This document shows positions 1-64,000 of a DNA stretch of 64,000 bases, in pieces. The position numbers were made by a program, and so were the translations under genes. How positions within the stretch are numbered: position 1 is the stretch's first letter; the number at the start of each line of letters is the position of its first letter. Source of the stretch: a bacterium (GTDB lineage: Bacteria > Bacillota > DTU030 > JBMNJR01); assembly GCA_050951765.1 (NCBI GenBank), contig JBMNJR010000008.1:54795-118794 (forward strand), written 5' to 3'. The notes below the pieces were generated by a model, which worked only from the letters and a program-made list of their open reading frames with translations, searched no databases and was not told where the DNA came from.

Positions 1-182
1 GCAGGCTTTAGACCCCGGTTTTTATGAACGACGAACGCATCGCCGTATTCTTTAACTCCTTTCTTTATGCGTTTTACCTGTCGTTCGCTTAAGCCTAAGA
101 TCTCTGCCGCTTCACTGATTGTCATCTTACCTTCGAGCAGACAACGGGCAATATGAAGTTTGTTTCGTTCATCCTGTGTCAT
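1..182 (-). CDS. ISNCY-type transposase, N-terminal HTH part (partial; runs off the window start)
   Basis: Minus-strand ATG at 182; translation MTQDERNKLHIARCLLEGKMTISEAAEILGLSERQVKRIKKGVKEYGDAFVVHKNRG resembles the HTH N-terminus of the transposase fragment at 59217..59606 (LLDLSVRQV..HKNRGRKP). Confidence 0.5.
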   Translation of the reverse strand, partial: MTQDERNKLHIARCLLEGKMTISEAAEILGLSERQVKRIKKGVKEYGDAFVVHKNRGLKP

Positions 183-283
183 TGATAATATCATCCTTTC
201 ATTGTAGCAGAGGGTGACATTTTCTCAGAACAATTTCAGGGTGACATTATCACAGAACAAACACACACCAGTGGCTCAACCTC

Positions 284-312
284 TTGACATTTCCCCATAT
301 TTCCGCTATACT
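284..312 (+). promoter_or_regulatory. Sigma-70-like promoter for tRNA-Leu
   Basis: TTGACA, 17 nt spacer, TATACT, about 15 nt upstream of the tRNA 5' end. Confidence 0.4.
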
Positions 313-326
313 AAAATCTGCAACGT

Positions 327-413
327 GCCGAAGTGGTGGAACTGGCAGACGCGCTGGATTCAAAATCCAGTGGGGGCAACTCCGTGTGGGTTCGACTCCC
401 ACCTTCGGCACCA
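327..413 (+). tRNA. tRNA-Leu (anticodon CAA)
   Basis: 7 bp acceptor stem GCCGAAG/CTTCGGC, anticodon loop TTCAAAA, long variable arm, T-loop TTCGACT, encoded CCA end. Confidence 0.85.
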
Positions 414-755
414 AACCCAATATACTCAAGAGTTCCGAGGTTTTCACATGATGAAGACTTCGGAACTTTTATTTTTGCGCAATGCGCTGGATACTAAGGT
501 TCTCACCGCACTGGATTATTAGAACTAAACAAAATCAAATCCCCTCAAATGATAAGCCTCGTTCAATCAACAGAATTACGCTTAACTTTTTTAACTAAAG
601 CAGGAGTATGATAATAAATGCCGAAAAAGAAAATAATAGGACAAATGTATAATGATAGTAATATAATATTTTTTGCAGAACTTTTTTGTTGTATTCTTAA
701 CTACAATGTTCATCAATTGTACCTTTATTAATAAATTAAAAAGGGAGGTAAATTT

Positions 756-2234
756 ATGACTAAGCCACGCGTGCTAATTGCGGAATTCAAGCACGAAACA
801 AATTCATTTTGTTCTACAAAAACCGGGCTCAAAGATTATGAAAACCGGTCCTTGAAGCAAAAAGATGAGATCTTTTCGTTTTTCAAAGGTGTCAGGGTTG
901 AGTTGGGGGGTATCATTGACGGCTGTAAAGAGGAAGGTTTGGAAATGGTGCCTGCAATTGCCGGCAATGCCATGCCGGGCGGTCATGTTACCAGAGATGT
1001 TTTCGAATTTATTAAAAACGAAATCTTAACTGTTCTGAAAAATGATAAAAACATCGACGGTATTCTCTTATCTCTGCACGGGGCAATGGTTTTAGAAGAT
1101 GCTCCCGATGGGGAAGGAGAACTGCTCACCGCAATACGTGCAGTTGTTGGGCCGGATATGCCTATTATGGCCACCTTAGATCTGCACGCAAACTTAACCA
1201 CAGCAATGTTGGAAAATGCTACTGCCCTCTTCCCATATAACACATATCCCCATATAGATCAATATGACCGCGGTTATGAAGCTGCAAAAATAATGGCAGC
1301 AACACTACGCAAGGAAATCAAGCCTGTCATGAAGATGAAGCAACTACCTATTTTGGCACCTTGCATGCAAACAGCAAAAGAACCTATGCATTCATTAATG
1401 GAAATGGTTTTTGCAATTGAGGATAAACCCAATGTTATCAATACTGCTATCCTTCACGGTTTCCCCTGGGCGGACATCCATGACGCAGGCTGTTCTGTAC
1501 TCGCCGTAACCAATGATGACGAACAACTGGCAGCAGAAATAGTTGATGAAATCGGAGAAGTAATGATGAAGCGGCATAAGGAATTTATCGCACCTGCGGT
1601 TCCTATAGAGGAAGCAGTAAAAAGAGCTATGGAAGCACCAGAAGGTCCCATCGTGTTGGCTGATATAGCAGACAACCCGGGCGGTGGCGGTCCTGCGGAT
1701 GGAACTCAAATTTTACAAAAGATGATCGAAATGGGAGCAAAAAATGCCGCGGTTGCCCTGATCCTTGATCCGGAAGTAGTTGATCAAGCTATTAAAGCCG
1801 GTGTTGGTGCCACAATCACAGCTAAACTGGGCGGGAAAACTGAACCTGCAGCTCTCCATGGAGAGCCGATAGAGGTTTCAGGAAAAGTAAAAACAATAAG
1901 TGACGGGGTTTTTGTCAATAAAGGACCAATGGGTAGAGGCTTACGCAATACCACCGGCCGTACTGTAGTCTTAGATATTGATGGCATAGAAGTTATTGTA
2001 GTGGAAAATCGCGTTCAACCTTGGGATCCGGAAATCTTCCGCCGCAATGGTATTGAGCCTACGGATAAACAAATCATCTTAGTTAAATCATCCCTCCATT
2101 TCCGGGCTGCATTTGGCCCCTTAGCCAAGGAAATTATTGACGTTGATGCTCCGGGTCTATTATCGCCGAACTTCCACTTCTTTGATTTCAATAATGTCCG
2201 GCGCCCAATTTTCCCCCTCGATGAAATAGAATAG
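756..2234 (+). CDS. M81 family metallopeptidase (MlrC-like)
   Basis: 492 aa ORF; N-terminus RVLIAEFKHETNSF typical of the MlrC/M81 family; RBS AAAGGGAGG upstream. Confidence 0.75.
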   Translation: MTKPRVLIAEFKHETNSFCSTKTGLKDYENRSLKQKDEIFSFFKGVRVELGGIIDGCKEEGLEMVPAIAGNAMPGGHVTRDVFEFIKNEILTVLKNDKNIDGILLSLHGAMVLEDAPDGEGELLTAIRAVVGPDMPIMATLDLHANLTTAMLENATALFPYNTYPHIDQYDRGYEAAKIMAATLRKEIKPVMKMKQLPILAPCMQTAKEPMHSLMEMVFAIEDKPNVINTAILHGFPWADIHDAGCSVLAVTNDDEQLAAEIVDEIGEVMMKRHKEFIAPAVPIEEAVKRAMEAPEGPIVLADIADNPGGGGPADGTQILQKMIEMGAKNAAVALILDPEVVDQAIKAGVGATITAKLGGKTEPAALHGEPIEVSGKVKTISDGVFVNKGPMGRGLRNTTGRTVVLDIDGIEVIVVENRVQPWDPEIFRRNGIEPTDKQIILVKSSLHFRAAFGPLAKEIIDVDAPGLLSPNFHFFDFNNVRRPIFPLDEIE

Positions 2235-2243
2235 AAAGGTTAT

Positions 2244-2279
2244 AAAAAAACCTATGCTAGATTTAGCATAGGTTTTTTT
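2244..2279. terminator. Bidirectional rho-independent terminator
   Basis: A-tract, hairpin CCTATGCTA/TAGCATAGG, T-tract, between convergent genes. Confidence 0.6.
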
Positions 2280-2299
2280 ATGATTATTTGTATTTTCCC

Positions 2300-3610
2300 T
2301 TAGCCAATGCTCAGCATCTCCACAGACTGTAATCGGTTAAACCTTGTGTTTTCTCGTCTAATGAATTGGAAGGTAATTACCGTAGCTAACAGATCGGATA
2401 TGGGGAAAGCTGCCCAGACGCCCATTAAACCCAAATCAGCAATCTTAGGTAAAATTAGTACCAGGGGAATGAGGAGGAATGTTTTTCGCAATAAGGCTAA
2501 CCCAAAGGAGATTTTAGCTCTGCCCAAGGCCTGGAATAATCCGGTTCCAACTACATGAACCCCGATCACCGGTACCATGGAAATAGTAATCTTTAGGGCT
2601 TTTTGTCCCATATCCAAAAGAGTCTGATCGCTGGTGAAAAATCCAATTATTTGTTGTGGAAAGAGCATTGCCAAAGCAAATCCAACGGTTCCAATTACAG
2701 TGTTTACTATTAATGATAAGCTAATGGCTTCCTTTACCCGCTGATATTTCCCGGCACCGCAATTAAAGCCTATAATAGGTTGCATACCTTGTATAACTCC
2801 AAAAAGGGGCATTGCCTTAAACATTAACAAACGATTGATAATCCCGTATGTCGATAGCGCCAGATCGCCACCATACAGCACCAATGAATTGTTGATAACT
2901 ACCCCAACTAAACTGTCTGCCACATGCCTGATAAAGGGAGCTGCTCCCACAGCCACCATTTCCTTAATTAATGGTAAATCCGGCCTAAGATGACATAAGC
3001 GAATTTGCAAAGAACTCTTACCACTGTAAAAATAAGCTACTACATAAATAAAAGATATCGATTGAGCTATTATCGTAGCAATAGCCGCACCTTTAACACC
3101 CATATTGAGGAAATAAATAAAAATCGGATCAAGAATAATGTTCATACTGGCTCCGATAAACATTGAATACATAGCAATCCTGGCATTGCCTTCTGCCCTA
3201 ATCAAGTCATTACCAGATAAGGCCAGTGAAAAAAACACATTCCCGAGAAATATTATAGTTATATAGTCCTTTGCATAGGGAAGAATTGTTTCTGTAGCGC
3301 CAAATAACAGAACTATCGACTCAACAAAAATAGTTCCAAAAACAGCAATTAACAATCCCAATAGTATTAGAAGGAGAAAGCTATTCCCTCCAATCCTATT
3401 TACCTTTTCTTGATTGCCTTGGCCTAAATATCTAGATAGGGCTGATGCCGCGCCTATCCCAATCAAATGGGAAAAAGCCGAAATTAATGTTTGAATCGGA
3501 AAGGTAATCGCCAAGCCCCCGATAGCTGTATCCCCAACCCATTTGCCGATAAAAACTGTATCGGCAAAGTTATATATGGCTGAACCCATCATTGCCATAG
3601 TAGCAGGCAA
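2300..3610 (-). CDS. MATE family efflux transporter
   Basis: 436 aa polytopic membrane protein with MATE-like N-terminus (DTVFIGKWVGDTAIGGLAI). Confidence 0.8.
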   Translation of the reverse strand: MPATMAMMGSAIYNFADTVFIGKWVGDTAIGGLAITFPIQTLISAFSHLIGIGAASALSRYLGQGNQEKVNRIGGNSFLLLILLGLLIAVFGTIFVESIVLLFGATETILPYAKDYITIIFLGNVFFSLALSGNDLIRAEGNARIAMYSMFIGASMNIILDPIFIYFLNMGVKGAAIATIIAQSISFIYVVAYFYSGKSSLQIRLCHLRPDLPLIKEMVAVGAAPFIRHVADSLVGVVINNSLVLYGGDLALSTYGIINRLLMFKAMPLFGVIQGMQPIIGFNCGAGKYQRVKEAISLSLIVNTVIGTVGFALAMLFPQQIIGFFTSDQTLLDMGQKALKITISMVPVIGVHVVGTGLFQALGRAKISFGLALLRKTFLLIPLVLILPKIADLGLMGVWAAFPISDLLATVITFQFIRRENTRFNRLQSVEMLSIG

Positions 3611-3753
3611 AGATAAATTTAATAATAATTTACCGACCTTCTCTTCACCTAACTTATTATTGTTTCTTTTTATTTTAGCTCACTCCAGCTTCTAAAATCG
3701 TAAATAATCAAAGCTGTAATATATCTTGCAACAACAATTAGCTGTTACTTAAT

Positions 3754-4356
3754 TCAATCCCGCAAATACCCCTCTTCCGATGCTTCCCTTATTATTTTTT
3801 GGACATAACTCCATAAAGCCGGAACATTGTCCTCCAAAATACTATTTCGCTGCAAAACCTTTTTTCTGGTAACCCCAGGTTTTGTCCATGTGTGGGCTCT
3901 GGTATGGTGGTTTAATAGTAATGGTTGAAATCGATCTAAAGAGGCGGCAAACTTTGCTTCCGGTGTCTCCTGTGCTTCAAACTCCCGCCACAGCGACCAT
4001 AATTCTTGCGCCTGATCCTGCGGTAATAAACCAAAAATGCGTTTCGCCGCCGCCAGTTCCCGTTCTTCCTTATCCGCATGGGCAGCTTCATCATAACAAA
4101 AGGTATCACCGGCGTCAATTTCTACCAAATCGTGAATTAATACCATTTTTAACACCTTTAATAAATCCAGTCTTTGATCTTCAGCATACTCTGAAAGCAA
4201 AATGGCCATTAAGGCCAAGTGCCACGAATGTTCGGCATCGTTTTCATTCCTAGTCGTACCGATGACTACGTTCTGCCTGAATACGTTTTTTAGTTTATCT
4301 ACCTCCACAATGAAATCCAATTGTTGCGCTAACCGCTGATGCTTCAAACTAAACAC
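3754..4356 (-). CDS. HD domain phosphohydrolase (YfbR-like)
   Basis: H..HSWH and HDLVEIDAGD motifs of the HD superfamily. Confidence 0.75.
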   Translation of the reverse strand: MFSLKHQRLAQQLDFIVEVDKLKNVFRQNVVIGTTRNENDAEHSWHLALMAILLSEYAEDQRLDLLKVLKMVLIHDLVEIDAGDTFCYDEAAHADKEERELAAAKRIFGLLPQDQAQELWSLWREFEAQETPEAKFAASLDRFQPLLLNHHTRAHTWTKPGVTRKKVLQRNSILEDNVPALWSYVQKIIREASEEGYLRD

Positions 4357-4910
4357 TCCCCCATTGTTTTCAAACCTACAATAATAATAACAAAAGAGAA
4401 CCCATCCATAAAGGACGGAGCTCTGTTTCTTAATTATACTTCCACATTGGAAAGAGAAATCCCTTTTAGTAAGTGGTTACAGGGTAAACATAACTCAGCA
4501 TATGACTATGATCACTTATTTTGCAAAAAAATAAAGCCCCGCCCGGACTCAATTGTTTGTTTTATTTGGTAAAGCAGGCCTGCCTTAGATAAGCAGGCGC
4601 TGCCAGCAAGGCAAACTGATAGCCCAACTGCAAATACATACTTTGTCAGCGGTTTAATCCCGCAAGGGGCTAAATGGTTCAAGCTAAACTATGCTCCTAT
4701 TGAGGCGGTTCCCAGGGAACGTACTCCCGTTCTAGCCTTGTGACAATCGCAGTCCCAGCCAGCAGAATAATGCGCTTGGCTTCTGGGGCACTGAAGCTGA
4801 CTAAGAAAAGCCAATCAAAACCACGTCATCTTAATACAGAGCGCATACCCGTAAATAATACCTATGTATGATCGATCATAGATTTGTATTACCATGCATT
4901 TCCTTTTGCC

Positions 4911-4940
4911 AAGCAATTAAAAAAGAACCCAAGCGGGTTC
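4911..4940 (-). terminator. Rho-independent terminator downstream of the Crp/Fnr gene
   Basis: Hairpin GAACCC-AAGC-GGGTTC followed on the minus strand by TTTTTTAATTG. Confidence 0.5.
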
Positions 4941-4959
4941 AATTAAATGTCCTGCATAG

Positions 4960-5643
4960 CTAGCCTTCCTGCAAGCAATTCTCCAAACTATTTATATTTT
5001 TTATTTCTATCTTATTCCGCCGAAACCAAATTAAACCTTCTGCCTGCATCTTTGCCAATTCCCGGGAAAGGGATGGCCGTTGAATCCCCAATTGTTCGGC
5101 CATTTCTTTACGGGAACAGGGCAAGGTAAGAAACAATGAATTCTGCGTATGATATTCCTCTAAAAGATAGCTGCAAACCTTTTGCCTGATAGTATGGTAA
5201 GAAAGTCTATTGATCTTTTTGTTTAAGGTAAGAATCTTGTTAGATAAAAGCACAAAAAAGTTGTTTAACACTTGCGTATTGGAACTACAGAGCTTAAGCA
5301 TATCTTCTTTGGAAAGGAAAATTATCTTCGTATTCTCAATGGCAACGATAGTGGCCGGATACTTATGCACTTCAAGAAAAATAATTACCTCACCAAAAAT
5401 ATCCCCTGGCTTTAACCGGGTAAGGGTAATGGTTTTGCCGGCAGGGTTAATTTTTTGAACCTCTACCATTCCCGCGAGAACAATCCCCAATTTAGAACAT
5501 TCTTCATCTTCAATGGCTATTACCTGCTCCCTTTTATAAGTTGCCACTTGATAATTGACCCTCTCCAAGACCTGGGTGATATTTTCCCGGGAAAGATGCT
5601 TAAAAAGCATACAGTGGCGGAGAGCTTTTATTAGATCATCCAT
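4960..5643 (-). CDS. Crp/Fnr family transcriptional regulator
   Basis: cNMP-binding-like N-domain and C-terminal HTH (MAEQLGIQRPSLSRELAKMQAEGLI); start moved to the internal ATG at 5643 which has RBS AAGAGGGA; ORF track extends to 5691. Confidence 0.8.
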   Translation of the reverse strand: MDDLIKALRHCMLFKHLSRENITQVLERVNYQVATYKREQVIAIEDEECSKLGIVLAGMVEVQKINPAGKTITLTRLKPGDIFGEVIIFLEVHKYPATIVAIENTKIIFLSKEDMLKLCSSNTQVLNNFFVLLSNKILTLNKKINRLSYHTIRQKVCSYLLEEYHTQNSLFLTLPCSRKEMAEQLGIQRPSLSRELAKMQAEGLIWFRRNKIEIKNINSLENCLQEG

Positions 5644-5660
5644 AATTCGATCCCTCTTTC

Positions 5661-5678
5661 CGGTAACAATTGTTACCG
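5661..5678. promoter_or_regulatory. Perfect 18 bp palindrome, candidate operator
   Basis: CGGTAACAATTGTTACCG between the divergent Crp/Fnr regulator and the ferredoxin-domain gene. Confidence 0.35.
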
Positions 5679-5746
5679 CTTTCTGAACCAAATAATACTA
5701 TAATAAGATTATAATATCAATATAATAGAGAAGGGAACGGGGAAAA

Positions 5747-6478
5747 ATGAAAAGAAAAATCATTAAGATACATGCGGACAAATGTAATGGCTGTGGATTG
5801 TGCGCAGAGGCATGCCACGAAAGGGCGATTGAAATAGTAGACGGGAAGGCAAAATTAGTATCAGATATTTATTGTGATGGCCTAGGTGATTGTCTGCCTG
5901 CCTGCCCTGCTAATGCTATTGAAATTATTGAAAGGGATGCAGCTCCTTATGATGATGCAGCAGTAAAAAAACGGATTGCTACCCTGGAAAATGCACCGCA
6001 GACCGAGACCTTAGCTTGCGGTTGCCCCGGCAGCCTGGAACGCTCCTTAATAACAAAAGATGCTGCAGAACCGGCACAAAGGAAATCTACAGAAAAAGCT
6101 TATTGCCGCCATGAATCCCAGTTACAGCAATGGCCTGTGCAATTATCACTAGTTAATACCCAGGCGAATTACTTTAACGGGGCCAATATCCTCCTGGCTG
6201 CCGATTGCACAGCTTATGCTTATGCCAATTTCCATCAAGATTTTATAAAGGACCACATTACCTTAATCGGCTGTCCAAAACTAGATGACATCCGATACTA
6301 TGCGGAAAAACTCACAGCTATCTTAAGCAATAATAATATTAAAAGCATAACTGTAGTAAAAATGGAAGTGCCCTGCTGCAATGGTCTTGTACAGGCGATA
6401 AAATCAGCGATGCTAAACGCCAAGGTAATAGTCCCCTATAGGGAAGTGACCATTAGTACAGAAGGACAAATCATTTAA
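5747..6478 (+). CDS. 4Fe-4S ferredoxin-domain protein
   Basis: Two ferredoxin-type Cys motifs (CNGCGLCAEAC, CDGLGDCLPACP) plus a C-terminal Cys-containing domain. Confidence 0.65.
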   Translation: MKRKIIKIHADKCNGCGLCAEACHERAIEIVDGKAKLVSDIYCDGLGDCLPACPANAIEIIERDAAPYDDAAVKKRIATLENAPQTETLACGCPGSLERSLITKDAAEPAQRKSTEKAYCRHESQLQQWPVQLSLVNTQANYFNGANILLAADCTAYAYANFHQDFIKDHITLIGCPKLDDIRYYAEKLTAILSNNNIKSITVVKMEVPCCNGLVQAIKSAMLNAKVIVPYREVTISTEGQII

Positions 6479-6691
6479 TAGGCTTATGTAATTGGCTGGC
6501 TGGCAAAGCCAGCCCCTAAATTTGAAAATATCATGATATAGGGGCGACCTTTGGCAGACCCGCTGTACCACATAAATGTGTAAAACAGGCTAGCAAAACA
6601 ACCTTGCTTCCGGAATCTGAAGGAGGTACTTACTATTGGATATAGTATGTGCCTCCTTTGCTACTCACATATCGCTAAGCATGCAATTTTA

Positions 6692-7498
6692 CTAATCCCG
6701 AATTGGATCCGACACCGCATTTTTTACATCCTGTAATAAGGCAGCAAACTCTTCCACCGCCGCATACAACAGCTTTTCACCCTTTTCTTTACTGGCAACC
6801 GTGGGGTCACCTACAATCCCCGATATGGTTTTTTGCTCCATACTGGTAAAATAGGCAACATCACCGCTTTGCATTAAATCAACCTGTGCACGCTGTACCT
6901 TAGGCGGTGGGATCTCCTTTAACACCTTTTCCATATGTACTTTTTCCGGAGCCAAGGCTAAGTAGAGAGAAGTCTCCAACTCACAAGCATGACCTAAACC
7001 ACCTCGCTCAGACTCCCGCAGTTGGGCCATTGCCTTTTTGGAAAATACCCAATGATTAGCAAAGAAAATCATCGCTTGTTTATTATGCAACTTAACTTCA
7101 TTCAGGGCAACCCTTAAGGCACCGTTATTGCCGGCATGACCGTTGAGCACTACTATTCTCTTTACTCCATAACAAAGTAAACTATTACAGATGTCTTGGA
7201 TTACCCGGATAAAGGTATCTTGGCTTAAACTTAAAGTCCCGGGAAAATAAAGATGATGCTGCGAACAACCAAAGGTAACAGTGGGGGTTACCAGCACATT
7301 ACAATCAGCAGCTGATTGGGCAGCTCTTTTTGCAATTTCTGTGACTAAAAAACTATCTACGTCAACAGGCAAATGAGGACCGTGTTGTTCAATGGATCCT
7401 ACTGGAATAATGGCAATGGTTTCATCGTTAATCCGTTCTTTAATGGCCGGACTTGCTAAGTTTGTCAACATAATTTCCGCAGGCATTATATTCACCAC
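6692..7498 (-). CDS. Creatininase family amidohydrolase
   Basis: IPVGSIEQHGPHLP and LNGHAGNNG motifs. Confidence 0.75.
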   Translation of the reverse strand: MVNIMPAEIMLTNLASPAIKERINDETIAIIPVGSIEQHGPHLPVDVDSFLVTEIAKRAAQSAADCNVLVTPTVTFGCSQHHLYFPGTLSLSQDTFIRVIQDICNSLLCYGVKRIVVLNGHAGNNGALRVALNEVKLHNKQAMIFFANHWVFSKKAMAQLRESERGGLGHACELETSLYLALAPEKVHMEKVLKEIPPPKVQRAQVDLMQSGDVAYFTSMEQKTISGIVGDPTVASKEKGEKLLYAAVEEFAALLQDVKNAVSDPIRD

Positions 7499-7535
7499 CC
7501 TTAAATTATTTATTTCTTTTTGCAGACTCTGAACC

Positions 7536-7590
7536 TGGCTAGCCTAATTTTACCGCCGGCTCTGCCACCGTGGCGGCCCTTCCAAGAAGT
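7536..7590. repeat. Dispersed intergenic repeat, family R2 copy
   Basis: GCTAGCCTAATTTTACCGCCGGCTCTGCCACCGTGGCGGCCC; near-identical to 35551..35600 and reverse-complementary to 25264..25308. Confidence 0.6.
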
Positions 7591-7702
7591 TTAAGTGTTA
7601 GCCGCAACCCCTTTTGTACCACAAAGTAGACATTCCTTTATCCTCGGAGAAATGTTGCAGCTAATTTTCGTCCTTATGCCGGTACCGTATATCGGCATGG
7701 TG

Positions 7703-8878
7703 CTACTCCTTAACCTCAATAAACCGTCCGCTCTGGGTCCGCACAAGATAAGGTTTGCCATTACGGGTATAGACCCTGGGCAAGCGCCGGCTAAGGCAAC
7801 AAAGTACTTCACCAAGAGTTACGCCTAAAAGGGGATTTACCTCCTCCGGTGATACTGAGGCTTCACCTTGCTTTCCAAAGATGACAACCTCCTCACCAAC
7901 CTTGACTTCCAAATCCCCGGCATCAACCATACACATATCGGCACAGGTGGCAACAATTGTTTTCCTTTGCCCCTTAAGCAACACCGGACATTTGCCGGCT
8001 AACCGTTTCGACAGCCCGTCACTGGAACCTAAAGGCAAGGTGATTATTCTTGTATCTTGGGCAGGGCGATAGAATGCGTCATAGCCGACACCATCCCCTG
8101 CTGCTACCGGAATAGCATGCACAGCTATGGTCTTAAGTTGTAACGCCGGTTTGAGAGTTAGATTTTTCTCTGCCTCCGGGTAAGGGTAGTAGCCGTAAAA
8201 AATGCGGCCTGTTCGTACTGCATTAAAATGAGTGCTGGGTAAATCATATGTTGCGGCACTATTGGCAGCATGTCGCAGCGGAATATCAATCCCTGCCGCC
8301 GCCAATTCCTCAAGGACTTGATTAAATACCCTCAATTGCCTTTCCGTGTCAGTCTTATCCTTCTGCGCAGCCTTGGCAAAATGAGTGAAGATCCCTTCCA
8401 ACTCAATACCAGCTAAACCTTTCACAAACCGGGCAAACTCAACTGCATCCTCCGGCTGCACACCAATGCGATTTAAACCAGTATTTACCTTCATATGCAC
8501 CTTAACCACTTTCCCTTTTTCTTGCGCCACAGCCGCCAATTCTTTCGCTATTTGCCGGGTATACAGGGCAAGAGTTAAATCATGATCAACGGCTGCTGCC
8601 AATTGGCAAGGAGCAGTATAACCCAAAACCAAAATAGGAGCAGTGATCCCGTGATCACGCAACTCCAAAGCCTCATCCACCATCGCCACAGCAAGACGGT
8701 CTGCGCCGTTGGCCAATGCTACCCGCCCCACTTCCACAGCGCCATGGCCGTAGCCGTCACCTTTTACCACTACAATAAACTGAACCTTCTCCCCTATATG
8801 ACGCCTAATCTCCCGTACATTATTACCAATGGCATCAGTATCGATTTCAACCCATGCCGGTCGCCAAAATCTATCCAT
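7703..8878 (-). CDS. alr: Alanine racemase
   Basis: MDRFWRPAWVEIDTDAIGNN...VVVKGDGYGHG (PLP-lysine region); start set at internal ATG 8878 with RBS GGAAAGGGG; ORF track extends to 8992. Confidence 0.85.
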   Translation of the reverse strand: MDRFWRPAWVEIDTDAIGNNVREIRRHIGEKVQFIVVVKGDGYGHGAVEVGRVALANGADRLAVAMVDEALELRDHGITAPILVLGYTAPCQLAAAVDHDLTLALYTRQIAKELAAVAQEKGKVVKVHMKVNTGLNRIGVQPEDAVEFARFVKGLAGIELEGIFTHFAKAAQKDKTDTERQLRVFNQVLEELAAAGIDIPLRHAANSAATYDLPSTHFNAVRTGRIFYGYYPYPEAEKNLTLKPALQLKTIAVHAIPVAAGDGVGYDAFYRPAQDTRIITLPLGSSDGLSKRLAGKCPVLLKGQRKTIVATCADMCMVDAGDLEVKVGEEVVIFGKQGEASVSPEEVNPLLGVTLGEVLCCLSRRLPRVYTRNGKPYLVRTQSGRFIEVKE

Positions 8879-9156
8879 TGTAGTCACCCCTTTCCGCATA
8901 TTGCCGGCATAAACCAACAGTTCCCTTTCAGTTCGCCTCATCACCTTGATAAATTGACACCTTACCTGGCAGAAAAGAACTTCGCCGTACAAAAAAATTC
9001 AGCATATAATTAAAATAATATCCTCATTAAATATTCAATGATTTTTAATATTTCCCTCCCCCCAGCAGCAAAAGTTCTGCAAAATTTTAAAAGAATTGTC
9101 CAGATGCAGAAAAAAGGGTATCAATAAACCACCCTTTTATATTACTATGCATGGAT

Positions 9157-9558
9157 CTAAAACCTACGCCACATAAATGATACTGCCCCTTGATCTAACA
9201 TTTTTTGCAGATATCTCTCCAACCACCCCTTAAACCAGGTACGACTAAGGGGGAAAAGGAACAAAAAACCTGTTATGTCTGTGAGCAAACCGGGAGCCAA
9301 TAGTAATAAGCCGCCAACCAGCACCAAAAGGCCATGCAATAGATCAGATGTGGGAAGTTCACCTTGGGCAAGTTGTGCTTGAATTCTATAAAGCAAAAAT
9401 AGTCCTTGGGATTTAGCTAAGAATGCTCCCACAAAGCCGGTGCCAATAACCAAGGCAATGGTCGGCCACACTCCAAGCCGTTGGCCTACCGCCAACAAAA
9501 TCCAGAGTTCGATAAACGGTATTAACGTAAAAGCAAGCAAAAGCCGCAGCAACATCAA
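9157..9558 (-). CDS. fxsA: FxsA family membrane protein
   Basis: 133 aa, two TM helices, motif LLAPGLLTDITGFLFLFPLSR. Confidence 0.7.
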   Translation of the reverse strand: MMLLRLLLAFTLIPFIELWILLAVGQRLGVWPTIALVIGTGFVGAFLAKSQGLFLLYRIQAQLAQGELPTSDLLHGLLVLVGGLLLLAPGLLTDITGFLFLFPLSRTWFKGWLERYLQKMLDQGAVSFMWRRF

Positions 9559-9582
9559 TTCTCACCCTCAATCGCTTGATCC

Positions 9583-11187
9583 CTAAATCTTAGACTTGAT
9601 CACCCGGCCTGCCCGTACCCCGGTAAGTTTACCTGCATTTAAGGATAATTGGCCATTAACAAGTACATGCTCTACACCCACAGGAAATTGGTTAGGTTCT
9701 TTATAAGTACCTAAGTCAATAATTGTTTCCGGATCAAAGATAGTGATATCTGCCTTCATGCCCTCTCTTAATATGCCTCGATCTTGAAGATTTAATCTCC
9801 GGGCCGGATTAGCCGTCATTTTTTGGATCGCTGCTTCCATGGTCATAATACCTTGTTCACGAACATACTTGCCTAAGATGCGGGGGAAAGTTCCATATAC
9901 CCGGGGATGTGGTTTCCCGCCCACAATACCGTCGGAACAAACACATATGCACTGGTGCTGCATAATTCGCTCCACGTCTTTTTCGTCGCTATGGAAATTA
10001 GCCATGGTTACAGCGCCATCTTCTTCGATTAAGAGATCTGCCACCACGTTTGTAGGTGTTTTCCCTGTTATTTGGGCTAACTCTGCAATATTTTTCCCTT
10101 CGGCATACTTATTTTTCTCTGATTGCACAGCAGTTATCAAAATTGAATCCCAACCATTGGTTATAGCCCGGTTTTCCCATTTGGTACTAGGTGTTTCATG
10201 ATCTTTATGCAACTGTGCCCTTATTTTCTGATCCCTTAATTTGGCTAACATTTTTTCCGTCCCACCTTCATGATACCAAGGCGGAATCATCATATCTAGC
10301 ATAGTGCTCCCGGCTGTATATGGATATTGATCAAAGGTTACATCTAAACCATCCGCCCGGGCTTGATCAATCAAAGAGAGAACTTCTGCGGATCTCCCCC
10401 AATTGCTTTTACCGGCGACTTTCAAGTGGGAAATATGTAACGGACATCCGGCTTCCCTACAATATCCCACTACTTCGGCTATTGCATCCCGGATCCGATC
10501 ACTTTCACTTCGCAAATGGACAACAAAAAAGCCACCATTGTCAGCAATAACCCTGAGGAGTTCCACAAATTCCCTTTTATCGGCATACATACCCGGCGGA
10601 TAAATCAAGCCGGTAGAAAAACCGCATGCTCCTTCATGAAAAGCTTGGTTGACAATCTCTTTCATCTGTTGGATTTCCTGGTCAGTAGCCGGACGGGCAT
10701 CCCAACCTACAACCATTGCCCGCACATTACTATGGGGAACTAACATCAGGTTATTACTGGCAGGGCTCACCTTGTCCAGTTCCGCCAAGTATTCCCCCAT
10801 CGTCCGCCAAGTCCATTTATCAACGTACCTACCAAGCAAACCTAACAACCGTTTTTGCATTAAGGATACGTTTTGATCGTCAATGGGCGCTACTGAAAGA
10901 CCGTCCTGCCCCAAAAGGGCCGTGGTTATACCTTGCCGTAACTTTGCTTCTTCCTGTGGATACTTGAATACCAATAAGTCGGAATGGGTGTGCATATCAA
11001 TAAATCCCGGGCAAGCAACCAAGCCCTTTCCGTCTATTACCTTTTTTGCTTCAATGTCAATTCTGTGCTTAATGGCAACGATTTCCTCGCCCACAATCCC
11101 AATGTCGCCATTAAACCAAGGACTACCGGTGCCGTCAACTATTTTCATATCTTTAAGCAAAATATCTAACAAGAAACCCACCTCCAT
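9583..11187 (-). CDS. N-acyl-D-amino-acid deacylase (D-aminoacylase) family amidohydrolase
   Basis: 534 aa; metal-dependent amidohydrolase signatures (DMHTHSD, GFSTGLIYPPG). Confidence 0.75.
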   Translation of the reverse strand: MEVGFLLDILLKDMKIVDGTGSPWFNGDIGIVGEEIVAIKHRIDIEAKKVIDGKGLVACPGFIDMHTHSDLLVFKYPQEEAKLRQGITTALLGQDGLSVAPIDDQNVSLMQKRLLGLLGRYVDKWTWRTMGEYLAELDKVSPASNNLMLVPHSNVRAMVVGWDARPATDQEIQQMKEIVNQAFHEGACGFSTGLIYPPGMYADKREFVELLRVIADNGGFFVVHLRSESDRIRDAIAEVVGYCREAGCPLHISHLKVAGKSNWGRSAEVLSLIDQARADGLDVTFDQYPYTAGSTMLDMMIPPWYHEGGTEKMLAKLRDQKIRAQLHKDHETPSTKWENRAITNGWDSILITAVQSEKNKYAEGKNIAELAQITGKTPTNVVADLLIEEDGAVTMANFHSDEKDVERIMQHQCICVCSDGIVGGKPHPRVYGTFPRILGKYVREQGIMTMEAAIQKMTANPARRLNLQDRGILREGMKADITIFDPETIIDLGTYKEPNQFPVGVEHVLVNGQLSLNAGKLTGVRAGRVIKSKI

Positions 11188-11334
11188 TTAACTATATTCA
11201 ACTACTAGAAGACTAGCAATTTATTATTAAAATTCTTGTAGTTCCCATCCATTTCCTGCTCTCAAAACACCAAAATAGGATATATTCTTAAAAATGCGAT
11301 AGAGTGCAAAAGAGCAAAGGAAATGCGACAGATT

Positions 11335-12159
11335 TTATTTCACTATCGCATTTCCTACTAACAATGGGGCAAAAATAATGTCCCCACATCTCCCCCCGAT
11401 AAAACCTCTATCCACCACTTCCGGTTTATCACCGTTGGCAATAACCAAAGGAATGCCTGCGGCGTTGACTATCTTCGCTGCCAAGACTTTGGTTCCCATT
11501 CCTCCAACACCAAGATTACCGCCTTCGCTGGATGCCAATGCTTCAATATCCGGCGTTATTTCTGTCACTAAAGAAATTCGCTGGGCATCCTCTGCAACGC
11601 GGGGATCTGCAGTATACAGACCATCAATATCAGATAAAATTATCAAAAGATCAGCTTCTGCCAAAACAGCTACGTACGCAGAAAGGGAATCATTATCGCC
11701 AAATTCAATTTCATCCACTGCTACGGTATCGTTTTCATTGACAATGGGGATAACCCTATAATCTAATAAGGTATTAAATGTATTCCGGGCATTAATATAT
11801 CGCTTCCCATTATCAACATCAGCTTTGGTCAGTAATATTTGAGCTACTACATAACCATACTCTCCAAATAATTTCTCATAAACATGCATAAGGACTCCTT
11901 GCCCAATGGCAGCCATTGCCTGTTTTTCTTTGGTACTACGGGGTCGTCCAGTAAGCCCAATTTTACTAGTCCCGACCACAATTGCGCCGGAACTGACTAA
12001 AATTACCTCTTTATTCTGATTGCATAAATCAGCCAATTGCCGTACCAGGTGCTCCATTCTATTTAGATTCAGTTTCCCGTTTGCATAGGTTAATGTAGAG
12101 GTACCTACTTTCACAACTATTCGCCGTGCATGCTTCAATTCTTGCCTCCCGTTTGCCAA
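11335..12159 (-). CDS. proB: Glutamate 5-kinase (short form without PUA domain)
   Basis: VVKVGTSTLT, LVSSGAI, INENDTVA, FGDNDSLSA, ILSDIDGLYTADPR, GTGGMGTK motifs. Confidence 0.85.
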   Translation of the reverse strand: MANGRQELKHARRIVVKVGTSTLTYANGKLNLNRMEHLVRQLADLCNQNKEVILVSSGAIVVGTSKIGLTGRPRSTKEKQAMAAIGQGVLMHVYEKLFGEYGYVVAQILLTKADVDNGKRYINARNTFNTLLDYRVIPIVNENDTVAVDEIEFGDNDSLSAYVAVLAEADLLIILSDIDGLYTADPRVAEDAQRISLVTEITPDIEALASSEGGNLGVGGMGTKVLAAKIVNAAGIPLVIANGDKPEVVDRGFIGGRCGDIIFAPLLVGNAIVK

Positions 12160-12214
12160 TCCTTCTCTCCTCCCCTAGCATTAGGTTTTATCTTTCCTGC
12201 ATTATAGTCGACAC

Positions 12215-13963
12215 CTAATAAACATGTGCCCTACCTCGATAGATCAAGCCCCTACCGCTATCAACGGTAACATTGACTTCCGCGGCCAATAGTTTTAACG
12301 CACCCTTAGCACCGACCACCACTGGTATGCCTAGGCTCAAACCTACCACAGCAGCGTGGGAAGTTAGCCCCGCTTCTTCTGTAACCACAGCGGCAGCCTG
12401 CTCAACAAAGGGCATATATTCCCGATCTGTAGCCAAGGCTACTATGACGTCCCCCGGCTGAAAACGTTCTTGCAGCTCCTTGTGGGTTCCTGCCAAACAG
12501 ACCCTGCCTGTGGCAGCCCCTTGGCCAATCCCGATCCCCCGGAGCAGGATATCTCCTACCGTATGAACCTTGATTAAATTTGTCGTTCCCGGCACACCAA
12601 CCGGATGCCCGGCAGTTATCACAACCAAATCCCCATTTTTGATCAAGCCCTGATCCAATCCTGCAGTGATGGCAGAGGCAAACATTTCATCCGTACTTGA
12701 CGCCTGTTCTTTTAAGACCGGGTGCACCCCCCAAACCATCGTTAGCTGCCGCAGCACTTTTTCCTGGGGTGTAACGGCAATAATTGGTGCCTTGGGACGA
12801 TATTTGGCTATAACCCGGGATGTATAACCCGATTGAGTAGCCGTTAATATTGCAGCTGCATGTAGGTTATGTGCCACAGTGCAAGTTGCATAACCGACAG
12901 CATCGGTTATTGTTTGCGCAACCGCCCCTTTACGCCGTAGGATTTCTGCATAATCCAATGCTGTTTCCGCCCGTTGGGCAATATTATTCATGTGCTTTAC
13001 TGCCTCTACAGGATATTTACCCGTAGCAGTTTCTGCAGAAAGCATAATAGCGTCACTACCGTCAAAAATAGCATTGGCTACGTCACTGGCCTCAGCTCTA
13101 GTTGGCCGTGACTTTTCCACCATTGATTCTAACATCTGGGTGGCAGTAATCACCAGCTTACCTGCCTGGTTACATTTTTTAATAATTTGTTTTTGCAAAA
13201 TGGGTACGTCTTCCGCCGGAATTTCCACCCCCAAATCTCCCCTGGCCACCATTAAACCGTCGGCGACCTTAAGGATTGAATCAATATTTTCTACGCCTTC
13301 CAGGTTTTCAATTTTAGCAATAACCGGAATCGCTGCCCCTTCCTCCTCAAGAAACCGCTTAATTGCCAGCACCCCGGCAGCATTGCGGATAAAGGAAGCG
13401 GCAATATAATCAATACCTTGCCGGATACCAAATATAAGATCCTGCTGATCCTGTTCGGAAAAAGCAGGTAACGAAACTCTAGTATCAGGTAAATTTACCT
13501 TCTTTCCACTGAGCAATGTTCCGCCGTGTACCACCCGGCATTTTATTTCATCCCCCACCACAGTAACAACCTCTAATTGTAGCAAACCATCATCCAAAAG
13601 TACAGTGGCACCTGGTTTTATTTCCTTATGCAATTCTGGGTAGTTAACGTAAACTCTCCTCCCATCACCTTCCACAGGACTGGTGGTCAAGGTAAAGATA
13701 TTATCCTCCTGAAGTTGAATCGCACCTCCACTAAAACTGCCGATCCGGATCTCCGGACCTTTTGTATCTAAAAGAATACCTAAAGGATGTCCCAACTGGG
13801 CAGCAACAGACCGTAAAGTATTGATGCGCGTTCGATGTTCGGCATAAGTACCATGGGAAAAATTCAAGCGGGCAACATTCATCCCTGCCCGGATCATCTC
13901 ACGGATCGTTTCCGCTGACTGACTGGCCGGCCCAATGGTACAAATTATCTTAGTCCGCCGCAT
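12215..13963 (-). CDS. pyk: Pyruvate kinase with C-terminal PEP-utilizer domain
   Basis: MRRTKIICTIGPASQS...MNVARLNFSHG N-terminus; 582 aa. Confidence 0.9.
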   Translation of the reverse strand: MRRTKIICTIGPASQSAETIREMIRAGMNVARLNFSHGTYAEHRTRINTLRSVAAQLGHPLGILLDTKGPEIRIGSFSGGAIQLQEDNIFTLTTSPVEGDGRRVYVNYPELHKEIKPGATVLLDDGLLQLEVVTVVGDEIKCRVVHGGTLLSGKKVNLPDTRVSLPAFSEQDQQDLIFGIRQGIDYIAASFIRNAAGVLAIKRFLEEEGAAIPVIAKIENLEGVENIDSILKVADGLMVARGDLGVEIPAEDVPILQKQIIKKCNQAGKLVITATQMLESMVEKSRPTRAEASDVANAIFDGSDAIMLSAETATGKYPVEAVKHMNNIAQRAETALDYAEILRRKGAVAQTITDAVGYATCTVAHNLHAAAILTATQSGYTSRVIAKYRPKAPIIAVTPQEKVLRQLTMVWGVHPVLKEQASSTDEMFASAITAGLDQGLIKNGDLVVITAGHPVGVPGTTNLIKVHTVGDILLRGIGIGQGAATGRVCLAGTHKELQERFQPGDVIVALATDREYMPFVEQAAAVVTEEAGLTSHAAVVGLSLGIPVVVGAKGALKLLAAEVNVTVDSGRGLIYRGRAHVY

Positions 13964-14029
13964 TTGAAATCCTCCTCTGTAATGTCAACCACGTTTCCAG
14001 TAAACCGGTTAAACGTCACTACCTCAAAA

Positions 14030-14227
14030 CTAACGGATAGTTGATTGTAAAATTTCCTGGGCTTCCTCTACTTCACACTCCGGAACTAATATCTCTACAT
14101 AGCCAGAATCACCCAAATGAGGAACACCTATCGGCCGGAGCATGACTAAAATCCCTTCGCTGTCAAGTACGCCTTTTAACGACTCAGCCTCTATGCGATT
14201 GCGAGCTATAAATACCACAGTCCACAT
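14030..14227 (-). CDS. Small hypothetical protein (possibly DUF2007-like)
   Basis: 65 aa ORF between pyk and dnaE; weak family resemblance only. Confidence 0.4.
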   Translation of the reverse strand: MWTVVFIARNRIEAESLKGVLDSEGILVMLRPIGVPHLGDSGYVEILVPECEVEEAQEILQSTIR

Positions 14228-14451
14228 GATGCTCCCCTACTCTCCCTTCTCATCCACAGTATGCAATTTCACAGTAACCGTTCAGATCAATATTTAAAAT
14301 TTCAGCACGCAGGATATCCTCACCTTTATACACTAGTAGTTTATCTTTCCTTCGACTACCTTTTACCGGAATCCTTTTCGCAGTACAATAATTTTTTCAT
14401 TGTCACCTGTTAGATGTTTCCACGATAACATCTACTCTAAAAATACGACCC

Positions 14452-14547
14452 GGCTCGACAAGGAACCGGAGAGAGCGAAGCCGGAAGTGATGGACAATTA
14501 ATTTTCATTCCTCTGCTGGTGTCGAGAATCGGCATGGGCGTCTACTC
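14452..14547. repeat. Dispersed repeat, family R1 partial copy (right half)
   Basis: About 96 bp near-identical to 35432..35532 and 54603..54710, ending ...CGGCATGGGCGTCTACTC; on the minus strand begins 6 nt after the dnaE stop. Confidence 0.7.
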
Positions 14548-14552
14548 CCATC

Positions 14553-17500
14553 CTACCCGGACAAATCCTTGACTGCTGCTTCTGCAGGCCCTAAAATCGT
14601 TTTCAGCTCATTCATCAGTTCACTTTGCAGTTCCACTGTTAAATTAGGCACCCGATGCAAAGATTTCTCCTTTTGAAAGTAAAGAAAAACAGGATGCGGG
14701 CCGGGAAACTTTGTCAGCAAACGGAGCACTTGATTCATGCTTTGTTTTGCCTGCCTGGAACTTAGACGTACATATAGTGCTTTCTTCGCCGCATCCAAGT
14801 GTGATGTATTCAACTCGGTTATCTGCTCTGCTATTACTTTCACCTCAGTTTCCTGCCAATTTACCTCCCCTTTGACCAAAAGCAGTGCATCTTCCGTCAA
14901 TAAGGAACGACTTTGCTCATATAGCCGGGGAAAGATAACAACTTCATATGTACCTGTAAGATCCTCTATGGTAGCAAATAGCATCTGTTGCCCATTTTTG
15001 GTCAATATTTGTTTACCGGCGCTATATACACCGGCCAAAGTGACTTTTGCACCATCGGCAAAATCCTGTAATTCCTTGCTACTTACGGTTTGTTCCCGTA
15101 AAAAAGTAGCATAACGGGCTAAAGGATGGCCGGAAATATAAAGACCCACAGTCTCCTTTTCCAGAGCAAGCAACTGTTCCGGAGGAAACTCCGGTATTTG
15201 CGGCAGTTCCGCACCAATTGGATCCATTTCTTCAGTAAAAAATTCAAATAGAGAATACTGGCCGGTTAATTTCTCCCGCTGCAATTGTTGCGCAACATCT
15301 AATACCTGATCCAACCCTGCCAACAAACGGGCTCGCAACTCCCCTACGGAGCCAAAGGCTCCACACTTAATCAAACTCTCAATAACCCGCTTATTGACTA
15401 CCCGCAGATCAACTCGATTACAAAAATCTTGAAATGAGGTGAAACTCCCACCCTCTTCCCGGGTGGCAATAATGTTTTCAATTGCCCCTTTTCCCACATT
15501 TTTCACCGCAGCCAAGCCAAACCTGATTTTCCTGCCTACAACAGTAAAATCGGTTAAACTCTCATTTACATCAGGTGGTAAAATCTCAATACCCAACCGG
15601 CGACATTCATCAATATAAAGAGCTACCTTATCGGTATTCTCCATGACACTGGTTAATAGAGCTGCCATGTACTCTACCGGATAGTTTGCCTTCAAATAAG
15701 CCGTCTGATAAGCAATCACGGCATACGCCGCAGAATGACTTTTATTAAACCCATACCCGGCAAAATGGGCCATTAAATCAAAGATTTCCCCTGCTATCTT
15801 TGTAGGAATCTTCCGCTTAACAGCCCCCTGTAAAAATTGTTCCCGCAATGCGGCAATGACTTCTGGCTTCTTTTTCCCCATGGCTCGCCGCAAAATATCG
15901 GCTTCACCAAGGCTGAAACCTGCCAATTGGCTGGCAATCTGCATTACCTGCTCTTGATATAGAATAATTCCATATGTTTCCTTCAGGATCGGCTCCAAAG
16001 TAGGATGTAGGTATTCCACCTGCTTGCGTTGGTGTTTGCGGGCAATATAATCCTCTACCATACCACTGCCTAACGGCCCCGGTCGGTAGAGAGCAACTAA
16101 AGCCACAATATCATTAAGACTGCTGGGCTGTAAATCTTTAATCAGTGTCCTCATACCCGCACTTTCAAGCTGGAAGACACCGGAAGTGTTCCCCTGCTGT
16201 AACATTGCATATGTATTCTGATCTTCTGCAGGAATATTCCGGGGATCGATAACTATTCCTTGGGTAACTCGAATAATTTTCAAGGTATTCTGGATCACTG
16301 TTAAAGTTCTTAAGCCTAAGAAATCCATTTTTAACAGCCCAAGTTCTTCAATAGTATCCCAGGGAAATTGAGTTGTCACCACTCCGTCTGAAGTTTTCTG
16401 TAAGGGAACATAAGCAGTTAAAGGTTCCCGGGAAATAACTATACCTGCAGCATGAACCGAAGCGTGCCGGGGGAGGCCTTCTAAGATTCGAGCAGTTTCT
16501 AATACCTCTCCCAAAGCAGGGTCTTGGGCTACCAATTGGCGCAAGTTTGTACTTACCTGCAAAGCCTTCTCCAGAGTCATGCCCAATTCCATTGGGATCA
16601 ACTTCGCCAATTTGTCTACATCACCATAGGGGATACCATAAACCCGCCCTACATCTCGCACTGCACCCCTTGCAGCCATGGTACCAAAGGTCACTATTTG
16701 GGCTACCCGGTCCTTACCATACCGTTTGATCACGTAATCAATTATTTCCCCTCGCCGGTCATCACAAAAATCTATATCTATATCAGGCATGGTTACCCGC
16801 TCCGGGTTTAGAAAACGCTCAAAGATAAGACCATGTGCCAACGGATCTATATCAGTAATACCGAGGCAATATGCCACCAAACTACCAGCTGCCGAACCGC
16901 GGCCAGGCCCGACCAAAATTCCCTGTTCCCGGGCAAAACGGATTAAATCCCACACAATCAGGAAATAACCAGCATAACCCATTTTATTGATCACATTAAG
17001 CTCATAAGCCAGCCGTTCCTTTATCTCCTCCGTCAGTTGAGCATAACGTCCTATTAAACCTTGCCGGCACAGTTGTTCTAAATATACTTCTGGAGTATTC
17101 CCACTAGGTAATGAAAAAGCAGGTAAATGCAAATGCCCAAAATCCAGTACTACGTTACAGCGCTCTGCAATAGCTATAGTATTAGCAACAGCCTCCGGAA
17201 CAGCATGAAACAGTTGCATCATTTCCGCCGTTGATTTTAAGTAAAACTCTTGAGTGGGAAAACGCAGTCTGCCTTCATCAGCCAAATTTTTTCCCGTTTG
17301 AATGCATAGCAGCACATCATGAGCAGTAGCATCATTTTTCTTGATGTAATGCAAGTCATTAGTAGCCACCATGGGTATAGCCATATCCCTGGCTAACCGG
17401 ATTATTTTTTCGTTGCTTTCTTTCTCCACTGCCATACCATGATCTTGCAACTCCAGAAAAAAGTTATTCTGCCCAAATATCTCCCTGTATGTTTTGGCAG

Positions 17501-17972
17501 CATCCCGTGCCCCGGCTTCATCCCCTTGCAATAATTTGGTCGGGATCTCACCGGCTATGCAGGCAGTAAGGGCAATCAAACCCTTACTATACCGGGAAAG
17601 GAGTTCCTTGTCTACTCGCGGCTTATAATAAAATCCTTGCAGATAAGCTTGTGAAACTATTTCCAACAAGTTTTGGTATCCTTGCTGGGTTTCCGCCAGT
17701 AAAACCAAGTGATACAAATTATCATCAATCCGCGGTTTCCGGTCAGCCATTGTCCGGGGAGCCACATAGACCTCACAACCTAACAGAGGTTTAATCCCAT
17801 GCTTTAGACAACATTTATAAAATTCCACTACACCGTACATAACACCATGATCAGTAATAGCCAGTGCCGGCATCTCAAGCTGGGCGGCAGCAGTTACTAA
17901 ATCTGATATTCGCGCTGCTCCATCTAATAGACTGTACTCTGTATGACAATGAAGATGAACAAATTTAGACAC
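14553..17972 (-). CDS. dnaE: DNA polymerase III alpha subunit
   Basis: PHP domain start FVHLHCHTEYSLLDG; probable GTG start at 17972 preceded by AAGGAGGG; ORF track extends to 18041. Confidence 0.9.
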   Translation of the reverse strand: MSKFVHLHCHTEYSLLDGAARISDLVTAAAQLEMPALAITDHGVMYGVVEFYKCCLKHGIKPLLGCEVYVAPRTMADRKPRIDDNLYHLVLLAETQQGYQNLLEIVSQAYLQGFYYKPRVDKELLSRYSKGLIALTACIAGEIPTKLLQGDEAGARDAAKTYREIFGQNNFFLELQDHGMAVEKESNEKIIRLARDMAIPMVATNDLHYIKKNDATAHDVLLCIQTGKNLADEGRLRFPTQEFYLKSTAEMMQLFHAVPEAVANTIAIAERCNVVLDFGHLHLPAFSLPSGNTPEVYLEQLCRQGLIGRYAQLTEEIKERLAYELNVINKMGYAGYFLIVWDLIRFAREQGILVGPGRGSAAGSLVAYCLGITDIDPLAHGLIFERFLNPERVTMPDIDIDFCDDRRGEIIDYVIKRYGKDRVAQIVTFGTMAARGAVRDVGRVYGIPYGDVDKLAKLIPMELGMTLEKALQVSTNLRQLVAQDPALGEVLETARILEGLPRHASVHAAGIVISREPLTAYVPLQKTSDGVVTTQFPWDTIEELGLLKMDFLGLRTLTVIQNTLKIIRVTQGIVIDPRNIPAEDQNTYAMLQQGNTSGVFQLESAGMRTLIKDLQPSSLNDIVALVALYRPGPLGSGMVEDYIARKHQRKQVEYLHPTLEPILKETYGIILYQEQVMQIASQLAGFSLGEADILRRAMGKKKPEVIAALREQFLQGAVKRKIPTKIAGEIFDLMAHFAGYGFNKSHSAAYAVIAYQTAYLKANYPVEYMAALLTSVMENTDKVALYIDECRRLGIEILPPDVNESLTDFTVVGRKIRFGLAAVKNVGKGAIENIIATREEGGSFTSFQDFCNRVDLRVVNKRVIESLIKCGAFGSVGELRARLLAGLDQVLDVAQQLQREKLTGQYSLFEFFTEEMDPIGAELPQIPEFPPEQLLALEKETVGLYISGHPLARYATFLREQTVSSKELQDFADGAKVTLAGVYSAGKQILTKNGQQMLFATIEDLTGTYEVVIFPRLYEQSRSLLTEDALLLVKGEVNWQETEVKVIAEQITELNTSHLDAAKKALYVRLSSRQAKQSMNQVLRLLTKFPGPHPVFLYFQKEKSLHRVPNLTVELQSELMNELKTILGPAEAAVKDLSG

Positions 17973-18218
17973 CGGCCTTCCCTCCTTGAACGAGACTTCA
18001 TTTGAGGAGTAATCGACTCCCTTATTGTTTGTCGAGCACATACTGGACCAGCAGGCCTTCCCGCCGTATATTGAGGCGGGAGGCTTAGGCTAGTTAGTTC
18101 AGTCAGTACCGAACTTTTTCTCTAATTCCACACCTTAGGGATAACTCCTCCTACATACAATTGGGATAATTATTCCATAAGGTCTATATTTCTCATAAAT
18201 GGAAAAGGGGAATAAAAG

Positions 18219-18596
18219 GTGAGTAAGATTATTGCCGATCTAACTATAAGTTTTTTTGTTGCCCTGGGGGTGGTTTTAGGAGGATCTATTATTGGTTCCC
18301 TGGGAGCAACATTAGCAAACCATTATCCTGAAGATACAATGATCGAGCTGGCCCGCCAAATCAAAGTTTGGGCAGTATTGGTCGCACTCGGCGGCACTTT
18401 TCCCTCTCTCCATGCCTTGGAGGCGGGCTTATTTGAAGGCCAGCTGCGGGCAATCGCCCGGCAGCTTATCTTTATACTGATCTCCTTCAGCGGCGCGCAT
18501 CTGGGCTATATGCTCATTTCTATTGTTGAAGGGGGATTAAAACAATGCGGGCAAAGGAGGCAGTTTTTCTCTTGGGGTTTCTCTGTGGTTGCCTGA
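18219..18596 (+). CDS. ytrH: Sporulation membrane protein YtrH
   Basis: Clear similarity to B. subtilis YtrH (FFVALGVVLGGSIIGSLGA...VWAVLVALGGTF) and conserved position next to dnaE. Confidence 0.75.
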   Translation: MSKIIADLTISFFVALGVVLGGSIIGSLGATLANHYPEDTMIELARQIKVWAVLVALGGTFPSLHALEAGLFEGQLRAIARQLIFILISFSGAHLGYMLISIVEGGLKQCGQRRQFFSWGFSVVA

Positions 18597-18994
18597 TCAT
18601 GAATTTATTCTTGGCAGCTAAACTGGACACACTCTATGCAGAGATTGAATCCCTGGCCACAGCCCTGGCCGAGCGGGAATCACTCCTGGAACGGCTGCAA
18701 GAGGCCAGTGCAAACAGCAGTTCACCTATTATCAAAGAAATAAAGCCGGAAATAATTCTCAAGGGTAACCGGCCTTTACAAATAGAACTGGAAAAAAGGG
18801 TACGGGAATGGTTGGATATCTTTCTGGGCCGGGATTTGTCTTCCCTTGACCCCGCGGCCATTCCCTTTATTATCGATGGGCGGATAGAAACTATTAACGG
18901 CCGCAAAGTGCGCCTGGAAGTGGAAACCACCGTTGTCTCCGAACAGTTAATCATATTTATCCGCCCTCATTGGGAAAATCAAAATGAAGGATAA
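18545..18994 (+). CDS. ytrI: Sporulation protein YtrI-like
   Basis: N-terminal TM helix then coiled-coil; directly downstream of ytrH as in Bacillus. Confidence 0.5.
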   Translation: MRAKEAVFLLGFLCGCLIMNLFLAAKLDTLYAEIESLATALAERESLLERLQEASANSSSPIIKEIKPEIILKGNRPLQIELEKRVREWLDIFLGRDLSSLDPAAIPFIIDGRIETINGRKVRLEVETTVVSEQLIIFIRPHWENQNEG

Positions 18995-19022
18995 CAGCCG
19001 CTACCGCATGCTAGCAAAAGAC

Positions 19023-19784
19023 TTAAGTTGAGACAATACAGCCTGTGCCGCCTGCCTGCCTGCTTCTATGTAAGATTGCGGATGGTCTAAATCTAAAAGG
19101 CTTCAACTTTGTGACTACCGGCTGTATTATTAGGTCAGCTTTGGGCAGCTGTGCGGCAACATTGGCTCTCTGCATCAAGATAATGGTCTGAATAATAACC
19201 TGAAATATATGCTCCGGTGGCTCCCAACCAAGAGTTTGCGCACCTAAATCAACGGCAATTACCTTTTGTGCGCCCAGGGAGCGGGCAACATCTACCGGCA
19301 GATTGTTGACAACACCACCATCAATTAAAAGTTTCCCTTCCACCTGCACAGGTGTGAAAATGCCCGGTATCGTACAGCTTGCTCGTACAGCAGTACATAC
19401 TGATCCTGAAGTAATAATTATCTCAGCCCCTGAGCTCAAATCACAGGCCACCGCAGCAAAAGGGAGCTGTAATTGGGAAAAAGTTCGCCTGCCAATATGC
19501 TTAGCCAGATAAGCTTCAAACCGTTCCATCCCCAACAACCCCAAATATGGCCGCTGTAGACTAACAATATCCCACCAATGGGTATCATGGGCCAAGGTAA
19601 GTAAATCCGCCGATTTATAGCCGCTGGCATAAAGGGCTCCCACCAAACTACCTACACTGGTACCAGCAATAACATCAACTTGAATATCTTCCTGCTCTAA
19701 CACTTGCAACACACCTATATGGGCTAAGCCCCAAGCTAACCCTCCACTTAAAACCAGCCCTATTCTCCGGTCTGGATTATCCAT
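19023..19784 (-). CDS. Patatin-like phospholipase
   Basis: GLVLSGG and GTSVGS (Gly-X-Ser-X-Gly) motifs. Confidence 0.8.
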   Translation of the reverse strand: MDNPDRRIGLVLSGGLAWGLAHIGVLQVLEQEDIQVDVIAGTSVGSLVGALYASGYKSADLLTLAHDTHWWDIVSLQRPYLGLLGMERFEAYLAKHIGRRTFSQLQLPFAAVACDLSSGAEIIITSGSVCTAVRASCTIPGIFTPVQVEGKLLIDGGVVNNLPVDVARSLGAQKVIAVDLGAQTLGWEPPEHIFQVIIQTIILMQRANVAAQLPKADLIIQPVVTKLKPFRFRPSAILHRSRQAGGTGCIVST

Positions 19785-19836
19785 TCCCTTTCAAACTCCT
19801 TCTAATATGCTAAAAACAAAGAGCGCCAGTGGCGCC

Positions 19837-20232
19837 CTAATCTATGCCTAAGTCATCAAAAGGAAAGGAGTCAGATTTATATTTTGCCGAAAAACTCTCC
19901 ATCCCAATATTTATCCCGGAAGGAGCGAAGAAAAAAATATACTCGCCAATCTTTTGCATATTCCCCTCAACACTATAGGTGGCTCCGCTCATGTAATCCA
20001 CAATCCGTTGGGAAAGGGCATGGGAAAGTCCTTCCAAATTAATGATTACTGGACGTCCTTCTTTAATATGAGTAGCCATTTTTTTAGTATCTCCAAAACT
20101 ATCAGGTTTAATCACAACCACTTTAACCTGTTGCTGATCGATTTCTACATTCCAATGTTCTATTTCACTTTCAGACGTTTCCTCCCTGCCAAAACCTAAG
20201 GAATACATAAAACGGCGAAAGATTTTCGCCAT
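19837..20232 (-). CDS. sepF: Cell division protein SepF-like (DUF552)
   Basis: 131 aa; conserved SepF C-terminal domain (VIKPDSFGD...PVIINLEGL...RIVDYMSGATYSVEG). Confidence 0.7.
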   Translation of the reverse strand: MAKIFRRFMYSLGFGREETSESEIEHWNVEIDQQQVKVVVIKPDSFGDTKKMATHIKEGRPVIINLEGLSHALSQRIVDYMSGATYSVEGNMQKIGEYIFFFAPSGINIGMESFSAKYKSDSFPFDDLGID

Positions 20233-20426
20233 AGCCCCTCATCCTTCCCTGATCATTAGTGCTACAGAAAATGCCTATTTACACAACCGCATTAATTCAC
20301 TATAGAAGAGATACATTGTCAAGATATTAAGTCAAAGTAATATTCGACAATTAATAGTCATTTCCTGCACTGTGACCTGCTTTTTCTGATGGAATACAAG
20401 TAGAGGGGAATATAATACATTGGTTA

Positions 20427-21620
20427 CTATTCAATTTGGGATAGAAAGTCTTTGATCCGCTTCACACCTTCTTCAATCCGTTCCATTGATGTCGCATAAG
20501 ATAACCGTACATAGTTATCATTGCCAAAGGCAATGCCCGGGGTCAACGCTACCTGAGCCTCGACCAATAATAGTTCGGCCAAGTCTAATGAACCGCTTAT
20601 CACTTGGCCTTTATATTCCCTTCCAAAATATGCGGATACATTGGGGAAAACATAAAAAGCTCCTACCGGTACCCTACAGGTTACACCGGGGATCTCCATT
20701 AAAGCCTTTACCACGTAATTACGACGCCGTTCAAACTCAGCTACCATTTGAGTGACAGTTCCCTGATCACCTTCTAATGCCGCTAAACTTGCTGCCTGGG
20801 CGATGGAATTGGGGTTGGACGTAGCATGACTTTGAAAACTGCCCATTGCTTTGGAAACAGCCTGCGGTGCCGCTGAATAACCAATGCGCCAACCGGTCAT
20901 TGCATAAGTCTTGGACATGGCATTAACAATGATCGTACTTTCCTTTAATTCCGGAGATAATGTAGCAATACTTGCAGCTTTTACCCCGTCATAGACAAGT
21001 TTCTCATATACTTCATCAGATATCACAAATAATTGATGCTTTAAGATTACCTCGCCTAAGGCTGCTAATTCGGCCTCATCATATACTGAGCCGGTAGGAT
21101 TGCTGGGGCTATTAATGATTAAGCCTTTTGTCCGTTGCGTAATGGCTGCTTCAAGTTCTTCAGCGGTTAACTTAAAATCATTTTCTTCTTTAGTGTCTAC
21201 AACTACCGGAACACCCTGGGCCATTTTCACCATTTCCGTATAGCTAACCCAGTAGGGAGCCGGAATAATTACTTCTTCCCCGACATCTACCAGCACCTGG
21301 AGCGCATTAAAAAGGGCATGTTTCCCTCCATTGGTTACTACAATTTGCTCCGGTGTGTACTCCAATTTACTATCGCGCCATAATTTTTTGCAGATTGCCT
21401 GCCGCAATTCAACAATTCCAGTGGCACTGGTATAACGGGTAAAACCTTTCTCAATTGCCTGCATCCCTGCTTGGGCTATTGCCTGTGGCGTATCGAAGTC
21501 CGGCTCCCCCACAGTAAAACTGAGAACATCCATACCTTTTTTCCGCATTTCCTGCGCCCGCGTATTCATGGCCAAAGTTGGCGACGGACTGATCCCTTGC
21601 ACCCTTTCCGCCAAACGCAT
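20427..21620 (-). CDS. Class I PLP-dependent aminotransferase (aspartate aminotransferase-like)
   Basis: 397 aa; fold-type I aminotransferase sequence features. Confidence 0.8.
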   Translation of the reverse strand: MRLAERVQGISPSPTLAMNTRAQEMRKKGMDVLSFTVGEPDFDTPQAIAQAGMQAIEKGFTRYTSATGIVELRQAICKKLWRDSKLEYTPEQIVVTNGGKHALFNALQVLVDVGEEVIIPAPYWVSYTEMVKMAQGVPVVVDTKEENDFKLTAEELEAAITQRTKGLIINSPSNPTGSVYDEAELAALGEVILKHQLFVISDEVYEKLVYDGVKAASIATLSPELKESTIIVNAMSKTYAMTGWRIGYSAAPQAVSKAMGSFQSHATSNPNSIAQAASLAALEGDQGTVTQMVAEFERRRNYVVKALMEIPGVTCRVPVGAFYVFPNVSAYFGREYKGQVISGSLDLAELLLVEAQVALTPGIAFGNDNYVRLSYATSMERIEEGVKRIKDFLSQIE

Positions 21621-21652
21621 TTAAATATCCCCCCTTATTGTCCTTTCATGAT

Positions 21653-21949
21653 TTAAAGCTTTGCTTGTACTGCTGCTACCTTTGCCTCCATTGATGCCTC
21701 TCGATCACGCCTGTCATCAATCATAATAGTAGTACTTACCCGACCGGCTCCATTGTGAAAGGGTACCTCATGCATCTTTCTAATTACAGCCAAAATTTTG
21801 TCCAAATCACCCTCAATAATTGTTCCCATGGGTGTCAATTGATGCTTCAGTTCCTTTTCCTCCTGCAAAACTTTGTAACAACCTGCTACGTATTTGCTGA
21901 GACTAGTACCTATTCCCACAGGCGAAATCCTCACTTCCACAATCGCCAA
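21653..21949 (-). CDS. MTH1187/YkoF family protein
   Basis: 98 aa; family-typical N-terminus MAIVEVRISPVG. Confidence 0.7.
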   Translation of the reverse strand: MAIVEVRISPVGIGTSLSKYVAGCYKVLQEEKELKHQLTPMGTIIEGDLDKILAVIRKMHEVPFHNGAGRVSTTIMIDDRRDREASMEAKVAAVQAKL

Positions 21950-21985
21950 ACTCCGTCACCTCCTTTCGTTCAAAATAAACCTCCC

Positions 21986-23086
21986 CTACCGCCAGGGGTT
22001 AATTACCGCCTTTATTACCCGTTGCGCCTCCACATCCTGTAAGGCTTGATTTACCTGAGATAAAGAATACTCTCGGCTGATGAAACGCTCCCAAGGATAT
22101 TGTCCAGCATAACGTCCCATTACCTGAATGGAACGGTAGAAATGGCTAAAATCTATACCCCAAGTTCCTCTAATATCCAAATGTTTTTTATTAATATCCA
22201 AATGAGGGTTAAGTACTAAATTGCCGTTGTCCGTATACTGCCCTACCACCACATACGTCCCACTATCACGGGTGAAACTCATCCCCTCATTTAAGGCTTG
22301 CGGCACACCTGTTGCCTCAATAACTACGTCAGCTCCCCTGCCCTCTGTCAACGCCAGCACTTGTTCCAAACGCTGTTTGGGATCTGTATCCTCAATATTG
22401 ATTACATGGTCTACGCCTAAATCCGTCCCTAATGCAAGACGAAGAGCCGGCCCCCCTACCAAGATCACCTTTAACGCTCCTGCCAAGCGGGCCAAAATAC
22501 AGGCATTGAGACCTACGGGGCCACTGCCTTGTACTACCACTGTATCACCTAATGTAATATTTGCTCTCTGCACAGCATGAAAAGCAGTGGGCAGTCCACA
22601 ACCCCCGCCTATAAACTTCTGCGGCGCAACTCCTACCGGCAGCCGTACAACTTTTGTCCCCGGCTTTAAATAAATGTATTCACTCCAACCGCCTAATAAA
22701 CCCTCTGTAGCTGAATATGTAATCCCATAAACCTTCCGCTGGGGACAACGGGTGCTTGCCTTGGCAACTAAACAAAACCAACATTCATTACAAGTATTAT
22801 GTACATCGAGGAAAGTGACAATATCACCTTTTGTAAAAGGCTTTCCTGTTACGTCTTTTACTTCTCCAGCAATTGCGGCTATTTCCCCTACATTAATATG
22901 ACCGGGAATAATCGGATAAGGTACTTCCGCCAACCGCCCATGGAATAAATGCACATCAGTACCACAAACTTCACTGAGCAAGGTCTTCAGTAGAATAGAC
23001 CCCGGCTCCAATTTGGGCTTCGGAAAATCTTTAATAACTACCTGTTGTCCAGGTTTTTCCATTACTGCTGCCCGTACCATCTGCAT
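21986..23086 (-). CDS. Zinc-dependent alcohol dehydrogenase family protein
   Basis: Zn-binding CGTDVH motif and Rossmann GxGxxG (VVQGSGPVG). Confidence 0.8.
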   Translation of the reverse strand: MQMVRAAVMEKPGQQVVIKDFPKPKLEPGSILLKTLLSEVCGTDVHLFHGRLAEVPYPIIPGHINVGEIAAIAGEVKDVTGKPFTKGDIVTFLDVHNTCNECWFCLVAKASTRCPQRKVYGITYSATEGLLGGWSEYIYLKPGTKVVRLPVGVAPQKFIGGGCGLPTAFHAVQRANITLGDTVVVQGSGPVGLNACILARLAGALKVILVGGPALRLALGTDLGVDHVINIEDTDPKQRLEQVLALTEGRGADVVIEATGVPQALNEGMSFTRDSGTYVVVGQYTDNGNLVLNPHLDINKKHLDIRGTWGIDFSHFYRSIQVMGRYAGQYPWERFISREYSLSQVNQALQDVEAQRVIKAVINPWR

Positions 23087-23273
23087 CTCCTCCTTTAGAT
23101 CATATCCATCCTAGCAATATAATCGCACTTGCAATCCAAAAAGCAAACTGCTAATAAAGTGTCTCTATCTGTGTAAACCGGACGGCACCTAGCGTTGGGG
23201 CTCTTGGCTGGAGCGCATCAGTGCATGTGCGTGAATAGTGATACTCCTTCGCCCCATTCTGCTAACAATACAT

Positions 23274-23981
23274 CTATACAACCGGCACCATATTCCCCAA
23301 TGAAATCCCTTCTAAGGCAACTTGACAATCGTAAGCATAAACCTCTACCCCTGTCTGCTGCGCCCTGTATAATGCAGCACTAAACTCCGGATCTGTTCGC
23401 TTATTAGGCGAAAAAATGCTGGCATCATTCCGTTGAATAACAAAAAGAGCCACAGCCCGATACCCTTCCTGCCGCGCCAGCATAAGTTCAGCCACATGCC
23501 TTGTCCCCCTTGCTGTGGGAGCGTCAGGAAACAATGCCTGTCCATTTTCCACCAGGGTAACGGACTTAACTTCCATAAAACAAATCTGTTGCTCCTGCCG
23601 GATCCGAAAATCTAACCTGCTGGTTTGGTATGTTACTTCCTGTTCGACCTCTATTGCGCCATCAAACCCTAAAATTAACCCCTCCCTTAAGTTGTAAGCA
23701 ATTAACCGGTTGGGTAAATGGGAATCAATTGATACTAAAATATCATCTTGAGTGGCTACGACTAAATCAAAAGATGTTTTACGCTGCACATCCCGCCGCG
23801 GAAGCAAAAAAACCTTGGCTCCATGATAAAGAAGTTCGTGCATACGGCCGGAACTGGGTATATGGGCTATAACCTGCTCTCCGTGCAAATCAACAAGCGC
23901 CACAAAACGATTCTTACGGGCTATAAATAACCCCTGTTGTAAAGGCTCAGGATATTTTATCTGACTTTCCCTTGTTTCCAT
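23274..23981 (-). CDS. sfsA: Sugar fermentation stimulation protein SfsA
   Basis: N-terminal RKNRFVALVDLHGEQVIAHIPSSGRM typical of SfsA. Confidence 0.75.
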   Translation of the reverse strand: METRESQIKYPEPLQQGLFIARKNRFVALVDLHGEQVIAHIPSSGRMHELLYHGAKVFLLPRRDVQRKTSFDLVVATQDDILVSIDSHLPNRLIAYNLREGLILGFDGAIEVEQEVTYQTSRLDFRIRQEQQICFMEVKSVTLVENGQALFPDAPTARGTRHVAELMLARQEGYRAVALFVIQRNDASIFSPNKRTDPEFSAALYRAQQTGVEVYAYDCQVALEGISLGNMVPVV

Positions 23982-23983
23982 CC

Positions 23984-24688
23984 CTATAGCTCCCGGATAA
24001 ACCGATAAAGGTCTGCTAAATATCCTTGATAATCGGCAACCGGGTCCTTAGGCAGCCGATTGATTAAACAATCCTTAACCAAGAAGGTCTTAATCCCTAT
24101 TTGCCCGGCCACAAGATCCTCTTGCACATCATTTCCAATCATTAGGCATTCCGCCGGCTCCCGCCCAATTAGGGTCAGTATTTCTTTATAATACTCAATA
24201 TGCGGTTTACAAAAGTGCATATTCTCATAGGTTGTAACCAATCGAAAAGGGCAATCCTTTAAACCTGCCCAATGCAGGCGATGTTCCATAGCTAACCGGG
24301 GGAAAACAGGATTTGTTGCTATAACTACCTCAAAACCCTTCTCCAGGGCATTTTTAACAGTTTTCTGGGCTAAAGGCAGAAAAAACGTATCATCAGCCAG
24401 CTTGGCAAAATCATGTCGATAAAAATCCTCCAGAATTGGCATCAGTTCTTCCCGGCTAATAGATATTCTTGGAACAAAATCCAGCATAAAGGCCTCTTCA
24501 TTGGTTAAACGTTGATCCTTATTGTTAATCATGGCTTCCGTACTGGCCATAAGGTGGAAAATAAATTCCGCCGGCGCCATTAGATGGGCAAACCGGGTGG
24601 TGAGGGCACGGAAGTATATGGGTAAAAACCGATCTATATCTAAATTGAGCAATGTACCATCAAGATCAAAGAGTAATGTTTTATACAT
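23984..24688 (-). CDS. HAD family hydrolase
   Basis: Motif I LLFDLDGTL. Confidence 0.8.
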   Translation of the reverse strand: MYKTLLFDLDGTLLNLDIDRFLPIYFRALTTRFAHLMAPAEFIFHLMASTEAMINNKDQRLTNEEAFMLDFVPRISISREELMPILEDFYRHDFAKLADDTFFLPLAQKTVKNALEKGFEVVIATNPVFPRLAMEHRLHWAGLKDCPFRLVTTYENMHFCKPHIEYYKEILTLIGREPAECLMIGNDVQEDLVAGQIGIKTFLVKDCLINRLPKDPVADYQGYLADLYRFIREL

Positions 24689-24700
24689 AAGCCACCTCCT

Positions 24701-24970
24701 TTAGAGTACCTGCATATTGTAGTCAATTATCTCCACCTCGCCCAAGTCTGCAATAAAATTAATCACAGCCTGGATGTTTTGATACGCATGACCACTTTCG
24801 TTGCTGACACAAGCAATACCCAATGTCACCCTCCGCCAGGTATCTTGATCATCTATTTCCGCCAGAGATACGTTAAACCGTGCTCGTGCCCGCTGGAGCA
24901 GACTCTTTAGTACCCGCCGTTTGTCCTTTAAGGAGTTTGCTCCGGGAATATGTAGGATTACAATCCCCAT
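24701..24970 (-). CDS. DUF503 family protein
   Basis: About 90 aa from internal Met (MGIVILHIPGANSLKDKRRV); ORF track extends to 25018. Confidence 0.65.
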   Translation of the reverse strand: MGIVILHIPGANSLKDKRRVLKSLLQRARARFNVSLAEIDDQDTWRRVTLGIACVSNESGHAYQNIQAVINFIADLGEVEIIDYNMQVL

Positions 24971-25099
24971 GCCGATAACCAAATTTTTCACCTCAATTAT
25001 GATTCGATTCTTTCTCAACTAAGTGAAATCCTGCCTTATATGGTATAATTTTACTTCCACTTCCTAAAAAAACCCTTAGCAGTAAAACGCGTTATAGCT

Positions 25100-25310
25100 A
25101 GGATAGCCGTTTTGCATAGCTGGCGACTGCTTTTTGAGGTTAGAAGTTGGAAGTTAGAAAAGAACAATATAATATTAGGTTCTATGTATAAAAAAAGAGA
25201 AATAATGAACTCTTTCGCATTACTGTCTAACTTCGAATCTCTAACCTCTAACTTTTTGGAGAGGGTGGTCACGGTCGCCGGAGCCAGCGACAAAATTAGG
25301 CTAGCCCCGG
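25100..25310. repeat. Family R2 repeat locus: inverted duplicate modules
   Basis: 22 bp module CTAACTTC(C/G)AA...CTAACCTC present inverted at 25136..25157 and direct at 25227..25248; followed by the AAAATTAGGCTAGCC module at 25264..25308. Confidence 0.6.
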
Positions 25311-25341
25311 ATAAAGTGTTTCAGAATAGAAACAAATTCCC

Positions 25342-25875
25342 TCAAAGCCCTGCCAAATGCATCACAATCCCCAAAAGACCTCCGCTTACAATCATCAGGA
25401 TAGGATTAACCTTAGTAAAGGTGACAACCAAAAAAGTAATAACGGCAACCAGTGCTGCAAGTACATCTTTAATTGCAGAGGGTATAAGATAAATTCCTGC
25501 AGATAAGATAAGTATCGGCAACACGGAACAAATACCGTGCAAGGCCTCACGCACAACTACATGGTCTCTGTGCTTGCCAAAAATTTTTGTAAACATAAAT
25601 ACAATCAATAATGTCGGTGTAAAAACCGCGGTTGTCGCTATTATGGCTCCACCGAGTCCGGCAATTTTGTATCCCACAAAAGTGGCTGCATTAATTGCAA
25701 TCGGCCCCGGGGTCATCTGTGAGATCGTTATGATCTCCAAAAATTCCTCAACCTCCAGCCACCCTCTTTGAATTACTATCTCTTGCTGAATTAAAGGCAA
25801 CATGGCATAACCGCCGCCAAAGGCAAATAGACCAACCTTAAAAAACGCCCACCCCAAAGACAACGAAATTAGCAT
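25342..25875 (-). CDS. Chromate transporter (ChrA half-size subunit)
   Basis: 177 aa membrane protein with ChrA-like motif FGGGYAMLPLIQ. Confidence 0.75.
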   Translation of the reverse strand: MLISLSLGWAFFKVGLFAFGGGYAMLPLIQQEIVIQRGWLEVEEFLEIITISQMTPGPIAINAATFVGYKIAGLGGAIIATTAVFTPTLLIVFMFTKIFGKHRDHVVVREALHGICSVLPILILSAGIYLIPSAIKDVLAALVAVITFLVVTFTKVNPILMIVSGGLLGIVMHLAGL

Positions 25876-25879
25876 ATGC

Positions 25880-26491
25880 TTATTCCCTACCTTTCTCTTT
25901 TTGCCTAACCCAATTGGGCCAAAGCAGTAAACAAATACGGGAAACAGCTGCAGCCCAAATTATCATAATCGGGCGGATCCCTAAAACTATTACTGCCAAA
26001 AAACCGACTACCATATAAACAATTGCAGTTCTATCGGTGATAAAGCGCCTGCCAATGGAAAATGCGGATACCATTATTAACCCCGCCACTACCGGTTTCA
26101 CCCCGTCAATAAAGACCTTTATAATGACAATCCCCTGTAAATTATTAAAAAACTTAGCAATTGCCAATAAAGTAAAAAAGGATGGAAGCACAATCCCCAA
26201 TGCTGCCGCAACCGCCCCTGCCCAACCCCGAGTTCTTGTTCCCACAAAAACTGCTATTTTACCCGCTACTGCACCGGGGATACATTCTGTCAAAGAAATT
26301 CCCCGCATGAACTCAGCGGGCTCAAGCCAGCGCCGGCGAACTACTACTTCTTTTTCAATAATGGGAATCATGGCGTAGCCACCACCAAAAGAAAAAAGAC
26401 CAATCTTAAAAAAAGCCAAGAATAAACCGGCTAGAGAAATTCTACTTACAGTCATTTTCTTTCTGCATTCCAAATCTGCATCTCCCCTCAT
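25880..26491 (-). CDS. Chromate transporter (ChrA half-size subunit)
   Basis: ChrA-like motif FSFGGGYAMIPIIEKE; true start may be the internal Met at about 26455. Confidence 0.75.
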   Translation of the reverse strand: MRGDADLECRKKMTVSRISLAGLFLAFFKIGLFSFGGGYAMIPIIEKEVVVRRRWLEPAEFMRGISLTECIPGAVAGKIAVFVGTRTRGWAGAVAAALGIVLPSFFTLLAIAKFFNNLQGIVIIKVFIDGVKPVVAGLIMVSAFSIGRRFITDRTAIVYMVVGFLAVIVLGIRPIMIIWAAAVSRICLLLWPNWVRQKEKGRE

Positions 26492-26494
26492 CCC

Positions 26495-27604
26495 CTAGTC
26501 CATCAGTGCCTGGGCAATTTCCGCCTGCACCTTAAGATCTGCCTCCATAGCCTTCGCCTTCTCCAAAACCCGGCGTGCTTGCTTCCCGCCCAATTGCCCT
26601 AAAGCCCAAGCAGCGTGACCCCGGATAACGGGGCGCTGATCTTGGAGCAATGCTTGTATCTCCGGTACTAAATCTTGATCCCCCCAATTACCCAGAGCAA
26701 TTAAAGCGTTGCGCTGCATAATTGTTCTGCCCCGCCATCCGGCACTGGTAAAACCAAAATAAGCCCCAAATTCCCGCTTGCTCATTTTTAACAAAGACAG
26801 CAATTTAGGCCGGTGTTCAACATATACCGGGTAAAACTGGCGGTGTTTAGTAAGGGGAACCTGCTCATTGACAACACAGTTGTCCTGACAGGTATCACAA
26901 CCATAGAGCCGCAGCCCCATAGCTTTACGGAATTTATTGGGTATATACCCTTTCTTTTGCGTTAGATAAGACAAACAGCGTGTATAATCCAATACTCCCG
27001 GCGCAACCAAGGCACCGGTGGGACAGGATCGTACACAGCGGTTACAATCAGAAGCACAATCCAGTTCGGATGGACAGTCAGGAACCAGCTCCGCTTTGGT
27101 CAATATTCCCCCTAAGTAAACCCAAGTGCCCAACTTGGTAGCCAGCAATGTATTATTGGCAAAACAACCCAAACCCGCTCGCCAGGCCACTGCTTTATCG
27201 AAGAAAGGCCCCGTATCCACAAAACAAATACTTTCCGATCCGGAAGCCTCGCTCCACAAAAAATCCCGCAAGAGTTCTAATTTTCCCTCCACCACCCGAT
27301 GATAATCTATTCCCCAGGCAGTGCGGGATAAATAACCCCTGCAGCCGGATAAAACGGGCGCCTCTCCCTGGTAATACGACAAACCAATTGCAATCAGGCT
27401 CCTTGCCCCCGGTAATACCTGTTCCGGATCACATGCCGCAGCTAAATCCGCCGGCCCAAAGGGACTATATAAACCCTGCTGTTGCCGTTCTATTACCGCC
27501 GCCAATGTAGCCGAAAAAGGCTCTATTCCGGTAACACCTAATAAATCAATCCCCAATTCCAGCCCGTATTCCTTTATCTTTGCTGTGAGTGCTGTTCGGT
27601 TCAT
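26495..27604 (-). CDS. queG: tRNA epoxyqueuosine(34) reductase
   Basis: 4Fe-4S motif CNRCVRSCPTGAL and C-terminal HEAT-like repeat (PVIRGHAAWALGQLG). Confidence 0.8.
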   Translation of the reverse strand: MNRTALTAKIKEYGLELGIDLLGVTGIEPFSATLAAVIERQQQGLYSPFGPADLAAACDPEQVLPGARSLIAIGLSYYQGEAPVLSGCRGYLSRTAWGIDYHRVVEGKLELLRDFLWSEASGSESICFVDTGPFFDKAVAWRAGLGCFANNTLLATKLGTWVYLGGILTKAELVPDCPSELDCASDCNRCVRSCPTGALVAPGVLDYTRCLSYLTQKKGYIPNKFRKAMGLRLYGCDTCQDNCVVNEQVPLTKHRQFYPVYVEHRPKLLSLLKMSKREFGAYFGFTSAGWRGRTIMQRNALIALGNWGDQDLVPEIQALLQDQRPVIRGHAAWALGQLGGKQARRVLEKAKAMEADLKVQAEIAQALMD

Positions 27605-28242
27605 ACCTTATCCCCCTTATTAATCCTTCCGGTATGGCAATACTCCAGCAGCAAGCAGCGGGCGCACTCTGGGTTCTGAGCGTGACAAACCCTACGGCCG
27701 TGATGAATTAACCAGAGATGGGCAAAAGACCACTTCGCTTGCGGGATAATTTGCAGCAATTCTGCCTCTGTGGCTGCAGGGGTTTTCCCACAGGCCAACC
27801 CCAGCCGGTGACTGACTCGGAAGACATGGGTATCTACCGCTAAGGCATCCTGGCCAAAGGCTTGGCTTAAAACAACATTGGCTGACTTTCTGCCTACACC
27901 TGGGAGAGACATTAGCTCTGCTCTGGTTTTGGGAACCTGCCCGCCGTAACACTTTTCCAATAGGTAACAGGTTTTAAGAATATTCTTTGCCTTATTGCGG
28001 AATAACCCGCATTCCCTGATTTCCGCTTCCAGCTGCTCCTGCGAAAGGGAGACAAAATCCCCAGGTTCTTTATATTTGGCAAAAAGCCTCCGGGTAACCT
28101 GATTTACCCGGACATCAGTACATTGGGCGGATAGTATCACTGCGATGAGCAGTTGGAAAGGATTGGCGAAGATAAGACCAGGAGGTAATCCTCCGTATTC
28201 CTGCTCTAAGATTGTCAAGATTGCCTTAATTCTTTTCCCCAT
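27601..28242 (-). CDS. nth: Endonuclease III
   Basis: HhH-GPD motif LPGVGRKSANVVL and C-terminal 4-Cys FeS cluster loop. Confidence 0.85.
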   Translation of the reverse strand: MGKRIKAILTILEQEYGGLPPGLIFANPFQLLIAVILSAQCTDVRVNQVTRRLFAKYKEPGDFVSLSQEQLEAEIRECGLFRNKAKNILKTCYLLEKCYGGQVPKTRAELMSLPGVGRKSANVVLSQAFGQDALAVDTHVFRVSHRLGLACGKTPAATEAELLQIIPQAKWSFAHLWLIHHGRRVCHAQNPECARCLLLEYCHTGRINKGDKV

Positions 28243-28544
28243 TATACCACCCCGAATCCTGCTTAGACTACTTTATAGTTCTATGCTACCACTGTTCTCC
28301 TGCCAAGGCAATTAGGCTAAGACTTGCATATCCAACCATGACTTCCTTCGCCAGCAAAAGAAAGAGTGACATTGAAAATGTTTCCTTCTCTAGGAAGCAA
28401 AGTGATGCCAGGTTACCGGACAAAATATTTTCCTATAATTCGCAAAAAGATCAGCTTCACCCTCCCATCCGCTATAAACAAACACCGTCAGTATGCTATA
28501 ATAAACGATAATAGTAATTAATACCCAAAAAAGGAAGTGGCCAA

Positions 28545-29756
28545 ATGAAATATGTGGTGTTATTAGCTGATGGCATGGCAGATTACCCTGTTCCGGAGCT
28601 GAACGGCAAAACCCCGCTAGAAGCGGCATCAACTCCCACCATTGACAGCCTTACCCCTCATGGAGAAATAGGCATGGTTAAAACCATCCCCGATGGGATG
28701 CCTCCTGGCAGTGATACCGCCAATCTGGCAGTCTTTGGTTATGACCCGGCAACCTATTACACTGGCCGTTCCCCCTTTGAAGCTATCAGCATCGGCATAC
28801 CTTTAGCCGCCAGTGACGTTGTTTTTCGCTGCAACCTGGTTACCTTAACAGAAGATGAACCGTATGCGGCCAAAACCATCGTTGACCACAGTTCTGACGA
28901 AATTACCACGGTGGAAGCTGCACAATTAATGGAAACGATTAAAACTAAATTGGGTACGAAAGCCATGGAGTTCCACTCCGGCTTTAGCTACCGCCATATC
29001 TTAGTGTGGCATGATGCTCCCTTTGATTTTACACTGACACCGCCCCACGATATCCTCGGTAAAAAAATCAGAGAATATCTACCGGCAGGCCCTTACGGTA
29101 AAGTTTTTCTAAACATGATGGAAAAAAGCTACCCCCTTCTCGCCCAACATCCAATTAACATTGAGCGGCAAAAACAAGGGTTGAACCCGGCCAACTCCAT
29201 TTGGATTTGGGGCGAAGGGAAAAAACCCCTCTTACCCAGCTTTCAAGAAAAATACGGCCTTAAGGGTTCAGTCATCTCCGCAGTAGATCTGATCAAGGGT
29301 CTGGGACTCTGTGTGGGCTTTACTCCCATTGATGTGCCCGGAGCAACAGGGAATTATCATACCAATTACCAGGGCAAGGTTGAAGCTGCCCTGAAAGAAC
29401 TGCAAAAAGGACAAGATTTTGTCTATATACATATTGAAGCCCCGGATGAATGCGGCCATCGCTATGAAATTGAGCAAAAGGTGAAGTCTATTGAAGCTAT
29501 TGACCTAAAGGTGCTGAAACCTTTGCTAGCCGGTTTGACAGCCATAGGCGAAGATTACAAGATCATGCTCCTGCCTGACCATCCGACACCTTTAAGCTTG
29601 CGCACACATACAAATGAGCCGGTACCATTCCTTATTTATCAGAGCAATGCTAATAAAGAAAACACCTTTAGCTATAACGAAATCGACGCCCCCAAATCAG
29701 GGCTTTATATTCAAGCAGGGCATCGGCTGATGGATTATTTTTTAGGGAAAATGTAA
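28545..29756 (+). CDS. Cofactor-independent phosphoglycerate mutase family protein (archaeal-type, COG3635); possible homoserine kinase analog
   Basis: N-terminus MKYVVLLADGMADYP...KTPLE; RBS AAAAAGGAAG; immediately upstream of thrC. Confidence 0.7.
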   Translation: MKYVVLLADGMADYPVPELNGKTPLEAASTPTIDSLTPHGEIGMVKTIPDGMPPGSDTANLAVFGYDPATYYTGRSPFEAISIGIPLAASDVVFRCNLVTLTEDEPYAAKTIVDHSSDEITTVEAAQLMETIKTKLGTKAMEFHSGFSYRHILVWHDAPFDFTLTPPHDILGKKIREYLPAGPYGKVFLNMMEKSYPLLAQHPINIERQKQGLNPANSIWIWGEGKKPLLPSFQEKYGLKGSVISAVDLIKGLGLCVGFTPIDVPGATGNYHTNYQGKVEAALKELQKGQDFVYIHIEAPDECGHRYEIEQKVKSIEAIDLKVLKPLLAGLTAIGEDYKIMLLPDHPTPLSLRTHTNEPVPFLIYQSNANKENTFSYNEIDAPKSGLYIQAGHRLMDYFLGKM

Positions 29757-29774
29757 ACTCATAACCAAGAAAGG

Positions 29775-31277
29775 GTGATCCTGTTGGCGAACATCGAATA
29801 TATCAGTACCCGCGGCAATGATAAAGCAATTGGTGCGGCAGAAACTATTATCCTAGGCATCGCAGCAGATGGCGGTCTCTTTGTGCCCCGGTGTTTTCCG
29901 GCACCAATTACCGACTTAAAGCGCCTAGTTAACCTCAGTTATCAAGATTTAGCATATGAGGTAATGCAACTATTTTTAACCGATTTTACCGAAACAGAAC
30001 TACGTTCCTGTATTACCAACGCTTATGACGACAAATTCACCACTCCAACCATTGCCCCCTTAACAAATAAAGCAGGCGTCCACTTTCTGGAACTGTACCA
30101 CGGACCTACCCTAGCTTTCAAAGATATGGCTTTAACTATTTTACCTTATCTCTTGAAAACCGCCGCCAAAAAGCTAAACCAAGATGCAGAGATCGTCATT
30201 CTCACTGCCACTTCCGGCGACACTGGTAAAGCGGCTTTAGAAGGCTTTGCCGGTGTTGCCGGCACTAAAATAATCGTATTTTTCCCCGAGCATGGCGTCA
30301 GTGAAATTCAAAAACGACAGATGATTACCCAAACCGGAGCCAATACTCATGTTATAGGGATCGAAGGAAATTTCGATGACGCTCAAAGTGGGGTCAAAGC
30401 TATTTTTACCGATCCGGAACTAATAAGAAAACTAGCGGCAGCCAATAAAATGTTCTCTTCCGCCAACTCCATCAATATTGGCCGCCTGATTCCCCAGGTT
30501 GTCTACTACTTCTACGCCTACACGCAGCTATGCCGTTCCGGAGCTATCAGCTGTGGAGACCAGGTTAACTTTGCGGTTCCTACGGGGAACTTCGGCAACA
30601 TCTTAGCCGGATATTATGCCCAACAAATTGGGCTTCCCATCAAAAAACTAATCTGTGCCTCCAATGACAACAAAGTGCTCTATGATTTCTTTAATACTGG
30701 GACTTATGACCGCAACCGGGAGTTTGTTACCACCATCTCCCCTTCCATGGATATTTTAATCTCCAGCAACTTGGAGCGCTTACTCTTTGATATTTGCGGC
30801 CAAGACGGCAATAAGACGAGAACGCTAATGGAACAATTACAAAAAGCGGGTAAATACAGTATTACCACGGAAATGGCGACAAAACTACACAGCTTTTATG
30901 GTGGTTTCACTTCTGAGGCAGACACTTATCGTACTATTAAAGATGTCTTTGAAAAGACCCACTACCTGCTGGACACCCATACAGCAGTGGCTTATGCTGT
31001 TTCTCAAGCTTATCGGGAGGAAACAAAAGATACAACGCCCATGGTAGTTGTATCTACAGCCAGCCCTTACAAGTTCACCCGGGCAGTAATGACAGCCTTG
31101 GACAAAAAATATGCCGACTCGGATGAATACCAATTAATAGCAGAAATGGCTGACCTCCTACAGGAAGAACCTCCCCTGGCAATTCGCGATTTAGATAAAC
31201 GGCCGATATTACACCGGACAGTCTGTCAAAAGAAAGAAATGAAACCTCTACTGGAAAGACTGCTCCTTAATTCATAA
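29775..31277 (+). CDS. thrC: Threonine synthase
   Basis: 500 aa; YISTRG N-terminal motif and PLP-lysine region HGPTLAFKD; GTG start. Confidence 0.85.
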   Translation: MILLANIEYISTRGNDKAIGAAETIILGIAADGGLFVPRCFPAPITDLKRLVNLSYQDLAYEVMQLFLTDFTETELRSCITNAYDDKFTTPTIAPLTNKAGVHFLELYHGPTLAFKDMALTILPYLLKTAAKKLNQDAEIVILTATSGDTGKAALEGFAGVAGTKIIVFFPEHGVSEIQKRQMITQTGANTHVIGIEGNFDDAQSGVKAIFTDPELIRKLAAANKMFSSANSINIGRLIPQVVYYFYAYTQLCRSGAISCGDQVNFAVPTGNFGNILAGYYAQQIGLPIKKLICASNDNKVLYDFFNTGTYDRNREFVTTISPSMDILISSNLERLLFDICGQDGNKTRTLMEQLQKAGKYSITTEMATKLHSFYGGFTSEADTYRTIKDVFEKTHYLLDTHTAVAYAVSQAYREETKDTTPMVVVSTASPYKFTRAVMTALDKKYADSDEYQLIAEMADLLQEEPPLAIRDLDKRPILHRTVCQKKEMKPLLERLLLNS

Positions 31278-31294
31278 ACTAACGCTAAAATAAT

Positions 31295-31330
31295 CCCCGG
31301 TTAGGCAACCTTAGGCCGGGGAAATAATTT
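31295..31330 (+). terminator. Putative terminator after thrC
   Basis: Hairpin CCCCGG...CCGGGG followed by an A/T-rich tract; weak T-run. Confidence 0.35.
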
Positions 31331-31468
31331 TTATATTTATTTTGCTGATTTTTACATCCATTGAATCCTGGGGAGGAGAAAGTTATATTTCAACTAAGGC
31401 AACTTTATCGTCCTTGTTTTCGATTGCCCTGCCGGCATCCCGCCAAGCACATGTTTGCCAATGCCTAT

Positions 31469-32854
31469 TTATAGCAGGGATCTGAGCCTTTGTAAATACA
31501 TCCGACCTCTGTCACTCTGCTCTCTACTGACCGGTTTGTTTCGATAATGGGCTTCCAAAAAAAGATTAGTAAGTTGAATAACTTCCCTCTCTGCTGCGGC
31601 ATGTTTAGGAGCAGACTGTATAAATCGTCGGGCATACTCCAGAGGAGTTTCCCATGCTTTTTTCCCGCATCCAGCTTTTTGCCCCAACCGCAAAAAAGCT
31701 TCATAGGAACGAACTATTTGTAGGTAAGGATCTGGCGAAGACAGTAAATAACGGACCCTCCTTTTAATTTCGTCCCTTAACTTCCCGGCTGTAATTTTCA
31801 GCCAGGTGATAACCTGCTGTGAAAATAATTTAAGCAACTGCACAAACCTGTACCCGACTGCACGCAAGCCTGGCAGGACAGTTCTGTTGCTGGCGGGCAT
31901 ACTGTGCGCACTTAAGTGCATGTACAATAATTTAATCAATTCACGAAAACACACCACTAACAAGATAAAACCGATGAGAATAAGAGGCACCAGCCACCAA
32001 GTGGATAACTCCTGTAATTCTCCTCCCCCTTGTGGCAGAAAAGGGGCCGAACCATATTCCGGCGTATAATTGGTTTCTGGGGGCTTGCCCAAAAAAGAAT
32101 CCAATAATCTGACAAATAAAAGCCACGCAGATATAATCCCCCTCTGTATTGATAAAAGCAGCTGCAACGCCTCCCGAGAAAAAAAGATAAAAAAGAAAAT
32201 CACAGCTGCCAGAAAAGGAACCACAGCATGAATGAAAATAATGTCAAGCCTAGGTACTGCCGCTGCTGTAAAATTGGCTCCCCATAATGCTAAAGTAACA
32301 GTAAAAAGGATAAACCAACACCCAATAAGCCCTCCTAATAGAACCCCAGGCAAACCGATAAAACTCAATAAAAATAAGACCGTTGTAAACAAGAGCAAAC
32401 TTATTTCTACAGTTTTTAGGTGCAGTGAAGGATTTGCACATTGATTAAAATTTAAACAATAATACGCACCAATCAACCATGATAGCAACTGCCATAAGGC
32501 AGGAAAAAAAATATAAATTTTCAAATCTACCGGTACTGCCGTAGGCAGGGTGAAAATTCCACACCATAGCAAGTTTCCCCAAATTAATCCGCCACTGTAC
32601 AACAAGTATTGCATGGAATTGCTGAGAACTAGCTTTAAGACTGTGGGTTGTGACTTTAATAAATAGCGATTGCTAATGAAACCAAGAAATGTAGGAAGGA
32701 GCGCTAGCATGAGCATCCCTGCGAAACCAGTTGCAGGATCATAAAGCACTTTTTCATTAAAGGTAAAAACTTGATACCAACCATAAGCAGAAATACTTAA
32801 TAACCATGCCGTCCAAATCATCTTTGCGCCTCCCCTCTGCCTAAATCTATGCAT
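31469..32854 (-). CDS. Polytopic membrane protein, DUF4129-like C-terminus
   Basis: 461 aa with many TM helices; third gene of a MoxR/DUF58 triad. Confidence 0.55.
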   Translation of the reverse strand: MHRFRQRGGAKMIWTAWLLSISAYGWYQVFTFNEKVLYDPATGFAGMLMLALLPTFLGFISNRYLLKSQPTVLKLVLSNSMQYLLYSGGLIWGNLLWCGIFTLPTAVPVDLKIYIFFPALWQLLSWLIGAYYCLNFNQCANPSLHLKTVEISLLLFTTVLFLLSFIGLPGVLLGGLIGCWFILFTVTLALWGANFTAAAVPRLDIIFIHAVVPFLAAVIFFFIFFSREALQLLLSIQRGIISAWLLFVRLLDSFLGKPPETNYTPEYGSAPFLPQGGGELQELSTWWLVPLILIGFILLVVCFRELIKLLYMHLSAHSMPASNRTVLPGLRAVGYRFVQLLKLFSQQVITWLKITAGKLRDEIKRRVRYLLSSPDPYLQIVRSYEAFLRLGQKAGCGKKAWETPLEYARRFIQSAPKHAAAEREVIQLTNLFLEAHYRNKPVSREQSDRGRMYLQRLRSLL

Positions 32855-34161
32855 TTTACCCGGGAGGAAGCCAAACTGGATAATCTGGCAGTGGAATAGA
32901 AGCTGGCAGGATCAGATGTCTTATTAATAGTAGCTGTATATTCTTCTTTTTTCAGCCAGCTGGCAGGCGGGATATGACAGCGCATGATATATATAAAACT
33001 AGCGGTCGGTACCCCTTGTATCCGCTCCCATAACTGCTCTTGTTCATAGGGAAAAGCCCGGTTGTTCCCCTCAATGGCAGCACATAGCTTTAAAACACTT
33101 TGCGCCTGCTCTGTCCCGGTAGCAAAATCCAAGACCATTATTCCCCTTGTTCTTTGCAGATAAGCGCCGCCGGGGAAACTTGCACTTTTTTCCCAGTGCA
33201 GTATGGGAGCATTGGTATAAAAAGCCACTTTAGCACCCTGTTCCAAATGAAATAGAGCAATACCCGCCGCATAACTAATAATATTCTCCAATAGCAAGTC
33301 TTCGGTTGAATAATTACTTTCATACAACGGCTGACCGGCAACACTCACATCAAGTACTACCAAGCAGTATTCCGACTCCTTGCGCTGATAAAGATTGCTC
33401 TTTAAGCTACCTGTACGGGTTGTGGCATACCAATTGATGCTTTTTAACGAATCGGTCAGTTGATAATCCCTCACTCCCTGAACTTGATACGGATCCTCAA
33501 TGCCAATATTTCGCTCCCGTTCATTGTCCTCCAAGGCCAAAACCGGCAGCAGGTCGCCTGCACCTTTGAGCCGGGGAAAAACAAAAAGATACTGTTCTTC
33601 CCCAATCCGGATCAGGCCACGAAACAACCCGGAAGGATCGCCCACAAACAGCTGCGGAGGAGGAAGATAATATACTCCCCGCTTAGATATCTTAAGCTGC
33701 AAATCAACATTTATTCTCTCCTTTTCCGGCAACCATGCATAGGAAACTGTATGATGATACCAAACTGGTACCACCTGACCAGCTGCGGCCAAACCATCGG
33801 CGCTTGCAACGGTGGTAACAGTTATGGGAATATCACCAAAACAGGTAAAACCTTCCGGAAGGGAAAAACTGATCCCCGCCCGGACCAAAGGCAAAAACCA
33901 CCGGTTACTAAATTTAAATTTCCATGTTAGCTTTTCATCGGTAAAAATATTTTCTTGTATTGCTAGACTCTCACCCATGGTAAACCGACTGCTAAATAAG
34001 GTCCAGCCATAACTCCATAATAAATAAGCAAGATATAGTAAAAGAAAGAAAAAAGGGATTGCCAAACGATAATACAGGGTAAAAATGGCAACTGCAGCTG
34101 CGATCAGTTGGGCTCTACTGCCGGCAAGGGGTGTTGTACTAATAACCAGATGTTTTTTCAT
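32818..34161 (-). CDS. DUF58 domain protein (VWA-like MoxR partner)
   Basis: 447 aa; N-terminal TM segments; overlaps the MoxR gene by 4 nt. Confidence 0.65.
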   Translation of the reverse strand: MKKHLVISTTPLAGSRAQLIAAAVAIFTLYYRLAIPFFFLLLYLAYLLWSYGWTLFSSRFTMGESLAIQENIFTDEKLTWKFKFSNRWFLPLVRAGISFSLPEGFTCFGDIPITVTTVASADGLAAAGQVVPVWYHHTVSYAWLPEKERINVDLQLKISKRGVYYLPPPQLFVGDPSGLFRGLIRIGEEQYLFVFPRLKGAGDLLPVLALEDNERERNIGIEDPYQVQGVRDYQLTDSLKSINWYATTRTGSLKSNLYQRKESEYCLVVLDVSVAGQPLYESNYSTEDLLLENIISYAAGIALFHLEQGAKVAFYTNAPILHWEKSASFPGGAYLQRTRGIMVLDFATGTEQAQSVLKLCAAIEGNNRAFPYEQEQLWERIQGVPTASFIYIMRCHIPPASWLKKEEYTATINKTSDPASFYSTARLSSLASSRVKCIDLGRGEAQR

Positions 34162-35162
34162 TCTTCCCGCGCCCTTAATGGTACCGGTATTTCACCCAGC
34201 AGTTGCTTAAGAAAAGCTTCAGGTTTATTGCCTTTATACCTCTCGCTTTTTTGTAGTTTTAAGCGATGGTTAAATACCGGCAAACATAATTCCTTAATAT
34301 CGTCCGGCAAAACATAGTCACGCCCGCTGAGCAAAGCCCATGCTTTGGCGGCTTTAACCATGCCGATGGAAGCACGTGGGCTCAAAGCAAGCTCCACCGC
34401 TTCGTGCCGCCTAGTTGCCTCCACCAAGTCTAGGATATACTGTACCAGCGAATCCTCTATATATACATCTTGGGTCAATTGTTGCAGTTCCATAACCCTT
34501 TGGGGATTAAGTACAGGCTCCACCTTTTCCACAGCATGGTCAAAAACATGTTTACTCACAATAATAGTCTCAGCAGAGCGCAATGGATACCCCAATGTGA
34601 TTTTCAGTAAAAAACGATCCTGCTGGGCAAAGGGTAAAGGAAATGTGCCTTCACTTTCGATTGGATTTTGCGTGGCTAACACTAAAAAGGGTTCAGGCAA
34701 TAAACGGGTTATACCATCAATGGTAATTTGTTTTTCCTCCATCGCTTCCAATAAAGCCGATTGCGTACGGGGAGTAGTACGATTAAGTTCATCAGCCAAT
34801 AATATATTGGTCAATACCGGGCCGGGGCGAAACTCAAACTCCCCTGTTTTGATATTATAATAATTAATACCCGTTACATCGGAAGGCATAAGATCCGGCG
34901 TAAACTGAATCCGCTTAAAACTGCATCCCAAAACCCTGGCTATAGTTTTCGCCAAGGTTGTTTTCCCTGTACCGGGAAGATCTTCAATTAAGATATGGCC
35001 CCGGGCTAACAAAGCTGTCAAAGCCAACTCCACAGCATCGCTCTTCCCGATAATTATCTCTTCAATCCGCCCTTTGGTGATACTTAATATTTCTGCTGCA
35101 GCGGAAAAACTCAATTCTGCAGGGTTTTGCCTTGGCAAGGAAAACCCTCCTTCCTCATGCAA
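34158..35162 (-). CDS. MoxR family AAA+ ATPase
   Basis: Walker A GTGKTT and Walker B LLADELNR. Confidence 0.85.
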   Translation of the reverse strand: MHEEGGFSLPRQNPAELSFSAAAEILSITKGRIEEIIIGKSDAVELALTALLARGHILIEDLPGTGKTTLAKTIARVLGCSFKRIQFTPDLMPSDVTGINYYNIKTGEFEFRPGPVLTNILLADELNRTTPRTQSALLEAMEEKQITIDGITRLLPEPFLVLATQNPIESEGTFPLPFAQQDRFLLKITLGYPLRSAETIIVSKHVFDHAVEKVEPVLNPQRVMELQQLTQDVYIEDSLVQYILDLVEATRRHEAVELALSPRASIGMVKAAKAWALLSGRDYVLPDDIKELCLPVFNHRLKLQKSERYKGNKPEAFLKQLLGEIPVPLRAREE

Positions 35163-35284
35163 AATATTTGCTCTGATTTTATCCTATCATAAAATTCTTT
35201 CCAGCTTTGTTTTTTCCTCTTTCTGATAGCATTTGCACCTAAACGGCTAATTCTGGGCTCGACAAAAAAACCCGGCTCCTTATA

Positions 35285-35532
35285 GAGTAGACGCCCATGC
35301 CGGTATACATCACCTGCGGAAGGCCTGTCCAAAGCCGAAGGCGACGGGCACTAAAGCTTAGGTTCCTTGTCCGGCATGTACATGAGCCCATGGCACCTCT
35401 ATACTTCCGGCAACTGAAAGTATAGAGGCATGGCTCGACTCGACAAGGTACCGGAGAGAGCGAAGCCGGAAGTGGTGAACAATTAATTTTCATTCCTCTG
35501 CTGGTGCCGAGAATCGGCATGGGCGTCTACTC
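35285..35532. mobile_element. MITE-like element, repeat family R1, complete copy
   Basis: 248 bp bounded by perfect 18 bp terminal inverted repeats GAGTAGACGCCCATGCCG (35285..35302) and CGGCATGGGCGTCTACTC (35515..35532); internal hairpin CTCTATAC...GTATAGAG; no ORF. Confidence 0.7.
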
Positions 35533-35550
35533 TGAAAACATTTTGTCCGG

Positions 35551-35600
35551 GGCTTGCCTAATTTTGCCGCTGGCTCCGGCGACCGTGGCCGCCCTCCAAC
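35551..35600. repeat. Dispersed intergenic repeat, family R2 copy
   Basis: GCCTAATTTTGCCGCTGGCTCCGGCGACCGTGGCCGCCC, homologous to 7536..7590. Confidence 0.6.
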
Positions 35601-35740
35601 TGAATAACTACTATAAAAGGCTGGGCGGCCATGCTCAGTCGCCGGCTATGTCAAACAGGTTGATCGTAAAAACAATGTCAACAGTGCTTGGCTTGCACGT
35701 ATTTTCATCTCTGTGCCGGTGGTGAAACTGACATGAAAAA

Positions 35741-36523
35741 CTATTTTGCCAACTGCAAGGAATTAGTACAATTAAATCGTGCAAATTGCTCAGGCTCAGA
35801 CAAATACATAAATTTCTGAGGTTTGGCAATATATTGACTGTAAATACTTTCTCCCCTTAGCATTGGCCACAGATGCCGGATCGCGGGAACAAAACCATAA
35901 CTTAGATTTTTTACAAACCAATCACCCCCGCTGCTAGGCTTCACATAGTAAGCGCCACCATGGAATTGCAAGAATAATTGGTAGTCCGCCACCAATTGTG
36001 CATATACTAAATTTGCCATAACCAAGGGACTTGTGCCTAAATTCATTGTAATATGACCATAACCCGGTGGAATTAAAATAATATCTCCTACGGTAGCTCT
36101 AATAAAAACCACATCTTCGATCTCATCCGCTGCTTTGCCCTCGGCTTGCAGTAAATATCCCGCCTGACCATGCAAAACCTGATATACTTCACCATAAGTA
36201 AAAGATGTGCCCGGCTTCACCGGATGGTAATGACCCAATGTTTTCACATATTCTCCGGCAATTTTACCTGGCTTTAAGATTGTGATATCGTATCTGAGGT
36301 TATAGTTGTTAAACAACTCTTGGTGCTCTATGGAACTGATCCCCCGATATATATAATAGAACTCTTCTATAGCGGCAACGGCATCTACATAAGGCAATAC
36401 CGGTTTTAAGACTTCTCCATTACGTACCTCCGGCTCAATGGGAACTAAACCCTCACCAAAAACAAGACTGCAATCATCCTGTAAGGATAGAGCTAATCCT
36501 GTAACCGATTTTAAATTAAACAT
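35741..36523 (-). CDS. Cupin-type glucose-6-phosphate isomerase
   Basis: Cupin motifs (TLGHYH...GEVYQVLHG...IPPGYGH); start overlaps the end of the upstream phosphoglucomutase reading frame. Confidence 0.7.
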   Translation of the reverse strand: MFNLKSVTGLALSLQDDCSLVFGEGLVPIEPEVRNGEVLKPVLPYVDAVAAIEEFYYIYRGISSIEHQELFNNYNLRYDITILKPGKIAGEYVKTLGHYHPVKPGTSFTYGEVYQVLHGQAGYLLQAEGKAADEIEDVVFIRATVGDIILIPPGYGHITMNLGTSPLVMANLVYAQLVADYQLFLQFHGGAYYVKPSSGGDWFVKNLSYGFVPAIRHLWPMLRGESIYSQYIAKPQKFMYLSEPEQFARFNCTNSLQLAK

Positions 36524-37975
36524 AATTATCCCTCCCCAATTCTAAGAACTGCGCAATTTGTTGCGCGATCCTTGCTACAACCTGTTCTGTTTCCGCTTCA
36601 ACATATACGCGCAGCACATCTTCAGTCCCGGAAGGACGGACAAGACACTATGCACCATCAGAAAGTACCATTTTTACACCATCCAACCGCTGTATTTGTA
36701 TAAGCTTACGACCTGCCAATTGGTCCGGAGGATTGGTAGTTAATACTGCTAATACCCTCGCTTTTGCTGCAGCTGTACAATAGAAGTCCACTCTTTTGCT
36801 ATACAACTGTCCATACTTAGCTCTGAGCATTGCCATTAGTTCCGGTAAAGTAATATCATATGCAGACAAAATACCGATCAACAATAATCCGGCAACAATG
36901 CCATCTTTTTCAGGTATTTCCCGATTAACCCCTAACCCTCCGCTCTCTTCTGCTCCTAATACTGCCCCTTCGTTAAGCATTGCCTGTGCTAAATATTTAA
37001 ATCCCACCGGTGTTTCAATCATCTTAATCCCTGCTTTTTCTGCCACCCGATCGATCATATGGGTAGTTGCCACTGTCCGAGCAAAAGCAGGATGTTCTGC
37101 ACTGTGATCTGCCATATAATCGGCATAAACGGTAAAAACCTGATTGGGGCTAATATAATTACCATCTGGACCAATAAACCCAAAACGATCCCCATCCCCG
37201 TCCAGCGCAATACCTAAATCCGCTCGGCTCTCCCGCACAGCCGCAGCTAAGTTACCGAGGTTTTCTTCCTTGGGCTCAGGGGATAATTGCCCGCAAAAAG
37301 GTTGTTCGCTGTGAATAGTGAGCACATTATGACCAAGATTGCACAAAATATGCTCCATGTAACCTGCACCAGCGCCATACATAGGATCTACCATAACCTT
37401 TAATGCACAATTCCCATTGATACCCTCCATCAGTTTGCATAGATATCGCCGGTAAATCTCAGCAGAGGAAATTTTTCTGATCAGCTTCGCACCTATTTTG
37501 CAGTGAATCCAGTATTGGATGGAACTTCCGGCGGTATCAAAGCCTCAATGGCACCGGTTATCGCATTTGGCGCGGGACCGGCAAAATCGGGAATATATTT
37601 AATCCCATTATAGTAATAAGGATTATGGCTGGCCGTAATCATAATACCGCCGGCCAGGTGCAAGTCCTTAATTGTACAAGCTATGGCAGGAGTTGGTACC
37701 GGTTGTTCGTTTAGATAAACAGGGATACCGTTGGCTGCTAAAACTTGCGCCGCAACACTGGCAAAAACATCTGACAGCAAGCGCGTATCATAGCCAATCA
37801 CAACACCACGGGTATAATCCTGTCCATTCTTTATTAGATAGGCGGCAATCCCTTGTACGACCCGAGCCAAATTTTCAGGAGTAAACTCTTGACCAATAAT
37901 TGCCCGCCACCCATCGGTGCCAAATCTGATTAAGCCCACCCTTCGCTCCCTCCACGCTTTTTTCAAGTATCCCAA
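36516..37975 (-). pseudogene. Phosphoglucomutase/phosphomannomutase, disrupted
   Basis: Active-site TASHNP in 37493..37975; frameshift near 37440..37520 (A-run GCAAAATAGG); domains II-III in 36648..37430; in-frame TAG at 36648..36650 where Trp is expected (DGA*CLVRPSGTE); frame then continues 43 codons to TAA. Confidence 0.6.
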
Positions 37976-38181
37976 ATATCTAAGTGGTTAATAATATAAA
38001 TTATTTTTATATTATTCCGGTTAATTCTGAAGATGACAAAAATATGATGAGTCCAGAACAATAGCGGAAAAAATGTTTAAACAATGAGCATGCGCGAAGA
38101 TAAAACAACAAGAAATTCCCTGTTCGTATGTAAAAACGAAACCGGACCCCCAAATACAAAGAACCGCCGAATTGCAAAGCC

Positions 38182-38209
38182 TTGACAATTATAATGTATA
38201 TGTTAGAAT
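38182..38209 (+). promoter_or_regulatory. Sigma-70-like promoter of the thi operon
   Basis: TTGACA, 16 nt spacer, TAGAAT, about 30 nt upstream of the riboswitch. Confidence 0.4.
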
Positions 38210-38240
38210 TAAATAAAAAATTGAACTATAGCGCATTATA

Positions 38241-38330
38241 TACTAGGGGAGCTGGAAACGCCAGCTGAGATAAAGACGTAATTAGTCTTTGACCCTTGAC
38301 CTGATCTGGATAATGCCAGCGTAGGGAAGT
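38241..38330 (+). promoter_or_regulatory. TPP (THI-box) riboswitch aptamer
   Basis: CTAGGGGAGC...GCTGAGA...ACCCTTGACCTGATCTGGATAATGCCAGCGTAGGGAAG matches conserved THI element segments. Confidence 0.85.
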
Positions 38331-38350
38331 AACTTTTGTTTTTGTTGTAA

Positions 38351-38386
38351 AGCATAAATCCTTATCCTGGGATTTATGCTTTTTTA
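38351..38386 (+). terminator. Riboswitch expression-platform terminator
   Basis: 11 bp stem AGCATAAATCC/GGATTTATGCT followed by TTTTT, just upstream of the thiW start. Confidence 0.65.
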
Positions 38387-38405
38387 CTTTACAGAAGGGA
38401 GGGAT

Positions 38406-38903
38406 ATGATGAAAACCCAAAAGCTTACATTAGCCGCGCTCTTCATTGCCTTCGCAACCTTGACCGCCCACGTGTTCTATATACCTGCCGGTGTAGCAAA
38501 ATGTTTTCCGATTCAACACACAGTGAACGTATTATCAGGGGTAATATTAGGACCTTGGTATGCAGTTTCCATTGCATTTTTAACTTCACTGCTGCGAAAT
38601 ATTCTGGGCACAGGTTCTCTTTTGGCTTTTCCCGGCAGTATGGTTGGAGCTTTTTTAGCAGGTATGTTATATCAAAAAACAGGAAACCAGTTAATGGCTT
38701 CCCTAGGCGAAATCGTTGGCACAGGATTTTTAGGCGCAATTGCTGCATATCCGGTAGTAAAGTTGCTTATGGGTCAAGATATTGCTATGTTCTTCTATGT
38801 GGTTCCTTTTTTTACCAGTACTACCGGCGGCACCATAATTGCCAATCTATTGTTAAAAGCAATTGCTTCCCTGAAGTTAATTAAATTGAATTCAGCTAGT
38901 TAA
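38406..38903 (+). CDS. thiW: Thiamine-precursor transporter ThiW-like
   Basis: Small polytopic membrane protein first behind the TPP riboswitch; start ATG 38406 with RBS GAAGGGAGGG; ORF track start 38376 lies inside the terminator. Confidence 0.7.
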   Translation: MMKTQKLTLAALFIAFATLTAHVFYIPAGVAKCFPIQHTVNVLSGVILGPWYAVSIAFLTSLLRNILGTGSLLAFPGSMVGAFLAGMLYQKTGNQLMASLGEIVGTGFLGAIAAYPVVKLLMGQDIAMFFYVVPFFTSTTGGTIIANLLLKAIASLKLIKLNSAS

Positions 38904-38927
38904 ACTGGATAATGGGGTGTATATTTA

Positions 38928-39749
38928 ATGAAGAATGTCTTGACTATTGCCGGCTCTGACAGCAGTGGCGGAGCAGGCATTCAGGCGGATCTAAAAACCT
39001 TTTCCGCCCATGGGGTTTTTGGCATGAGTGTGATTACAGCTATTACAGCTCAAAACACCCAAGGGGTTTTCGGTGTCGAAGACATCTCCGATGCAATGAT
39101 CGAAAAACAGATCGACGCAATATTTACCGACATTAAAGTTGATGCTGTGAAAATAGGCATGGTTTCCCAATCGAAAACCATTAAATCCATTGCAAAAAAA
39201 TTAAAGCAATACGCACCGAAAAATATCGTTTTAGATCCTGTTATGATCTCCAAAAGCGGCTATGATTTATTACTCCCGGAAGCCAAGGAAACGCTGATCA
39301 ACGAGCTTTTGCCGCTTGCTACCATAGCTACGCCAAATATTCCGGAAGCTGAAGTCATAACCGACATCAAGATCGCCACCACCCAAGACATGGAAAAAGC
39401 GGCAATAAAAATTCATGCACTGGGGACAGAAAATGTCCTGATCAAGGGTGGCCATATGCAAGCAGAGGCAACCGATATATTATACAATGGGAAAGAATTC
39501 TTTTATTTCACTGCAGAAAGAATCGCCACAAAAAATACCCATGGGACCGGTTGCACCTTATCAGCCGCCATTGCCAGTAACCTGGCTAAAGGTTATCCGG
39601 TAAGGGAAGCAGTGGCGCAAGCAAAGGATTATATTACCACAGCCATAAGGCATGCATTAGACTTGGGCACAGGTGTAGGGCCGACAAATCATTTTTATAC
39701 CTTATACAAAAAGGCTGGTTTACTTGATAATGGAGCTGAAACCAATTGA
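38928..39749 (+). CDS. thiD: Hydroxymethylpyrimidine/phosphomethylpyrimidine kinase
   Basis: VLTIAGSDSSGGAGIQADLKT N-terminus. Confidence 0.9.
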   Translation: MKNVLTIAGSDSSGGAGIQADLKTFSAHGVFGMSVITAITAQNTQGVFGVEDISDAMIEKQIDAIFTDIKVDAVKIGMVSQSKTIKSIAKKLKQYAPKNIVLDPVMISKSGYDLLLPEAKETLINELLPLATIATPNIPEAEVITDIKIATTQDMEKAAIKIHALGTENVLIKGGHMQAEATDILYNGKEFFYFTAERIATKNTHGTGCTLSAAIASNLAKGYPVREAVAQAKDYITTAIRHALDLGTGVGPTNHFYTLYKKAGLLDNGAETN

Positions 39750-40570
39750 AAATACTGCAAAGGATTTCAAAACTGTTACCGGAAATCAAAGCAAGAAAAC
39801 CGCTAATCCATCATATAACAAACTTTGTCACTGTAAATGATTGTGCAAATATTACTCTTGCCATCGGCGCTTCCCCGATCATGGCTGTTGATGGGGCTGA
39901 GGTGGCGGAAATTGTGTCAATGGCCTCTGCACTAGTATTGAATAGCGGCACATTAACTTCTGACTCCATTAAATCTATGCTTATAGCGGGGAAAAAAGCA
40001 AACGAGCTGAAAATACCTGTAATTCTTGACCCTGTGGGAGTGGGTGCTACTACATTAAGAAATGAAGCAATAAGAAAGCTATTGACAAATGTTAAAATTG
40101 CGGTACTTAAAGGCAATATGTCAGAAATAAAGTTTATATCCGGCTTGGATGTTAGCATTAGAGGGGTAGATTCTACCGCAAGTGAAGAAGGAAGCGCAGA
40201 AGCAGCAAAAAAATTGGCTGCGCAGTTAGGATGCGTGGTGGCTATAACAGGTAAGCGGGATATTATATCGGATGGAGATATAACCTTTTTTATCGATAAT
40301 GGCCATGAAATGTTGGCACATATTACCGGCACCGGCTGTATGATCTCATCATTAATCGCCTCATACAGTGGGGTTACAGATGATTATCTAACTGCTACTT
40401 TGGGAGGGATAATCTCAATGGGAATTGCCGGGGAAATTGCTTCCCGATCATTAACAAACGACCAGGGAATAGGAAGCTTTAAGGTGAATCTATTTGATTG
40501 TATCTATAAACTTACATCAGATACGATCATAAAAGAAGGTGCTATAAGTGTTTACGAAAGAAAGGATTAA
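39746..40570 (+). CDS. thiM: Hydroxyethylthiazole kinase
   Basis: Conserved ThiM N-terminal region; 4 nt overlap with thiD. Confidence 0.85.
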
Positions 40571-41177
40571 TTATACTCTCTATTTAGTAACCGATAGGGA
40601 TTTATTAGGCAAGAGGGATCTGGCTACAAGTATTGCGGAAGCTATTGCCGGTGGTGTAACTATGATTCAGTTGCGAGAAAAGAAATGTACAACAAGAGAA
40701 TTCTATAATCTTGCTGTCAAAACAAAAGCAGTCGCTGCCAGTTACAAGATACCCTTTATTGTTAACGATAGGTTAGACATAGCTTTAGCAGTGGATGCTG
40801 ACGGGCTTCATGTTGGCACTGATGACCTGCCGGTAAGTGTGGCCAGAAATTTGCTTGGTCCCGATAAAATTTTAGGAGTATCAGCGGCAAATCTTGCTGA
40901 GGCGCAGGCAGCACAAGCCCAAGGCGCCGACTATCTTGGTGTAGGAGCCATCTTCCCAACCGCAACCAAAGAGGTTACCCACAGTGTAAGCTTAACGGAT
41001 TTGCGGCTGATTAAATCCTCTGTGCAAATTCCCATAGTGGCTATCGGCGGCATCAACGAAACAAATGCAAAAGAAGTAATGCAGACAGGTATTGACGGAA
41101 TTGCTGTGGTTTCCGCTATTCTAAGCAAACCTGATATCTGCGCTGCAGCCCAAAAACTCTATAGTATAATAGTTTAG
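40548..41177 (+). CDS. thiE: Thiamine-phosphate synthase
   Basis: YLVTDR motif and TIM-barrel ThiE features. Confidence 0.9.
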
Positions 41178-41307
41178 CCCCAGCATTTTACTATTTTATC
41201 TCGAAACTGAACATAACCGGCCTGGCAGTCAGAAATCTTCTCGCAAAGATTAACTATGCTCAAAGGTATCCTCTCCCTCACCTGTGAGGTTTGGGCACAT
41301 CCAAAAA

Positions 41308-41339
41308 GGACCGTCAGCATCAGCCCGACGGTCCTTTTT
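41308..41339. terminator. Rho-independent terminator (bidirectional-looking)
   Basis: A-tract, GGACCGTC...GACGGTCC hairpin, TTTTT. Confidence 0.55.
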
Positions 41340-41469
41340 GTTTCACCGGCAAAAACACGGCCTTGTTCAACCAACATATCCATAACCTGCACCATCAGGT
41401 TCTGCCCTTCCCTCTTTTGGCTGAACAAACCATCCTTGAAATTTATGTAAAATAACCATGATATTACAG

Positions 41470-41507
41470 GAAAACGAATCAAAAACGGTTCTTCTGCGAA
41501 GAACCGT
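41470..41507 (-). terminator. Rho-independent terminator of the MATE gene
   Basis: 9 bp stem ACGGTTCTT/AAGAACCGT, followed on the minus strand by TTTTGATTCGTTTTC. Confidence 0.55.
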
Positions 41508-41580
41508 CAGTAATTATTGCTATTATATTATCATAATAAAAGCCAAATCTATGCGCTCCTGTTTATTCACCGCTTCCACT

Positions 41581-42945
41581 TCAACTTTTCGAAATCCTTC
41601 CGCTTGCATCCCTCTCCAAATTTTGCATACCATAATAAAACCAGATACTTGTTAAGCACACTGCACATAAATCTGCGAATGGCGCGGCATGCACTAAACC
41701 CCTAATACCCCAAAAGCGCGGGAAGATGATCACTGCCGGAATAAGAAAGATTACCTGCCTGGTAAGGGTTAAAAACATGGCGACTGCAGCCCGGCCAATA
41801 CACTGAAAATAACTGGAGGCAATAATCTGAAAGCCGACAACCGGCAGAAGCAAAAACCATGACTGCAAGGCTGCTGTGCTAAATTCAACCAGTTCCGGAT
41901 CCCGGTTAAATAAGCCAACTAACTGTTCCGGGAATAATCGGGTAACAGTATAACCCGCCACTACAATAACAGTGGCTGCTATAATCGCTAGCTTTATCGC
42001 CGTTTTTACCCGCGCAAATTTTCTCGCGCCATAATTAAAACTGATGATGGGCTGCACACCTTGCCTGATACCTATCACAGGCATTAGAAGAATTGTCATC
42101 AAACTGTTAATTATACCCATACCGGAAACTGCAATATCGCCGCCATACATTAACAAGTTCTTATTTAAGATTGCATTTAGGAGGCTGTTGGCCAGCTGCA
42201 ATGAAAACCCCGGAACTCCCAAGGCTGTTATTTTTGCAATAATACCTAGTTTTAGTTTCATATATTTTAGTTTCAGTTTATTTTTACTCCGGTGCCCAAG
42301 AAAATAGGCCACTACCCAGGTTGCAGAAACACATTGGGCTAAAATAGTAGCCAAAGCTGCACCGGTCATACCCATATTAAAGACAATGATAAACAATGGA
42401 TCTAAACATATATTCAGGCCAGCGCCTAAAAACATCGTATACATGGCAATTTTGGGGTTGCCGTCAGCACGAATAAAATTATTCATCCCCATACTTACCA
42501 CTTGAAAAACGGCACCAAAAAAAATTACGCGCATATATTCTATAGAATAGGGCAAAATTGCCGGGCTGGCACCAAATAAGGTTAATAGTGGTCGCAAAAA
42601 TATTTGTCCGAGAACCATAAACACTATTCCGGCAGTAACCAGCATAACAAAAGCATTACCCAGCACATACTCAGCCTCTCCCTGCCTGCCTTCGCCCAGT
42701 CTAATAGAAAATAAGGTTGCCCCGCCGACACCGAACAAAATCCCCATTGACATCAAGATAATCATAATCGGGAAGCCAATGGTAATTCCTCCGATACCAT
42801 TATGCCCCACATTATTACCAATAAAAATCCGATCGACAACATTATATAATGAATTGACCACCATACCCACAATGGCAGGTAGAGAGAATTTCACTAATAG
42901 ATCAAATACTTTTTCTTCACCCAACGGGTTTGCTGCTGCCTGCAT
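41581..42945 (-). CDS. MATE family efflux transporter
   Basis: 454 aa polytopic protein with MATE-like N-terminus; directly downstream of a MarR regulator. Confidence 0.8.
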   Translation of the reverse strand: MQAAANPLGEEKVFDLLVKFSLPAIVGMVVNSLYNVVDRIFIGNNVGHNGIGGITIGFPIMIILMSMGILFGVGGATLFSIRLGEGRQGEAEYVLGNAFVMLVTAGIVFMVLGQIFLRPLLTLFGASPAILPYSIEYMRVIFFGAVFQVVSMGMNNFIRADGNPKIAMYTMFLGAGLNICLDPLFIIVFNMGMTGAALATILAQCVSATWVVAYFLGHRSKNKLKLKYMKLKLGIIAKITALGVPGFSLQLANSLLNAILNKNLLMYGGDIAVSGMGIINSLMTILLMPVIGIRQGVQPIISFNYGARKFARVKTAIKLAIIAATVIVVAGYTVTRLFPEQLVGLFNRDPELVEFSTAALQSWFLLLPVVGFQIIASSYFQCIGRAAVAMFLTLTRQVIFLIPAVIIFPRFWGIRGLVHAAPFADLCAVCLTSIWFYYGMQNLERDASGRISKS

Positions 42946-42946
42946 A

Positions 42947-43393
42947 TTACAATTCCTCCATTGCCTTTTTTAGATCTGTTTGCTCAACTTTATCGACCAT
43001 TCTTTCCAACACAGATATAACAACATTAACCGTTTCTTTATCTAATCCCTCAGTAAGAAATTCAACCCACCGCCTTACTTTTTGTCTTATTTCATCCTTA
43101 TACTCCTTTGCCTTGGGGGTAAGATAAATTCTATTAAACCTCTTATCAGCATTATCCTTATTCTTAAACACATAACCCTTCTCTTCCAACGATTTGATGG
43201 CGCGGGTTGTTGCCGACTTATCTATATACAAGTATGTGGATAAATCTTCCTGTGTCATCCCATCTTTTTTATAAAGACAGAGTAAAAAAGCATATTCTGC
43301 TGCAGTAATATTCAATTCTTTTAATACATAATTAATATATACCTGGGCTTGCCGGTGTAAAATGGAAAGCAAACGACCTAAACTGCCATGCAA
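42947..43393 (-). CDS. MarR family transcriptional regulator
   Basis: Winged-HTH region MTQEDLSTYLYIDKSATTRAIKSLEEKGYV; TTG start with RBS GAAGGTGA. Confidence 0.8.
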   Translation of the reverse strand: MHGSLGRLLSILHRQAQVYINYVLKELNITAAEYAFLLCLYKKDGMTQEDLSTYLYIDKSATTRAIKSLEEKGYVFKNKDNADKRFNRIYLTPKAKEYKDEIRQKVRRWVEFLTEGLDKETVNVVISVLERMVDKVEQTDLKKAMEEL

Positions 43394-43410
43394 AATATCA
43401 CCTTCTTTCG

Positions 43411-43451
43411 TTGACTTAGCAATTATATCCTATAATTAATTGCCAAGTCAA
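43411..43451. promoter_or_regulatory. Inverted repeat, candidate MarR operator
   Basis: TTGACTTAGCAATTA, 11 nt, TAATTGCCAAGTCAA (14 of 15 complementary) 18 nt upstream of the MarR start. Confidence 0.35.
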
Positions 43452-43524
43452 CTAAATTAATATAAATGGTCGTGTCAAATAGTTGTAGGACATTTACTTT
43501 TATCGTCCCTTTTGGTTTTTGTCA

Positions 43525-44934
43525 CTAGAGCCTGATATTACCGTCTTGAAGGCCACGTAAACAGGGAAACATCGGAACCACTTTGCCCCTCTTTAATATG
43601 GGTATATTGGCGAACTTTTCATTAGATACTTTTTCGAATGACCGGTTCATTTTCCGCATCATGCTCTGGTTAAATCTATATCTTAAACTTGTACCCTTAG
43701 ATTTGGTATCACGAAAATGTTTTAGTTCTATCTTCCCACCACTTGCCATAAACGCTCGTAGTTCCGCCATCTTTCGCAGCCCTTCTTGGCTCCAGCCCAT
43801 GGGGCGGCTGCTTATTCTGCTCGAGAGAATATGGCTCACATGACCTCTGTACAGCTGCTGCCGCATTCTTCATGGTTATATATTACTATTGCTTCCCAGT
43901 TGTTGGTTATATATCTATGGAATTTGCGTATTTTCTCCTTCTCAGAGACACTGCCAGCCTTTTGGTATAGGCCTTTGATGATTGCTCTAAAGGCCTCTTT
44001 ATCAGAGTTTGAAAGTGCTGTGTAAATAGCAGTTCTTGCTTCCGGGTGTTGGCTCGTAGCAGTCATGATTGCTTTATTCAGGTGGTAACGATCTAATACT
44101 AACTTAGTGTTGGGAAGCCATTTTAGGCCTTCTTTTATCCAGGCCGCGCCATCACCATGTAGATAGATGCGTTCTATCTTCTCGGCTTCTGCCGCCTCTA
44201 ACCATAGGTCTTCATTGTCTTTACCACTACTGCTTATGTAATGGGTATTGATGCAGCTGCCGCGCTTTCTTTGCCTTTCTATCCCTTCGTGTATGCTTAT
44301 CAGCGGTACTATGCTGTTTTTACCGTCTTGCATGGATGCATGGTCTTCATCTGCATTTATATATAATACCGATGCCTGGCGTTTTTCGGTGGGCAGATCT
44401 ATCTTTAATTTTTTTACCTTGCGTAGCTTATTCATCACTGTTTGCCTACTTACTTCGCCCTTTGTAACGTATTTACTGCTTTTACCGTACGAGTTTTCAC
44501 TAGCACATTCTATGAGCCTTTGTGTAACAGCGGTGGATACTCGTTCGTATTTCTCTATCCCTACTGCTTTATCCAATAAATAGACATGCTCATCGTTCCT
44601 TTGATCATGAAAATAGGGTCCTGCTGAATACTATCTGTCCAAACTGTGTATAAAGCTCTCGCTTATCTTTCCTACGCTCAATTACAATTCCTTCTTGTCT
44701 TCTACTTGCTTTATCATCAACTATGGATTTGTCCAGCTCCTCAAGGTACGCTTCTACAATCTCTACTATGAAATTATCGGCCTTTTCTTTAAGATTTACT
44801 TCCATTTCTGCTATCGTTTTAGGTCCATCACCTTCAATGAAAAATTCTGCTACCCCCTTTATGAAATTTTCACAGATTTGTAGTAGAATAGTATCAAACA
44901 AGAGATCTCCTCCTTTGGTAATTGTTGTGGGCAA
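43525..44934 (-). pseudogene. ISLre2-type (UPF0236) transposase, fragmented into three frames
   Basis: Three collinear ORFs (44605..44934, 43836..44576, 43525..43866) that appear to be consecutive parts of one transposase. Confidence 0.55.
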
Positions 44935-45049
44935 ACTCTATTTTACCAAAAAGGACGATCTCTTGTTTCTTTTTTCCTACAATTATTTTACACTAGGAAT
45001 ATAAATAAACCTATACGCATAAATTAAGAACCCTTAAGACAGCAAAAGC

Positions 45050-45079
45050 TTGACCGTTGCATCACATTGGGTTTACAAT
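45050..45079 (+). promoter_or_regulatory. Sigma-70-like promoter for tRNA-Ala
   Basis: TTGACC, 18 nt spacer, TACAAT, 12 nt upstream of the tRNA. Confidence 0.4.
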
Positions 45080-45091
45080 AGGAAATAAGAG

Positions 45092-45166
45092 GGGCCTGTA
45101 GCTCAGTGGGAGAGCGCCTGACTCGCATTCAGGAGGTCGAGGGTTCGACTCCCTTCAGGTCCACCA
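45092..45166 (+). tRNA. tRNA-Ala (anticodon CGC)
   Basis: Cloverleaf with G3:U70 alanine identity pair, anticodon loop CTCGCAT, T-loop TTCGACT, encoded CCA. Confidence 0.85.
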
Positions 45167-45518
45167 TAAAAATACAGTAAAACCCGGGGGTTACAGCCCC
45201 TGGTCATTTTTGTTTCCCGGCCAGCAGCCTAAAAAGGGAACAGACGCTGCCGCAGCTCCTCCTGTGGAAATACTGGGTAGAAAGTGCACCTGCTTTTAGT
45301 TCCCTTGCAGATAAATCGTCCCCTTTTTCTTCCTAATCTCACGAAGAGGAAACCGATAGCATCCTTTTTGGATGGGTAATCGTGGCTGACCCTAACAGTG
45401 CAGAAAATGCCTATGAAACAATGAAAAATGGCGGCCTCCATAACGCCATAGCATGGAGGAACCGCCATTCTTTGTGGCTATTGTAACCGGCAACTCTCAT
45501 TCCCGGGATTGATGAGAC

Positions 45519-46150
45519 CCATTCTACTCCTTGGGGAATTCTGCTGTTACGATTTCCTGAATCCGTGACACTAATTCTTGCACAATAGCTGCCCCTTTGT
45601 CGGCACTAGCCCCTTCGGCACTGTAGAGGATACCGCTTTCGGGTACTAACCCGGCGGGTTCCGGAAAAACCAAAGGCCTGGGTTGATGTTTTTTGCCCCT
45701 TTTGGGGCTGGAATCCGTTCCGGGTGCACCAAATCAGGGCGGAAATACATAATTAGGGACGTTTCTGCAAACTGGCGTGCTCAACTTCCCAGCCGGGAAA
45801 ACCTTCCGGGAAAAGACTATTTAAAGTGTTTTCGGTTACTAAATCCCACCAGTTAACAATAACTACCTTGACGCCGGGGTGAGCTGTAGTAACTAAATGG
45901 GCAGCCTCACCCATAAACGATGTATTTTCAAAATGCCCGTTCATAAGCAGGTTGCCGGCTGGGAGCGATAACCATAATGAATTGGCGGGGCAACCAGTAC
46001 CGGTTCCCTTTCGCCTAATGCCAAAGCTAGATGATAAGGAATTAAAAGGTCTACACTCAACGGCAGATGGGGACCATGTTGTTCCACCGAGCCTACACAC
46101 AGGGCAATTGTAGAACCGGACATCTTCCGGGCAAACTCTTGCCAATTCAT
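45519..46150 (-). pseudogene. Creatininase family gene, decayed paralog of 6692..7498
   Basis: VGSVEQHGPHLP, NGH and C-terminal ADKGAAIVQELV segments lie in three different frames, with internal material missing. Confidence 0.5.
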
Positions 46151-46155
46151 ATCGG

Positions 46156-46269
46156 TTAAGGCAATTGAAGCAAAGTTGGTTTTCCGTTGAGCGAAACATG
46201 ATCAACTGCTCGTATTTCACCAAAATTTTTTACCACATCAACTATTTGTACATCATACTGTTCAACCAT
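46156..46269 (-). pseudogene. ABC transporter ATP-binding protein, N-terminal remnant
   Basis: RBS GAGGTGG plus ATG; MVEQYDVQIVDVVKNFGEIRAVDHVSL matches an ABC ATPase N-terminus, then stops before the Walker A motif. Confidence 0.4.
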
Positions 46270-46398
46270 TTTTATTCCCACCTCAAACAGTGAAGGGGCA
46301 ATTAGAAAAATTGCCCTTCACGTAAAAATTATAGAAAGATCAATACGGTAACACTAAAACATCTCGTATGGGACAAATAGTCGCATGACTATACAGAC

Positions 46399-47508
46399 TT
46401 ATTTACTCTTAAACTGCTCCCATATTGTTTGCCATTCTTTTTCATTGGCTGGAACTATCCTGGTAGCGATGCGGTCAAGCATATCATTTAACAGTTCTGG
46501 ATTGTCCATCCGCAGCAATGCAGCCTGTTCCGCACTGAGATAATCAGCTGCTTTCATATTGGGCACCGTTGAATGGAAAGCGTTTGCCCAAGCCAATTTT
46601 GCCTGTACTTCCGGACTAATAAGATACTGCACAAAGGCTTTGGCAGCTTCCGGATTTTGGCTATGTTTCATAATTGATAGTGATTCTGTCCAAGACACGC
46701 CGCCTTCTTTAGGCATAACCACTTCAATGGGATACCCTTCTCCCTTTAACAGCACTTGTAGCCATTCACCGCCAAAACTTAACCATGCACTTTCATTCGC
46801 CAAAGCTTGAATTGTATCGGCGTTGGTAGCGGCAATCACGCCTACCTGAGGACGTAAAGAATATAATGTTTCCTCCAGTTCATCCAAGTCAGGACCTTCA
46901 ATCTCATAAGGCTGCTCATGCCCCAGATAGGCTCCCAACATACCCATATTGGGCAGATACCAGTCAAAAAGAACAATTTTCCCTTTATATTTTGGATCCC
47001 ACATTACATCCATAGACATGGCTTCTTCTTCAGTTACATAGTTTGAATTATAGACAATACCATAGTAACCCCACCGGCTGACAATGGAATACATTTGATC
47101 ATTCACAAAAAGCTGTTCAAAATCCTGCCAGTGGTCATAAAAGTTTTTAATCTCCGGATAATCACCGGGATCAAGCGGTGCAATCATATCAGCAGCTACC
47201 AACTTCTCCACCCAAGGAGTATCCGGTGTCACAACGTCCCACTCCCCCGGTTGAGAATTGGTAAGAATAGAGAACATTTGATCTGAGCTGGAATAAACCC
47301 GCGAATTAACCTTAACTCCATACTTTTCTTCAAAGGGTTGAATAATTTGTTCTTCCTCATATCCGGGCATAACCAAGATATTTAACGTACCGCCTATATA
47401 ATTTTCATCTTGATCACCACTGGGTGCAGTAGTTTGTTGACCACAACCGGAAAGAATGAGAATGGCAAAAGTGAATACTAGCAACAATGCTATTGCCTGC
47501 CTTTTCAT
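46399..47508 (-). CDS. ABC transporter substrate-binding lipoprotein (polyamine PotD-like)
   Basis: Lipobox LSGC after signal peptide; 369 aa periplasmic-binding-protein-like sequence. Confidence 0.75.
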   Translation of the reverse strand: MKRQAIALLLVFTFAILILSGCGQQTTAPSGDQDENYIGGTLNILVMPGYEEEQIIQPFEEKYGVKVNSRVYSSSDQMFSILTNSQPGEWDVVTPDTPWVEKLVAADMIAPLDPGDYPEIKNFYDHWQDFEQLFVNDQMYSIVSRWGYYGIVYNSNYVTEEEAMSMDVMWDPKYKGKIVLFDWYLPNMGMLGAYLGHEQPYEIEGPDLDELEETLYSLRPQVGVIAATNADTIQALANESAWLSFGGEWLQVLLKGEGYPIEVVMPKEGGVSWTESLSIMKHSQNPEAAKAFVQYLISPEVQAKLAWANAFHSTVPNMKAADYLSAEQAALLRMDNPELLNDMLDRIATRIVPANEKEWQTIWEQFKSK

Positions 47509-47948
47509 GTGGGAAACCCCCCTCTTTTTATGCTTGATTTATAATATATATACTATATAATGTATATTTATCCGTGTCAAGTACAAGTTATTGCCCCTAA
47601 TATTTTAAAACTAAAATTAAATTTTAAACTTCCCGCTTGTGCCAAGAAAAACGCACTATTCTTCACCGGCTATAGCAATAACAAAGAAGTATTTTTATTA
47701 AACATGTTCCCTTCAATACCGGCAATTTGGCAGCTTTACACACAACCCTTTATCATCCCCTGCCGGTCGGACTTGCATGCGAACAATAATTTTCCCCTTG
47801 CATAACCTGTAGCAAGGGGTGATGATATGAACCGGCAAAGCAATATCAGTTTTGCGCTTGGTTTAAATGGATTTAAGAAAATAACCCCTGTACGGGGTTT
47901 TGATAAAAAAATCGGGATAATGCCCGGCAAAACAACTATGTCTGGTCT

Positions 47949-49340
47949 ATGGCAGAAATGGGTGATTATATCTATGTCGGTACGGCTAGGAATATCGTCC
48001 ACTCTTTGCTGCGATTTATCAGTGAAATGGTTGGCGAGGAGATCCCAGTTCCTCCGGAACTACAACCAATAAATGTTGATGACAGCGGTGAAATCTGGCG
48101 CTACCATAAAAGCGGCCGTTTCGGCTGGGAAAGGGTTTATAAGGCACCTCCGGAACCGATGAACATTGGGTTTCGGTTTATGAAACGTTATACATCACCT
48201 GCCGGAGAAACAGCTCTATATGCCGCCGCCCTTACGCCCTTAAACCCAGAATTGCTTATCCTTAAATCTGCCGATGGCGAGCATTGGTATCCCTTGGAGT
48301 CGGGGATTACCGGTTATTCAGCCAGGTATATGGCAGAACACAAAGGTAAGCTTTATATGGGAGCACTACCCTTCTTAGGCTTGGGAGAAACACTGTTATA
48401 TGTTAGCGAAGACCCCGAGGGGGAAGGATGGCAATTGATTGATGTAAACGGGGTGCCGGGGAAAAACCCGCGGGGCAGTATTGACCTTATACTTAGCTAC
48501 AATGACCGCCTTTATGTGGGAACTGTACAGTCCAACGGTTTTGAGATCTGGCGGACACTGGGTGAGCTGCCGGAAAAAGATAATTGGAAGCTGGTCGTTG
48601 ATCAGGGAGCAGGCGATGCCCGCAATGAGCACCCTTGGGCTGTTGATTTTTTTCAGGAGCATATCTACGTTGGCTCCGCCATTGAAGCTGCGGTATTCAG
48701 CGCTGTTCCGGAACAAAATATTGTCCCGCCCAAGGGTTTTGACGTGATTAGGATCGATAAAGAGGATAATTGGGAATTGGTGATTGGTGGAGATCCCGTT
48801 GTGCCAACTGAGCCCACCACTGGAACCAGGGGAAAACCGATCAGCGGCTATGATTCCGGCTTTGGCAATATATCCAATGCTTATTGCTGGCAGATACAAA
48901 CCTTCGGTAAGAAATTATATTTAGGAACCTTTAGTTGGTCAGTATTGCTTCCAGCCTTTATTCCCTTGTTACTGGATATTCTCAAAATTTTATTGGCGGG
49001 GAATACCGGAGACAAATTGGCTAATACGGGATTTAATATTGAGGAAATAGCCGAAATGGAGCTGTTCTTAAAAAGACCGCATATCGATCAATTCCTACAA
49101 TATATTGCCCGCTTAATAATGAAGCTAGGATACCGTGTTTTTGGTTTTGACCTGTGGAAAACCAGAGATGGTGTGCATTGGGAGGCAGTGACTTTAAATG
49201 GTCTCGGAAACCCATACAATTATGGGGTGCGAATGTTATTTCAATCTGAAGATAATAAACTATATCTGGGCACAGCTAACCCTTTCCAGGGGTGTGAGGT
49301 CTGGGTAAAGCAAAGACCATTTCGAGATAGCGATGATTAG
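47949..49340 (+). CDS. Hypothetical protein with repeated LY(V/L)GT blades (beta-propeller-like)
   Basis: 463 aa; recurrent motifs YIYVGTARN, LYMGALPF, LYVGTVQSNGFEIW, IYVGSAIE, LYLGTFSW, LYLGTANPFQGCEVW; no family recognised. Confidence 0.55.
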   Translation: MAEMGDYIYVGTARNIVHSLLRFISEMVGEEIPVPPELQPINVDDSGEIWRYHKSGRFGWERVYKAPPEPMNIGFRFMKRYTSPAGETALYAAALTPLNPELLILKSADGEHWYPLESGITGYSARYMAEHKGKLYMGALPFLGLGETLLYVSEDPEGEGWQLIDVNGVPGKNPRGSIDLILSYNDRLYVGTVQSNGFEIWRTLGELPEKDNWKLVVDQGAGDARNEHPWAVDFFQEHIYVGSAIEAAVFSAVPEQNIVPPKGFDVIRIDKEDNWELVIGGDPVVPTEPTTGTRGKPISGYDSGFGNISNAYCWQIQTFGKKLYLGTFSWSVLLPAFIPLLLDILKILLAGNTGDKLANTGFNIEEIAEMELFLKRPHIDQFLQYIARLIMKLGYRVFGFDLWKTRDGVHWEAVTLNGLGNPYNYGVRMLFQSEDNKLYLGTANPFQGCEVWVKQRPFRDSDD

Positions 49341-49433
49341 CCTAAAGCCTCTATTTTGCGGAAAACACTGATGGGAAGGGAATTTTAACATGCAATTATA
49401 TTATTTTATGGAGATAAAACAATCCACCGGGTT

Positions 49434-49730
49434 TTGGATGAAGCTGAATTTTGGAAGCAGCAAGAGGCTGAGTACACAGTAGTAATACGCCAAATAGTTT
49501 CCGATCTGGAACCTGAGCTTGTGCGGCAGTTGAAACAATTTGAGTTGGCATTTCAACAAACAAAAGGTTTAGCAGTCAGATGTATGGAAGCTTTAAACAG
49601 AGCCGGCAGTTGTCTTCATCCTAATCTGCGACAACAAATATTCCTTAATCGACTGCGCTCTCAGGCAAAGTCAACAATTTATCATGTTATTAAACCGCAT
49701 ACTTGCAGAAAACGAGGCAGTGCGTCATAA
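49434..49730 (+). CDS. Hypothetical small protein
   Basis: 98 aa ORF with TTG start and no clear RBS. Confidence 0.25.
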   Translation: MDEAEFWKQQEAEYTVVIRQIVSDLEPELVRQLKQFELAFQQTKGLAVRCMEALNRAGSCLHPNLRQQIFLNRLRSQAKSTIYHVIKPHTCRKRGSAS

Positions 49731-49779
49731 TTTCATAGCACATGTGGTCATCAATCTATCCGCCGCGAATCGGAATGCT

Positions 49780-50313
49780 TTATTGGAATTGCGCAAACCG
49801 TTCTGAATACCTGATGAGCAAATGGTTTTTCCATAACAGAACTTTAATTAAAATAAGGAAGTCAATCCCTAAGGTGGCAGGTTCAGCAGCCAAGTTGAAA
49901 AAATCCGGATCTGAAATAGTTATACGGTAAATAACCGTAGTCCCTTTATCTTGCTCACGTTCTATTTTTAAAACATCCTCAATCCCTGTCGGTGGGTCTA
50001 TGGCAAGAACTTCAAATTGGTTGATGGGGATAAAGGTTAGCCCACCATCTGTGGAGATTTCTACCACCAAATCATCTTCCGTCAGTTCCGGGCAAATCTG
50101 TAATACCCAGTGACTTAAATCAGGGGTAACAGGTCCACCATCGTCTATCTGGATAATATATGTCCAATAGGATACTTCATTGGTGAAGTCATAAAACGGA
50201 TTAGCCTCTGTAGTATCCCCAGGTATTAACTGTTGTGCTGGAAAACAGATAGTATAATTAGGATCCTCCGGTGGTCTGGAACAACAAATATCTGTTTGCA
50301 AAATATTAGGCAT
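49780..50313 (-). CDS. Hypothetical protein with N-terminal CC..PP Cys motif
   Basis: About 177 aa from ATG 50313 (RBS GAGGTG); N-terminus MPNILQTDICCSRPPEDP; no family recognised. Confidence 0.45.
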   Translation of the reverse strand: MPNILQTDICCSRPPEDPNYTICFPAQQLIPGDTTEANPFYDFTNEVSYWTYIIQIDDGGPVTPDLSHWVLQICPELTEDDLVVEISTDGGLTFIPINQFEVLAIDPPTGIEDVLKIEREQDKGTTVIYRITISDPDFFNLAAEPATLGIDFLILIKVLLWKNHLLIRYSERFAQFQ

Positions 50314-50606
50314 CAAAAGCACCTCACACTCGCTTCATAACTGAAGCTTTGTATTATTGCTATATACTATGTCCTCCGGCCACGCTGCGTGCAAATGCTT
50401 TAATTATAACTAAGGTTATAATTTAAAAAGTCCTCAACCAAAGTCCTTGTATCGCTATGTACCGGGTCATTGGAAATATAGGTGACATTAAGATTTATGT
50501 TTAAGCATCTGCTTAAATTGAAGCCGGGATAATAATTTAATAATTCTCTCCTAACTTGAAATACTAATATTAACTTTATGCAATATTCAGGATGGAGGAT
50601 TTGCAG

Positions 50607-60677: not shown

Positions 60678-60712
60678 ATGCGTTGCATTTTTATGACGGG
60701 GGAGGCATAGAT

Positions 60713-61045
60713 ATGAACTGGAAATGTACAGTCTGTAATTTAATCCGGCAAGGCGAAAGTCCGCCGGAGAAATGCCCTAAATGCGGTGTGCCAGGTTCAA
60801 AGTATGTACAAATGAGCAAAGAAGAATGGGATTTAGTAGAGCGCTCCCGCTACACAAATGCATTACATATAGAATTACTTACTATTTTTCCTAGGTTGAT
60901 AGAAATTGCAAAAAAAGGGCTCGAAGACAATTTGGATCCTAGATGTGTTGATTTATTTGCGCATTTACTTAAAGAGGCATCCTTCCTAGAAAGCTCAACA
61001 AAAGCAGAAATAGAAGGCCATATGAAAAAAGGAAAATGGGGATAA
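60713..61045 (+). CDS. Hypothetical protein with N-terminal rubredoxin-like zinc ribbon
   Basis: WKCTVCNL...EKCPKCGV four-Cys knuckles then a helical domain; start ATG 60713 with RBS GGGGGAGG. Confidence 0.5.
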   Translation: MNWKCTVCNLIRQGESPPEKCPKCGVPGSKYVQMSKEEWDLVERSRYTNALHIELLTIFPRLIEIAKKGLEDNLDPRCVDLFAHLLKEASFLESSTKAEIEGHMKKGKWG

Positions 61046-61182
61046 AAAGGTATTAAATAGGAGGTTTAAATATGCCAGAAGAATTCAAGATCGGATGCCA
61101 AAGGCCCCCTCTAAATAATAAAGACAATAACAAGCAAGTCTCTAACATCGAAGGGCAACCTGTGTTAAAGGAGGAACAATCC

Positions 61183-61794
61183 ATGGTTAAGGTTGGTAAA
61201 TCAGCACCGGAATTTACTGCTCCTGCATTCTATCAAGGAAAGTTTATGAATGTAAGTCTTTCCGAGTATATCGGCAAATGGGTATTGTTGTGCTTCTATC
61301 CCGGTGACTTTACCTTCGTCTGAGCAACAGAAATTTCAGCAGTTGCTGAAAAGCACCAAGAGCTGCAAGATTTAGGGGTGGAAATATTATCTGTTAGTGT
61401 AGACAGCGTATTTGTTCACAAAATGTGGAACGATCATGAACTGTCCAAAATGATTAATGGCAATATCCCATTCCCTATGTTATCCGACCAAGACGGCAGT
61501 ATCGGTAAAAAATATGGCATTTATGATGAAGATGCAGGAGTTGAAACAAGAGGAAGATTTATTATTGACCCTGATGGTATTATCCAGGGGTTTGAAGTAT
61601 TAACACCTCCGGTGGGCAGAAATGTAAGTGAATCCATTCGCCAAATTCAAGCATTTCAACTGGTCCGTGCTGCAGGAGGAGCCGAAGCAACACCCTCAGG
61701 CTGGAAGCCTGGCAAGAAGACTCTCAAGCCAAATCCCGAACTTGTGGGTAATGTTTGGAAAGAGTGGAAGGTAAGCGAAGCCTTTGAAGATTAG
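61183..61794 (+). CDS. Peroxiredoxin (AhpC/Prx family) with in-frame TGA at the peroxidatic position (predicted selenocysteine)
   Basis: RBS AAAGGAGG plus ATG 61183; ...FYPGDFTFV[TGA][11 protein letters not shown]...[13 protein letters not shown]; the TGA at 61321..61323 replaces the Cys of the FTFVCPTE motif; C-terminal EATPSGW lacks the resolving Cys of AhpC. Confidence 0.75.
61324..61350 (+). promoter_or_regulatory. SECIS-like hairpin downstream of the UGA
   Basis: Stem TTCAGC/GCTGAA with AGTT loop, beginning 11 nt after the TGA. Confidence 0.55.
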
Positions 61795-61886
61795 TTGATT
61801 TATTGCGACAAGGGCACATAATGAATAACAAACCATGTGCCCTTGTCTTGATATAAACATTTTCTCCCTGAGTCTGCGCAAGTTTA

Positions 61887-62066
61887 TCAGTACGGAAAAT
61901 GGGACGCTGTGGAGTTTAACCTAATATCGATAGTTTCATTATACATTGCCGTTTCTGCAACAACTTCTATCCCGGCTGCAGCAGCCAAGTTACTTAACTC
62001 TTCCATTGAATAAATAAAATCCGCCTGATTGTTTAAATTAACACCTACAACTATACCTTTTACCAT
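61887..62066 (-). pseudogene. GTPase HflX N-terminal remnant
   Basis: Strong RBS GGAGG plus ATG; VVGVNLNNQADFIYSMEELSNLAAAAGIEVVAE matches the HflX N-domain, then diverges and stops after 59 codons. Confidence 0.35.
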
Positions 62067-62197
62067 TTTGAGCCTCCAGTAATATCAAAATAAAAGACAC
62101 AGACCCACCCGTCTGTGCCCTTAGTACTGGTAAGAGTAGCTTAATTGTAACATGCTGATTAGTTATTTACAACATTACACCAATGGTAAATGAAGAT

Positions 62198-62593
62198 TCA
62201 ACGTGCACCTAGAGTAATGCCTAGAACAATAATTGCAGCAAAAAACGCAAATACAACCCCGATAATAATCAGAGCTAGTTTTGTTTCCGTAAGGCCAAAT
62301 TGAGTACGATACGGATCTATTTCGCTATAGCCATCTTTCTCCCGCATCTTCAAGGGACGTTTAAAACGCACCCGCTGATCATCAAATTTCTCTAGCAATT
62401 CCCATCCATTCTCAGCTTCTTCTTGACAAAGCTGTCGCAACCTCTCGCCGGTTATTTTTCCTGCAGAACGAACAATCTTAAATTCCCACCCGTTGAGGTC
62501 TTGATCACTATAACCAGTCAAGCGTTCTTCCTCCTCACGCAATTTTGCTTGCTGCGCTGCCACTGCAGCACCGACGGCAGCTCCGGCAGCCAT
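62198..62593 (-). CDS. Hypothetical protein with C-terminal TM anchor
   Basis: 131 aa; soluble domain with GWE motifs and one C-terminal TM helix. Confidence 0.45.
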   Translation of the reverse strand: MAAGAAVGAAVAAQQAKLREEEERLTGYSDQDLNGWEFKIVRSAGKITGERLRQLCQEEAENGWELLEKFDDQRVRFKRPLKMREKDGYSEIDPYRTQFGLTETKLALIIIGVVFAFFAAIIVLGITLGAR

Positions 62594-62691
62594 AGCATTA
62601 CCTCCTCTCCACCAATAAAGAAACCCAATATCATTATCTTTTCACCAAATATTGGCTAGTTCCTGTTGCCAAGGTGGAAGACATCTGATAG

Positions 62692-63918
62692 TTACTCATC
62701 CAACAGCCTTTTTTCGCCGGTAATTTCCTGTAGCGGTTTGATGTCTTGCGTTACCTCCATTGTCCCAATATACTCCCCTGCTTCGTTTCTAACAGCAAAA
62801 TAACGGATCAAAACATACTTATCTCCCATTTGAAGCCAAAAGTCTTCCTGATCTTTCTTCCCAGCCATTAAATCCGCAACTATCTTCTCCACTATGTGCA
62901 CGCTGGCGGGCGGATGGCAATTTTGCACCTTCCGGCCAATAATAGTTTTAGGTCGGGCAAAGATCCGCTCCTTCCCTTGAGAGAAATACTTCACCACGCC
63001 ATCTTTATCCACAAAAGTTATATCCACAGGCAAAGTATTCAAAATCCCATTTATTTCTTCCGGTAGAAGCATACCAGTGGGGAATTTTATATACCCCTCA
63101 GTAGCGGGCTGTTCTCCTTCTGCCTTTAGTTTTTTCTCTACATCTACTCGAACCGGCTGCCATTTTTGTTGGGGTTCTATCAGGCAATATCCGAACTCTT
63201 GGCTTTCTTCCGCAATTTCTATCCATTCATCTTCCGCTAAGGTGTCCAGTGCCATGGGAAACAATATGCTTTCTTCTTTATAAATCATTTCCTTGATTTT
63301 ATCTATGGCTTCCCTAGCTCTTGCCAATATTTTTTCCTTATTTTCTTCCGCTGCAGTCAATAACTGCCTAACCTCTTTAATTGCATCCCTAATCTCATCA
63401 TCCACACCCCACATTACCTTCGGTGGGGCTGTAATACCATACTTTTCTAAATAAGGGAACAATAAGTTTTCTTTGCGCCCATAATGCTTGTCGATTTCCC
63501 ACAGCAGATCAAAATCTTCCTGTAGTGCCTGTGCGTTTGCCTGCGTATCTTTCCGGAAGTTTTTCATATGTACCTGAATTCTATTTTGAATCAACTTCTC
63601 CAATTCCCTATTCTCCAACTTAAAGGTATGAATGGGGTGACCGGGAATATCCTCCGGCTTTTGGTCCCGATGAATTTCAGCAATCGAGCCTTTAAAAACT
63701 GCCGCATGCACGTCACATAACCTTTGTATTTCCTCCACCGGCATCCCCTCATTGATCAATGCCTGCTCCATCTCCGATATTTCTGTAGGAGAGATACCTG
63801 CAATAACTTCAGCAAACCTGGATTTAACCTCCTCCACACTTTTCCCGCTATGCAATTCATTAATAAGCTGTTTTAATACCTGCTGCCTGTACTCCCGGTT
63901 ATTAATCAGCTCACTCAT
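62692..63918 (-). CDS. DUF438-type protein with hemerythrin-like and C-terminal PAS domains
   Basis: C-terminal PAS-like region (FVDKDGVVKYFSQGKERIF...); start ATG 63918 with RBS AAAGGAGG; ORF track extends to 63993. Confidence 0.65.
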   Translation of the reverse strand: MSELINNREYRQQVLKQLINELHSGKSVEEVKSRFAEVIAGISPTEISEMEQALINEGMPVEEIQRLCDVHAAVFKGSIAEIHRDQKPEDIPGHPIHTFKLENRELEKLIQNRIQVHMKNFRKDTQANAQALQEDFDLLWEIDKHYGRKENLLFPYLEKYGITAPPKVMWGVDDEIRDAIKEVRQLLTAAEENKEKILARAREAIDKIKEMIYKEESILFPMALDTLAEDEWIEIAEESQEFGYCLIEPQQKWQPVRVDVEKKLKAEGEQPATEGYIKFPTGMLLPEEINGILNTLPVDITFVDKDGVVKYFSQGKERIFARPKTIIGRKVQNCHPPASVHIVEKIVADLMAGKKDQEDFWLQMGDKYVLIRYFAVRNEAGEYIGTMEVTQDIKPLQEITGEKRLLDE

Positions 63919-64000
63919 AAGATCGCCTCCTTTAATGATATTCTCTCCGCAGTGAATTATTCTATAAGTTGGAATTCTACAGAAAAAATTCAATCCCTTT

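What the first reader, a model, noticed from the sequence alone, without database searches (positions are those of the whole stretch)
14452..14547. R1 repeat copy abutting the dnaE stop codon
On the minus strand the repeat begins 6 nt after the dnaE stop. The same arrangement occurs after cobO (54603..54710, 3 nt after the stop). The element therefore either inserts preferentially into gene 3' ends and terminators or acts as one. The three copies differ at a few positions.
Basis: seen in the sequence. Interest (0 to 1): 0.5.

Follow-up and report, generated by a model that had tools for sequence, protein, structure and literature searches.

The report
Dispersed intergenic repeat abutting stop codons
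This is a real, lineage-specific non-coding repeat of about 100-140 bases that was inserted just after the dnaE and cobO stop codons; it looks like a small REP/MITE-type selfish element, not a transcription terminator, so it is a fairly ordinary kind of thing.

Summary
R1 has three direct copies on the + strand: 14445-14547, 35402-35532 and 54573-54710. They are 89-95% identical over the 97-nt core. The shared end lies 5 nt from the dnaE stop and 2 nt from the cobO stop.

I found three more members. One is a degenerate inverted copy at 35284-35420. One is a fragment at 7649-7709, whose end supplies the TAG stop of alr. One is a terminal fragment in flanking sequence of the same species.

Relatives with about 72% DnaE identity have 129-137 nt between dnaE and the next gene, against 325 nt here. 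So R1 is an insertion. One relative carries R1 at a different locus and in the opposite orientation to its genes.

All copies share one sharp end, ...CGGCATGGGCGTCTACT. This end is an imperfect hairpin followed by CTAC (GTAG on the other strand). The other end is ragged and mosaic. No reading frame is kept, nothing matches Rfam, and folding is no better than shuffled sequence. Only copy 1 has a terminator-like site, and its T-run lies outside the repeat.

Best reading: a non-autonomous REP/MITE-like repeat that lands at gene 3' ends. The terminator idea is not supported. It is a new family of a known kind, of low to moderate interest.

The parts
14445..14547 (+). R1 copy 1 (core only, 5'-truncated relative to copies 2 and 3). 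Its shared 'sharp' end at 14547 lies 5 nt from the dnaE stop.
   Evidence: Also present at 99.6-99.8% identity in same-species contigs L139 and L140.
14514..14545 (+). Terminal module of copy 1. It is an imperfect hairpin, TGCT-G-GTGTCGA-GAA-TCGGCAT-G-GGCG (14514-14540). It is followed by T and then CTAC (14542-14545), which reads GTAG on the minus strand.
   Evidence: 80% of cells are paired across 7 copies, against 24-43% when the partner is slid.
14548..14552 (.). 5-nt spacer between the R1 end and the dnaE stop codon.
14553..18041 (-). dnaE (DNA polymerase III alpha), stop TAG at 14553-14555. The C-terminus is complete: residue 1155 of 1162 aligns to profile position 1148 of 1151.
14439..14470 (-). 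Terminator-like site specific to copy 1. The hairpin at 14470..14449 lies mostly inside R1 and runs 4 nt past the copy's left edge at 14445. The tail TCGTATTTTT (14448..14439) spans the left edge of the copy, and its run of five T lies wholly in flank that copies 2 and 3 do not share.
   Evidence: There is no equivalent at copies 2 and 3.
14386..14444 (.). Extra sequence that sits with copy 1 in the insertion relative to other genera. It contains a second GAGTAGA motif (minus strand, 14431-14437). It also contains a 7-bp hairpin, AGATGTT...AACATCT (14412-14433).
   Evidence: The reading of the motif and hairpin is my own.
35402..35532 (+). R1 copy 2, extended form. It lies in the 578-nt gap between a MoxR-like ATPase gene and a GPI-like gene.
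35284..35420 (-). Degenerate inverted R1 copy, about 60% identical inside but with a perfect terminal 19 nt. Together with copy 2 it forms a 250-bp unit. That unit is bounded by perfect inverted termini AGAGTAGACGCCCATGCCG at 35284-35302 and 35515-35533.
   Evidence: (I5)
54573..54710 (+). R1 copy 3, extended form. Its sharp end lies 2 nt from the cobO stop.
   Evidence: Present in same-species contigs L129, L130 and L131.
54713..55330 (-). cobO/cobA (cob(I)yrinic acid a,c-diamide adenosyltransferase), stop TAA at 54713-54715, full length.
54166..54424 (.). Other repeat modules in the same 606-nt gap. R4 is at 54166-54209 and R3 at 54222-54292. Block A is at 54337-54365. Block B is at 54364-54424 and is inverted relative to the L126 copy. 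Together they form a mosaic.
7649..7709 (+). Degenerate R1 3' fragment. Its end GCTACTCC supplies the TAG stop (7703-7705) of alanine racemase, 7703..8992(-).

Best explanation
R1 is a lineage-specific, non-coding, non-autonomous dispersed repeat. It is a small selfish element of the REP/MITE kind, either still mobile or formerly mobile.

Its functional part is the conserved terminal module of about 37 nt. This is an imperfect hairpin followed by T-CTAC, which reads as GTAG plus hairpin on the other strand. I infer that a transposase supplied in trans recognises this module. Most plausibly this is a single-strand-specific Y1/HUH enzyme of the RAYT or IS200 type. Less plausibly it is a DDE enzyme that uses the 19-nt terminus as an inverted repeat.

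Copies land, or survive, with the GTAG head against the 3' end of a gene, immediately after the stop codon and sometimes supplying it. The rest of the element (65-100 nt) is passenger sequence that gets truncated, rearranged and mixed with other repeat modules.

Shown: repetition, the sharp common end, the status as an insertion, presence at a different locus in another species, absence of coding capacity, and position next to stop codons. Inferred: the mobilising enzyme and the mechanism of targeting.

The element is not in itself a transcription terminator. At dnaE, an R1-borne hairpin happens to be followed by a flank-encoded T-run and may terminate there.
For: 1. **Repetition well beyond chance.** The copies also share a single sharp boundary at ...GGCATGGGCGTCTACT, while the opposite boundary differs in every copy.
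2. **Empty orthologous sites.** The dnaE-to-DUF2007 gap is 129-137 nt in five relatives against 325 nt here. The extra ~165 nt sits directly after the stop. The gap downstream of cobO is 105 nt in L136 against 699 nt here.
3. **A different locus in another species.** L126 (DnaE 72% identical) carries one copy at 9287-9533, between pyk and the AA_kinase (proB-like) gene. It is in the opposite orientation relative to the genes. That site is short and empty in the window and in L122 and L128.
4. **The terminus outlives the interior.** The inverted copy at 35284-35420 is about 60% identical inside but 19/19 at the terminus. L126 keeps 17/19.
5. **A conserved terminal hairpin.** 80% of cells are paired, against 24-43% in slid controls. 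The loop varies from 3 to 9 nt, and one pair changes from A-U to G-C.
6. **Not coding.** No frame is open in all copies and L126 has a 1-nt indel. About 5 of 11 differences between copies 1 and 3 are synonymous, and 1 of 6 between copies 1 and 2 (counted by me).
7. **Mosaic neighbourhood.** Other repeat modules surround the copies, and one block is inverted between c3 and L126.
8. **Position.** Three of 7 termini lie within 7 nt of a stop and face it, P about 2e-4. The alr stop is supplied by the element's TAG. [quoted passage not shown]
9. **Assembly breaks.** Short-read contigs of the same species end inside or at the edge of R1. L140 ends at window position 14517 and L130 at 54569. This is expected for a multi-copy repeat.
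Against: - No target-site duplication and no conserved target motif could be defined at the sharp end.
- No candidate transposase was found in about 84 kb of this species. There is no Y1_Tnp/RAYT and no TnpB. The IS21 and UPF0236/ISL3-like elements present have unrelated ends.
- No presence/absence polymorphism was seen among strains that are 99.3-100% identical. Recent mobility is therefore unproven.
- Only 7 members are known. Covariation in the hairpin is not above shuffled controls.
- GTAG-plus-hairpin motifs in general are not enriched in the window: 22 against 26.7 in shuffles.
- The conserved unit (103-138 nt) is much longer than a REP.
- The true copy number in the genome is unknown.
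Confidence: 0.68

Rival explanations
1. R1 is a cis-acting 3'-UTR RNA element on the minus strand, co-transcribed with dnaE, cobO and alr. It would terminate transcription, protect the mRNA 3' end from exonucleases, or slow terminating ribosomes. REP hairpins do the last of these when they lie within 15 nt of a stop.
For: - It starts 3-6 nt after two stop codons and supplies a third.
- Copy 1 has a terminator-like hairpin plus a T-run.
- In the long-range helix ACUUCCGGC/GCCGGAAGU, the variant in c3 and L126 makes a G-U pair on the minus strand but a C-A mismatch on the plus strand.
- Published precedent: REPs within 15 nt of a stop stall ribosomes, as cited in PMC12306157.
Against: - The T-run is present only at copy 1 and lies outside the repeat. 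Copies 2 and 3 have no terminator-like site.
- Minus-strand folds are no more stable than shuffles, with z-scores of +1.78, -0.68 and +0.71.
- The terminal hairpin pairs better on the plus strand. Its G-U wobbles become C-A mismatches on the minus strand.
- On the dnaE mRNA the hairpin starts about 19 nt after the stop and has a mismatch.
- The L126 copy and the inverted copy at 35284-35420 are in the opposite orientation to the flanking genes. Copy 2 is 208 nt from any stop.
- It is not conserved at orthologous loci.
Confidence: 0.15
2. R1 is a multi-copy small RNA or antisense RNA gene transcribed from the plus strand. Its 3' end would lie at or beyond the sharp boundary and run convergently into the 3' ends of dnaE, cobO and alr.
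For: - The sharp, conserved 3' boundary and the 3'-proximal hairpin with G-U wobbles fit the plus strand.
- Copy 2 on the plus strand folds somewhat better than shuffles (z = -1.76).
- In L126 the plus-sense copy sits in the 5' leader of the AA_kinase (proB-like) gene.
Against: - No promoter-like site lies in or before the shared part on the plus strand, and no terminator follows the hairpin.
- The z-scores for copies 1 and 3 on the plus strand are -0.15 and +1.82.
- The 5' part differs between copies.
- There is no Rfam match at E up to 10.
- Covariation is not above control.
Confidence: 0.07
3. R1 is a relic of a longer element or gene. For example, it could be the end of an IS200/IS605-type or other insertion sequence, or of a group II intron that targets terminators. 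Only solo ends would be left.
For: - One sharp end and a ragged opposite end resemble solo ends or 5'-truncated retro-copies.
- A subterminal hairpin lies 7-13 nt from the boundary, as in IS200/IS605 ends (from my own knowledge of IS608).
- Four of 5 window copies share one orientation on the lagging-strand sequence, where GC skew is negative throughout.
Against: - No full-length parent is present in 84 kb, in relatives, or in plasmid, phage or viral collections.
- There is no conserved 4-5-nt target next to the end.
- The orientation count is not significant, and the L126 copy is reversed in a syntenic context.
- There is no group II intron domain V/VI match in Rfam at E up to 10.
Confidence: 0.1

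Closest known systems
GTAG-tagged REP elements (repetitive extragenic palindromes; REPINs/BIMEs mobilised by RAYT/TnpA-REP Y1 transposases), as surveyed in PMC3733652
   Same: - There is a terminal GTAG next to an imperfect stem-loop that contains G-T pairs.
- It is extragenic and lies within a few nt of the 3' end of the upstream ORF.
- The GTAG sometimes supplies the TAG stop.
- There is a head-to-head pair with the GTAG termini outside (35284-35533).
- It is embedded in mosaic clusters with other repeats.
   Different: - The conserved unit is 103-138 nt with a long non-palindromic body, against 20-40 bp for a REP.
- The two termini of the pair are 176 nt apart, against the usual 1-100 nt.
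- The host is a spore-forming Bacillota (Desulfotomaculia/Peptococcaceae-like). The word Firmicutes does not occur in the main text of that survey.
- No RAYT gene was seen.
- Copy number is unknown.
- GTAG hairpins in general are not enriched here.
Bacterial MITEs (e.g. Correia/NEMIS, RUP, ERIC/IRU, bcr1) - from my own knowledge and the review PMC10969869 listed
   Same: - The size is 100-250 bp.
- It is non-coding, intergenic and dispersed.
- Orthologous sites are empty.
- The 250-bp unit at 35284-35533 has perfect 19-bp inverted ends.
   Different: - Single copies have only weak inverted similarity at the two ends (about 10 of 17).
- No target-site duplication was found.
- No parent IS with matching ends was found.
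- It does not fold into a long hairpin.
Rho-independent (intrinsic) terminators
   Same: It lies just after stop codons. Copy 1 has an 8-bp hairpin plus a T-run on the mRNA strand.
   Different: The T-run is not part of the repeat and is absent at the other copies. The element is 100+ nt long and is also found in the reverse orientation.
IS200/IS605-derived palindrome-associated elements (PATEs)
   Same: There is a subterminal hairpin a short fixed distance from a sharp end, and no target duplication. Most window copies share one orientation on one replichore.
   Different: No second matching hairpin is present at the other end. No conserved target tetra- or pentanucleotide was found, and no TnpA or TnpB.

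Membership tests
REP / REPIN (GTAG-tagged) | Conserved terminal GTAG (or a close variant) next to a palindromic stem-loop | tested here: met
   GTAG (CTAC on the + strand) lies 1 nt from the foot of an 11-bp imperfect stem, or 7 nt from the perfect 6-bp stem. This holds in c1, c2, c3 and L126; in the inverted copy the GTAG terminus is perfect but no hairpin could be drawn. The motif is degenerate in two fragments.
REP / REPIN (GTAG-tagged) | The unit is essentially the palindrome itself, 20-40 bp | tested here: not met
   The conserved unit is 103-138 nt, and 65-100 nt of it is not palindromic.
REP / REPIN (GTAG-tagged) | Extragenic, mostly close to the 3' end of the upstream ORF, and able to supply the TAG stop | tested here: met
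   The termini lie 5 nt from dnaE, 2 nt from cobO and -7 nt at alr, where the element supplies the stop. P is about 2e-4.
REP / REPIN (GTAG-tagged) | High copy number (tens to hundreds per genome) | not testable with these tools
   Only about 84 kb of the species could be read. It holds 3 full copies and 3 degenerate copies.
REP / REPIN (GTAG-tagged) | A cognate RAYT (Y1 transposase) gene flanked by the repeats | tested here: inconclusive
   No Y1_Tnp-type hit was found in the ORFs scanned or in the precomputed Pfam hits of the flanking contigs; about a dozen mostly short window ORFs were left unscanned.
MITE | Terminal inverted repeats on each copy | tested here: inconclusive
   Perfect 19-bp inverted termini bound the 250-bp unit 35284-35533, but this is two copies placed head to head. 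Within single copies the left end matches the inverted right end at only about 10 of 17 positions (my own reading).
MITE | Target-site duplication flanking the element | tested here: not met
   No direct repeat flanks c1, c2, c3 or the L126 copy.
MITE | An autonomous IS with the same ends | tested here: inconclusive
   The termini of the IS21 element at 56701-59671 were read and are unrelated. No R1-like match falls at the UPF0236 remnant. There were no hits in the plasmid, phage or viral collections. The whole genome was not available.
Intrinsic terminator | A G+C-rich hairpin immediately followed by a U-tract, as part of the repeated unit | tested here: not met
   Only copy 1 qualifies, and its T-run comes from copy-specific flank. 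Copies 2 and 3 have none. One hit per region equals the shuffle expectation.
Any Rfam RNA family (including group II intron, HEARO/omega-RNA-like) | A covariance-model match | tested here: not met
   No match at gathering score. At E up to 10 there were only chance-level hits: SNORD111, Pseudomon-Rho and IRE.
IS200/IS605-derived PATE | Subterminal hairpins at both ends plus a conserved 4-5-nt target 5' of the left end | tested here: not met
   There is one hairpin only. The flanks at the sharp end differ: GATGG, AATC(A), TTTCA, TTCAT, TTATA.

The most novel reading that the evidence does not exclude
R1 could be the first REPIN-like replicator described in a spore-forming Bacillota lineage. In this reading it is a GTAG-tagged hairpin carrying about 100 nt of cargo. 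A domesticated Y1/HUH (RAYT-like) transposase would move it as single-stranded DNA and place it precisely at translation stop codons. There its transcript could tune termination or mRNA decay of essential genes such as dnaE.
Probability: 0.12. Interest if true: 0.55.

Novelty: new member of a known kind. Interest (0 to 1): 0.3.

Why it matters
If the reading is right, R1 is mainly an annotation and assembly issue. It breaks short-read contigs, creates spurious ORFs (for example 35239..35520 and 54469..54918), and lengthens intergenic regions.

It also gives a small natural example of a repeat that lands within a few bases of stop codons and can donate a stop codon (alr). This extends the behaviour described for proteobacterial GTAG REPs to an uncultured Desulfotomaculia-like Firmicute.

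It would matter more if a cognate Y1 transposase were found, or if the copy behind dnaE were shown to set the 3' end of the dnaE transcript.

Tried and rejected
- **Genome-contig scan.** I used the 17-mer CGGCATGGGCGTCTACT. Blastn of the 121 loci found no real copy (an earlier run, read only part of them).
- **Metagenome-contig scan.** A 25-specified-base pattern gave only two chance matches, in 74% G+C contigs.
- **Viral, plasmid and phage searches.** Nothing found.
- **Spurious-ORF trick.** I queried the protein database with concatenated translations of R1 frames. There were no hits at E up to 10.
- **Protein-coding or type I toxin idea.** Rejected. No frame is open in all four copies, there is no usable start with a Shine-Dalgarno sequence, and L126 has a frameshift.
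- **Leader or riboswitch idea, prompted by L126.** Rejected. The window copies have no downstream plus-strand gene, and there is no Rfam hit.
- **R1 as the end of the window's IS21 or UPF0236 elements.** Rejected. The IS21 ends are unrelated, and no R1-like match falls at the UPF0236 remnant.
- **A general population of GTAG hairpins in this genome.** Not seen: 22 observed against 26.7 in shuffles.
- **Strain presence/absence polymorphism.** None was seen for copies 1 and 3. The look-up for the copy 2 locus failed.
- **A possible R1 relic at the pyk-proB site of L124, L125 and L127** (GGGAAATCGGCAGGGGCC). It is not significant by nhmmer and is left open.

Full report
**Observation**

The stretch 14452-14547 is one member of a repeat family. 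The repeat finder reports three direct copies of 97 nt at 14451-14547, 35436-35532 (95% identical) and 54614-54710 (89%). More sensitive searches extend these to 14445-14547, 35402-35532 and 54573-54710. Copies 2 and 3 share about 35 further bases on the left. The terminal 18-mer CGGCATGGGCGTCTACTC occurs four times in the window at up to 3 mismatches, and never in 100 shuffles.

ORF 14553..18041(-) is DNA polymerase III alpha (1684 bits) and 54713..55330(-) is cobO/cobA. Five bases separate the repeat from the dnaE stop and two bases separate it from the cobO stop. Both proteins reach the end of their family profiles, so the genes are intact and the repeat begins just after the natural stop.

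**More members**

nhmmer found four further members:
- A degenerate inverted copy at 35284-35420, about 60% identical inside but with a perfect terminal 19 nt.
- A 3' fragment at 7649-7709.
- A terminal fragment in flanking sequence of the same species, at L133 844-888.
- One full copy in a related organism, at L126 9287-9533.

The inverted copy and copy 2 together form a 250-bp unit bounded by perfect 19-nt inverted termini, AGAGTAGACGCCCATGCCG. The fragment at 7649-7709 ends in GCTACTCC, and the CTA in it is the TAG stop of alanine racemase 7703..8992(-).

**Host and relatives**

The best DnaE match is 72% identical. The next tier (about 59%) is Desulfofundulus, Pelotomaculum and Thermincola. 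A YtrH sporulation gene is present. The host is therefore an uncultured spore-forming Bacillota related to Desulfotomaculia/Peptococcaceae. The same species, at 99.3-100% identity, occurs in several metagenome assemblies. Copies 1 and 3 are present there unchanged, and two short contigs end inside or at the edge of R1. This is expected for a multi-copy repeat.

**It is an insertion**

In five relatives the gap from dnaE to the next gene (DUF2007) is 129-137 nt, against 325 nt here. The alignment places about 165 extra bases directly after the window's dnaE stop. The rest aligns to a conserved leader. Downstream of cobO, a relative has a 105-nt gap against 699 nt here.

The L126 copy sits between pyk and the AA_kinase (proB-like) gene. 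That site is 55-108 nt long and free of R1 in the window and the other relatives. The L126 copy is in the sense orientation with respect to the genes, which is the opposite of the window copies. It ends 29 nt before a start codon.

No R1 was found in about 150 kb of other relatives, nor in plasmid, phage or viral collections. The metagenome pattern scan also found none.

**Anatomy**

All members share one sharp end (...CGGCATGGGCGTCTACT, then divergence). The other end differs in every copy. The last 37 nt form an imperfect hairpin on the plus strand (TGCT-G-GTGYCGA-GAA-TCGGCAT-G-GGCG). It is followed by T-CTAC, which reads as GTAG-A-hairpin on the minus strand.

Across seven members, 80% of cells in this hairpin pair, against 24-43% when the partner is slid. 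The loop varies from 3 to 9 nt, and one pair changes from A-U to G-C. Covariation does not exceed shuffled controls, so the hairpin is conserved but unproven as a selected structure.

Wobble pairs favour the plus strand for this hairpin but the minus strand for a second, long-range helix (ACUUCCGGC/GCCGGAAGU). No strand can therefore be assigned. Whole-element folds are no better than shuffles on either strand, with z-scores from -1.76 to +1.82. Rfam gives nothing.

No reading frame is open in all copies, and substitutions are not biased towards synonymous changes.

The surrounding gaps are mosaics of other short repeat modules (R2, R3, R4, blocks A and B). One block is inverted between copy 3 and L126.

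**Terminator test**

Only copy 1 yields a terminator-like site, on the mRNA strand at 14470..14449, followed by TCGTATTTTT. The hairpin belongs to R1, but the T-run lies where copy 1 departs from the other copies. Copies 2 and 3 have no such site, and one hit per region is the shuffle expectation. R1 is therefore not a terminator as such. The dnaE copy may act as a composite one.

**Position**

Three of the seven termini lie within 7 nt of a stop codon and face it. With random placement in the window's 9,887 intergenic bases the chance per copy is 0.019, and P(3 or more of 7) is about 2e-4. The other four do not follow the rule.

GC skew is negative across the window, so the plus strand carries the lagging-strand sequence. 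Four of five window members share the plus orientation. That count is not significant, and L126 is reversed.

**Interpretation**

The best-supported reading is a non-autonomous dispersed repeat whose functional part is the GTAG-tagged terminal hairpin. The remainder is passenger sequence that decays, truncates and recombines.

The closest described things are GTAG-tagged REPs. According to PMC3733652 they carry a terminal GTAG next to a 6-13-bp stem, often with G-T pairs. [quoted passage not shown] REPs within 15 nt of a stop are reported to stall ribosomes, as cited in PMC12306157.

R1 fails the REP size criterion, being 103-138 nt with a long non-palindromic body. No RAYT or other Y1 transposase was found in the 84 kb available. 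GTAG hairpins in general are not enriched. No target duplication or target motif could be defined. I therefore say that R1 behaves like a REP/MITE-type element, and I do not claim membership of either family.

**Verdict**

R1 is a new, lineage-restricted family of a familiar kind of element. Interest is low to moderate.

Noticed in passing
window 56701-59671 (-): IS21-family insertion sequence: istA at 57595..59157 and istB at 57077..57601. istB is truncated to 174 aa here but is 241 aa in a same-species metagenome contig (L129). That contig also has extra sequence next to it, so this is a strain-level structural difference.
   Followed up: partly
window 43468-44997 (-): A UPF0236/ISL3-like transposase is broken into three ORF pieces: 43525..43866, 43836..44576 and 44605..44934. 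A 96%-identical intact copy (361 aa) lies elsewhere in the same species, at L133 6259..7344.
   Followed up: partly
window 36648-37975 (-): A phosphoglucomutase/phosphomannomutase appears split into two ORFs. Domain I is in 37493..37975 and domains II-IV are in 36648..37430. This could be a frameshift, a pseudogene or a genuine split gene.
   Followed up: no
window 7508-7601(+), 35526-35599(+), 25241-25337(-): A second repeat family (R2), about 70-95 nt, with a GCCACCGTGGC-type palindrome. It directly abuts R1 copy 2 and precedes the R1 fragment at 7649.
   Followed up: partly
window 54222-54292 / 25101-25163 (inverted), 25226-25251 (direct); 54166-54209 ~ L133 754-798: Further short repeat modules are present. 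R3 is rich in TCTAAC/GTTAGA motifs. R4 reads CAGCTTGTTGGTTAAGC...CGCCGGACTCCAC. Both co-occur with R1 in mosaic intergenic regions.
   Followed up: partly
window 14228-14385 (-) and L122, L124-L128 downstream of dnaE: A leader of about 130 nt before the DUF2007-(pfk)-pyk operon is conserved across genera (AAAAT..AAGAGGAT..GGCGAAGGAA). There is no Rfam match. It may be a promoter or regulatory region.
   Followed up: no
window 38235-38344 (+): A TPP riboswitch (78 bits) lies ahead of thiW-thiD-thiM-thiE (38376-41177).
   Followed up: yes
window 175-541 (around tRNA-Leu 327-413): Sequence next to tRNA-Leu(CAA) differs between strains of the species: 87-92% identity or replaced in L133 and L134. 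In L133 it adjoins IS21 end fragments and an rve-domain gene. It is probably an integration hot spot.
   Followed up: no
L124 16500-16530, L125, L127 (pyk-proB gap): GGGAAATCGGCAGGGGCC lies at the position where L126 has the R1 terminus. It may be a relic of an old R1 copy or a chance resemblance. It is not significant by nhmmer.
   Followed up: partly
protein search: The DnaE of this species was not returned by the protein search (best hit 72%). Its CobO, Pyk and other proteins are on record with exact matches. The dnaE product is apparently missing from the collection.
   Followed up: no

What the first reader, a model, noticed from the sequence alone, without database searches (positions are those of the whole stretch)
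25100..25310. Second repeat family (R2) present as an inverted pair and at three other intergenic sites
The module CTAACTTC(C/G)AAC(T/A)TCTAACCTC plus AGCAGTCGCCAGCT plus AAAATT(A)GGCTAGCC occurs inverted at 25100..25157 and direct at 25227..25308, about 70 bp apart, forming a large potential stem-loop. Related copies lie at 7536..7590, 35551..35600 (directly next to the MITE) and 54228..54292. Copies occur in both orientations relative to flanking genes, which argues for a mobile or recombinogenic repeat rather than a strand-specific regulatory RNA.
Basis: seen in the sequence. Interest (0 to 1): 0.5.

Follow-up and report, generated by a model that had tools for sequence, protein, structure and literature searches.

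The report
Modular palindromic intergenic repeat family
The flagged sequence is a real, non-coding repeat family, found so far only in this organism, built from GC-rich arms (often in inverted pairs) and a short 7-base tandem array; it resembles the small dispersed repeats (BOX, REPIN, MITE) known in other bacteria and is of modest interest.

Summary
The repeat is real and far above chance. It sits at all the stated places, and I found three further arms: 54141-54219, 35623-35671, and one outside the window (L026:737-824).

It has two kinds of module:
- X is a G-poor tandem array of 3-4 heptamers (TCTAACY).
- Y is a GC-rich arm of 35-80 nt in three homologous variants (Y1, Y2 and a shorter Y').

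There are five loci in about 83 kb, all intergenic. Three are inverted arm pairs with tails pointing outward; two are single arms.

The pairs at 25 kb and 35 kb fold into long hairpins about equally well on both strands. The 54 kb locus does not fold better than shuffled sequence. Single arms show no conserved fold or covariation.

There is no Rfam, tRNA, protein, plasmid or phage match. The Y arm is absent from representative genomes, metagenome contigs and viral contigs. The host is an isolated spore-forming Bacillota metagenome-assembled genome (MAG).

No insertion duplication, parent insertion sequence or presence/absence polymorphism was found, but the available strains are at least 99.2% identical.

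Best reading: a new family of BOX/REPIN/MITE-type dispersed palindromic repeats, acting at the DNA level, with mobility inferred rather than shown. Interest is low to moderate.

The parts
25101..25133 (-). Y' arm (short variant: AGCAGTCGCCAGCT-N5-AAAAC-GGCTATCC). It is the outer arm of the 25 kb doublet and lies about 80 nt upstream of the DUF503 gene.
   Evidence: nhmmer Y' profile, E = 5e-9. Pattern match. Pairs with the Y1 arm in the plus-strand fold.
25136..25163 (-). X module: heptamer array TCTTTTCTAACTTCCAACTTCTAACCTC.
   Evidence: 28 of 28 identical to 54222-54249. TRF period 7, 3.0 copies at 25139-25159.
25164..25225 (.). AT-rich spacer that forms the loop of the 25 kb palindrome. It is unique to this locus.
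   Evidence: Sequence. Loop in both folds. No other copy found by BLAST.
25226..25252 (+). X module: heptamer array TCTAACTTCGAATCTCTAACCTCTAAC.
   Evidence: TRF period 7, 3.9 copies. 85% complementary to 25133-25158.
25258..25325 (+). Y1 arm (GGAGAGGGTGGTCACGGTCGCCGGAGCCAGCGACAAAATTAGGCTAGCC) plus the tail CCCCGGATAAAGTGTTTCAGA. It ends about 17 nt from the chrA stop codon.
   Evidence: 90% identical over 61 nt to 35536-35596. nhmmer E = 2e-16.
54141..54219 (-). Y2 arm (GGAGAGGATGGCACGGCGGTGGAGTCCGGCGGGAAATAGCTTAACCAACAAGCTG...).
   Evidence: nhmmer Y profile E = 4e-9 and Y2 profile E = 4e-21. About 74% identical to L026:737-824.
54222..54258 (+). X module: heptamer array with no G in 41 nt.
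   Evidence: TRF period 7, 3.9 copies at 54226-54252. Base counts.
54259..54297 (+). Y' arm (AGAGCAGTCGCCAGCTTTAGAAAATTGGCTAGCC).
   Evidence: nhmmer E = 2e-10. Pattern match.
35534..35597 (-). Y1 arm plus tail, directly abutting the right end of the R1 element (35533).
   Evidence: nhmmer E = 5e-16. Sequence.
35623..35671 (+). Y' arm, an intermediate form that keeps GGGCGGCCATG.
   Evidence: nhmmer E = 3e-10. Forms a stem of about 20 bp with the Y1 arm on either strand.
7522..7584 (-). Solo Y1 arm plus a shortened tail, ending 24 nt upstream of the creatininase start codon.
   Evidence: nhmmer E = 3e-14. Sequence.
7585..7613 (-). Degenerate X-like module (GCTAACACTTAAACTTCTT).
   Evidence: nhmmer X profile, E = 5e-4.

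Best explanation
R2 is a non-coding dispersed repeat family, so far seen only in this lineage, that acts at the DNA level. [quoted passage not shown]

The basic unit is a GC-rich arm of about 35-80 nt (50-70% GC against 44% for the window). Its conserved core is GGAGRGG..CCACGG..GGAG(Y)CC(R)GCGG..AAAT..GGCTAGCC. It exists as three homologous variants: Y1, Y2 and a shorter Y', which lacks GGAGCC among other changes. The arm is optionally preceded by a 3-4-unit heptamer array (TCTAACY).

Complete elements are two arms in inverted orientation with tails outward, around a variable centre. Single arms are probably decayed or truncated elements.

Inferred mechanism (not shown): the family spread through intergenic DNA by a trans-acting transposase or recombinase that recognises the arms. 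The heptamer array changes length by replication slippage. The present copies are old and fixed. They are passively co-transcribed with neighbouring operons, where the doublets can form hairpins in either strand.
For: **Shown**
- The family is real and specific.
- All 5 loci in about 83 kb are intergenic, while only 17% of the window is intergenic.
- All arms are homologous: 53-89% pairwise identity, with E2 an intermediate between Y1 and Y'.
- Three of five loci are inverted doublets with tails outward.
- Hairpin stability is symmetric between strands.
- Module combinations differ between loci: Y1+Y', Y2+Y', Y1 alone and Y2 alone, with 0, 1 or 2 X arrays. Croucher et al. describe the same kind of variation for BOX-type elements (PMC3049150).
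- X is a period-7 array.
- R2 has no coding signal. The only gene called over it has no relative among 1.84 billion representative proteins and no Pfam hit on record.
- There is no Rfam or tRNA match.
- At 54 kb the element lies between the cobO stop codon and a strong terminator at 54104-54085, so it sits in a 3' UTR.
- Independent assemblies break inside the repeat (L014 and L015).
Against: - There is no direct sign of transposition. I recognised no target-site duplication. No presence/absence or sequence polymorphism exists at any of the four window loci in other contigs of the organism.
- None of the three insertion sequences in the 83 kb has similar ends. No tyrosine (RAYT-type) transposase gene is in the window.
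- Only 8 arms are available, so module boundaries and copy number (extrapolated at roughly one locus per 15-20 kb) are uncertain.
- The 54 kb locus does not fold better than shuffles, so a hairpin is not a universal property.
- The arms are GC-rich, unlike typical MITEs.
Confidence: 0.6

Rival explanations
1. R2 doublets are selected RNA-level elements. They would be 3' UTR or intercistronic hairpins that stabilise upstream mRNA or attenuate read-through, as proposed for REP and BOX elements, rather than selfish DNA.
For: - All loci lie between co-directional genes, so they are probably transcribed.
- The 54 kb copy lies upstream of the operon terminator.
- The 25 kb and 35 kb doublets form very stable hairpins.
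- No canonical terminator separates chrA from DUF503.
Against: - Two of five loci are single arms with no stable conserved fold.
- The 54 kb locus is not more stable than shuffles.
- The hairpins are, if anything, slightly more stable on the antisense strand (against 14, 16 against 73).
- No U-tract follows the stems on the sense strand.
- This reading describes a possible effect of the copies and does not explain how the family arose.
Confidence: 0.15
2. R2 arms are binding sites for a DNA-binding protein, such as a nucleoid-associated or global regulatory protein or a recombinase. They would be maintained by selection upstream of genes.
For: - The arms conserve sequence rather than structure.
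- In all five loci a forward-oriented arm ends 24-130 nt upstream of the next gene start or its terminator.
- The arm contains the palindrome GGCTAGCC. All 3 window occurrences of that 8-mer are in R2.
Against: - The downstream genes are unrelated: creatininase, DUF503, MoxR, lgt and polA.
- The arm is 35-80 nt, much longer than an operator.
- Variants differ by indels inside the core.
- For inverted doublets, a forward arm next to the downstream gene is automatic, so only two loci carry any information on orientation.
- No promoter-like consensus falls inside the arms.
Confidence: 0.1
3. R2 is a family of small RNA genes or a cis-regulatory leader.
For: The location is intergenic and some copies lie just upstream of start codons. 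One weak promoter-like site lies in the 25 kb spacer.
Against: - There is no Rfam hit at E <= 10.
- There is no consensus structure (about -5 kcal/mol, negligible covariation).
- Orientation varies, module content varies, and the adjacent genes are unrelated.
- The promoter-like site is at the chance level.
Confidence: 0.07

Closest known systems
BOX-type elements of streptococci (S. pneumoniae boxA-boxB(n)-boxC; S. suis families with alternative terminal modules boxA/C or boxE/F around shared boxB), PMC3049150
   Same: - Modular and intergenic.
- Terminal modules are partly complementary to each other, so the element folds as a stem-loop.
- An internal tandemly repeated module is variable in number or absent.
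- Different terminal-module types combine with the same internal module.
- Incomplete forms (single modules) are common.
- No known transposase.
   Different: - No sequence relation was detected, although BOX sequences were not compared directly.
- The internal unit here is 7 nt rather than about 45 nt.
- At 25 kb the internal module itself occurs as an inverted pair around a unique spacer.
- The host is an unrelated, uncultured Bacillota lineage.
REP sequences and REPINs (REP doublets forming hairpins) mobilised by RAYT transposases, PMC3116915
   Same: - GC-rich extragenic repeats that occur as inverted doublets separated by a spacer, and as singlets.
- The doublets form hairpins in single-stranded DNA or RNA on either strand.
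- Several subfamilies coexist in one genome.
   Different: - The arms are 35-80 nt, against about 20-40 nt for REP.
- The arms are not themselves clear palindromes.
- No conserved GTAG tetranucleotide at the arm end.
- No RAYT gene in the 83 kb examined.
- REPIN systems are described mainly in Proteobacteria, with Nostoc punctiforme also named in that paper's abstract.
Bacterial MITEs (for example Correia/NEMIS and Nezha; named from my own knowledge and from PMC3049150)
   Same: Size of 120-210 bp, terminal inverted repeats, a highly base-paired fold, and an intergenic location.
   Different: - No target-site duplication recognised.
- No parent insertion sequence with matching ends.
- The arms are GC-rich rather than AT-rich.
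- Internal sequence is not conserved between copies.
Short tandemly repeated repetitive (STRR) heptamer arrays of cyanobacteria (my own knowledge: Mazel et al. 1990; Elhai et al. 2008), and the (TCTAACY)n arrays seen here in Mu-like phage contigs
   Same: - The X module is a period-7 intergenic array.
- Arrays of the same unit, often as inverted pairs around a spacer of about 80 nt, occur in IMG/VR contigs L017-L023.
   Different: - X has only 3-4 imperfect units.
- X is always attached to a Y arm.
- The viral contigs have no Y arm and a different base composition (52-57% GC).
- Common origin is unproven.

Membership tests
REP / REPIN-RAYT | Extragenic repeats organised as inverted doublets that form hairpins | tested here: met
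   Three of five loci are inverted arm pairs. The 25 kb and 35 kb pairs fold with z = -4.5/-4.0 and -2.7/-2.6. All loci are intergenic.
REP / REPIN-RAYT | Each REP is a short (about 20-40 nt) imperfect palindrome with a conserved GTAG at its 5' end | tested here: not met
   The arms are 35-80 nt. The consensus fold of single arms is only about -5 kcal/mol, with broken pairs. None of the eight arm cores contains GTAG or CTAC at a conserved position (sequences).
REP / REPIN-RAYT | A cognate single-copy RAYT (Y1 transposase) gene flanked by the repeats | not testable with these tools
   No such gene is in the window or flanks (Pfam tables). The rest of the genome could not be reached.
MITE | Terminal inverted repeats and small size (under 500 bp) | tested here: met
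   The doublets span 25101-25325 (about 225 bp), 54141-54297 (157 bp) and 35534-35671 (138 bp), with homologous outward-facing arms.
MITE | Target-site duplication flanking the element | tested here: inconclusive
   Inspection of the flanks of all loci showed no shared direct repeat. The element ends are not sharply defined with so few copies.
MITE | A parent insertion sequence with matching terminal repeats in the same genome | tested here: not met
   The ends of the UPF0236-type insertion sequence, the 447-aa rve-type one and the IS21-type one do not resemble R2 ends. Only 83 kb was searched.
MITE | Presence/absence polymorphism between strains (evidence of movement) | tested here: not met
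   The 7.5, 25, 35 and 54 kb loci are identical in all other contigs of the organism. Those strains are 99.2-100% identical, so the test is weak.
BOX-type element | Composite of distinct terminal modules around a variable number of tandem internal modules, with incomplete forms | tested here: met
   The architectures are Y2-X-Y' (54 kb), Y1-X/spacer/X-Y' (25 kb), Y1-Y' (35 kb), Y1-X(degenerate) (7.5 kb) and Y2 alone (L026). The definition is from PMC3049150.
BOX-type element | Sequence homology to streptococcal boxA, boxB or boxC | not tested
   No BOX reference sequences were available in the tools. There was no relevant hit in plasmids or phages or in Rfam.
   Nothing was found at R2 with gathering thresholds or at E <= 10. 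ARAGORN finds only tRNA-Leu at 327 and tRNA-Ala at 45092.

The most novel reading that the evidence does not exclude
R2 could be the cargo of a REPIN/BOX-like system in a deep-branching, uncultured spore-forming Bacillota lineage. In this reading, a single-copy domesticated transposase or recombinase elsewhere in the genome recognises the GC-rich arm. Arm subfamilies (Y1, Y2, Y') are exchanged around a slippage-prone heptamer array. The same (TCTAACY)n arrays seen in Mu-like phage contigs would point to a shared mechanism that generates inverted heptamer arrays.
Probability: 0.15. Interest if true: 0.5.

Novelty: new member of a known kind. Interest (0 to 1): 0.25.

Why it matters
Small dispersed palindromic repeats are well documented in Proteobacteria, streptococci and cyanobacteria, but, to my knowledge, hardly at all in uncultured anaerobic Bacillota.

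This family would be useful in three ways:
- as a marker for strain typing;
- as an explanation for the assembly breaks seen in this MAG;
- as an entry point to look for the enzyme that spreads it.

It does not by itself open a new biological question. Its value is mainly for annotation: it prevents spurious gene calls such as the 126-aa ORF at 25112-25492.

Tried and rejected
1. **Census by exact pattern of the Y arm.** The scan of representative genomes gave 9 hits in unrelated GC-rich organisms. The scan of metagenome contigs gave 2 chance hits. The scan of viral contigs gave 0.
2. **Six-frame peptide query to find spurious ORFs over other copies.** No hits. This may be a technical failure caused by the X spacers in the query. 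A representative search with the real 78-aa read-through peptide found only itself.
3. **Presence/absence comparison in relatives.** The nearest ChrA is 51% identical and the nearest alanine racemases are 56-64% identical. Their contigs (16 kb in all) carry no R2 module.
4. **Strain polymorphism.** None at any locus.
5. **Intrinsic terminator idea.** No stem plus U-tract on the sense strand at R2.
6. **Sigma-54 or sigma-70 promoter inside the arm.** Only one copy (54 kb) has TGGCACG, and there is no consistent hexamer pair.
7. **Integron attC, coding remnant, tRNA or rRNA fragment.** All rejected. The flanking genes are housekeeping genes, substitutions between copies show no synonymous bias on inspection, and there are no Rfam or ARAGORN hits.
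8. **Small R1 fragment at 7672-7707.** It is suggestive by eye but not significant by BLAST.
9. **Plasmid and phage BLAST.** Only a chance 61-nt hit in a Klebsiella plasmid.

Full report
**Observation**

The region 25100-25310 lies in the 323-nt gap between two minus-strand genes. One is a chromate-transporter gene (25342-25875). The other is a DUF503 gene (24701-25018).

It contains an inverted repeat: arms 25133-25158 and 25226-25251, 26 nt, 85% complementary, 67 nt apart. The whole 251-nt stretch folds into one long hairpin on either strand. The minus strand gives -68.1 kcal/mol (z = -4.5). The plus strand gives -75.7 kcal/mol (z = -4.0). None of 200 shuffles folds as well.

- 25261-25321 and 35536-35596 share 61 nt at 90%.
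- 25136-25163 and 54222-54249 are 28 of 28 identical.
- 7537-7562 and 25281-25306 share 26 nt at 88%.

**Anatomy**

The family is modular.

Module X is a period-7 tandem array of 3 to 3.9 copies with unit TCTAACC/TTCTAAC. Its three intact copies are the only period-7 arrays in the window (TRF). X is almost free of G: 0-2 G in 35-41 nt.

Module Y is a GC-rich arm (50-70% GC against 44% for the window) in three variants:

| Variant | Sequence | Copies |
|---|---|---|
| Y1 | GGAGRGGGYGGYCACGGTCGCCGGAGCCAGCGRCAAAATTAGGCWAGCC, plus a tail CCCCGGAYAAARTGTTTYCAGA in two copies | 25258-25325 (+), 35534-35597 (-), 7522-7584 (-) |
| Y2 | ...GGCACGGCGGTGGAGTCCGGCGG.AAAT.GCTTAACCAACAAGCTG | 54141-54219 (-), L026:737-824 (-) |
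| Y' (short) | AGTCGCCRGCT-N5-AAA..GGCTAGCC | 25101-25133 (-), 54259-54297 (+), 35623-35671 (+) |

The variants are homologous, with 53-89% pairwise identity. The 35 kb Y' copy keeps the GGGCGGCCATG of Y1 and so bridges Y1 and Y'. Y' lacks the GGAGCC of Y1.

With them, the loci read as follows. Tails point outward in every doublet.

| Locus | Architecture |
|---|---|
| 25 kb | Y' and X, inverted, then spacer, then X and Y1 |
| 54 kb | Y2 inverted, then X, then Y' |
| 35 kb | Y1 inverted, then a 25-nt spacer, then Y' |
| 7.5 kb | single Y1 with a degenerate X |
| L026 (a JGI contig of the same organism; this stretch has no counterpart in the window) | single Y2 |

That makes five loci in about 83 kb (window plus 9.2 kb plus 9.9 kb of flanks). 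All are intergenic, although only 17% of the window is intergenic.

**What it is not**

- Rfam finds only a TPP riboswitch and two tRNAs in the window, and nothing at R2 even at E <= 10.
- The only gene ever called over R2 is a 126-aa ORF at 25112-25492 that overlaps chrA on the opposite strand. It has no Pfam hit on record, and a search with its R2-encoded 78 residues found no relative among 1.84 billion representative proteins.
- Single arms have no convincing common fold on either strand: about -5 kcal/mol, with broken pairs and negligible covariation.
- The 54 kb locus folds no better than shuffled sequence (z = -0.8 and -1.1).
- The 25 kb and 35 kb hairpins are equally good on both strands.
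- The genes downstream are unrelated: creatininase, DUF503, MoxR ATPase, lgt and polA.
- The sense strand has no stem plus U-tract at R2.
- At 54 kb a strong terminator (54104-54085, minus strand) lies between R2 and lgt. R2 there is therefore part of the cobO 3' UTR.

Together these points argue against a strand-specific RNA, a riboswitch-like leader or an intrinsic terminator. They favour an element defined at the DNA level.

**Distribution**

The Y-arm pattern is absent, apart from chance hits in unrelated GC-rich taxa, from three collections:
- one genome per GTDB species;
- the JGI metagenome contig collection;
- IMG/VR viral contigs.

BLAST against plasmids and phages gives nothing relevant.

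The organism is an isolated lineage. NCBI names its protein only 'MAG... [bacterium]'. The neighbouring genes include sporulation proteins YtrH and YtrI, and SepF. The nearest ChrA is 51% identical. The nearest alanine racemases are 56-64% identical, from unnamed Logan contigs. Named relatives (Bacillota MAGs, Koleobacter, Moorellaceae, Pelotomaculum) are about 45% identical.

The 16 kb available from the three closest relatives holds no R2 module.

Contigs of the same organism from at least ten other samples are 99.2-100% identical to the window. They show no difference at the 7.5, 25, 35 or 54 kb loci. Two independent assemblies break inside the 25 kb palindrome (L014 and L015).

**The heptamer module elsewhere**

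The X pattern finds seven IMG/VR contigs (L017-L023, 52-57% GC). There, (TCTAACY)n arrays of 3-6 units occupy many intergenic gaps, often as inverted pairs around a spacer of about 80 nt. That is the same layout as the 25 kb locus.

One of them (L020) is a Mu-like phage: it encodes a transposase, a DNA transposition protein and a tail fibre. None carries a Y arm.

X is therefore an instance of a wider phenomenon, heptanucleotide intergenic arrays. Cyanobacterial STRRs are the textbook case (my own knowledge). It is not a signature unique to R2. Whether the shared unit reflects common origin or convergence is open.

**Relation to R1**

- R1 is complete at 35284-35533. Partial copies lie at 14451-14547 and 54608-54710.
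- R1 abuts R2 at 35 kb and lies 320 nt from it at 54 kb, on the other side. It occurs without R2 at 14.5 kb.
- R2 occurs without R1 at 25 kb and in L026.
- BLAST finds no similarity between the two families.

They are not one composite element. Their co-occurrence in two of 27 long intergenic gaps is only marginally above expectation (about 0.05 by my hypergeometric estimate from the counts).

**Mechanism**

Shown:
- a family of homologous GC-rich arms, frequently in inverted pairs;
- a modular make-up with a slippage-type array;
- confinement to intergenic DNA;
- no strand preference in folding;
- no coding or known-RNA identity.

Inferred:
- The family was spread by a trans-acting transposase or recombinase that recognises the arm.
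- The doublet was the unit that moved, and single arms are decay products, as argued for REPINs (PMC3116915).
- The copies are now old: arms differ by 11-47%. They are fixed, and are transcribed passively with their neighbours.

Not shown: any transposition footprint, parent element or polymorphism. The three insertion sequences within reach have unrelated ends. No Y1-type transposase gene lies in the 83 kb.

**Comparison with known systems**

The closest functional analogue is the BOX-type element of streptococci. It has terminal modules that pair with each other, an internal tandem module that may be absent or multiple, alternative terminal modules around the same internal module (as in S. 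suis), frequent incomplete forms, and no known transposase (PMC3049150).

REPINs share the doublet and singlet organisation and the GC-rich extragenic hairpins. R2 fails two REP criteria: it has no short palindromic unit and no conserved GTAG. The RAYT criterion could not be tested.

R2 meets the size and terminal-inverted-repeat criteria for a MITE. It does not meet the criteria for a target-site duplication, a parent insertion sequence or polymorphism, though these tests were weak.

I therefore file R2 as a new family of a known kind, not as a member of BOX, REP or any named MITE family.

**Verdict**

- Novelty: new member of a known kind.
- Interest: 0.25.

Noticed in passing
window 35284-35533; 14451-14547; 54608-54710: The R1 family has one complete 250-bp copy with terminal inverted repeats (GAGTAGACGCCCATGCCG; 19 nt perfect, 37 nt at 78%) and two 97-102-nt right-half copies. 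The outer ends of the half copies lie 3-6 nt from the stop codons of the DNA polymerase III alpha gene (14553) and cobO (54713). A terminator-like hairpin plus T-run lies at the inner edge of one half copy (14470-14449, minus strand). The GTAG-containing end followed by a small hairpin looks REP-like. There is no Rfam hit.
   Followed up: partly
L017-L023 (IMG/VR contigs), e.g. L020:2388-2421, 4617-4654, 9045-9086, 11980-12010: Heptamer arrays (TCTAACY)n fill many intergenic gaps of Mu-like phage contigs (transposase and transposition protein in L020). They often occur as inverted pairs around a spacer of about 80 nt. Other heptamer units occur in the same contigs.
   Followed up: partly
window 56685-59671; L026:7766-9109; L036:12006-13732: There are nested insertion sequences. 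An IS21-type element (about 57205-59278, IstA 520 aa) interrupts the transposase gene of another element, whose intact 447-aa copy is in L026. The JGI contig carries 826 nt more than the window at this place, so strains or assemblies differ here.
   Followed up: partly
window 43468-44997: A UPF0236-type insertion sequence is broken into three ORFs. It is 96% identical to an intact copy at L026:6165-7711 and lies immediately next to tRNA-Ala (45092-45166).
   Followed up: no
window 54085-54104 (minus strand): A strong intrinsic terminator (GGAAGCCCCGAGGGGTTTCC plus T7) lies inside the long TTG-started lgt ORF. The real lgt start is therefore 54013, as called in the JGI contig.
   Followed up: yes
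window 36648-37975: Phosphoglucomutase is split over two or more ORFs (domain I in 37493-37975; domains II-III in 36648-37430). It is also split in an independent contig (L045). This suggests a pseudogene or a recurrent frameshift.
   Followed up: no
window 38235-38344: A TPP riboswitch (78 bits) with its terminator (38349-38382) lies upstream of a thiW-thiD-type operon.
   Followed up: no
window 242-541; L026:9163-9454; L027:1-134: The region around tRNA-Leu (327-413) is only 87-92% identical between strains. In the JGI contig it is preceded by insertion sequences, so the window's left flank is a strain-variable junction.
   Followed up: no
window 7672-7707: A hairpin ATGCCGGTACCGTATATCGGCAT followed by GGTGCTACTCC overlaps the alr stop codon and resembles the R1 end (ATCGGCATGGGCGTCTACTC). 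It is not significant by BLAST.
   Followed up: partly

Follow-up and report, generated by a model that had tools for sequence, protein, structure and literature searches.

A lineage-specific REP/MITE-like intergenic repeat family adjoining stop codons in an uncultured Firmicute

The window analyzed in this study is a stretch of 64,000 nucleotides from an uncultured Firmicute of the Desulfotomaculum/Peptococcaceae radiation, and by the MoxR protein, which has a 100% identical counterpart in an NCBI MAG, the nearest sequenced relatives of the host show only about 74% identity (Desulfotruncus arcticus). It is a piece of ordinary chromosome with dnaE, pyk, alr, sepF, cobO, lgt and similar genes. 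Nearly all of the genes lie on the minus strand and the plus-strand GC skew is negative throughout (-0.03 to -0.20), which identifies the minus strand as the leading-strand sequence. A 578-nt spacer between the gene for a cupin-type glucose-6-phosphate isomerase (GPI; 35741-36523, minus strand) and moxR (34158-35162, minus strand) holds the palindromic element examined here (c1, 35284-35533), which the first-pass annotation had described as a complete, 248-bp MITE-like element with perfect 18-bp terminal inverted repeats (TIRs).

Several other features of the window were also recorded. Next to the GPI gene, a phosphoglucomutase/phosphomannomutase (36648-37975, minus strand) is read as two ORFs lying 62 nt apart, one with domain I (37493-37975) and the other with domains II-III (36648-37430); domain IV was not detected, and the possible explanations are a pseudogene, a frameshift and an unusual split enzyme. 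A TPP riboswitch (38235-38344, plus strand, 78 bits) precedes a four-gene plus-strand cluster (38376-41177). The peroxiredoxin (AhpC/TSA) gene at 61072-61794 (plus strand) is also read as two ORFs, and the same split is called in JGI and Logan contigs; an in-frame TGA (61321-61323) replaces the peroxidatic Cys (DFTFV*ATE) and is directly followed by a GCAAC...GTTGC hairpin, so that the gene looks like a selenocysteine type (PrxU-like) with a putative SECIS element. Insertion sequences (IS) are present at two places. A degraded ISLre2/UPF0236-family IS with its transposase in three ORF fragments (43468-44997, minus strand) lies beside tRNA-Ala (45092-45166). An intact copy with 96% identity to it is found immediately outside the window, on the left (L124 6165-7711). 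At 56685-59671, an ISNCY-family (rve) element is split by IS21 (istA 57595-59157, truncated istB 57077-57601). At IS21, the JGI strain differs from the window in having an intact 241-aa IstB and an extra 265-aa ORF (L124 7766-9109; L140/L142). In addition, JGI locus L142 and the window are 100.000% identical over 6.8 kb on one side of IS21 and 99.4% identical on the other, and this step in identity suggests either recombination between strains or a chimeric assembly.

The TIRs of c1 are indeed perfect, and over 19 bp rather than 18 (35284-35302 / 35515-35533), and the arms can be followed to 37 nt with 78% complementarity (35284-35320 / 35497-35533). The central hairpin is also present as annotated, with a perfect stem of 11 bp (35396-35406 / 35418-35428) in place of the 8 bp given before, and it sits inside a further 11-bp stem (35361-35371 / 35442-35452, 91%). 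When c1 was folded as RNA, both strands folded better than their shuffles (z = -6.1 and -6.9), as is expected of any long imperfect palindrome. Four promoter-like sites were counted in c1 compared with 0.7 expected. At the palindrome centre (35377-35446), symmetric promoter-like sites point outward, with TGTACA-17-TATACT on the plus strand and TTGTCG-16-TATACT on the minus strand, the latter towards moxR; these are consensus matches only (9/12). The left junction, the centre and the right-arm body of c1 were confirmed by two independent assemblies (L121 to 35516; L120 to 35354), and the last 17 nt together with the right junction are supported by the window sequence alone.

The statement that c1 contains no ORF is literally incorrect, as a 93-aa ATG ORF crosses it on the minus strand (35239-35520). 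The ORF has no homologue among 5.8 billion proteins, and the differences between the repeat copies described below show no synonymous bias (4/10 differences between copies c2 and c3 are synonymous) and no conserved reading frame. We therefore take the ORF as spurious, and on the same 4/10 count and unconserved frames a small coding gene was rejected as the identity of the repeat. Using the 93-aa ORF as a protein probe for copies miscalled as genes, none was found.

When the left half of c1 is aligned as its reverse complement, AAGTATAGAGG, GACAAGGAACC and the terminal 37 nt follow each other in the same block order as in the right half. The left half is thus a diverged inverted copy of the right half, which makes the 248 bp a dimer of a smaller unit and not a unitary element. 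The right-arm unit (c1R, 35402-35533, minus strand) begins with the head 5'-(A)GAGTAGACGCCCATGCCG at 35533 reading leftwards and is detected by the unit profile with an nhmmer E of 1e-34. On the opposite strand, the head profile detects the head of the diverged inverted unit together with the sequence next to it (c1L, 35284-35348, plus strand) at E 3e-9. The terminal 19 nt of c1L and c1R are identical and identity then falls to about 55%, and the perfect 11-bp hairpin (CCTCTATACTT / AAGTATAGAGG, 35396-35428) marks the junction of the two unit tails. As shown by these alignments, c1 looks MITE-like with perfect TIRs because two inverted units are joined at their tails with their heads outward. 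The description of c1 as a non-coding, multi-copy, strongly folding repeat with TIRs is supported, and the term complete MITE is not.

The sequence scanned for this repeat, called family A here, amounts to about 82 kb, namely the window plus 9.7 kb on the left (L124) and 8.6 kb on the right (L142), both reached through exact-protein look-ups; those with the IS21 IstA protein and with several ORFs of guessed start gave no record. The basic unit shown by the copies is about 105-138 nt long, and consists of a strongly conserved head, 5'-GAGTAGACGCCCATGCCG, followed by a weakly conserved small hairpin. The recurrence of the right arm at two other places in the window, already noticed in the first-pass annotation, was reproduced at 14445-14548 and 54573-54711. 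In a BLAST search of the window against itself, 35436-35532 and 14451-14547 were 94.8% identical, 35402-35531 and 54573-54709 were 79.7% identical over 138 nt, and 14445-14546 and 54608-54709 were 90.2% identical over 102 nt. Allowing up to 3 mismatches, the 18-mer GAGTAGACGCCCATGCCG has four matches in the window, compared with 0.00 expected from shuffles. Monomer c2 (14445-14548, minus strand) is about 105 nt long and tail-truncated, with its head 5 nt beyond the TAG (14553-14555) that terminates dnaE; at the inner end of c2, a terminator-like hairpin leads into a T-run, a feature limited to c2 among the copies. Monomer c3 (54573-54711, minus strand) is about 138 nt long, and its head AAGTAGAC lies 2 nt past the cobO stop codon (TAA, 54713-54715). 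A degenerate, head-proximal copy, c4 (7646-7712, minus strand), has a GAGTAG head whose TAG is the stop codon of the alanine racemase gene (7703-7705). It scored E 2e-12 with a head profile whose seed alignment included c4 itself, and independent support comes from the units profile (E 2e-4) and from shuffles, 0/500 of which scored as well. A further unit starting at the TAG stop of the GPI gene (35697-35743, minus strand) would be very degenerate and is weak (nhmmer E 0.39-3; local alignment 1/500 shuffles), and it was left out of the copy count. Outside the window, 9 kb to its left, another degenerate copy (L124 829-885) is carried by a JGI contig whose strain of origin is 99.5% identical, which means that, strictly, the family reaches beyond the window. 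In total, 5-7 copies were found in about 82 kb, with c1 as the one dimer and no second full-length 248-bp copy.

The heads are the best-conserved part of the family, the 18-mer being identical in c1L, c1R and c2 and matching at 17/18 positions in c3, and the bodies differ by 5-20% between copies and by about 45% in the case of c1L. All of these heads carry a terminal GTAG, in the form GAGTAGAC in c1L, c1R and c2, AAGTAGAC in c3 and GAGTAGC in c4; the head of the degenerate copy left of the window reads AATAGAC. The 4-5 nt outside the heads differ from copy to copy (TTCA, ATGG, ATCA, TATA, TAAG). A near-tag hairpin, TGCCGA-TTC-TCGGCA, starts 7 nt past GTAG; only c1R has it in perfect form, c2 showing one mismatch and c3 two, and in c4 it is shifted. 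The monomers share the head and have different inner breakpoints. No inverted partner was found to the left of these two monomers (31/500 and 471/500 shuffles scored as well); the value of 31/500 belongs to the segment 54514-54537, which was rejected as an inverted partner of c3 because it was not significant. A second, diverged unit just after c2, with the start GAGTAGATG and with AATGAAAAAATTATTGT at the right spacing, was likewise not significant (58/500 shuffles).

Family A insertions are located, or have been retained, directly 3' of stop codons and ahead of the following gene. The distance from head to stop codon is 5 nt at dnaE, 2 nt at cobO and 0 nt at alr, in spacers of about 325, 700 and 205 nt, and under uniform placement such adjacency would have a probability of roughly 1e-5 by a rough estimate. 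The genes neighbouring c2, c3 and c4 are all co-directional, and each of these copies lies downstream of an ORF. Being inserted 3' of a stop codon, the copies would be transcribed as part of a 3' UTR or an intra-operon spacer. In 5/5 independent loci (c1R, c2, c3, c4 and the copy left of the window), the GTAG strand is the minus strand, that is, the G-rich leading-strand sequence or lagging-strand template; this bias cannot be separated from gene orientation, and taken alone it falls short of significance (p about 0.06). The cobO spacer ends with a canonical intrinsic terminator (GGAAGCCCCGAGGGGTTTCC + T7; 54078-54104, minus strand), some 610 nt past the stop codon of cobO, so that c3 and the following 470 nt or so are placed between the stop codon and the terminator. 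From stop codon to terminator, the family A copy comes first, then non-coding sequence that is unique over about 270 nt, and finally a B-like copy, and the whole of the spacer may be a repeat-expanded 3' UTR.

The same spacers hold a second intergenic repeat, family B, of 75-90 nt with the core GGCTAGCCTAATTTTGYCGCTGGC.... Its copies lie at 35537-35610 (+), with an inverted partner at 35605-35661 (-), at 25096-25156 (+) and 25235-25322 (-), and at 7522-7607 (+) and 54236-54300 (-). Some of them stand alone, and others form two inverted dimers with outward heads, one at 25.1-25.3 kb and one at 35.54-35.66 kb. Two copies start with CTAYTCTGAAAC, which overlaps the final 6 nt of the A head (35527-35532). 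This layout of monomers and inverted dimers, shared by families A and B, suggests a general process in this genome.

Wherever an independent assembly or strain was examined, each family A copy occupied the same site, with 99.4-100% identity. Without gaps, c1 was recovered in Logan contigs from two other runs, c2 in a JGI contig (L134) and in Logan contigs, and c3 at three JGI loci (L140, L141 and L142, on two JGI contigs). No insertion polymorphism or presence-absence difference was observed in any sample examined. Short-read contigs from other samples break inside the copies, at 35516, 35354 and 14517, and one contig stops precisely where the right TIR begins, a place at which the known copies have fewer than 30 identical bases in common. 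These breaks hint at more copies elsewhere in the genome or the community; low coverage would have the same effect. In practical terms, family A repeats break short-read assemblies of this organism.

Beyond this organism, neither family A nor family B was found in about 55 kb covering moxR and its surroundings in the nearest relatives (L137-L139) or in 74 kb around a related ISNCY transposase of another related organism (L145-L154). Family A gave no match in plasmid and phage collections (blastn) or in viral contigs. Using the 17-mer CGGCATGGGCGTCTACT, a scan of GTDB genomes returned at least 119 chance matches, in high-GC genomes, and the core CATTCCTCTGCTGGTG was present in none of the matches listed; a 33-nt two-block pattern gave two chance matches in JGI metagenome contigs, both in actinobacterial coding sequence. 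At the gathering threshold, Rfam recognizes only the TPP riboswitch and 2 tRNAs in the whole window, and permissive searches of c1, c2 and c3 gave nothing credible, so that family A matches no Rfam family at either level. A group II intron remnant, a retron msr/msd, a T-box or riboswitch leader, 6S RNA, an omega or bridge RNA and an integron attC site were each rejected, as there is no Rfam match, no reverse transcriptase or integrase nearby, and the flanks are housekeeping genes. The att sites of an island were also rejected, since direct copies are separated by 21-kb segments in which dnaE, sepF and other genes of this sort are located.

Several known repeat systems share features with family A. 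GTAG REP systems include a cognate RAYT (Y1/HUH) gene, usually flanked by repeats, and number tens to thousands of copies per genome. GTAG REPs lie downstream of ORFs between unidirectional genes and form head-to-head and tail-to-tail dimers, longer 'TIR repeats' flank RAYT-like TIRYT genes in 'TIRtrons', and no GTAG REPs have been reported in Firmicutes (Di Nocera 2013; PMC3733652). REPs and REPINs are mobilized by RAYT Y1 transposases (PMC3733652; PMC3116915). Like the GTAG REPs, REPINs and BIMEs, family A has a terminal GTAG (GTRG) tag, is extragenic and located downstream of ORFs between co-directional genes, and its tags either adjoin the stop codon of the upstream gene or provide the TAG of that codon. 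Also as in those systems, it comprises singletons (c2, c3 and c4) and an inverted dimer that folds into one long hairpin (c1), leaves no target duplication, and shares its spacers with another family. However, REPs measure 20-40 nt with a 5-13-bp stem-loop at the tag, in contrast to about 105-138 nt for the A unit; the near-tag hairpin of A stands 7 nt away from the tag and shows poor conservation; the two heads of c1 are separated by 176-210 nt, unlike those of a REPIN; and the host is a Firmicute. With the TIR repeats of TIRtrons, which are moderately abundant and occur as singles, dimers and clusters, family A shares longer inverted-repeat units that are unrelated to the short REPs, but TIR repeats are defined by a flanking tyrosine-transposase gene, and family A lacks the GGGGWSAS motif.

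The bacterial MITEs and ERIC-like repeats (Correia/NEMIS, ERIC/IRU, Bacillus bcr1, RUP/BOX) are similar to c1 in their size of 100-250 bp, the absence of coding sequence, the TIRs and the long imperfect hairpin, and they too are intergenic, probably co-transcribed and possibly equipped with outward promoter-like sites. Correia duplicates TA and bcr1 duplicates TTTAT, whereas family A has no target-site duplication, is mostly one-armed, has no cognate IS in the sequence searched and no similarity to plasmid or phage collections. The PATEs derived from IS200/IS605 resemble family A in lacking target duplication and coding sequence and in their strand and replication-direction bias. At both ends of a PATE, similar sub-terminal hairpins point in the same direction, and insertion takes place 3' of a fixed tetra- or pentanucleotide; in contrast, the ends of c1 are inverted and the bases outside the A heads are not conserved. 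Taken together, the traits of family A resemble those of GTAG-tagged REP/REPIN or TIR repeats more than those of a DDE-type MITE, and we file it as working like a GTAG REP family, not as a member of one.

Since unlinked non-coding segments are 90-95% identical in so isolated a lineage, some form of dispersal is required. We propose that the units were spread to unlinked intergenic sites by a head-recognizing enzyme supplied in trans. The likeliest candidate would be a single-strand HUH/Y1 transposase of RAYT/TIRYT type (IS200/IS605-related). Enzymes of this type leave no target duplication and act on the lagging-strand template; a DDE cut-and-paste transposase would be less likely. For this reading as a whole, we estimate a probability of roughly 0.45. 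The preference for HUH/Y1 trans-mobilization over a DDE cut-and-paste MITE, which is held with moderate confidence, comes from the GTAG head, the absence of duplication, the singletons and inverted dimers, the stop-abutting tags and the uniform strand, which together form the REP/REPIN/TIR-repeat combination. Group 1 RAYTs occur in Clostridia (PMC5581495), which makes such an enzyme plausible for this taxon. Against it, the unit is 3-5x the length of a REP, the near-tag hairpin is displaced by 7 nt and poorly conserved, no recent movement is seen in the assemblies and strains examined, and about 82 kb hold just 5-7 copies with one dimer. No transposase of any type was linked to the family, and no Y1/HUH transposase was present among the window ORFs scanned. 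As a long shot, units could instead be copied in a one-ended, 'head-anchored' way aimed at the first nucleotides past the stop codon, since nested tails of 105, 138 and 248 nt with one constant end are the pattern left by rolling-circle or target-primed copying. Once inserted, a copy may act through an RNA hairpin near the terminating ribosome, the supply of a stop codon, the terminator-like hairpin of c2 or the outward promoter-like sites of the dimer.

The main competitor is a classical MITE, in which the 248 bp would be an internally deleted derivative of a DDE-transposase IS, mobilized in trans through TIRs of 19-37 bp, and the one-armed copies would be its decayed remnants. The perfect 19-bp and imperfect 37-bp TIRs, the length of 248 bp without credible coding capacity, and the location of the strongest conservation at the ends of c1 all fit such an origin, and the genome has active DDE elements (ISNCY, IS21 and ISLre2 at 96-100%), one IS21 insertion being polymorphic between strains. 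However, no direct repeat of 2-10 bp was detected at any plausible boundary of c1 (...CCTTATA|GAGTAG...CTACTC|TGAAAAC), although the ends themselves are perfectly conserved. Within the sequence searched, the TIRs were not part of a known IS end: the ISNCY, IS21 and ISLre2 copies of the window and of L124 lack them even when 3 mismatches are allowed, and plasmids, phages and viral contigs yielded no autonomous element with the ends of c1. In addition, 3/4 good copies are one-ended and all of these keep the same end, and c2 and c3 still share 90-95% identity with other copies, which a two-ended cut-and-paste element explains poorly. The left arm is a diverged whole unit and not just a TIR, and instead of the several full-length copies or strain polymorphism by which a MITE is recognized, there is one full-length copy in about 82 kb. 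We consider this origin unlikely. A purely local origin of the dimer, by inverted duplication or template switching (quasipalindrome) at a pre-existing monomer followed by templated correction of the 19-bp arms, is in our judgment very improbable. It would account for the collapse of arm identity after 19 nt at 100% and for the single dimer seen, and the left flank does contain a unit-like fragment, AAAAAAACCCGGCTC (cf. AAAAATACGACCCGGCTC of c2), and a duplicated TCGAC. Nevertheless, the body of the left arm, about 45% diverged, keeps its three blocks in order like a member of a different subfamily, family B with its two inverted dimers makes dimers look regular, and the dispersal of the monomers would be left unexplained.

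The repeat might instead be a host module, that is, a cis-acting RNA element of the 3' UTR or intra-operon spacer (a stabilizer, a terminator/attenuator or a ribosome brake) or a protein-binding site, copied by recombination and kept by selection. Heads located 0-5 nt past the stops of co-directional genes, the strong fold, the terminator-like hairpin and T-run that end c2, the fixation of copies in all strains examined and the excess of promoter-like sites in the dimer (4 versus 0.7) would all be consistent with a function. In E. coli, REPs located within 15 nt of a stop codon are reported to cause ribosome stalling and lower translation (cited in PMC12306157). On the other hand, c1, c2 and c3 have no Rfam match at gathering or permissive thresholds, the local hairpins are not conserved and their paired changes are not compensatory (CCGG...CCGG becomes CAGG...CCAG in c3), the terminator-like feature occurs in c2 only, and the flanking genes (dnaE, cobO, alr, GPI/moxR) are functionally unrelated. 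It also counts against this idea that neither the nearest relatives, at their moxR loci, nor another related organism, over 74 kb, contain the family, and the asymmetry of mismatches (3 G.U versus 1 A.C) slightly favours the antisense strand. Selection for such a role as the origin of the family therefore seems to us decidedly improbable.

In conclusion, family A is a real, lineage-specific, REP/MITE-like intergenic repeat family, which is a new sequence family of a well-known kind. It is one small family and no new class of system, and the single feature that deserves follow-up is the strict adjacency of a GTAG head to stop codons in a Firmicute. The position of the head 0-5 nt past stop codons, once supplying the stop codon itself, parallels that of the GTAG REPs of Proteobacteria. 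Family A repeats fill spacers of 200-700 nt between housekeeping genes that would otherwise pass as unexplained 'regulatory' DNA. A bolder reading, that families A and B form the first REPIN/REP-like system in Clostridia/Firmicutes, GTAG-tagged, driven by a Y1 enzyme and with long units at stop codons, is in our view a long shot. For dispersal by a single-strand transposase, the reading preferred here, the existence of a cognate tyrosine transposase would mean that this kind of long-term, vertically inherited genome parasite or symbiont extends to spore-forming Clostridia, and if there is none, the targeting of stop codons would still require a mechanism.

What the first reader, a model, noticed from the sequence alone, without database searches (positions are those of the whole stretch)
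36516..37975. Phosphoglucomutase gene with two lesions: frameshift plus in-frame TAG at a Trp position
The N-terminal part with the TASHNP active site (37493..37975) shifts frame near an A-run around 37495. The continuation (36648..37430) ends at TAG 36648..36650 in the context DGA*CLVRPSGTE, where PGM-family proteins have Trp, so TGG to TAG is the simplest explanation. The frame then continues 43 codons and its end overlaps the start of the downstream cupin-type glucose-6-phosphate isomerase. Either this is a recently inactivated gene in a still-intact operon, or the assembly has two errors.
Basis: seen in the sequence. Interest (0 to 1): 0.45.

Follow-up and report, generated by a model that had tools for sequence, protein, structure and literature searches.

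The report
Decaying duplicate phosphoglucomutase gene (pseudogene)
This is a genuine, recently inactivated phosphoglucomutase gene in an uncultured bacterium; it is decaying in a different way in each sampled strain, most likely because the same genome keeps a second, intact copy, so it is an ordinary pseudogene and neither a sequencing error nor a recoding signal.

Summary
Both lesions are present as described. A minus-strand PGM/PMM-family gene (GTG 37939 to TAA 36516) lacks one A in an A-run (37499..37496), so it runs into TAG 37495..37493. It also has TAG (36650..36648) at a column that is Trp in 119 of 120 homologues. Neither lesion is an assembly error. Nine other contigs from nine other sequencing samples cover the locus at about 99% identity. 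Counting the window, TAG is present in 8 of the 9 contigs that cover that site, and the short A-run in 6 of 9. One contig (L040) has TGG and the frame-restoring A5, which confirms the inferred ancestral states, but it carries two other frameshifts. Another contig (L044) has only the TAG. No intact allele was found. Substitutions in the gene run 9 nonsynonymous to 2 synonymous, against 28:34 in flanking genes. The same MAG (locus-tag prefix ACOX3A) holds a second PGM–cupin-GPI pair, 52% and 51% identical, next to galU in a polysaccharide cluster. That pair shows only three synonymous differences across the same samples. Verdict: an ordinary, recent, polymorphic pseudogene of a redundant paralogue. 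Programmed recoding and TAG reassignment are rejected. Interest is low.

The parts
37493..37939 (-). PGM/PMM pseudogene, segment 1: GTG start 37939, domain I with the phosphoserine loop TASHNP, ending at the out-of-frame stop TAG 37495..37493. NCBI annotates it as hypothetical protein ACOX3A_05440 (148 aa).
   Evidence: sequence and frames; PF02878; NCBI product P0157.
37496..37499 (-). Lesion 1: an A4 run where the ancestral allele has A5. The one-base deletion causes a -1 frame change at the Lys148/Ile149 junction.
   Evidence: L040, L044 and L047 have A5 and read FTAKIGAKLIRK in one frame. The window, L010, L045, L046, L048 and L049 have A4. The A4/A5 state is perfectly linked to SNP 37491 T/C.
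36648..37496 (-). PGM/PMM pseudogene, segment 2 (-1 frame): linker, domains II and III and the start of IV, with the metal loop DGDGDR and the sugar loop GAEESGG. It ends at TAG 36650..36648. NCBI annotates the part from ATG 37430 as hypothetical protein ACOX3A_05435 (260 aa).
36648..36650 (-). Lesion 2: TAG nonsense codon at Trp431 (TGG to TAG, a G-to-A change at 36649 on the minus strand).
   Evidence: The column is W in 119 of 120 homologues. L040 has TGG. TAG is present in 8 of the 9 contigs covering the site, counting the window.
36516..36647 (-). PGM/PMM pseudogene, segment 3: the last 43 codons of domain IV with the phosphate-binding loop RPSGTE, then stop TAA 36518..36516, which overlaps the GPI start by 8 nt.
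   Evidence: (PF00408 at residues 418-464 of the repaired protein).
35741..36523 (-). Downstream cupin-type glucose-6-phosphate isomerase (260 aa, ACOX3A_05430-like, MGI6575274.1). The ORF is intact in the window, but the population shows signs of relaxed constraint.
   Evidence: PF06560 at 125 bits. It aligns to solved archaeal cPGIs with the GHYH, E and H ligand positions identical. Polymorphisms are T159P, Y231C, P235S and one synonymous change, plus a frameshift in L010.
38011..38039 (-). Promoter-like site (TTGTCA-17-AATAAT) about 72 nt upstream of the GTG start. This is a consensus match only. A clade-specific cluster of changes lies just upstream at 38053..38068.

Best explanation
The locus is a real, recently inactivated pseudogene of an alpha-D-phosphohexomutase (PGM/PMM family) gene. 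It is the first gene of a two-gene PGM / cupin-type GPI operon in an uncultured Bacillota-like MAG (locus-tag prefix ACOX3A). The window's allele carries two disabling mutations: loss of one A from an A5 run, and TGG to TAG at Trp431. In the natural population the gene is broken in every sampled copy, but by different combinations of at least five segregating lesions, shuffled by recombination. This is the pattern expected for a gene that is no longer under purifying selection. The most likely reason (inferred) is redundancy. The same MAG holds a second, intact galU-PGM-cupin-GPI unit in a polysaccharide-synthesis cluster, and that unit is conserved. It can supply the F6P to G6P to G1P to UDP-glucose conversions. 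What is shown: the lesions, their ancestral states, their recurrence in independent assemblies, the neutral-like substitution pattern, and the intact paralogue under the same locus-tag prefix. What is inferred: that redundancy caused the relaxation, that the fragments are non-functional, and the enzyme's substrate.
For:: TAG lies at a column that is W in 119 of 120 homologues. L040 has TGG and A5, and the window repaired with those two states gives an uninterrupted 474-codon ORF; the haplotype table of 10 contigs shows TAG in 8 of 9 and A4 in 6 of 9. It also shows del37619 in 6 of 9, a 2-nt deletion at 37532-3 in 5 of 9, del37221 in 2, and 5 private deletions in L010. A4 is perfectly linked to SNP 37491. 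Both A4 and TAG occur on both upstream-haplotype clades, which indicates recombination. L044 has TAG as its only lesion; the protein clusters holding this gene contain only fragments of 430 aa or less, so no intact allele exists among about 15 billion proteins; all 3 frameshifting indels separating the window from L040 over 10.1 kb fall in the 1.4-kb gene (P about 0.003 if placement were uniform). N:S is 9:2 in PGM against 28:34 in flanking genes (Fisher p = 0.046); the paralogous pair is MGI6575366.1 and MGI6575367.1, followed by ACOX3A_05915 and preceded by GalU, with the same 8-nt overlap. It is 52% and 51% identical to the window's pair and is found in the same three samples; the paralogue shows 3 synonymous, 0 nonsynonymous and 0 indel differences across those samples; all four catalytic loops are retained, and the deviations at conserved columns are mostly shared with the intact paralogue, so the decay is recent.
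Against: No reads, transcripts or proteins were examined. Short-read metagenome contigs can be chimeric between strains, so individual haplotype combinations (though not the variants themselves) may be artefacts. L010's private homopolymer deletions may be long-read errors. Assignment of the paralogue to the same organism rests on a MAG bin: same locus-tag prefix, co-occurrence in 3 of 3 samples, and a tetranucleotide correlation of 0.89 against 0.92-0.97 within the window. The N:S contrast is only marginally significant. Whether the rest of the genome has other PGM or PGI genes is unknown.
Confidence: 0.9

Rival explanations
1. Assembly or sequencing artefact: the gene is intact in the organism, and the MAG consensus has a homopolymer miscount and a base error.
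For: The frameshift lies in a homopolymer. The source is a MAG. One related contig (L010) shows many homopolymer deletions that look like long-read errors.
Against: The same TAG is present in 7 of the 8 other contigs covering it, and the same A4 in 5 of 8. These come from different JGI, SRA and ENA samples, including a separate ENA run. A4 is linked to a SNP 5 nt away, so it is an allele and not noise. Both allelic states are observed. The run is only 4-5 bases long. Other genes in the window and in the related contigs carry no frameshifts.
Confidence: 0.02
2. Programmed recoding: a full-length enzyme is made by -1 ribosomal slippage of tRNA-Lys on A-AAA before the TAG at 37495, plus read-through or special decoding (suppressor tRNA or pyrrolysine) of the TAG at codon 431.
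For: Both interruptions involve TAG. The first has a slippery A AAA immediately before a stop, and the -1 slip would give exactly the homologous protein. All catalytic loops are intact.
Against: The putative signals are not conserved. Alleles with A5 (in frame) and with TGG exist, and other alleles carry frameshifts at non-slippery sites: 37619, 37532-3 and 37221. A AAA TAG is not an X XXY YYZ heptamer. TAG is the commonest ordinary stop in the window, 24 of 56 long ORFs, so it is not reassigned. Substitutions look neutral at 9N:2S. The functional paralogue has a plain uninterrupted ORF.
Confidence: 0.02
3. Adaptive loss: it is the same pseudogene, but inactivation was favoured by selection. 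For example, the second PGM-GPI copy might waste hexose phosphates or feed an unwanted polysaccharide. On this view independent knock-outs rose to high frequency in parallel.
For: There are at least two apparently independent first hits: TAG alone on L044, and del37619 on the TGG-bearing L040. No intact allele appears in any of ten contigs or in the protein collection.
Against: The same pattern arises under plain neutrality after one early lesion, given recombination, which the data show. Sample numbers are small, and most samples probably come from related projects. No phenotype information is available.
Confidence: 0.1

Closest known systems
alpha-D-phosphohexomutase superfamily (PGM/PMM/GlmM). 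The nearest solved relatives are the Thermus thermophilus putative phosphomannomutase 1TUO (244 bits) and the archaeal phospho-sugar mutases 1WQA and 2F7L.
   Same: Four-domain architecture and all four signature loops (TASHNP, DGDGDR, GAEESGG, RPSGTE).
   Different: The reading frame is broken twice. The protein scores below the cut-off of every NCBIfam equivalog model (best is Arch_GlmM at 290 bits against a cut-off of 439), so substrate specificity is not assigned by sequence.
The intact paralogue in the same MAG: P0001 = MGI6575366.1, with cupin GPI MGI6575367.1, next to GalU MGI6575365.1 and ACOX3A_05915.
   Same: It is the closest known protein to this gene in the whole collection (52% identity). 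It has the same PGM-GPI order and the same 8-nt stop/start overlap, and it shares most of the sub-lineage-specific departures from conserved columns.
   Different: It is uninterrupted and conserved (3 synonymous differences only). It is embedded in a polysaccharide-synthesis cluster, whereas the window's pair lies between thiW and a MoxR/DUF58/DUF4129 cluster.
Cupin-type phosphoglucose isomerases (cPGI; Pyrococcus furiosus and Thermococcus litoralis structures 1QXR, 1X82, 1J3P; Hansen et al. 2005, as cited in PMC12525153).
   Same: The downstream gene matches PF06560 and aligns to the solved enzymes across the cupin core, with the His-x-His, Glu and His positions identical.
   Different: It is a bacterial version about 70 residues longer (260 aa against about 189). 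cPGIs are described as typically archaeal, with restricted transfers into bacteria (PMC12525153). Activity was not tested.
Programmed frameshifting and stop read-through genes (dnaX -1 frameshift at A AAA AAG; prfB +1 frameshift at CUU UGA). Recalled from general knowledge.
   Same: A slippery A-run sits immediately before a stop codon.
   Different: There is no canonical heptamer and no conservation of the site. Both in-frame and otherwise broken alleles exist. This gene does not work like these.

Membership tests
alpha-D-phosphohexomutase (PGM/PMM) superfamily | Four consecutive domains: PGM_PMM_I, II, III and the C-terminal domain IV | tested here: met
   PF02878 (1.4e-40), PF02879 (3.8e-17), PF02880 (7.9e-27) and PF00408 (3.4e-13), in order, on the repaired 474-aa sequence.
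alpha-D-phosphohexomutase (PGM/PMM) superfamily | Catalytic loops: phosphoserine T(A/S)SHNP, metal-binding DGDGDR, sugar-binding GEESGG-type, phosphate-binding RPSGTE | tested here: met
   TASHNP at residue 102, DGDGDR at 247, GAEESGG at 329, RPSGTE at 435. The last lies downstream of the TAG.
alpha-D-phosphohexomutase (PGM/PMM) superfamily | An uninterrupted reading frame encoding the whole enzyme (needed to count as a functional member) | tested here: not met
   three ORF pieces; no intact allele in 10 contigs; only fragments of 430 aa or less in the protein collection. It is therefore filed as a pseudogene of the family.
Specific equivalogs (GlmM, Pgm, PMM/PGM, PgmG) | Score above the curated NCBIfam cut-off | tested here: not met
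   the best is TIGR03990 Arch_GlmM at 289.7 bits against a cut-off of 439, and all others are further below. A phosphoglucomutase role is inferred only from the paralogue's galU/GPI context.
Cupin-type phosphoglucose isomerase (PF06560), for the downstream gene | Pfam GPI domain above the gathering score, with the cupin metal ligands (His-x-His, Glu, His) conserved | tested here: met
   125.4 bits against a cut-off of 20.7. GHYH, E(VY) and GYGH align with identical residues in 1J3P and 4LUK. The ligand identities themselves are recalled from the literature.
Programmed -1 ribosomal frameshift site | X XXY YYZ slippery heptamer conserved among relatives | tested here: not met
   the sequence is A AAA TAG, which is not a heptamer; relatives have A5 (in frame) or other frameshifts elsewhere.
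Genome-wide TAG reassignment or Pyl-type decoding | TAG avoided as a terminator; in-frame TAGs recurrent in conserved genes | tested here: not met
   TAG terminates 24 of 56 long ORFs in the window, making it the commonest stop; the TGG allele exists at this codon.

The most novel reading that the evidence does not exclude
The loss of this second PGM-cupin-GPI copy is not neutral drift but parallel adaptive inactivation. At least two independent knock-outs (TAG on an otherwise intact allele, and del37619 on a TGG allele) have displaced the intact gene across samples. This would make the locus a natural example of selection against a redundant sugar-phosphate shunt in an uncultured anaerobe. 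A weaker variant is that the single-lesion TAG allele (L044) still yields some full-length enzyme by read-through.
Probability: 0.1. Interest if true: 0.4.

Novelty: new member of a known kind. Interest (0 to 1): 0.18.

Why it matters
The result matters mainly as a clean negative. It shows that an eye-catching in-frame TAG at a Trp position, together with a frameshift at a slippery A-run, is plain gene decay and not a sign of recoding or an altered genetic code. It also shows that the MAG sequence is correct at these sites. For annotation, ACOX3A_05435 and ACOX3A_05440 should be merged and flagged as one pseudogene instead of two 'hypothetical proteins'. Metabolic reconstructions of this organism should credit PGM and PGI activity to the galU-linked paralogue. 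As a small bonus, the locus gives a snapshot of a pseudogene caught early, with several disabling alleles still segregating and recombining in a natural population.

Tried and rejected
1. Genome-wide TAG reassignment was rejected: TAG is the commonest stop in the window.
2. Programmed frameshift plus read-through was rejected on allele diversity.
3. An older shared inactivating missense change was considered. The repaired protein departs from 9 of 101 highly conserved columns, but 6 of these positions also deviate in the intact paralogue, so they are lineage traits. Only D213Q and F216C are private to this copy.
4. The genome contigs and metagenome-contig scans with the repaired protein returned only distant relatives (43% identity or less) and gave nothing about close strains.
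5. Exact look-ups of the window's own GPI, the 260-aa fragment and the 148-aa fragment found no contigs, because the NCBI MAG itself is not in the contig index. Progress came from ThiD, from the related PGAM, and from cluster members.
6. Phase variation at the A-run was rejected: the run is only 4-5 bases, and each state is tied to a linked SNP, which points to a single origin.
7. I did not determine the organism's taxonomy beyond 'bacterium' with sporulation genes (YtrH, YtrI and SepF) and Bacillota-like nearest homologues. I judged it not worth a further large search.

Full report
OBSERVATION. The minus strand between 37975 and 36516 holds three consecutive ORF pieces. Piece 1 probably starts at GTG 37939, behind a GGAGGGAG ribosome-binding site. 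It encodes domain I of a PGM/PMM enzyme with the TASHNP loop and stops at TAG 37495..37493, directly after GCA AAA. The protein continues in the -1 frame (…FTAK|IGAKLIRK…), so one base is missing, and the only homopolymer at the junction is the A4 run 37499..37496. Piece 2 ends at TAG 36650..36648 in the context DGA*CLVRPSGTE. Piece 3 runs 43 more codons to TAA 36518..36516 and overlaps by 8 nt the ATG of a 260-aa PF06560 cupin-type glucose-6-phosphate isomerase. The repaired 474-aa protein matches all four PGM/PMM Pfam domains in order. In an alignment with 120 homologues the TAG column is W in 119 and Y in 1, and the frameshift lies in the variable linker between domains I and II.

IS TAG SPECIAL HERE? 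It is not. TAG terminates 24 of the 56 long ORFs in the window, more than TAA (22) or TGA (10), so a reassigned or avoided TAG is excluded.

WHERE THE WINDOW COMES FROM. Exact look-ups place the window's proteins in an NCBI MAG labelled only 'bacterium' (accessions MGI65752xx, locus tags ACOX3A_…, a 173-kb contig). The two PGM pieces are annotated there as hypothetical proteins ACOX3A_05435 (260 aa) and ACOX3A_05440 (148 aa). Scans of species-representative genomes and of JGI metagenome contigs found only distant relatives, at 43% identity or less. The closest intact homologue anywhere is P0001 at 52% identity.

INDEPENDENT ASSEMBLIES OF THE SAME LOCUS. I used neighbouring proteins and cluster members as handles and obtained nine other contigs, from nine other JGI, SRA and ENA samples. 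They cover all or part of the locus at about 99-99.7% identity. The haplotype table shows the following, counting the window.
- TAG at codon 431 is present in 8 of the 9 contigs that cover it. Only L040 has TGG.
- The A4 run is present in 6 of 9. L040, L044 and L047 have A5, which restores the frame, and in those contigs FTAKIGAKLIRK is read in one frame.
- The A4/A5 state is perfectly linked to a synonymous SNP at 37491.
- Three further frameshifts segregate: a 1-nt deletion at 37619 just after TASHNP (6 of 9), a 2-nt deletion at 37532-3 (5 of 9), and a 1-nt deletion at 37221 just before DGDGDR (2 contigs).
- L010 adds five private single-base deletions, which may be long-read errors.
- L044 is the least damaged allele, with 430 uninterrupted codons followed by the TAG.
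- No contig is intact, and the protein clusters that hold this gene's products contain only fragments of 430 aa or less.
- An upstream block of linked variants (37989..38068) splits the contigs into two clades. Both A4 (with its linked SNP) and TAG occur in both clades, so the alleles have recombined.

Repairing the window with L040's two states gives an uninterrupted 474-codon ORF.

SIGNATURE OF RELAXED CONSTRAINT. Over the 10.1 kb shared by the window and L040, all three frameshifting indels fall in the 1.4-kb PGM gene (P about 0.003 if placement were uniform). The only other coding indel is an in-frame 9-nt insertion. Substitutions segregating in PGM are 9 nonsynonymous to 2 synonymous. The flanking genes on L010, L039 and L040 pool to 28:34 (Fisher p = 0.046). 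The decay is recent. All four catalytic loops are present. Most departures from highly conserved columns are shared with the intact paralogue, so they are lineage traits. The downstream GPI keeps an intact ORF in the window, and its His-x-His, Glu and His positions align with identical residues in solved archaeal cPGIs. Its polymorphisms, however, are 3 nonsynonymous to 1 synonymous, including T159P beside the last ligand His, and L010 has a frameshift in it. The whole two-gene unit may therefore be on its way out. This last point rests on small numbers.

WHY THE GENE CAN DECAY. P0001 is NCBI MGI6575366.1 and is followed by a cupin GPI (MGI6575367.1, 51% identical to the window's GPI). After that comes 'hypothetical protein ACOX3A_05915', and before P0001 lies GalU (MGI6575365.1). 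All of these sit on a 212-kb contig and carry the same locus-tag prefix as the window, so they belong to the same MAG. This pair has the same 8-nt PGM/GPI overlap. It sits in a polysaccharide-synthesis cluster (Wzz, epimerase, sugar transferase, MurJ-like flippase) and occurs in the same three samples as the broken locus. Across those samples it shows three synonymous differences, no nonsynonymous change and no indel. The inference is that galU-PGM-cPGI is the working route from F6P through G6P and G1P to UDP-glucose, and that the window's copy is redundant. Caveats: the link rests on a MAG bin, and the tetranucleotide correlation with the window is 0.89, against 0.92-0.97 among chunks of the window. 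The lower value is plausible for a low-GC polysaccharide island, but the correlation is not proof.

RIVALS. Assembly error is refuted by the recurrence of both lesions, by their linkage to a SNP and by the presence of both allelic states. Programmed -1 slippage on A-AAA before TAG, combined with TAG read-through, would yield the right protein. It is contradicted by the lack of a canonical heptamer, by the existence of in-frame (A5) and TGG alleles, by frameshifts at non-slippery sites in other alleles, by the neutral-like substitution pattern and by TAG's ordinary use as a stop. Adaptive rather than neutral loss cannot be excluded. Two apparently independent first hits exist (TAG alone in L044, and del37619 on the TGG allele L040), and no intact allele was seen. 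But one early lesion followed by recombination explains the same data.

COMPARISON WITH KNOWN SYSTEMS. The gene is a pseudogene of the alpha-D-phosphohexomutase superfamily. The nearest solved relatives are the Thermus putative PMM 1TUO and archaeal phospho-sugar mutases. It reaches no NCBIfam equivalog cut-off, so its substrate is inferred from context only. The partner gene is a bacterial, longer member of the cupin-type PGI family. That family is described as typically archaeal, with restricted transfers to bacteria (PMC12525153).

VERDICT. This is a real feature, correctly read by the first stage. It is an ordinary, recent, polymorphic pseudogene of a redundant paralogue. It has low interest (0.18) apart from its value for annotation and as a tidy example of a pseudogene caught while several disabling alleles still segregate.

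Noticed in passing
window 35402..35532; also 14451..14547, 54573..54709 and 25261..25330 (inverted): A GC-rich intergenic repeat of about 100-140 nt occurs at least four times in the window (80-95% identity). One copy lies between the GPI gene and the moxR gene. It could be a MITE- or REP-like element or a structured RNA. No Rfam family matched at gathering score.
   Followed up: partly
whole window: TAG is the most frequent stop codon of long ORFs (24 TAG, 22 TAA, 10 TGA). This is unusual for bacteria, where TAG is normally the rarest stop.
   Followed up: partly
window 38235..38344 (+): A TPP riboswitch (RF00059, 78 bits) lies upstream of a thiW-thiD-thiM-thiE operon that is divergent from the PGM gene, and a terminator-like hairpin follows at 38349..38382. 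Many short-read contigs from other samples end inside this riboswitch (about 38300-38330), perhaps because its conserved core is repeated in the genome.
   Followed up: no
window 43843..44853, and L010 7915..11993: The related contig L010 is highly divergent from the window over 43843..44616 and loses colinearity after about 44853. There it carries UPF0236 and IS3-type transposase genes. This is a strain-variable mobile-element insertion site next to the MarR/MATE genes.
   Followed up: no
window 30550 and 28907..28959 (compared with L040): L040 has a 9-nt in-frame insertion in the threonine-synthase-like gene and a dense patch of 9 SNPs within 53 nt of the phosphoglycerate mutase gene. The patch suggests a short recombination tract.
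   Followed up: no
window 36516..37939 (NCBI ACOX3A_05435 and ACOX3A_05440): The public annotation lists the two larger fragments as separate 'hypothetical proteins' and not as one PGM/PMM pseudogene.
   Followed up: yes
window 38053..38068 (upstream of the PGM start): One clade of haplotypes (L040, L045-L048) has a 5-nt deletion and six SNPs within 16 nt, just upstream of the promoter-like -35 box. This could be promoter decay or a recombination tract.
   Followed up: no

What the first reader, a model, noticed from the sequence alone, without database searches (positions are those of the whole stretch)
47827..49340. Unclassified 463-residue repeat protein, possibly with a longer N-terminus lost to an A7 frameshift
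The protein has six or more recurrences of a hydrophobic-Y-(V/L)-G-T motif with flanking Trp and Gly, suggesting a beta-propeller or similar repeat fold that I cannot assign to a family. Its ATG at 47949 lacks a Shine-Dalgarno, whereas the ORF at 47827 has a good RBS (AAGGGGTGA) and changes frame into the 463-residue frame at an A7 run around 47904..47910. This could be a sequencing error, phase variation at a homopolymer, or an unrelated small ORF.
Basis: partly seen in the sequence, partly recalled or inferred. Interest (0 to 1): 0.5.

Follow-up and report, generated by a model that had tools for sequence, protein, structure and literature searches.

The report
Frameshifted sporulation-type beta-propeller gene
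A conserved gene for a seven-bladed, propeller-shaped protein of spore-forming bacteria has lost one A from a run of eight in this strain, which cuts off its conserved first 41 residues; the break is real but ordinary, and the sporulation-type promoter shared by the family is a modest new clue to its function.

Summary
ORF 47949..49340 (463 aa) carries seven hY(V/L/M)G(T/S/A)-type repeats (0.05 expected by chance). An ATG at 47827 with a good Shine-Dalgarno opens a second frame that meets it at an A7 run, which lies at 47905..47911, not 47904..47910.

Adding one A gives a 504-aa protein. Two metagenome contigs encode this protein in one frame, with A8 in the DNA: L001 (four residues different) and L083 (two different). 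The contigs are 99.4-99.7% identical to the window.

All 57 aligned homologues and 79 of 80 genome loci keep the N-terminal segment in frame. It holds some of the family's most conserved residues. A7 recurs in three independently assembled sequencing runs, always linked to a Pro-to-Leu change at a conserved proline. I therefore read it as a real strain-level null allele rather than an assembly error.

The protein is an unannotated, cytoplasmically made, seven-bladed Kelch-like beta-propeller (AF2 pLDDT 90.9) with a hydrophobic helical insert. It occurs only in Bacillota and has no conserved neighbours. A sigmaK-type promoter precedes 54% of family genes against 3% of control genes, which suggests late mother-cell expression and a spore-surface role (inferred).

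Verdict: an ordinary pseudogene-like allele of an uncharacterised family, of modest interest.

The parts
47783..47809 (+). SigmaK-type promoter: -35 AC at 47783-84, 16-nt spacer, -10 CATAACCTG at 47801-09.
   Evidence: The regex AC-N16/17-CATAnnnT[AG] matches here. The same element sits at the same relative position in 41/76 family loci against 20/679 control upstream regions. The consensus is taken from PMC3789822.
47814..47822 (+). Shine-Dalgarno AAGGGGTGA serving ATG 47827.
   Evidence: Read directly from the sequence. The same layout is present in the close relatives L003-L006.
47827..47910 (+). True start codon and codons 1-28 of the propeller gene (MNRQSNISFALGLNGFKKITPVRGFDKK), in frame 1.
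   Evidence: 100% identical to residues 1-28 of P0001 and P0123. F16, K18, I19, T20, P21, G24, F25 and D26 are conserved across 57 homologues.
47905..47911 (+). A7 tract, the site of the 1-nt deletion. The intact alleles have A8.
   Evidence: This is the only gap in the alignments to L001 (3,881 nt) and L083 (10,518 nt). A7 is also present in L002, L084 and L085.
47910..49340 (+). Remainder of the gene (residues 29-504 plus the stop), in frame 0. This frame is open from 47907.
   Evidence: Translation; tblastn hit for residues 21-504 in the second frame.
47949..49340 (+). The 463-aa ORF as listed. It starts at the conserved internal Met42 and has no SD.
   Evidence: M42 is present in 52 of 57 homologues.
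47827..48072 (+). 81-aa product actually encoded from the real start in the A7 allele: 28 native residues followed by 53 out-of-frame residues.
48936..49130 (+). Helical insert (residues 371-435) between strands 2 and 3 of blade 6. It includes the very hydrophobic helix 371-392.
   Evidence: DSSP on the AF2 model. Kyte-Doolittle mean of 2.3 over 19 residues.
48972..48974 (+). Codon 383, CTG (Leu) here and CCG (Pro) in the intact alleles. The substitution is linked to A7.
   Evidence: SNP at 48973. Pro is present in every homologue sequence shown.

Best explanation
The locus is one gene, not two. It encodes a 504-residue, signal-peptide-less, seven-bladed Kelch-like beta-propeller. A roughly 65-residue helical insert, partly very hydrophobic, sits inside blade 6.

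In this lineage, codons 27-29 became AAA AAA AAT, which forms an A8 tract. Loss of one A (A8 to A7, most simply by replication slippage) shifts the frame after codon 28.

The real start codon now yields an 81-residue nonsense peptide. The propeller frame can restart only at Met42, which has no ribosome-binding site and lies under the translated upstream ORF.

The missing 41 residues include the strand that, judging from the order of secondary-structure elements, closes blade 7 (the ring 'velcro'). They also include the first half of the innermost strand of blade 1, with invariant Q35, N36, Y38 and W40. The A7 allele is therefore a null or near-null allele carried by a real strain lineage.

What the intact protein does is inferred, not shown. 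The family occurs only in Bacillota, mostly endospore-forming lineages, and stands alone in variable neighbourhoods. It usually carries a sigmaK-type promoter just upstream. It is therefore most likely made late in the mother cell and deposited on or near the spore surface as a binding or enzymatic propeller.
For: **Shown**
Their DNA has A8, and that is the only indel across 3.9 kb and 10.5 kb of 99.4-99.7% identical sequence.
- All 57 aligned homologues start at or before residue 15. T20, G24, Q35, N36, Y38 and W40 are invariant. Residues 27-28, where the A-run lies, are variable.
- 79 of 80 genome loci encode the protein in one frame. Only the window, L002, L084 and L085 are split.
- Close relatives L003-L006 have no A-run at this position.
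- A7 is present in Logan assemblies of three separate runs (SRR31061296, SRR31066035, SRR31066337). An NCBI MAG annotation of 460 aa implies the same truncation.
- All A7 alleles carry P383L at a conserved proline.
- Of 21 homopolymers of 6 or more bases in the 10.5 kb shared with L083, only this one differs in length. Two A8 runs elsewhere in the window sit inside intact ORFs.
- Within the gene, the strains differ by 0 synonymous and 5 nonsynonymous changes. The neighbouring genes show 26 synonymous and 12 nonsynonymous changes (Fisher p = 0.006).
- Promoter: AC-N16/17-CATAnnnT[AG] occurs in 41/76 family upstream regions against 20/679 controls (p = 1e-31). The -10 alone occurs in 62/76 against 124/679. 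The position relative to the gene is fixed.
- The sigmaK consensus (-35 AC, -10 CATATAAT-like) is taken from PMC3789822.
Against: - No reads could be inspected. The three Logan runs have neighbouring accession numbers and may come from one study, and the window's MAG may derive from them, so their independence is limited.
- A7 against A8 is exactly the kind of difference a homopolymer-prone platform produces.
- The window shows a patch of odd indel-rich sequence 2 kb upstream (45219-45949). This lowers trust in the assembly locally.
- The velcro role of residues 16-24 is inferred from strand order. I could not access the model's coordinates to check it.
- The sporulation role rests only on a promoter motif and on phyletic distribution. 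46% of loci lack the full motif, including the four Bacilli loci I inspected by eye (L017, L022, L068, L079; the -10 is present in all four).
- No homologue has experimental data.
- The nonsynonymous excess rests on only 5 changes. Three of them are in an intact allele.
Confidence: 0.72

Rival explanations
1. Sequencing or assembly error. The organism really has A8 and an intact 504-aa gene, and the A7 comes from homopolymer under-calling.
For: The only difference from an intact gene is one base in the longest homopolymer of the region. The window contains a locally indel-rich patch at 45219-45949. The Logan runs have neighbouring accession numbers and may share platform and sample series.
Against: A7 was recovered by a different assembler from three runs. 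It is linked to a private substitution, P383L. Twenty other homopolymers of 6 or more bases in the shared 10.5 kb agree exactly with L083. Two A8 runs in the window lie in intact ORFs.
Confidence: 0.1
2. Reversible phase variation. The A7/A8 tract is a contingency switch that turns a spore-surface protein off and on within populations by slipped-strand mispairing.
For: Both tract lengths exist among strains that are at least 99.4% identical. The tract sits early in the gene at a variable dipeptide. The gene has a surface-protein-like profile: a sigmaK-type promoter and distant relatives that are PKD-linked surface proteins. There is an excess of nonsynonymous polymorphism.
Against: Each assembly shows one state only. 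A7 is linked to P383L, so it marks a clade rather than frequent switching. The tract is short for a contingency locus and is absent from the nearest relatives. No other gene in the window shows such a tract-dependent frame.
Confidence: 0.12
3. Programmed recoding. Full-length protein is still made from the A7 allele, either by -1 ribosomal slippage on A-AAA-AAA or by transcriptional slippage that adds an A. Flanking hairpins might assist.
For: A -1 slip of tRNA-Lys on AAA 47908-10 would give exactly the D-K-K-N-R-D sequence of the A8 product (read directly from the sequence). A 6-bp hairpin at 47883-47899 precedes the run, and a 4-bp GC hairpin follows it.
Against: The frameshift is not conserved: 79 of 80 loci are in one frame and the nearest relatives lack the run. 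The fold z-score is only -1.97, and the relatives show only imperfect versions of the upstream stem (read). The downstream stem starts only 2 nt after the run. From general knowledge, seven A give only low slippage.
Confidence: 0.04
4. The two ORFs are separate genes. The 463-aa ORF is the native protein and the 81-aa ORF is an unrelated small gene.
For: Gene callers annotate a 463-aa or 460-aa protein in the A7 assemblies.
Against: The first 28 codons of the small ORF are the conserved family N-terminus. No homologue starts at Met42. ATG 47949 has no SD.
Confidence: 0.02

Closest known systems
Kelch-repeat beta-propellers (Pfam Kelch_1-6; e.g. the Keap1 and KLHL Kelch domains and the designed SAKe propellers)
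   Same: Four-stranded blades carry a hydrophobic-Y-x-G-G/T second strand and a conserved Trp. The family profile hits the designed Kelch protein SAKe6BC at E = 7.6e-8. Foldseek finds Keap1, KLHL12 and LZTR1.
   Different: No Pfam Kelch model reaches its threshold. The protein has seven blades rather than the usual six of Keap1-type domains, GT instead of GG, a 65-residue helical insert in blade 6, and a conserved N-terminal FKKITPVxGFD closing segment.
Two-component regulator propeller (Reg_prop, PF07494; e.g. the Bacteroides hybrid sensor kinase structure 3ott)
   Different: The matches are below the gathering score (15 bits against 20.4) and cover one blade only. There is no sensor kinase context, and the protein is cytoplasmically synthesised rather than periplasmic.
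SigmaK-dependent spore coat and exosporium genes (cot and bclA genes of Bacillus and Clostridioides)
   Same: A promoter of the AC-N16/17-CATAnnnTA type lies directly upstream, with a short leader. There is no signal peptide. The family is restricted to Bacillota.
   Different: There is no sequence or fold relationship to any named coat protein. No homologue has been reported in a spore proteome that I could find. The family is patchy: 119 relatives were confirmed in a pattern-seeded scan of 185,579 species genomes.
Homopolymer frameshift alleles and contingency loci (slipped-strand mispairing)
   Same: A 1-nt length change in a poly-A tract early in the ORF toggles the reading frame. Both lengths occur among near-identical strains.
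   Different: Only A7 and A8 are seen, with one state per assembly. A7 is linked to another substitution. The tract is lineage-specific.
Multidomain surface proteins with the same propeller plus PKD, fn3, CARDB, TSP3 or transglutaminase-like domains
   Same: The family profile matches them at E = 1e-85 to 1e-109 over profile positions about 28-486.
   Different: They are 800-1,600 aa, and their matches begin at about profile position 28, after the FKKITPV segment. Signal peptides, helical insert and promoters were not examined in them.

Membership tests
Seven-bladed beta-propeller fold | Seven four-stranded antiparallel blades arranged around a central axis. | tested here: met
Seven-bladed beta-propeller fold | Ring closure by a terminal strand completing the last blade (velcro). 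| tested here: inconclusive
   Blade 7 has only three C-terminal strands (467-473, 479-484, 492-495). The N-terminal strand 16-18/22-24 is confidently modelled.
Pfam Kelch families | A match to a Kelch model above the gathering score. | tested here: not met
   Only sub-threshold hits: Kelch_6 at 17 bits against 25.3, and PF24681 at 16 bits against 50.
Pfam Reg_prop (PF07494) | A match above the gathering score of 20.4 bits. | tested here: not met
   14-16.4 bits in the stand-alone family proteins. Only one distant multidomain relative, P0161, reaches 20.5 bits.
SigmaK regulon | Promoter with -35 AC, a 16-17 nt spacer and -10 CATAnnnTA. | tested here: met
   In the window, AC at 47783, a 16-nt spacer and CATAACCTG; the last base is G rather than A. 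In the family, 41/76 relaxed and 22/76 strict matches against 20/679 and 15/679 controls.
SigmaK regulon | Transcription dependent on sigK during late sporulation. | not testable with these tools
   No expression data are available.
Spore coat or exosporium protein | Physical presence in purified spores, or localisation around the forespore. | not testable with these tools
   The literature search found no propeller coat protein of this family.
Pseudogene (frameshifted allele) | The reading frame is interrupted relative to intact orthologues, with loss of conserved residues. | tested here: met
Pseudogene (frameshifted allele) | The lesion is real in the DNA rather than in the assembly only. 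| tested here: inconclusive
   Three independent Logan assemblies and the linkage to P383L favour a real lesion. No reads could be inspected.
Phase-variable contingency locus | Tract length varies between closely related genomes. | tested here: met
   A7 in the window, L002, L084 and L085; A8 in L001 and L083.
Phase-variable contingency locus | Tract length is heterogeneous within a population, with repeated independent switching. | not testable with these tools
   Reads are unavailable. Linkage of A7 to P383L argues for a single origin.
Programmed frameshift or transcriptional slippage gene | The frameshift site and two-frame organisation are conserved among orthologues. | tested here: not met
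   79 of 80 loci are in one frame, and the relatives lack the A-run.

The most novel reading that the evidence does not exclude
The A7/A8 tract is a working on/off switch, by phase variation through slipped-strand mispairing, for a previously unrecognised sigmaK-controlled beta-propeller protein of the spore surface. It operates in an environmental, Pelotomaculum-like anaerobe, so that one population produces spores with and without this surface module.
Probability: 0.1. Interest if true: 0.6.

Novelty: new member of a known kind. Interest (0 to 1): 0.3.

Why it matters
**For annotation.** The 460-463-aa 'hypothetical protein' called in this lineage is the tail of a broken gene and should be flagged as a frameshifted pseudogene.

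**For biology.**
- This is a family without Pfam or NCBIfam coverage: about 540 representative clusters at E <= 1e-30.
- Its stand-alone form was found only in Bacillota.
- It turns out to be a confident seven-bladed propeller with a conserved sigmaK-type promoter.
- That makes it a concrete, testable candidate for a new late-sporulation or spore-surface component.
- Its loss in one lineage, and an independent truncation in a related MAG (L019), suggests it is dispensable under some conditions.

Tried and rejected
- **Family libraries.** Pfam, NCBIfam and PHROGs scans of the repaired protein and of longer homologues gave nothing above threshold. PF25852, listed as a precomputed hit for a few homologues, was not reproduced with the local Pfam copy.
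- **Gene neighbourhood.** ORFs of 80 loci were clustered. The only recurrent neighbour cluster was generic ABC ATPases at varying positions, so there is no conserved operon.
- **Recoding signals.** The hairpins flanking the A-run are weak (z = -1.97), and the relatives show only imperfect versions of the upstream stem.
- **Counting A7 and A8 alleles in JGI metagenomes.** Two metagenome-contig scans found nothing, even for a 36-nt flank shared by both alleles, so that collection does not hold these contigs.
- **Exact look-ups.** Look-up of the NCBI 460-aa protein found no contig. The 81-aa frameshift peptide is not in the protein collection.
- **Assembly-wide indel errors.** I considered this explanation and rejected it for the stretch examined. 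The 10.5 kb around the gene has a single indel against L083, and the A8 runs elsewhere in the window are in frame.

Full report
**1. What is in the sequence**

On the + strand, an ATG at 47827 is preceded by AAGGGGTGA (47814-47822). It opens an 81-codon ORF that ends at 48072. A 463-codon ORF in the frame one base behind starts at ATG 47949 and ends at 49340.

The two frames meet at GAT-AAAAAAA-TCGGG.

The frame of the long ORF is closed by TGA and TAA at 47901-47906. It has no start codon before 47949, and that ATG has no Shine-Dalgarno.

The repeat motif is real. [LIVMF]Y[VLMIA][GA][TSA] occurs seven times, against 0.05 expected, and none of 20,000 shuffles reached seven.

**2. The N-terminal extension is real**

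Adding one A gives a 504-residue protein. A search with it found 375 relatives.

- The best hit, P0001, is 504 aa and 99% identical over 100% of the query. Its N-terminus is identical to the repaired one.
- Its contig, L001, is 99.38% identical to window 47357-51236. The single gap is an eighth A in the run.
- A second intact allele, P0123, lies on an 81.6-kb JGI contig, L083. That contig is 99.68% identical over 10.5 kb, and again the A-run is the only indel.
- In an alignment of 57 homologues (42-82% identity), every sequence begins at or before residue 15.
- The segment on both sides of the run is among the best conserved parts of the protein. F16, K18, I19, T20, P21, G24, F25 and D26 lie upstream. 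N32, A33, Q35, N36, Y38, W40, S41 and M42 lie downstream.
- Residues 27-28, the Lys-Lys encoded by the run, are variable.
- Of 80 loci from species-representative genomes, 79 encode the protein in one frame. One, L019, lacks the first 208 residues.
- Only the window and its near-identical contigs are split into two frames.
- The nearest relatives are Pelotomaculum-type MAGs at 77-81% identity. They read GAT AAA GGG GAT or similar at this position and have no A-run.

The 'small ORF' is therefore the head of the gene. The ATG at 47949 is the conserved internal Met42. The A8 tract is a lineage-specific accident at a tolerant dipeptide, and A7 is a derived 1-nt deletion.

**3. Real lesion or error?**

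- The exact 463-aa product is on a Logan contig from run SRR31061296 (L002). That contig is 100% identical to window 46185-50393 and has A7.
- A second 463-aa variant, P0124, differs by one residue. It comes from two further runs (L084 and L085), both with A7.
- An NCBI MAG protein of 460 aa (MGI6575289.1) is the same truncated product, called from the next ATG.
- All A7 alleles carry Leu383. Both A8 alleles and every homologue sequence shown have Pro there.
- In the 10.5 kb shared with L083 there are 21 homopolymers of 6 or more bases, and only this one differs in length. Two A8 runs elsewhere in the window lie inside intact ORFs.
- L002 carries A7 but keeps an intact ABC transporter operon that the window has lost. 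The window and L002 are therefore different assemblies of related genomes.

I conclude that A7 is most probably real (about 0.85). I saw no reads, and the three runs have neighbouring accession numbers, which limits their independence.

**4. Consequence of the frameshift**

From the real start, the A7 allele encodes 28 native residues and then 53 out-of-frame residues.

Re-initiation at Met42 is unlikely, by inference. There is no SD, and the site lies 120 nt inside the translated upstream ORF.

The AF2 model built on the 57-sequence alignment is confident: pLDDT 90.9 and pTM 0.91. Residues 12-45 score 79-98.

Each blade follows the same order: a long inner strand, the hYxGT strand, an 'EIWR'-type strand, and a 'W..V' strand.

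Blade 7 has only three strands from the C-terminus (467-473, 479-484, 492-495). The N-terminal strand around 16-24 is the natural fourth strand that closes the ring.

A product starting at Met42 would lack that strand. It would also lack helix 30-35 and the first six residues of blade 1's inner strand. I therefore treat A7 as a null or near-null allele.

A -1 slip on A-AAA-AAA, or an extra A added by RNA polymerase, would restore exactly the wild-type sequence. Some leakiness is therefore conceivable. The site is not conserved and the flanking hairpins are weak.

**5. Signs of relaxed constraint**

Among the four allele types, the gene shows five nonsynonymous differences and no synonymous ones: V/F275, S/G340, K/E363, P/L383 and G/E402. 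The neighbouring genes on the same contigs show 26 synonymous and 12 nonsynonymous differences (Fisher p = 0.006).

The numbers are small, and three of the changes are in an intact allele. This is only suggestive of relaxed or diversifying selection in this species.

**6. What the protein is**

- No Pfam, NCBIfam or PHROG model reaches threshold. Reg_prop and Kelch give sub-threshold hits on single blades.
- The family profile hits designed Kelch propellers in the PDB at E = 7.6e-8.
- The fold is settled, but it transfers no function.
- A helical insert (371-435) interrupts blade 6. Its first helix (371-392) has transmembrane-grade hydrophobicity, with a Kyte-Doolittle mean of 2.3.
- By inspection there is no signal peptide.
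- A full HMM search finds 541 representative clusters at E <= 1e-30 and 2,429 at E <= 1e-10.
- The more distant relatives are 800-1,600-aa proteins. They combine this propeller with PKD, fn3, CARDB, TSP3, PQQ-propeller or transglutaminase-like domains, which is the look of surface proteins.

**7. Context and regulation**

Clustering the flanking ORFs of 80 loci showed no conserved neighbour. The only recurrent cluster was generic ABC ATPases.

The upstream DNA, however, is conserved in kind.

- AC-N16/17-CATAnnnT[AG] occurs in 41 of 76 family upstream regions. It occurs in 20 of 679 equally long upstream regions of other genes in the same loci (p = 1.3e-31).
- The strict form CATAnnnTA occurs in 22/76 against 15/679.
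- The -10 alone occurs in 62/76 against 124/679.
- The element lies at a fixed distance from the gene.
- An alignment anchored on the -10 shows a g.AC(c/a) -35 element.
- In Clostridioides difficile, sigmaE and sigmaK promoters share this -10 element. They differ in the -35, which is ATA for sigmaE and AC for sigmaK (PMC3789822).
- The window has AC at 47783-84, a 16-nt spacer and CATAACCTG at 47801-09, directly before the SD.

The genome-scan loci and named protein hits are almost all Bacillota: Pelotomaculum, Desulfoscipio, Clostridium, Paenibacillus, Cytobacillus, Metabacillus, Sporomusa, Dehalobacter and others. Two record titles name other phyla (L017 'Pseudomonas sp. ISL-84', L069 'Apibacter sp.'); I take these to be mislabelled or contaminated, which I did not check. 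From general knowledge, most are endospore formers.

My best functional reading is late mother-cell expression and a role at the spore surface, either as a binding scaffold or as an enzyme. This is an inference at about 0.5. The conserved polar and Arg residues that follow each inner strand would form the ligand site.

**8. Comparison with known systems and novelty**

The protein works like a Kelch-type propeller, but it fails the membership tests for the Pfam Kelch and Reg_prop families. It resembles coat genes only in its promoter.

The A-tract behaves like any homopolymer frameshift hotspot. It meets one criterion of a contingency locus, length variation among near-identical strains. It does not meet the criteria I could test for programmed recoding.

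The lesion itself is an ordinary strain-level pseudogenisation. The family is an unannotated member of a very well-known fold class, and the sigmaK-type promoter is a new, testable lead.

**9. Verdict**

My confidence in the combined explanation is 0.72, and I rate the interest at 0.3. The most novel reading not excluded is a phase-variable spore-surface propeller, which I put at about 0.1 probability.

Noticed in passing
window 46184/46185 (compare L083 5635-8358 and L002 1-1236): A clean 2,724-bp deletion relative to L083 and L002. It removes most of an ABC ATPase (only about 28 codons remain, at 46185-46269) and two permease genes. The solute-binding protein gene at 46399-47508 is left orphaned. 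L002 carries the same A7 allele but keeps the operon.
   Followed up: partly
window 45219-45949 and the junction at 45949/45950: A creatininase-family gene remnant. It is about 94% identical to the intact L083 gene, with 18 gap openings, mostly G/C-rich insertions and A/T-to-G/C changes. There is also a 109-bp deletion. The flanking sequence is about 99-100% identical. This could be local assembly noise, recombination or decay; I could not tell which.
   Followed up: partly
window 43836-44934 (- strand): A UPF0236 (ISL3-like) transposase split into two ORFs of 109 aa and 246 aa. The region is 95% identical to an L083 copy, with three gap openings. It looks like a decayed insertion sequence next to tRNA-Ala(CGC) at 45092-45166.
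   Followed up: partly
window 56701/56702 and 57107-57202 (compare L083 18877-19369 and 19776-20203): Two more length differences from L083. 493 bp are absent, and a 428-bp stretch is replaced by 96 bp. They shorten a 265-aa gene to about 162 aa and an IstB-like gene from 241 aa to about 174 aa. Several gene-truncating differences therefore cluster within about 15 kb of this lineage.
   Followed up: no
window 48647-48653: A T7 run inside the propeller gene. It is created by the Val275Phe substitution (GTT to TTT at 48648), which is present in the window and in P0001 but not in P0123 or P0124. This is either homoplasy or recombination among alleles.
   Followed up: no
L019 4238-5113 (MAG Bacillota bacterium AMR_MDS_2450): A 78%-identical homologue that retains only residues 209-500, although more than 4 kb of contig lies upstream. 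This is an independent truncation of the same gene in a related organism.
   Followed up: no
window 47560-47805 (+): An 81-aa ORF that JGI gene calls place between the binding-protein gene and the propeller gene. It has no family hit and overlaps the predicted promoter, so it is probably not a gene.
   Followed up: no
window 49434-49730 (+) and 49780-50322 (-): Downstream lie a 98-aa DUF2935 protein (E = 9e-7) and a 180-aa ORF with no family hit. Neither is a conserved neighbour of the propeller gene outside this species.
   Followed up: partly
proteins P0139-P0169 (distant relatives): The same unannotated propeller domain occurs in 800-1,600-aa proteins together with PKD, fn3, CARDB, TSP3, PQQ-propeller and transglutaminase-like domains. 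This suggests a wider surface-protein superfamily that lacks a Pfam model.
   Followed up: partly
homologues P0045-P0047, P0049, P0054, P0056 (Negativicutes, e.g. Sporomusa termitida): These 542-549-aa versions are about 40-70 residues longer than the typical 470-505-aa members. In the one sequence I read, P0056, the extra length is an N-terminal extension that looks like a small beta-barrel. No Pfam hit was found for it.
   Followed up: no
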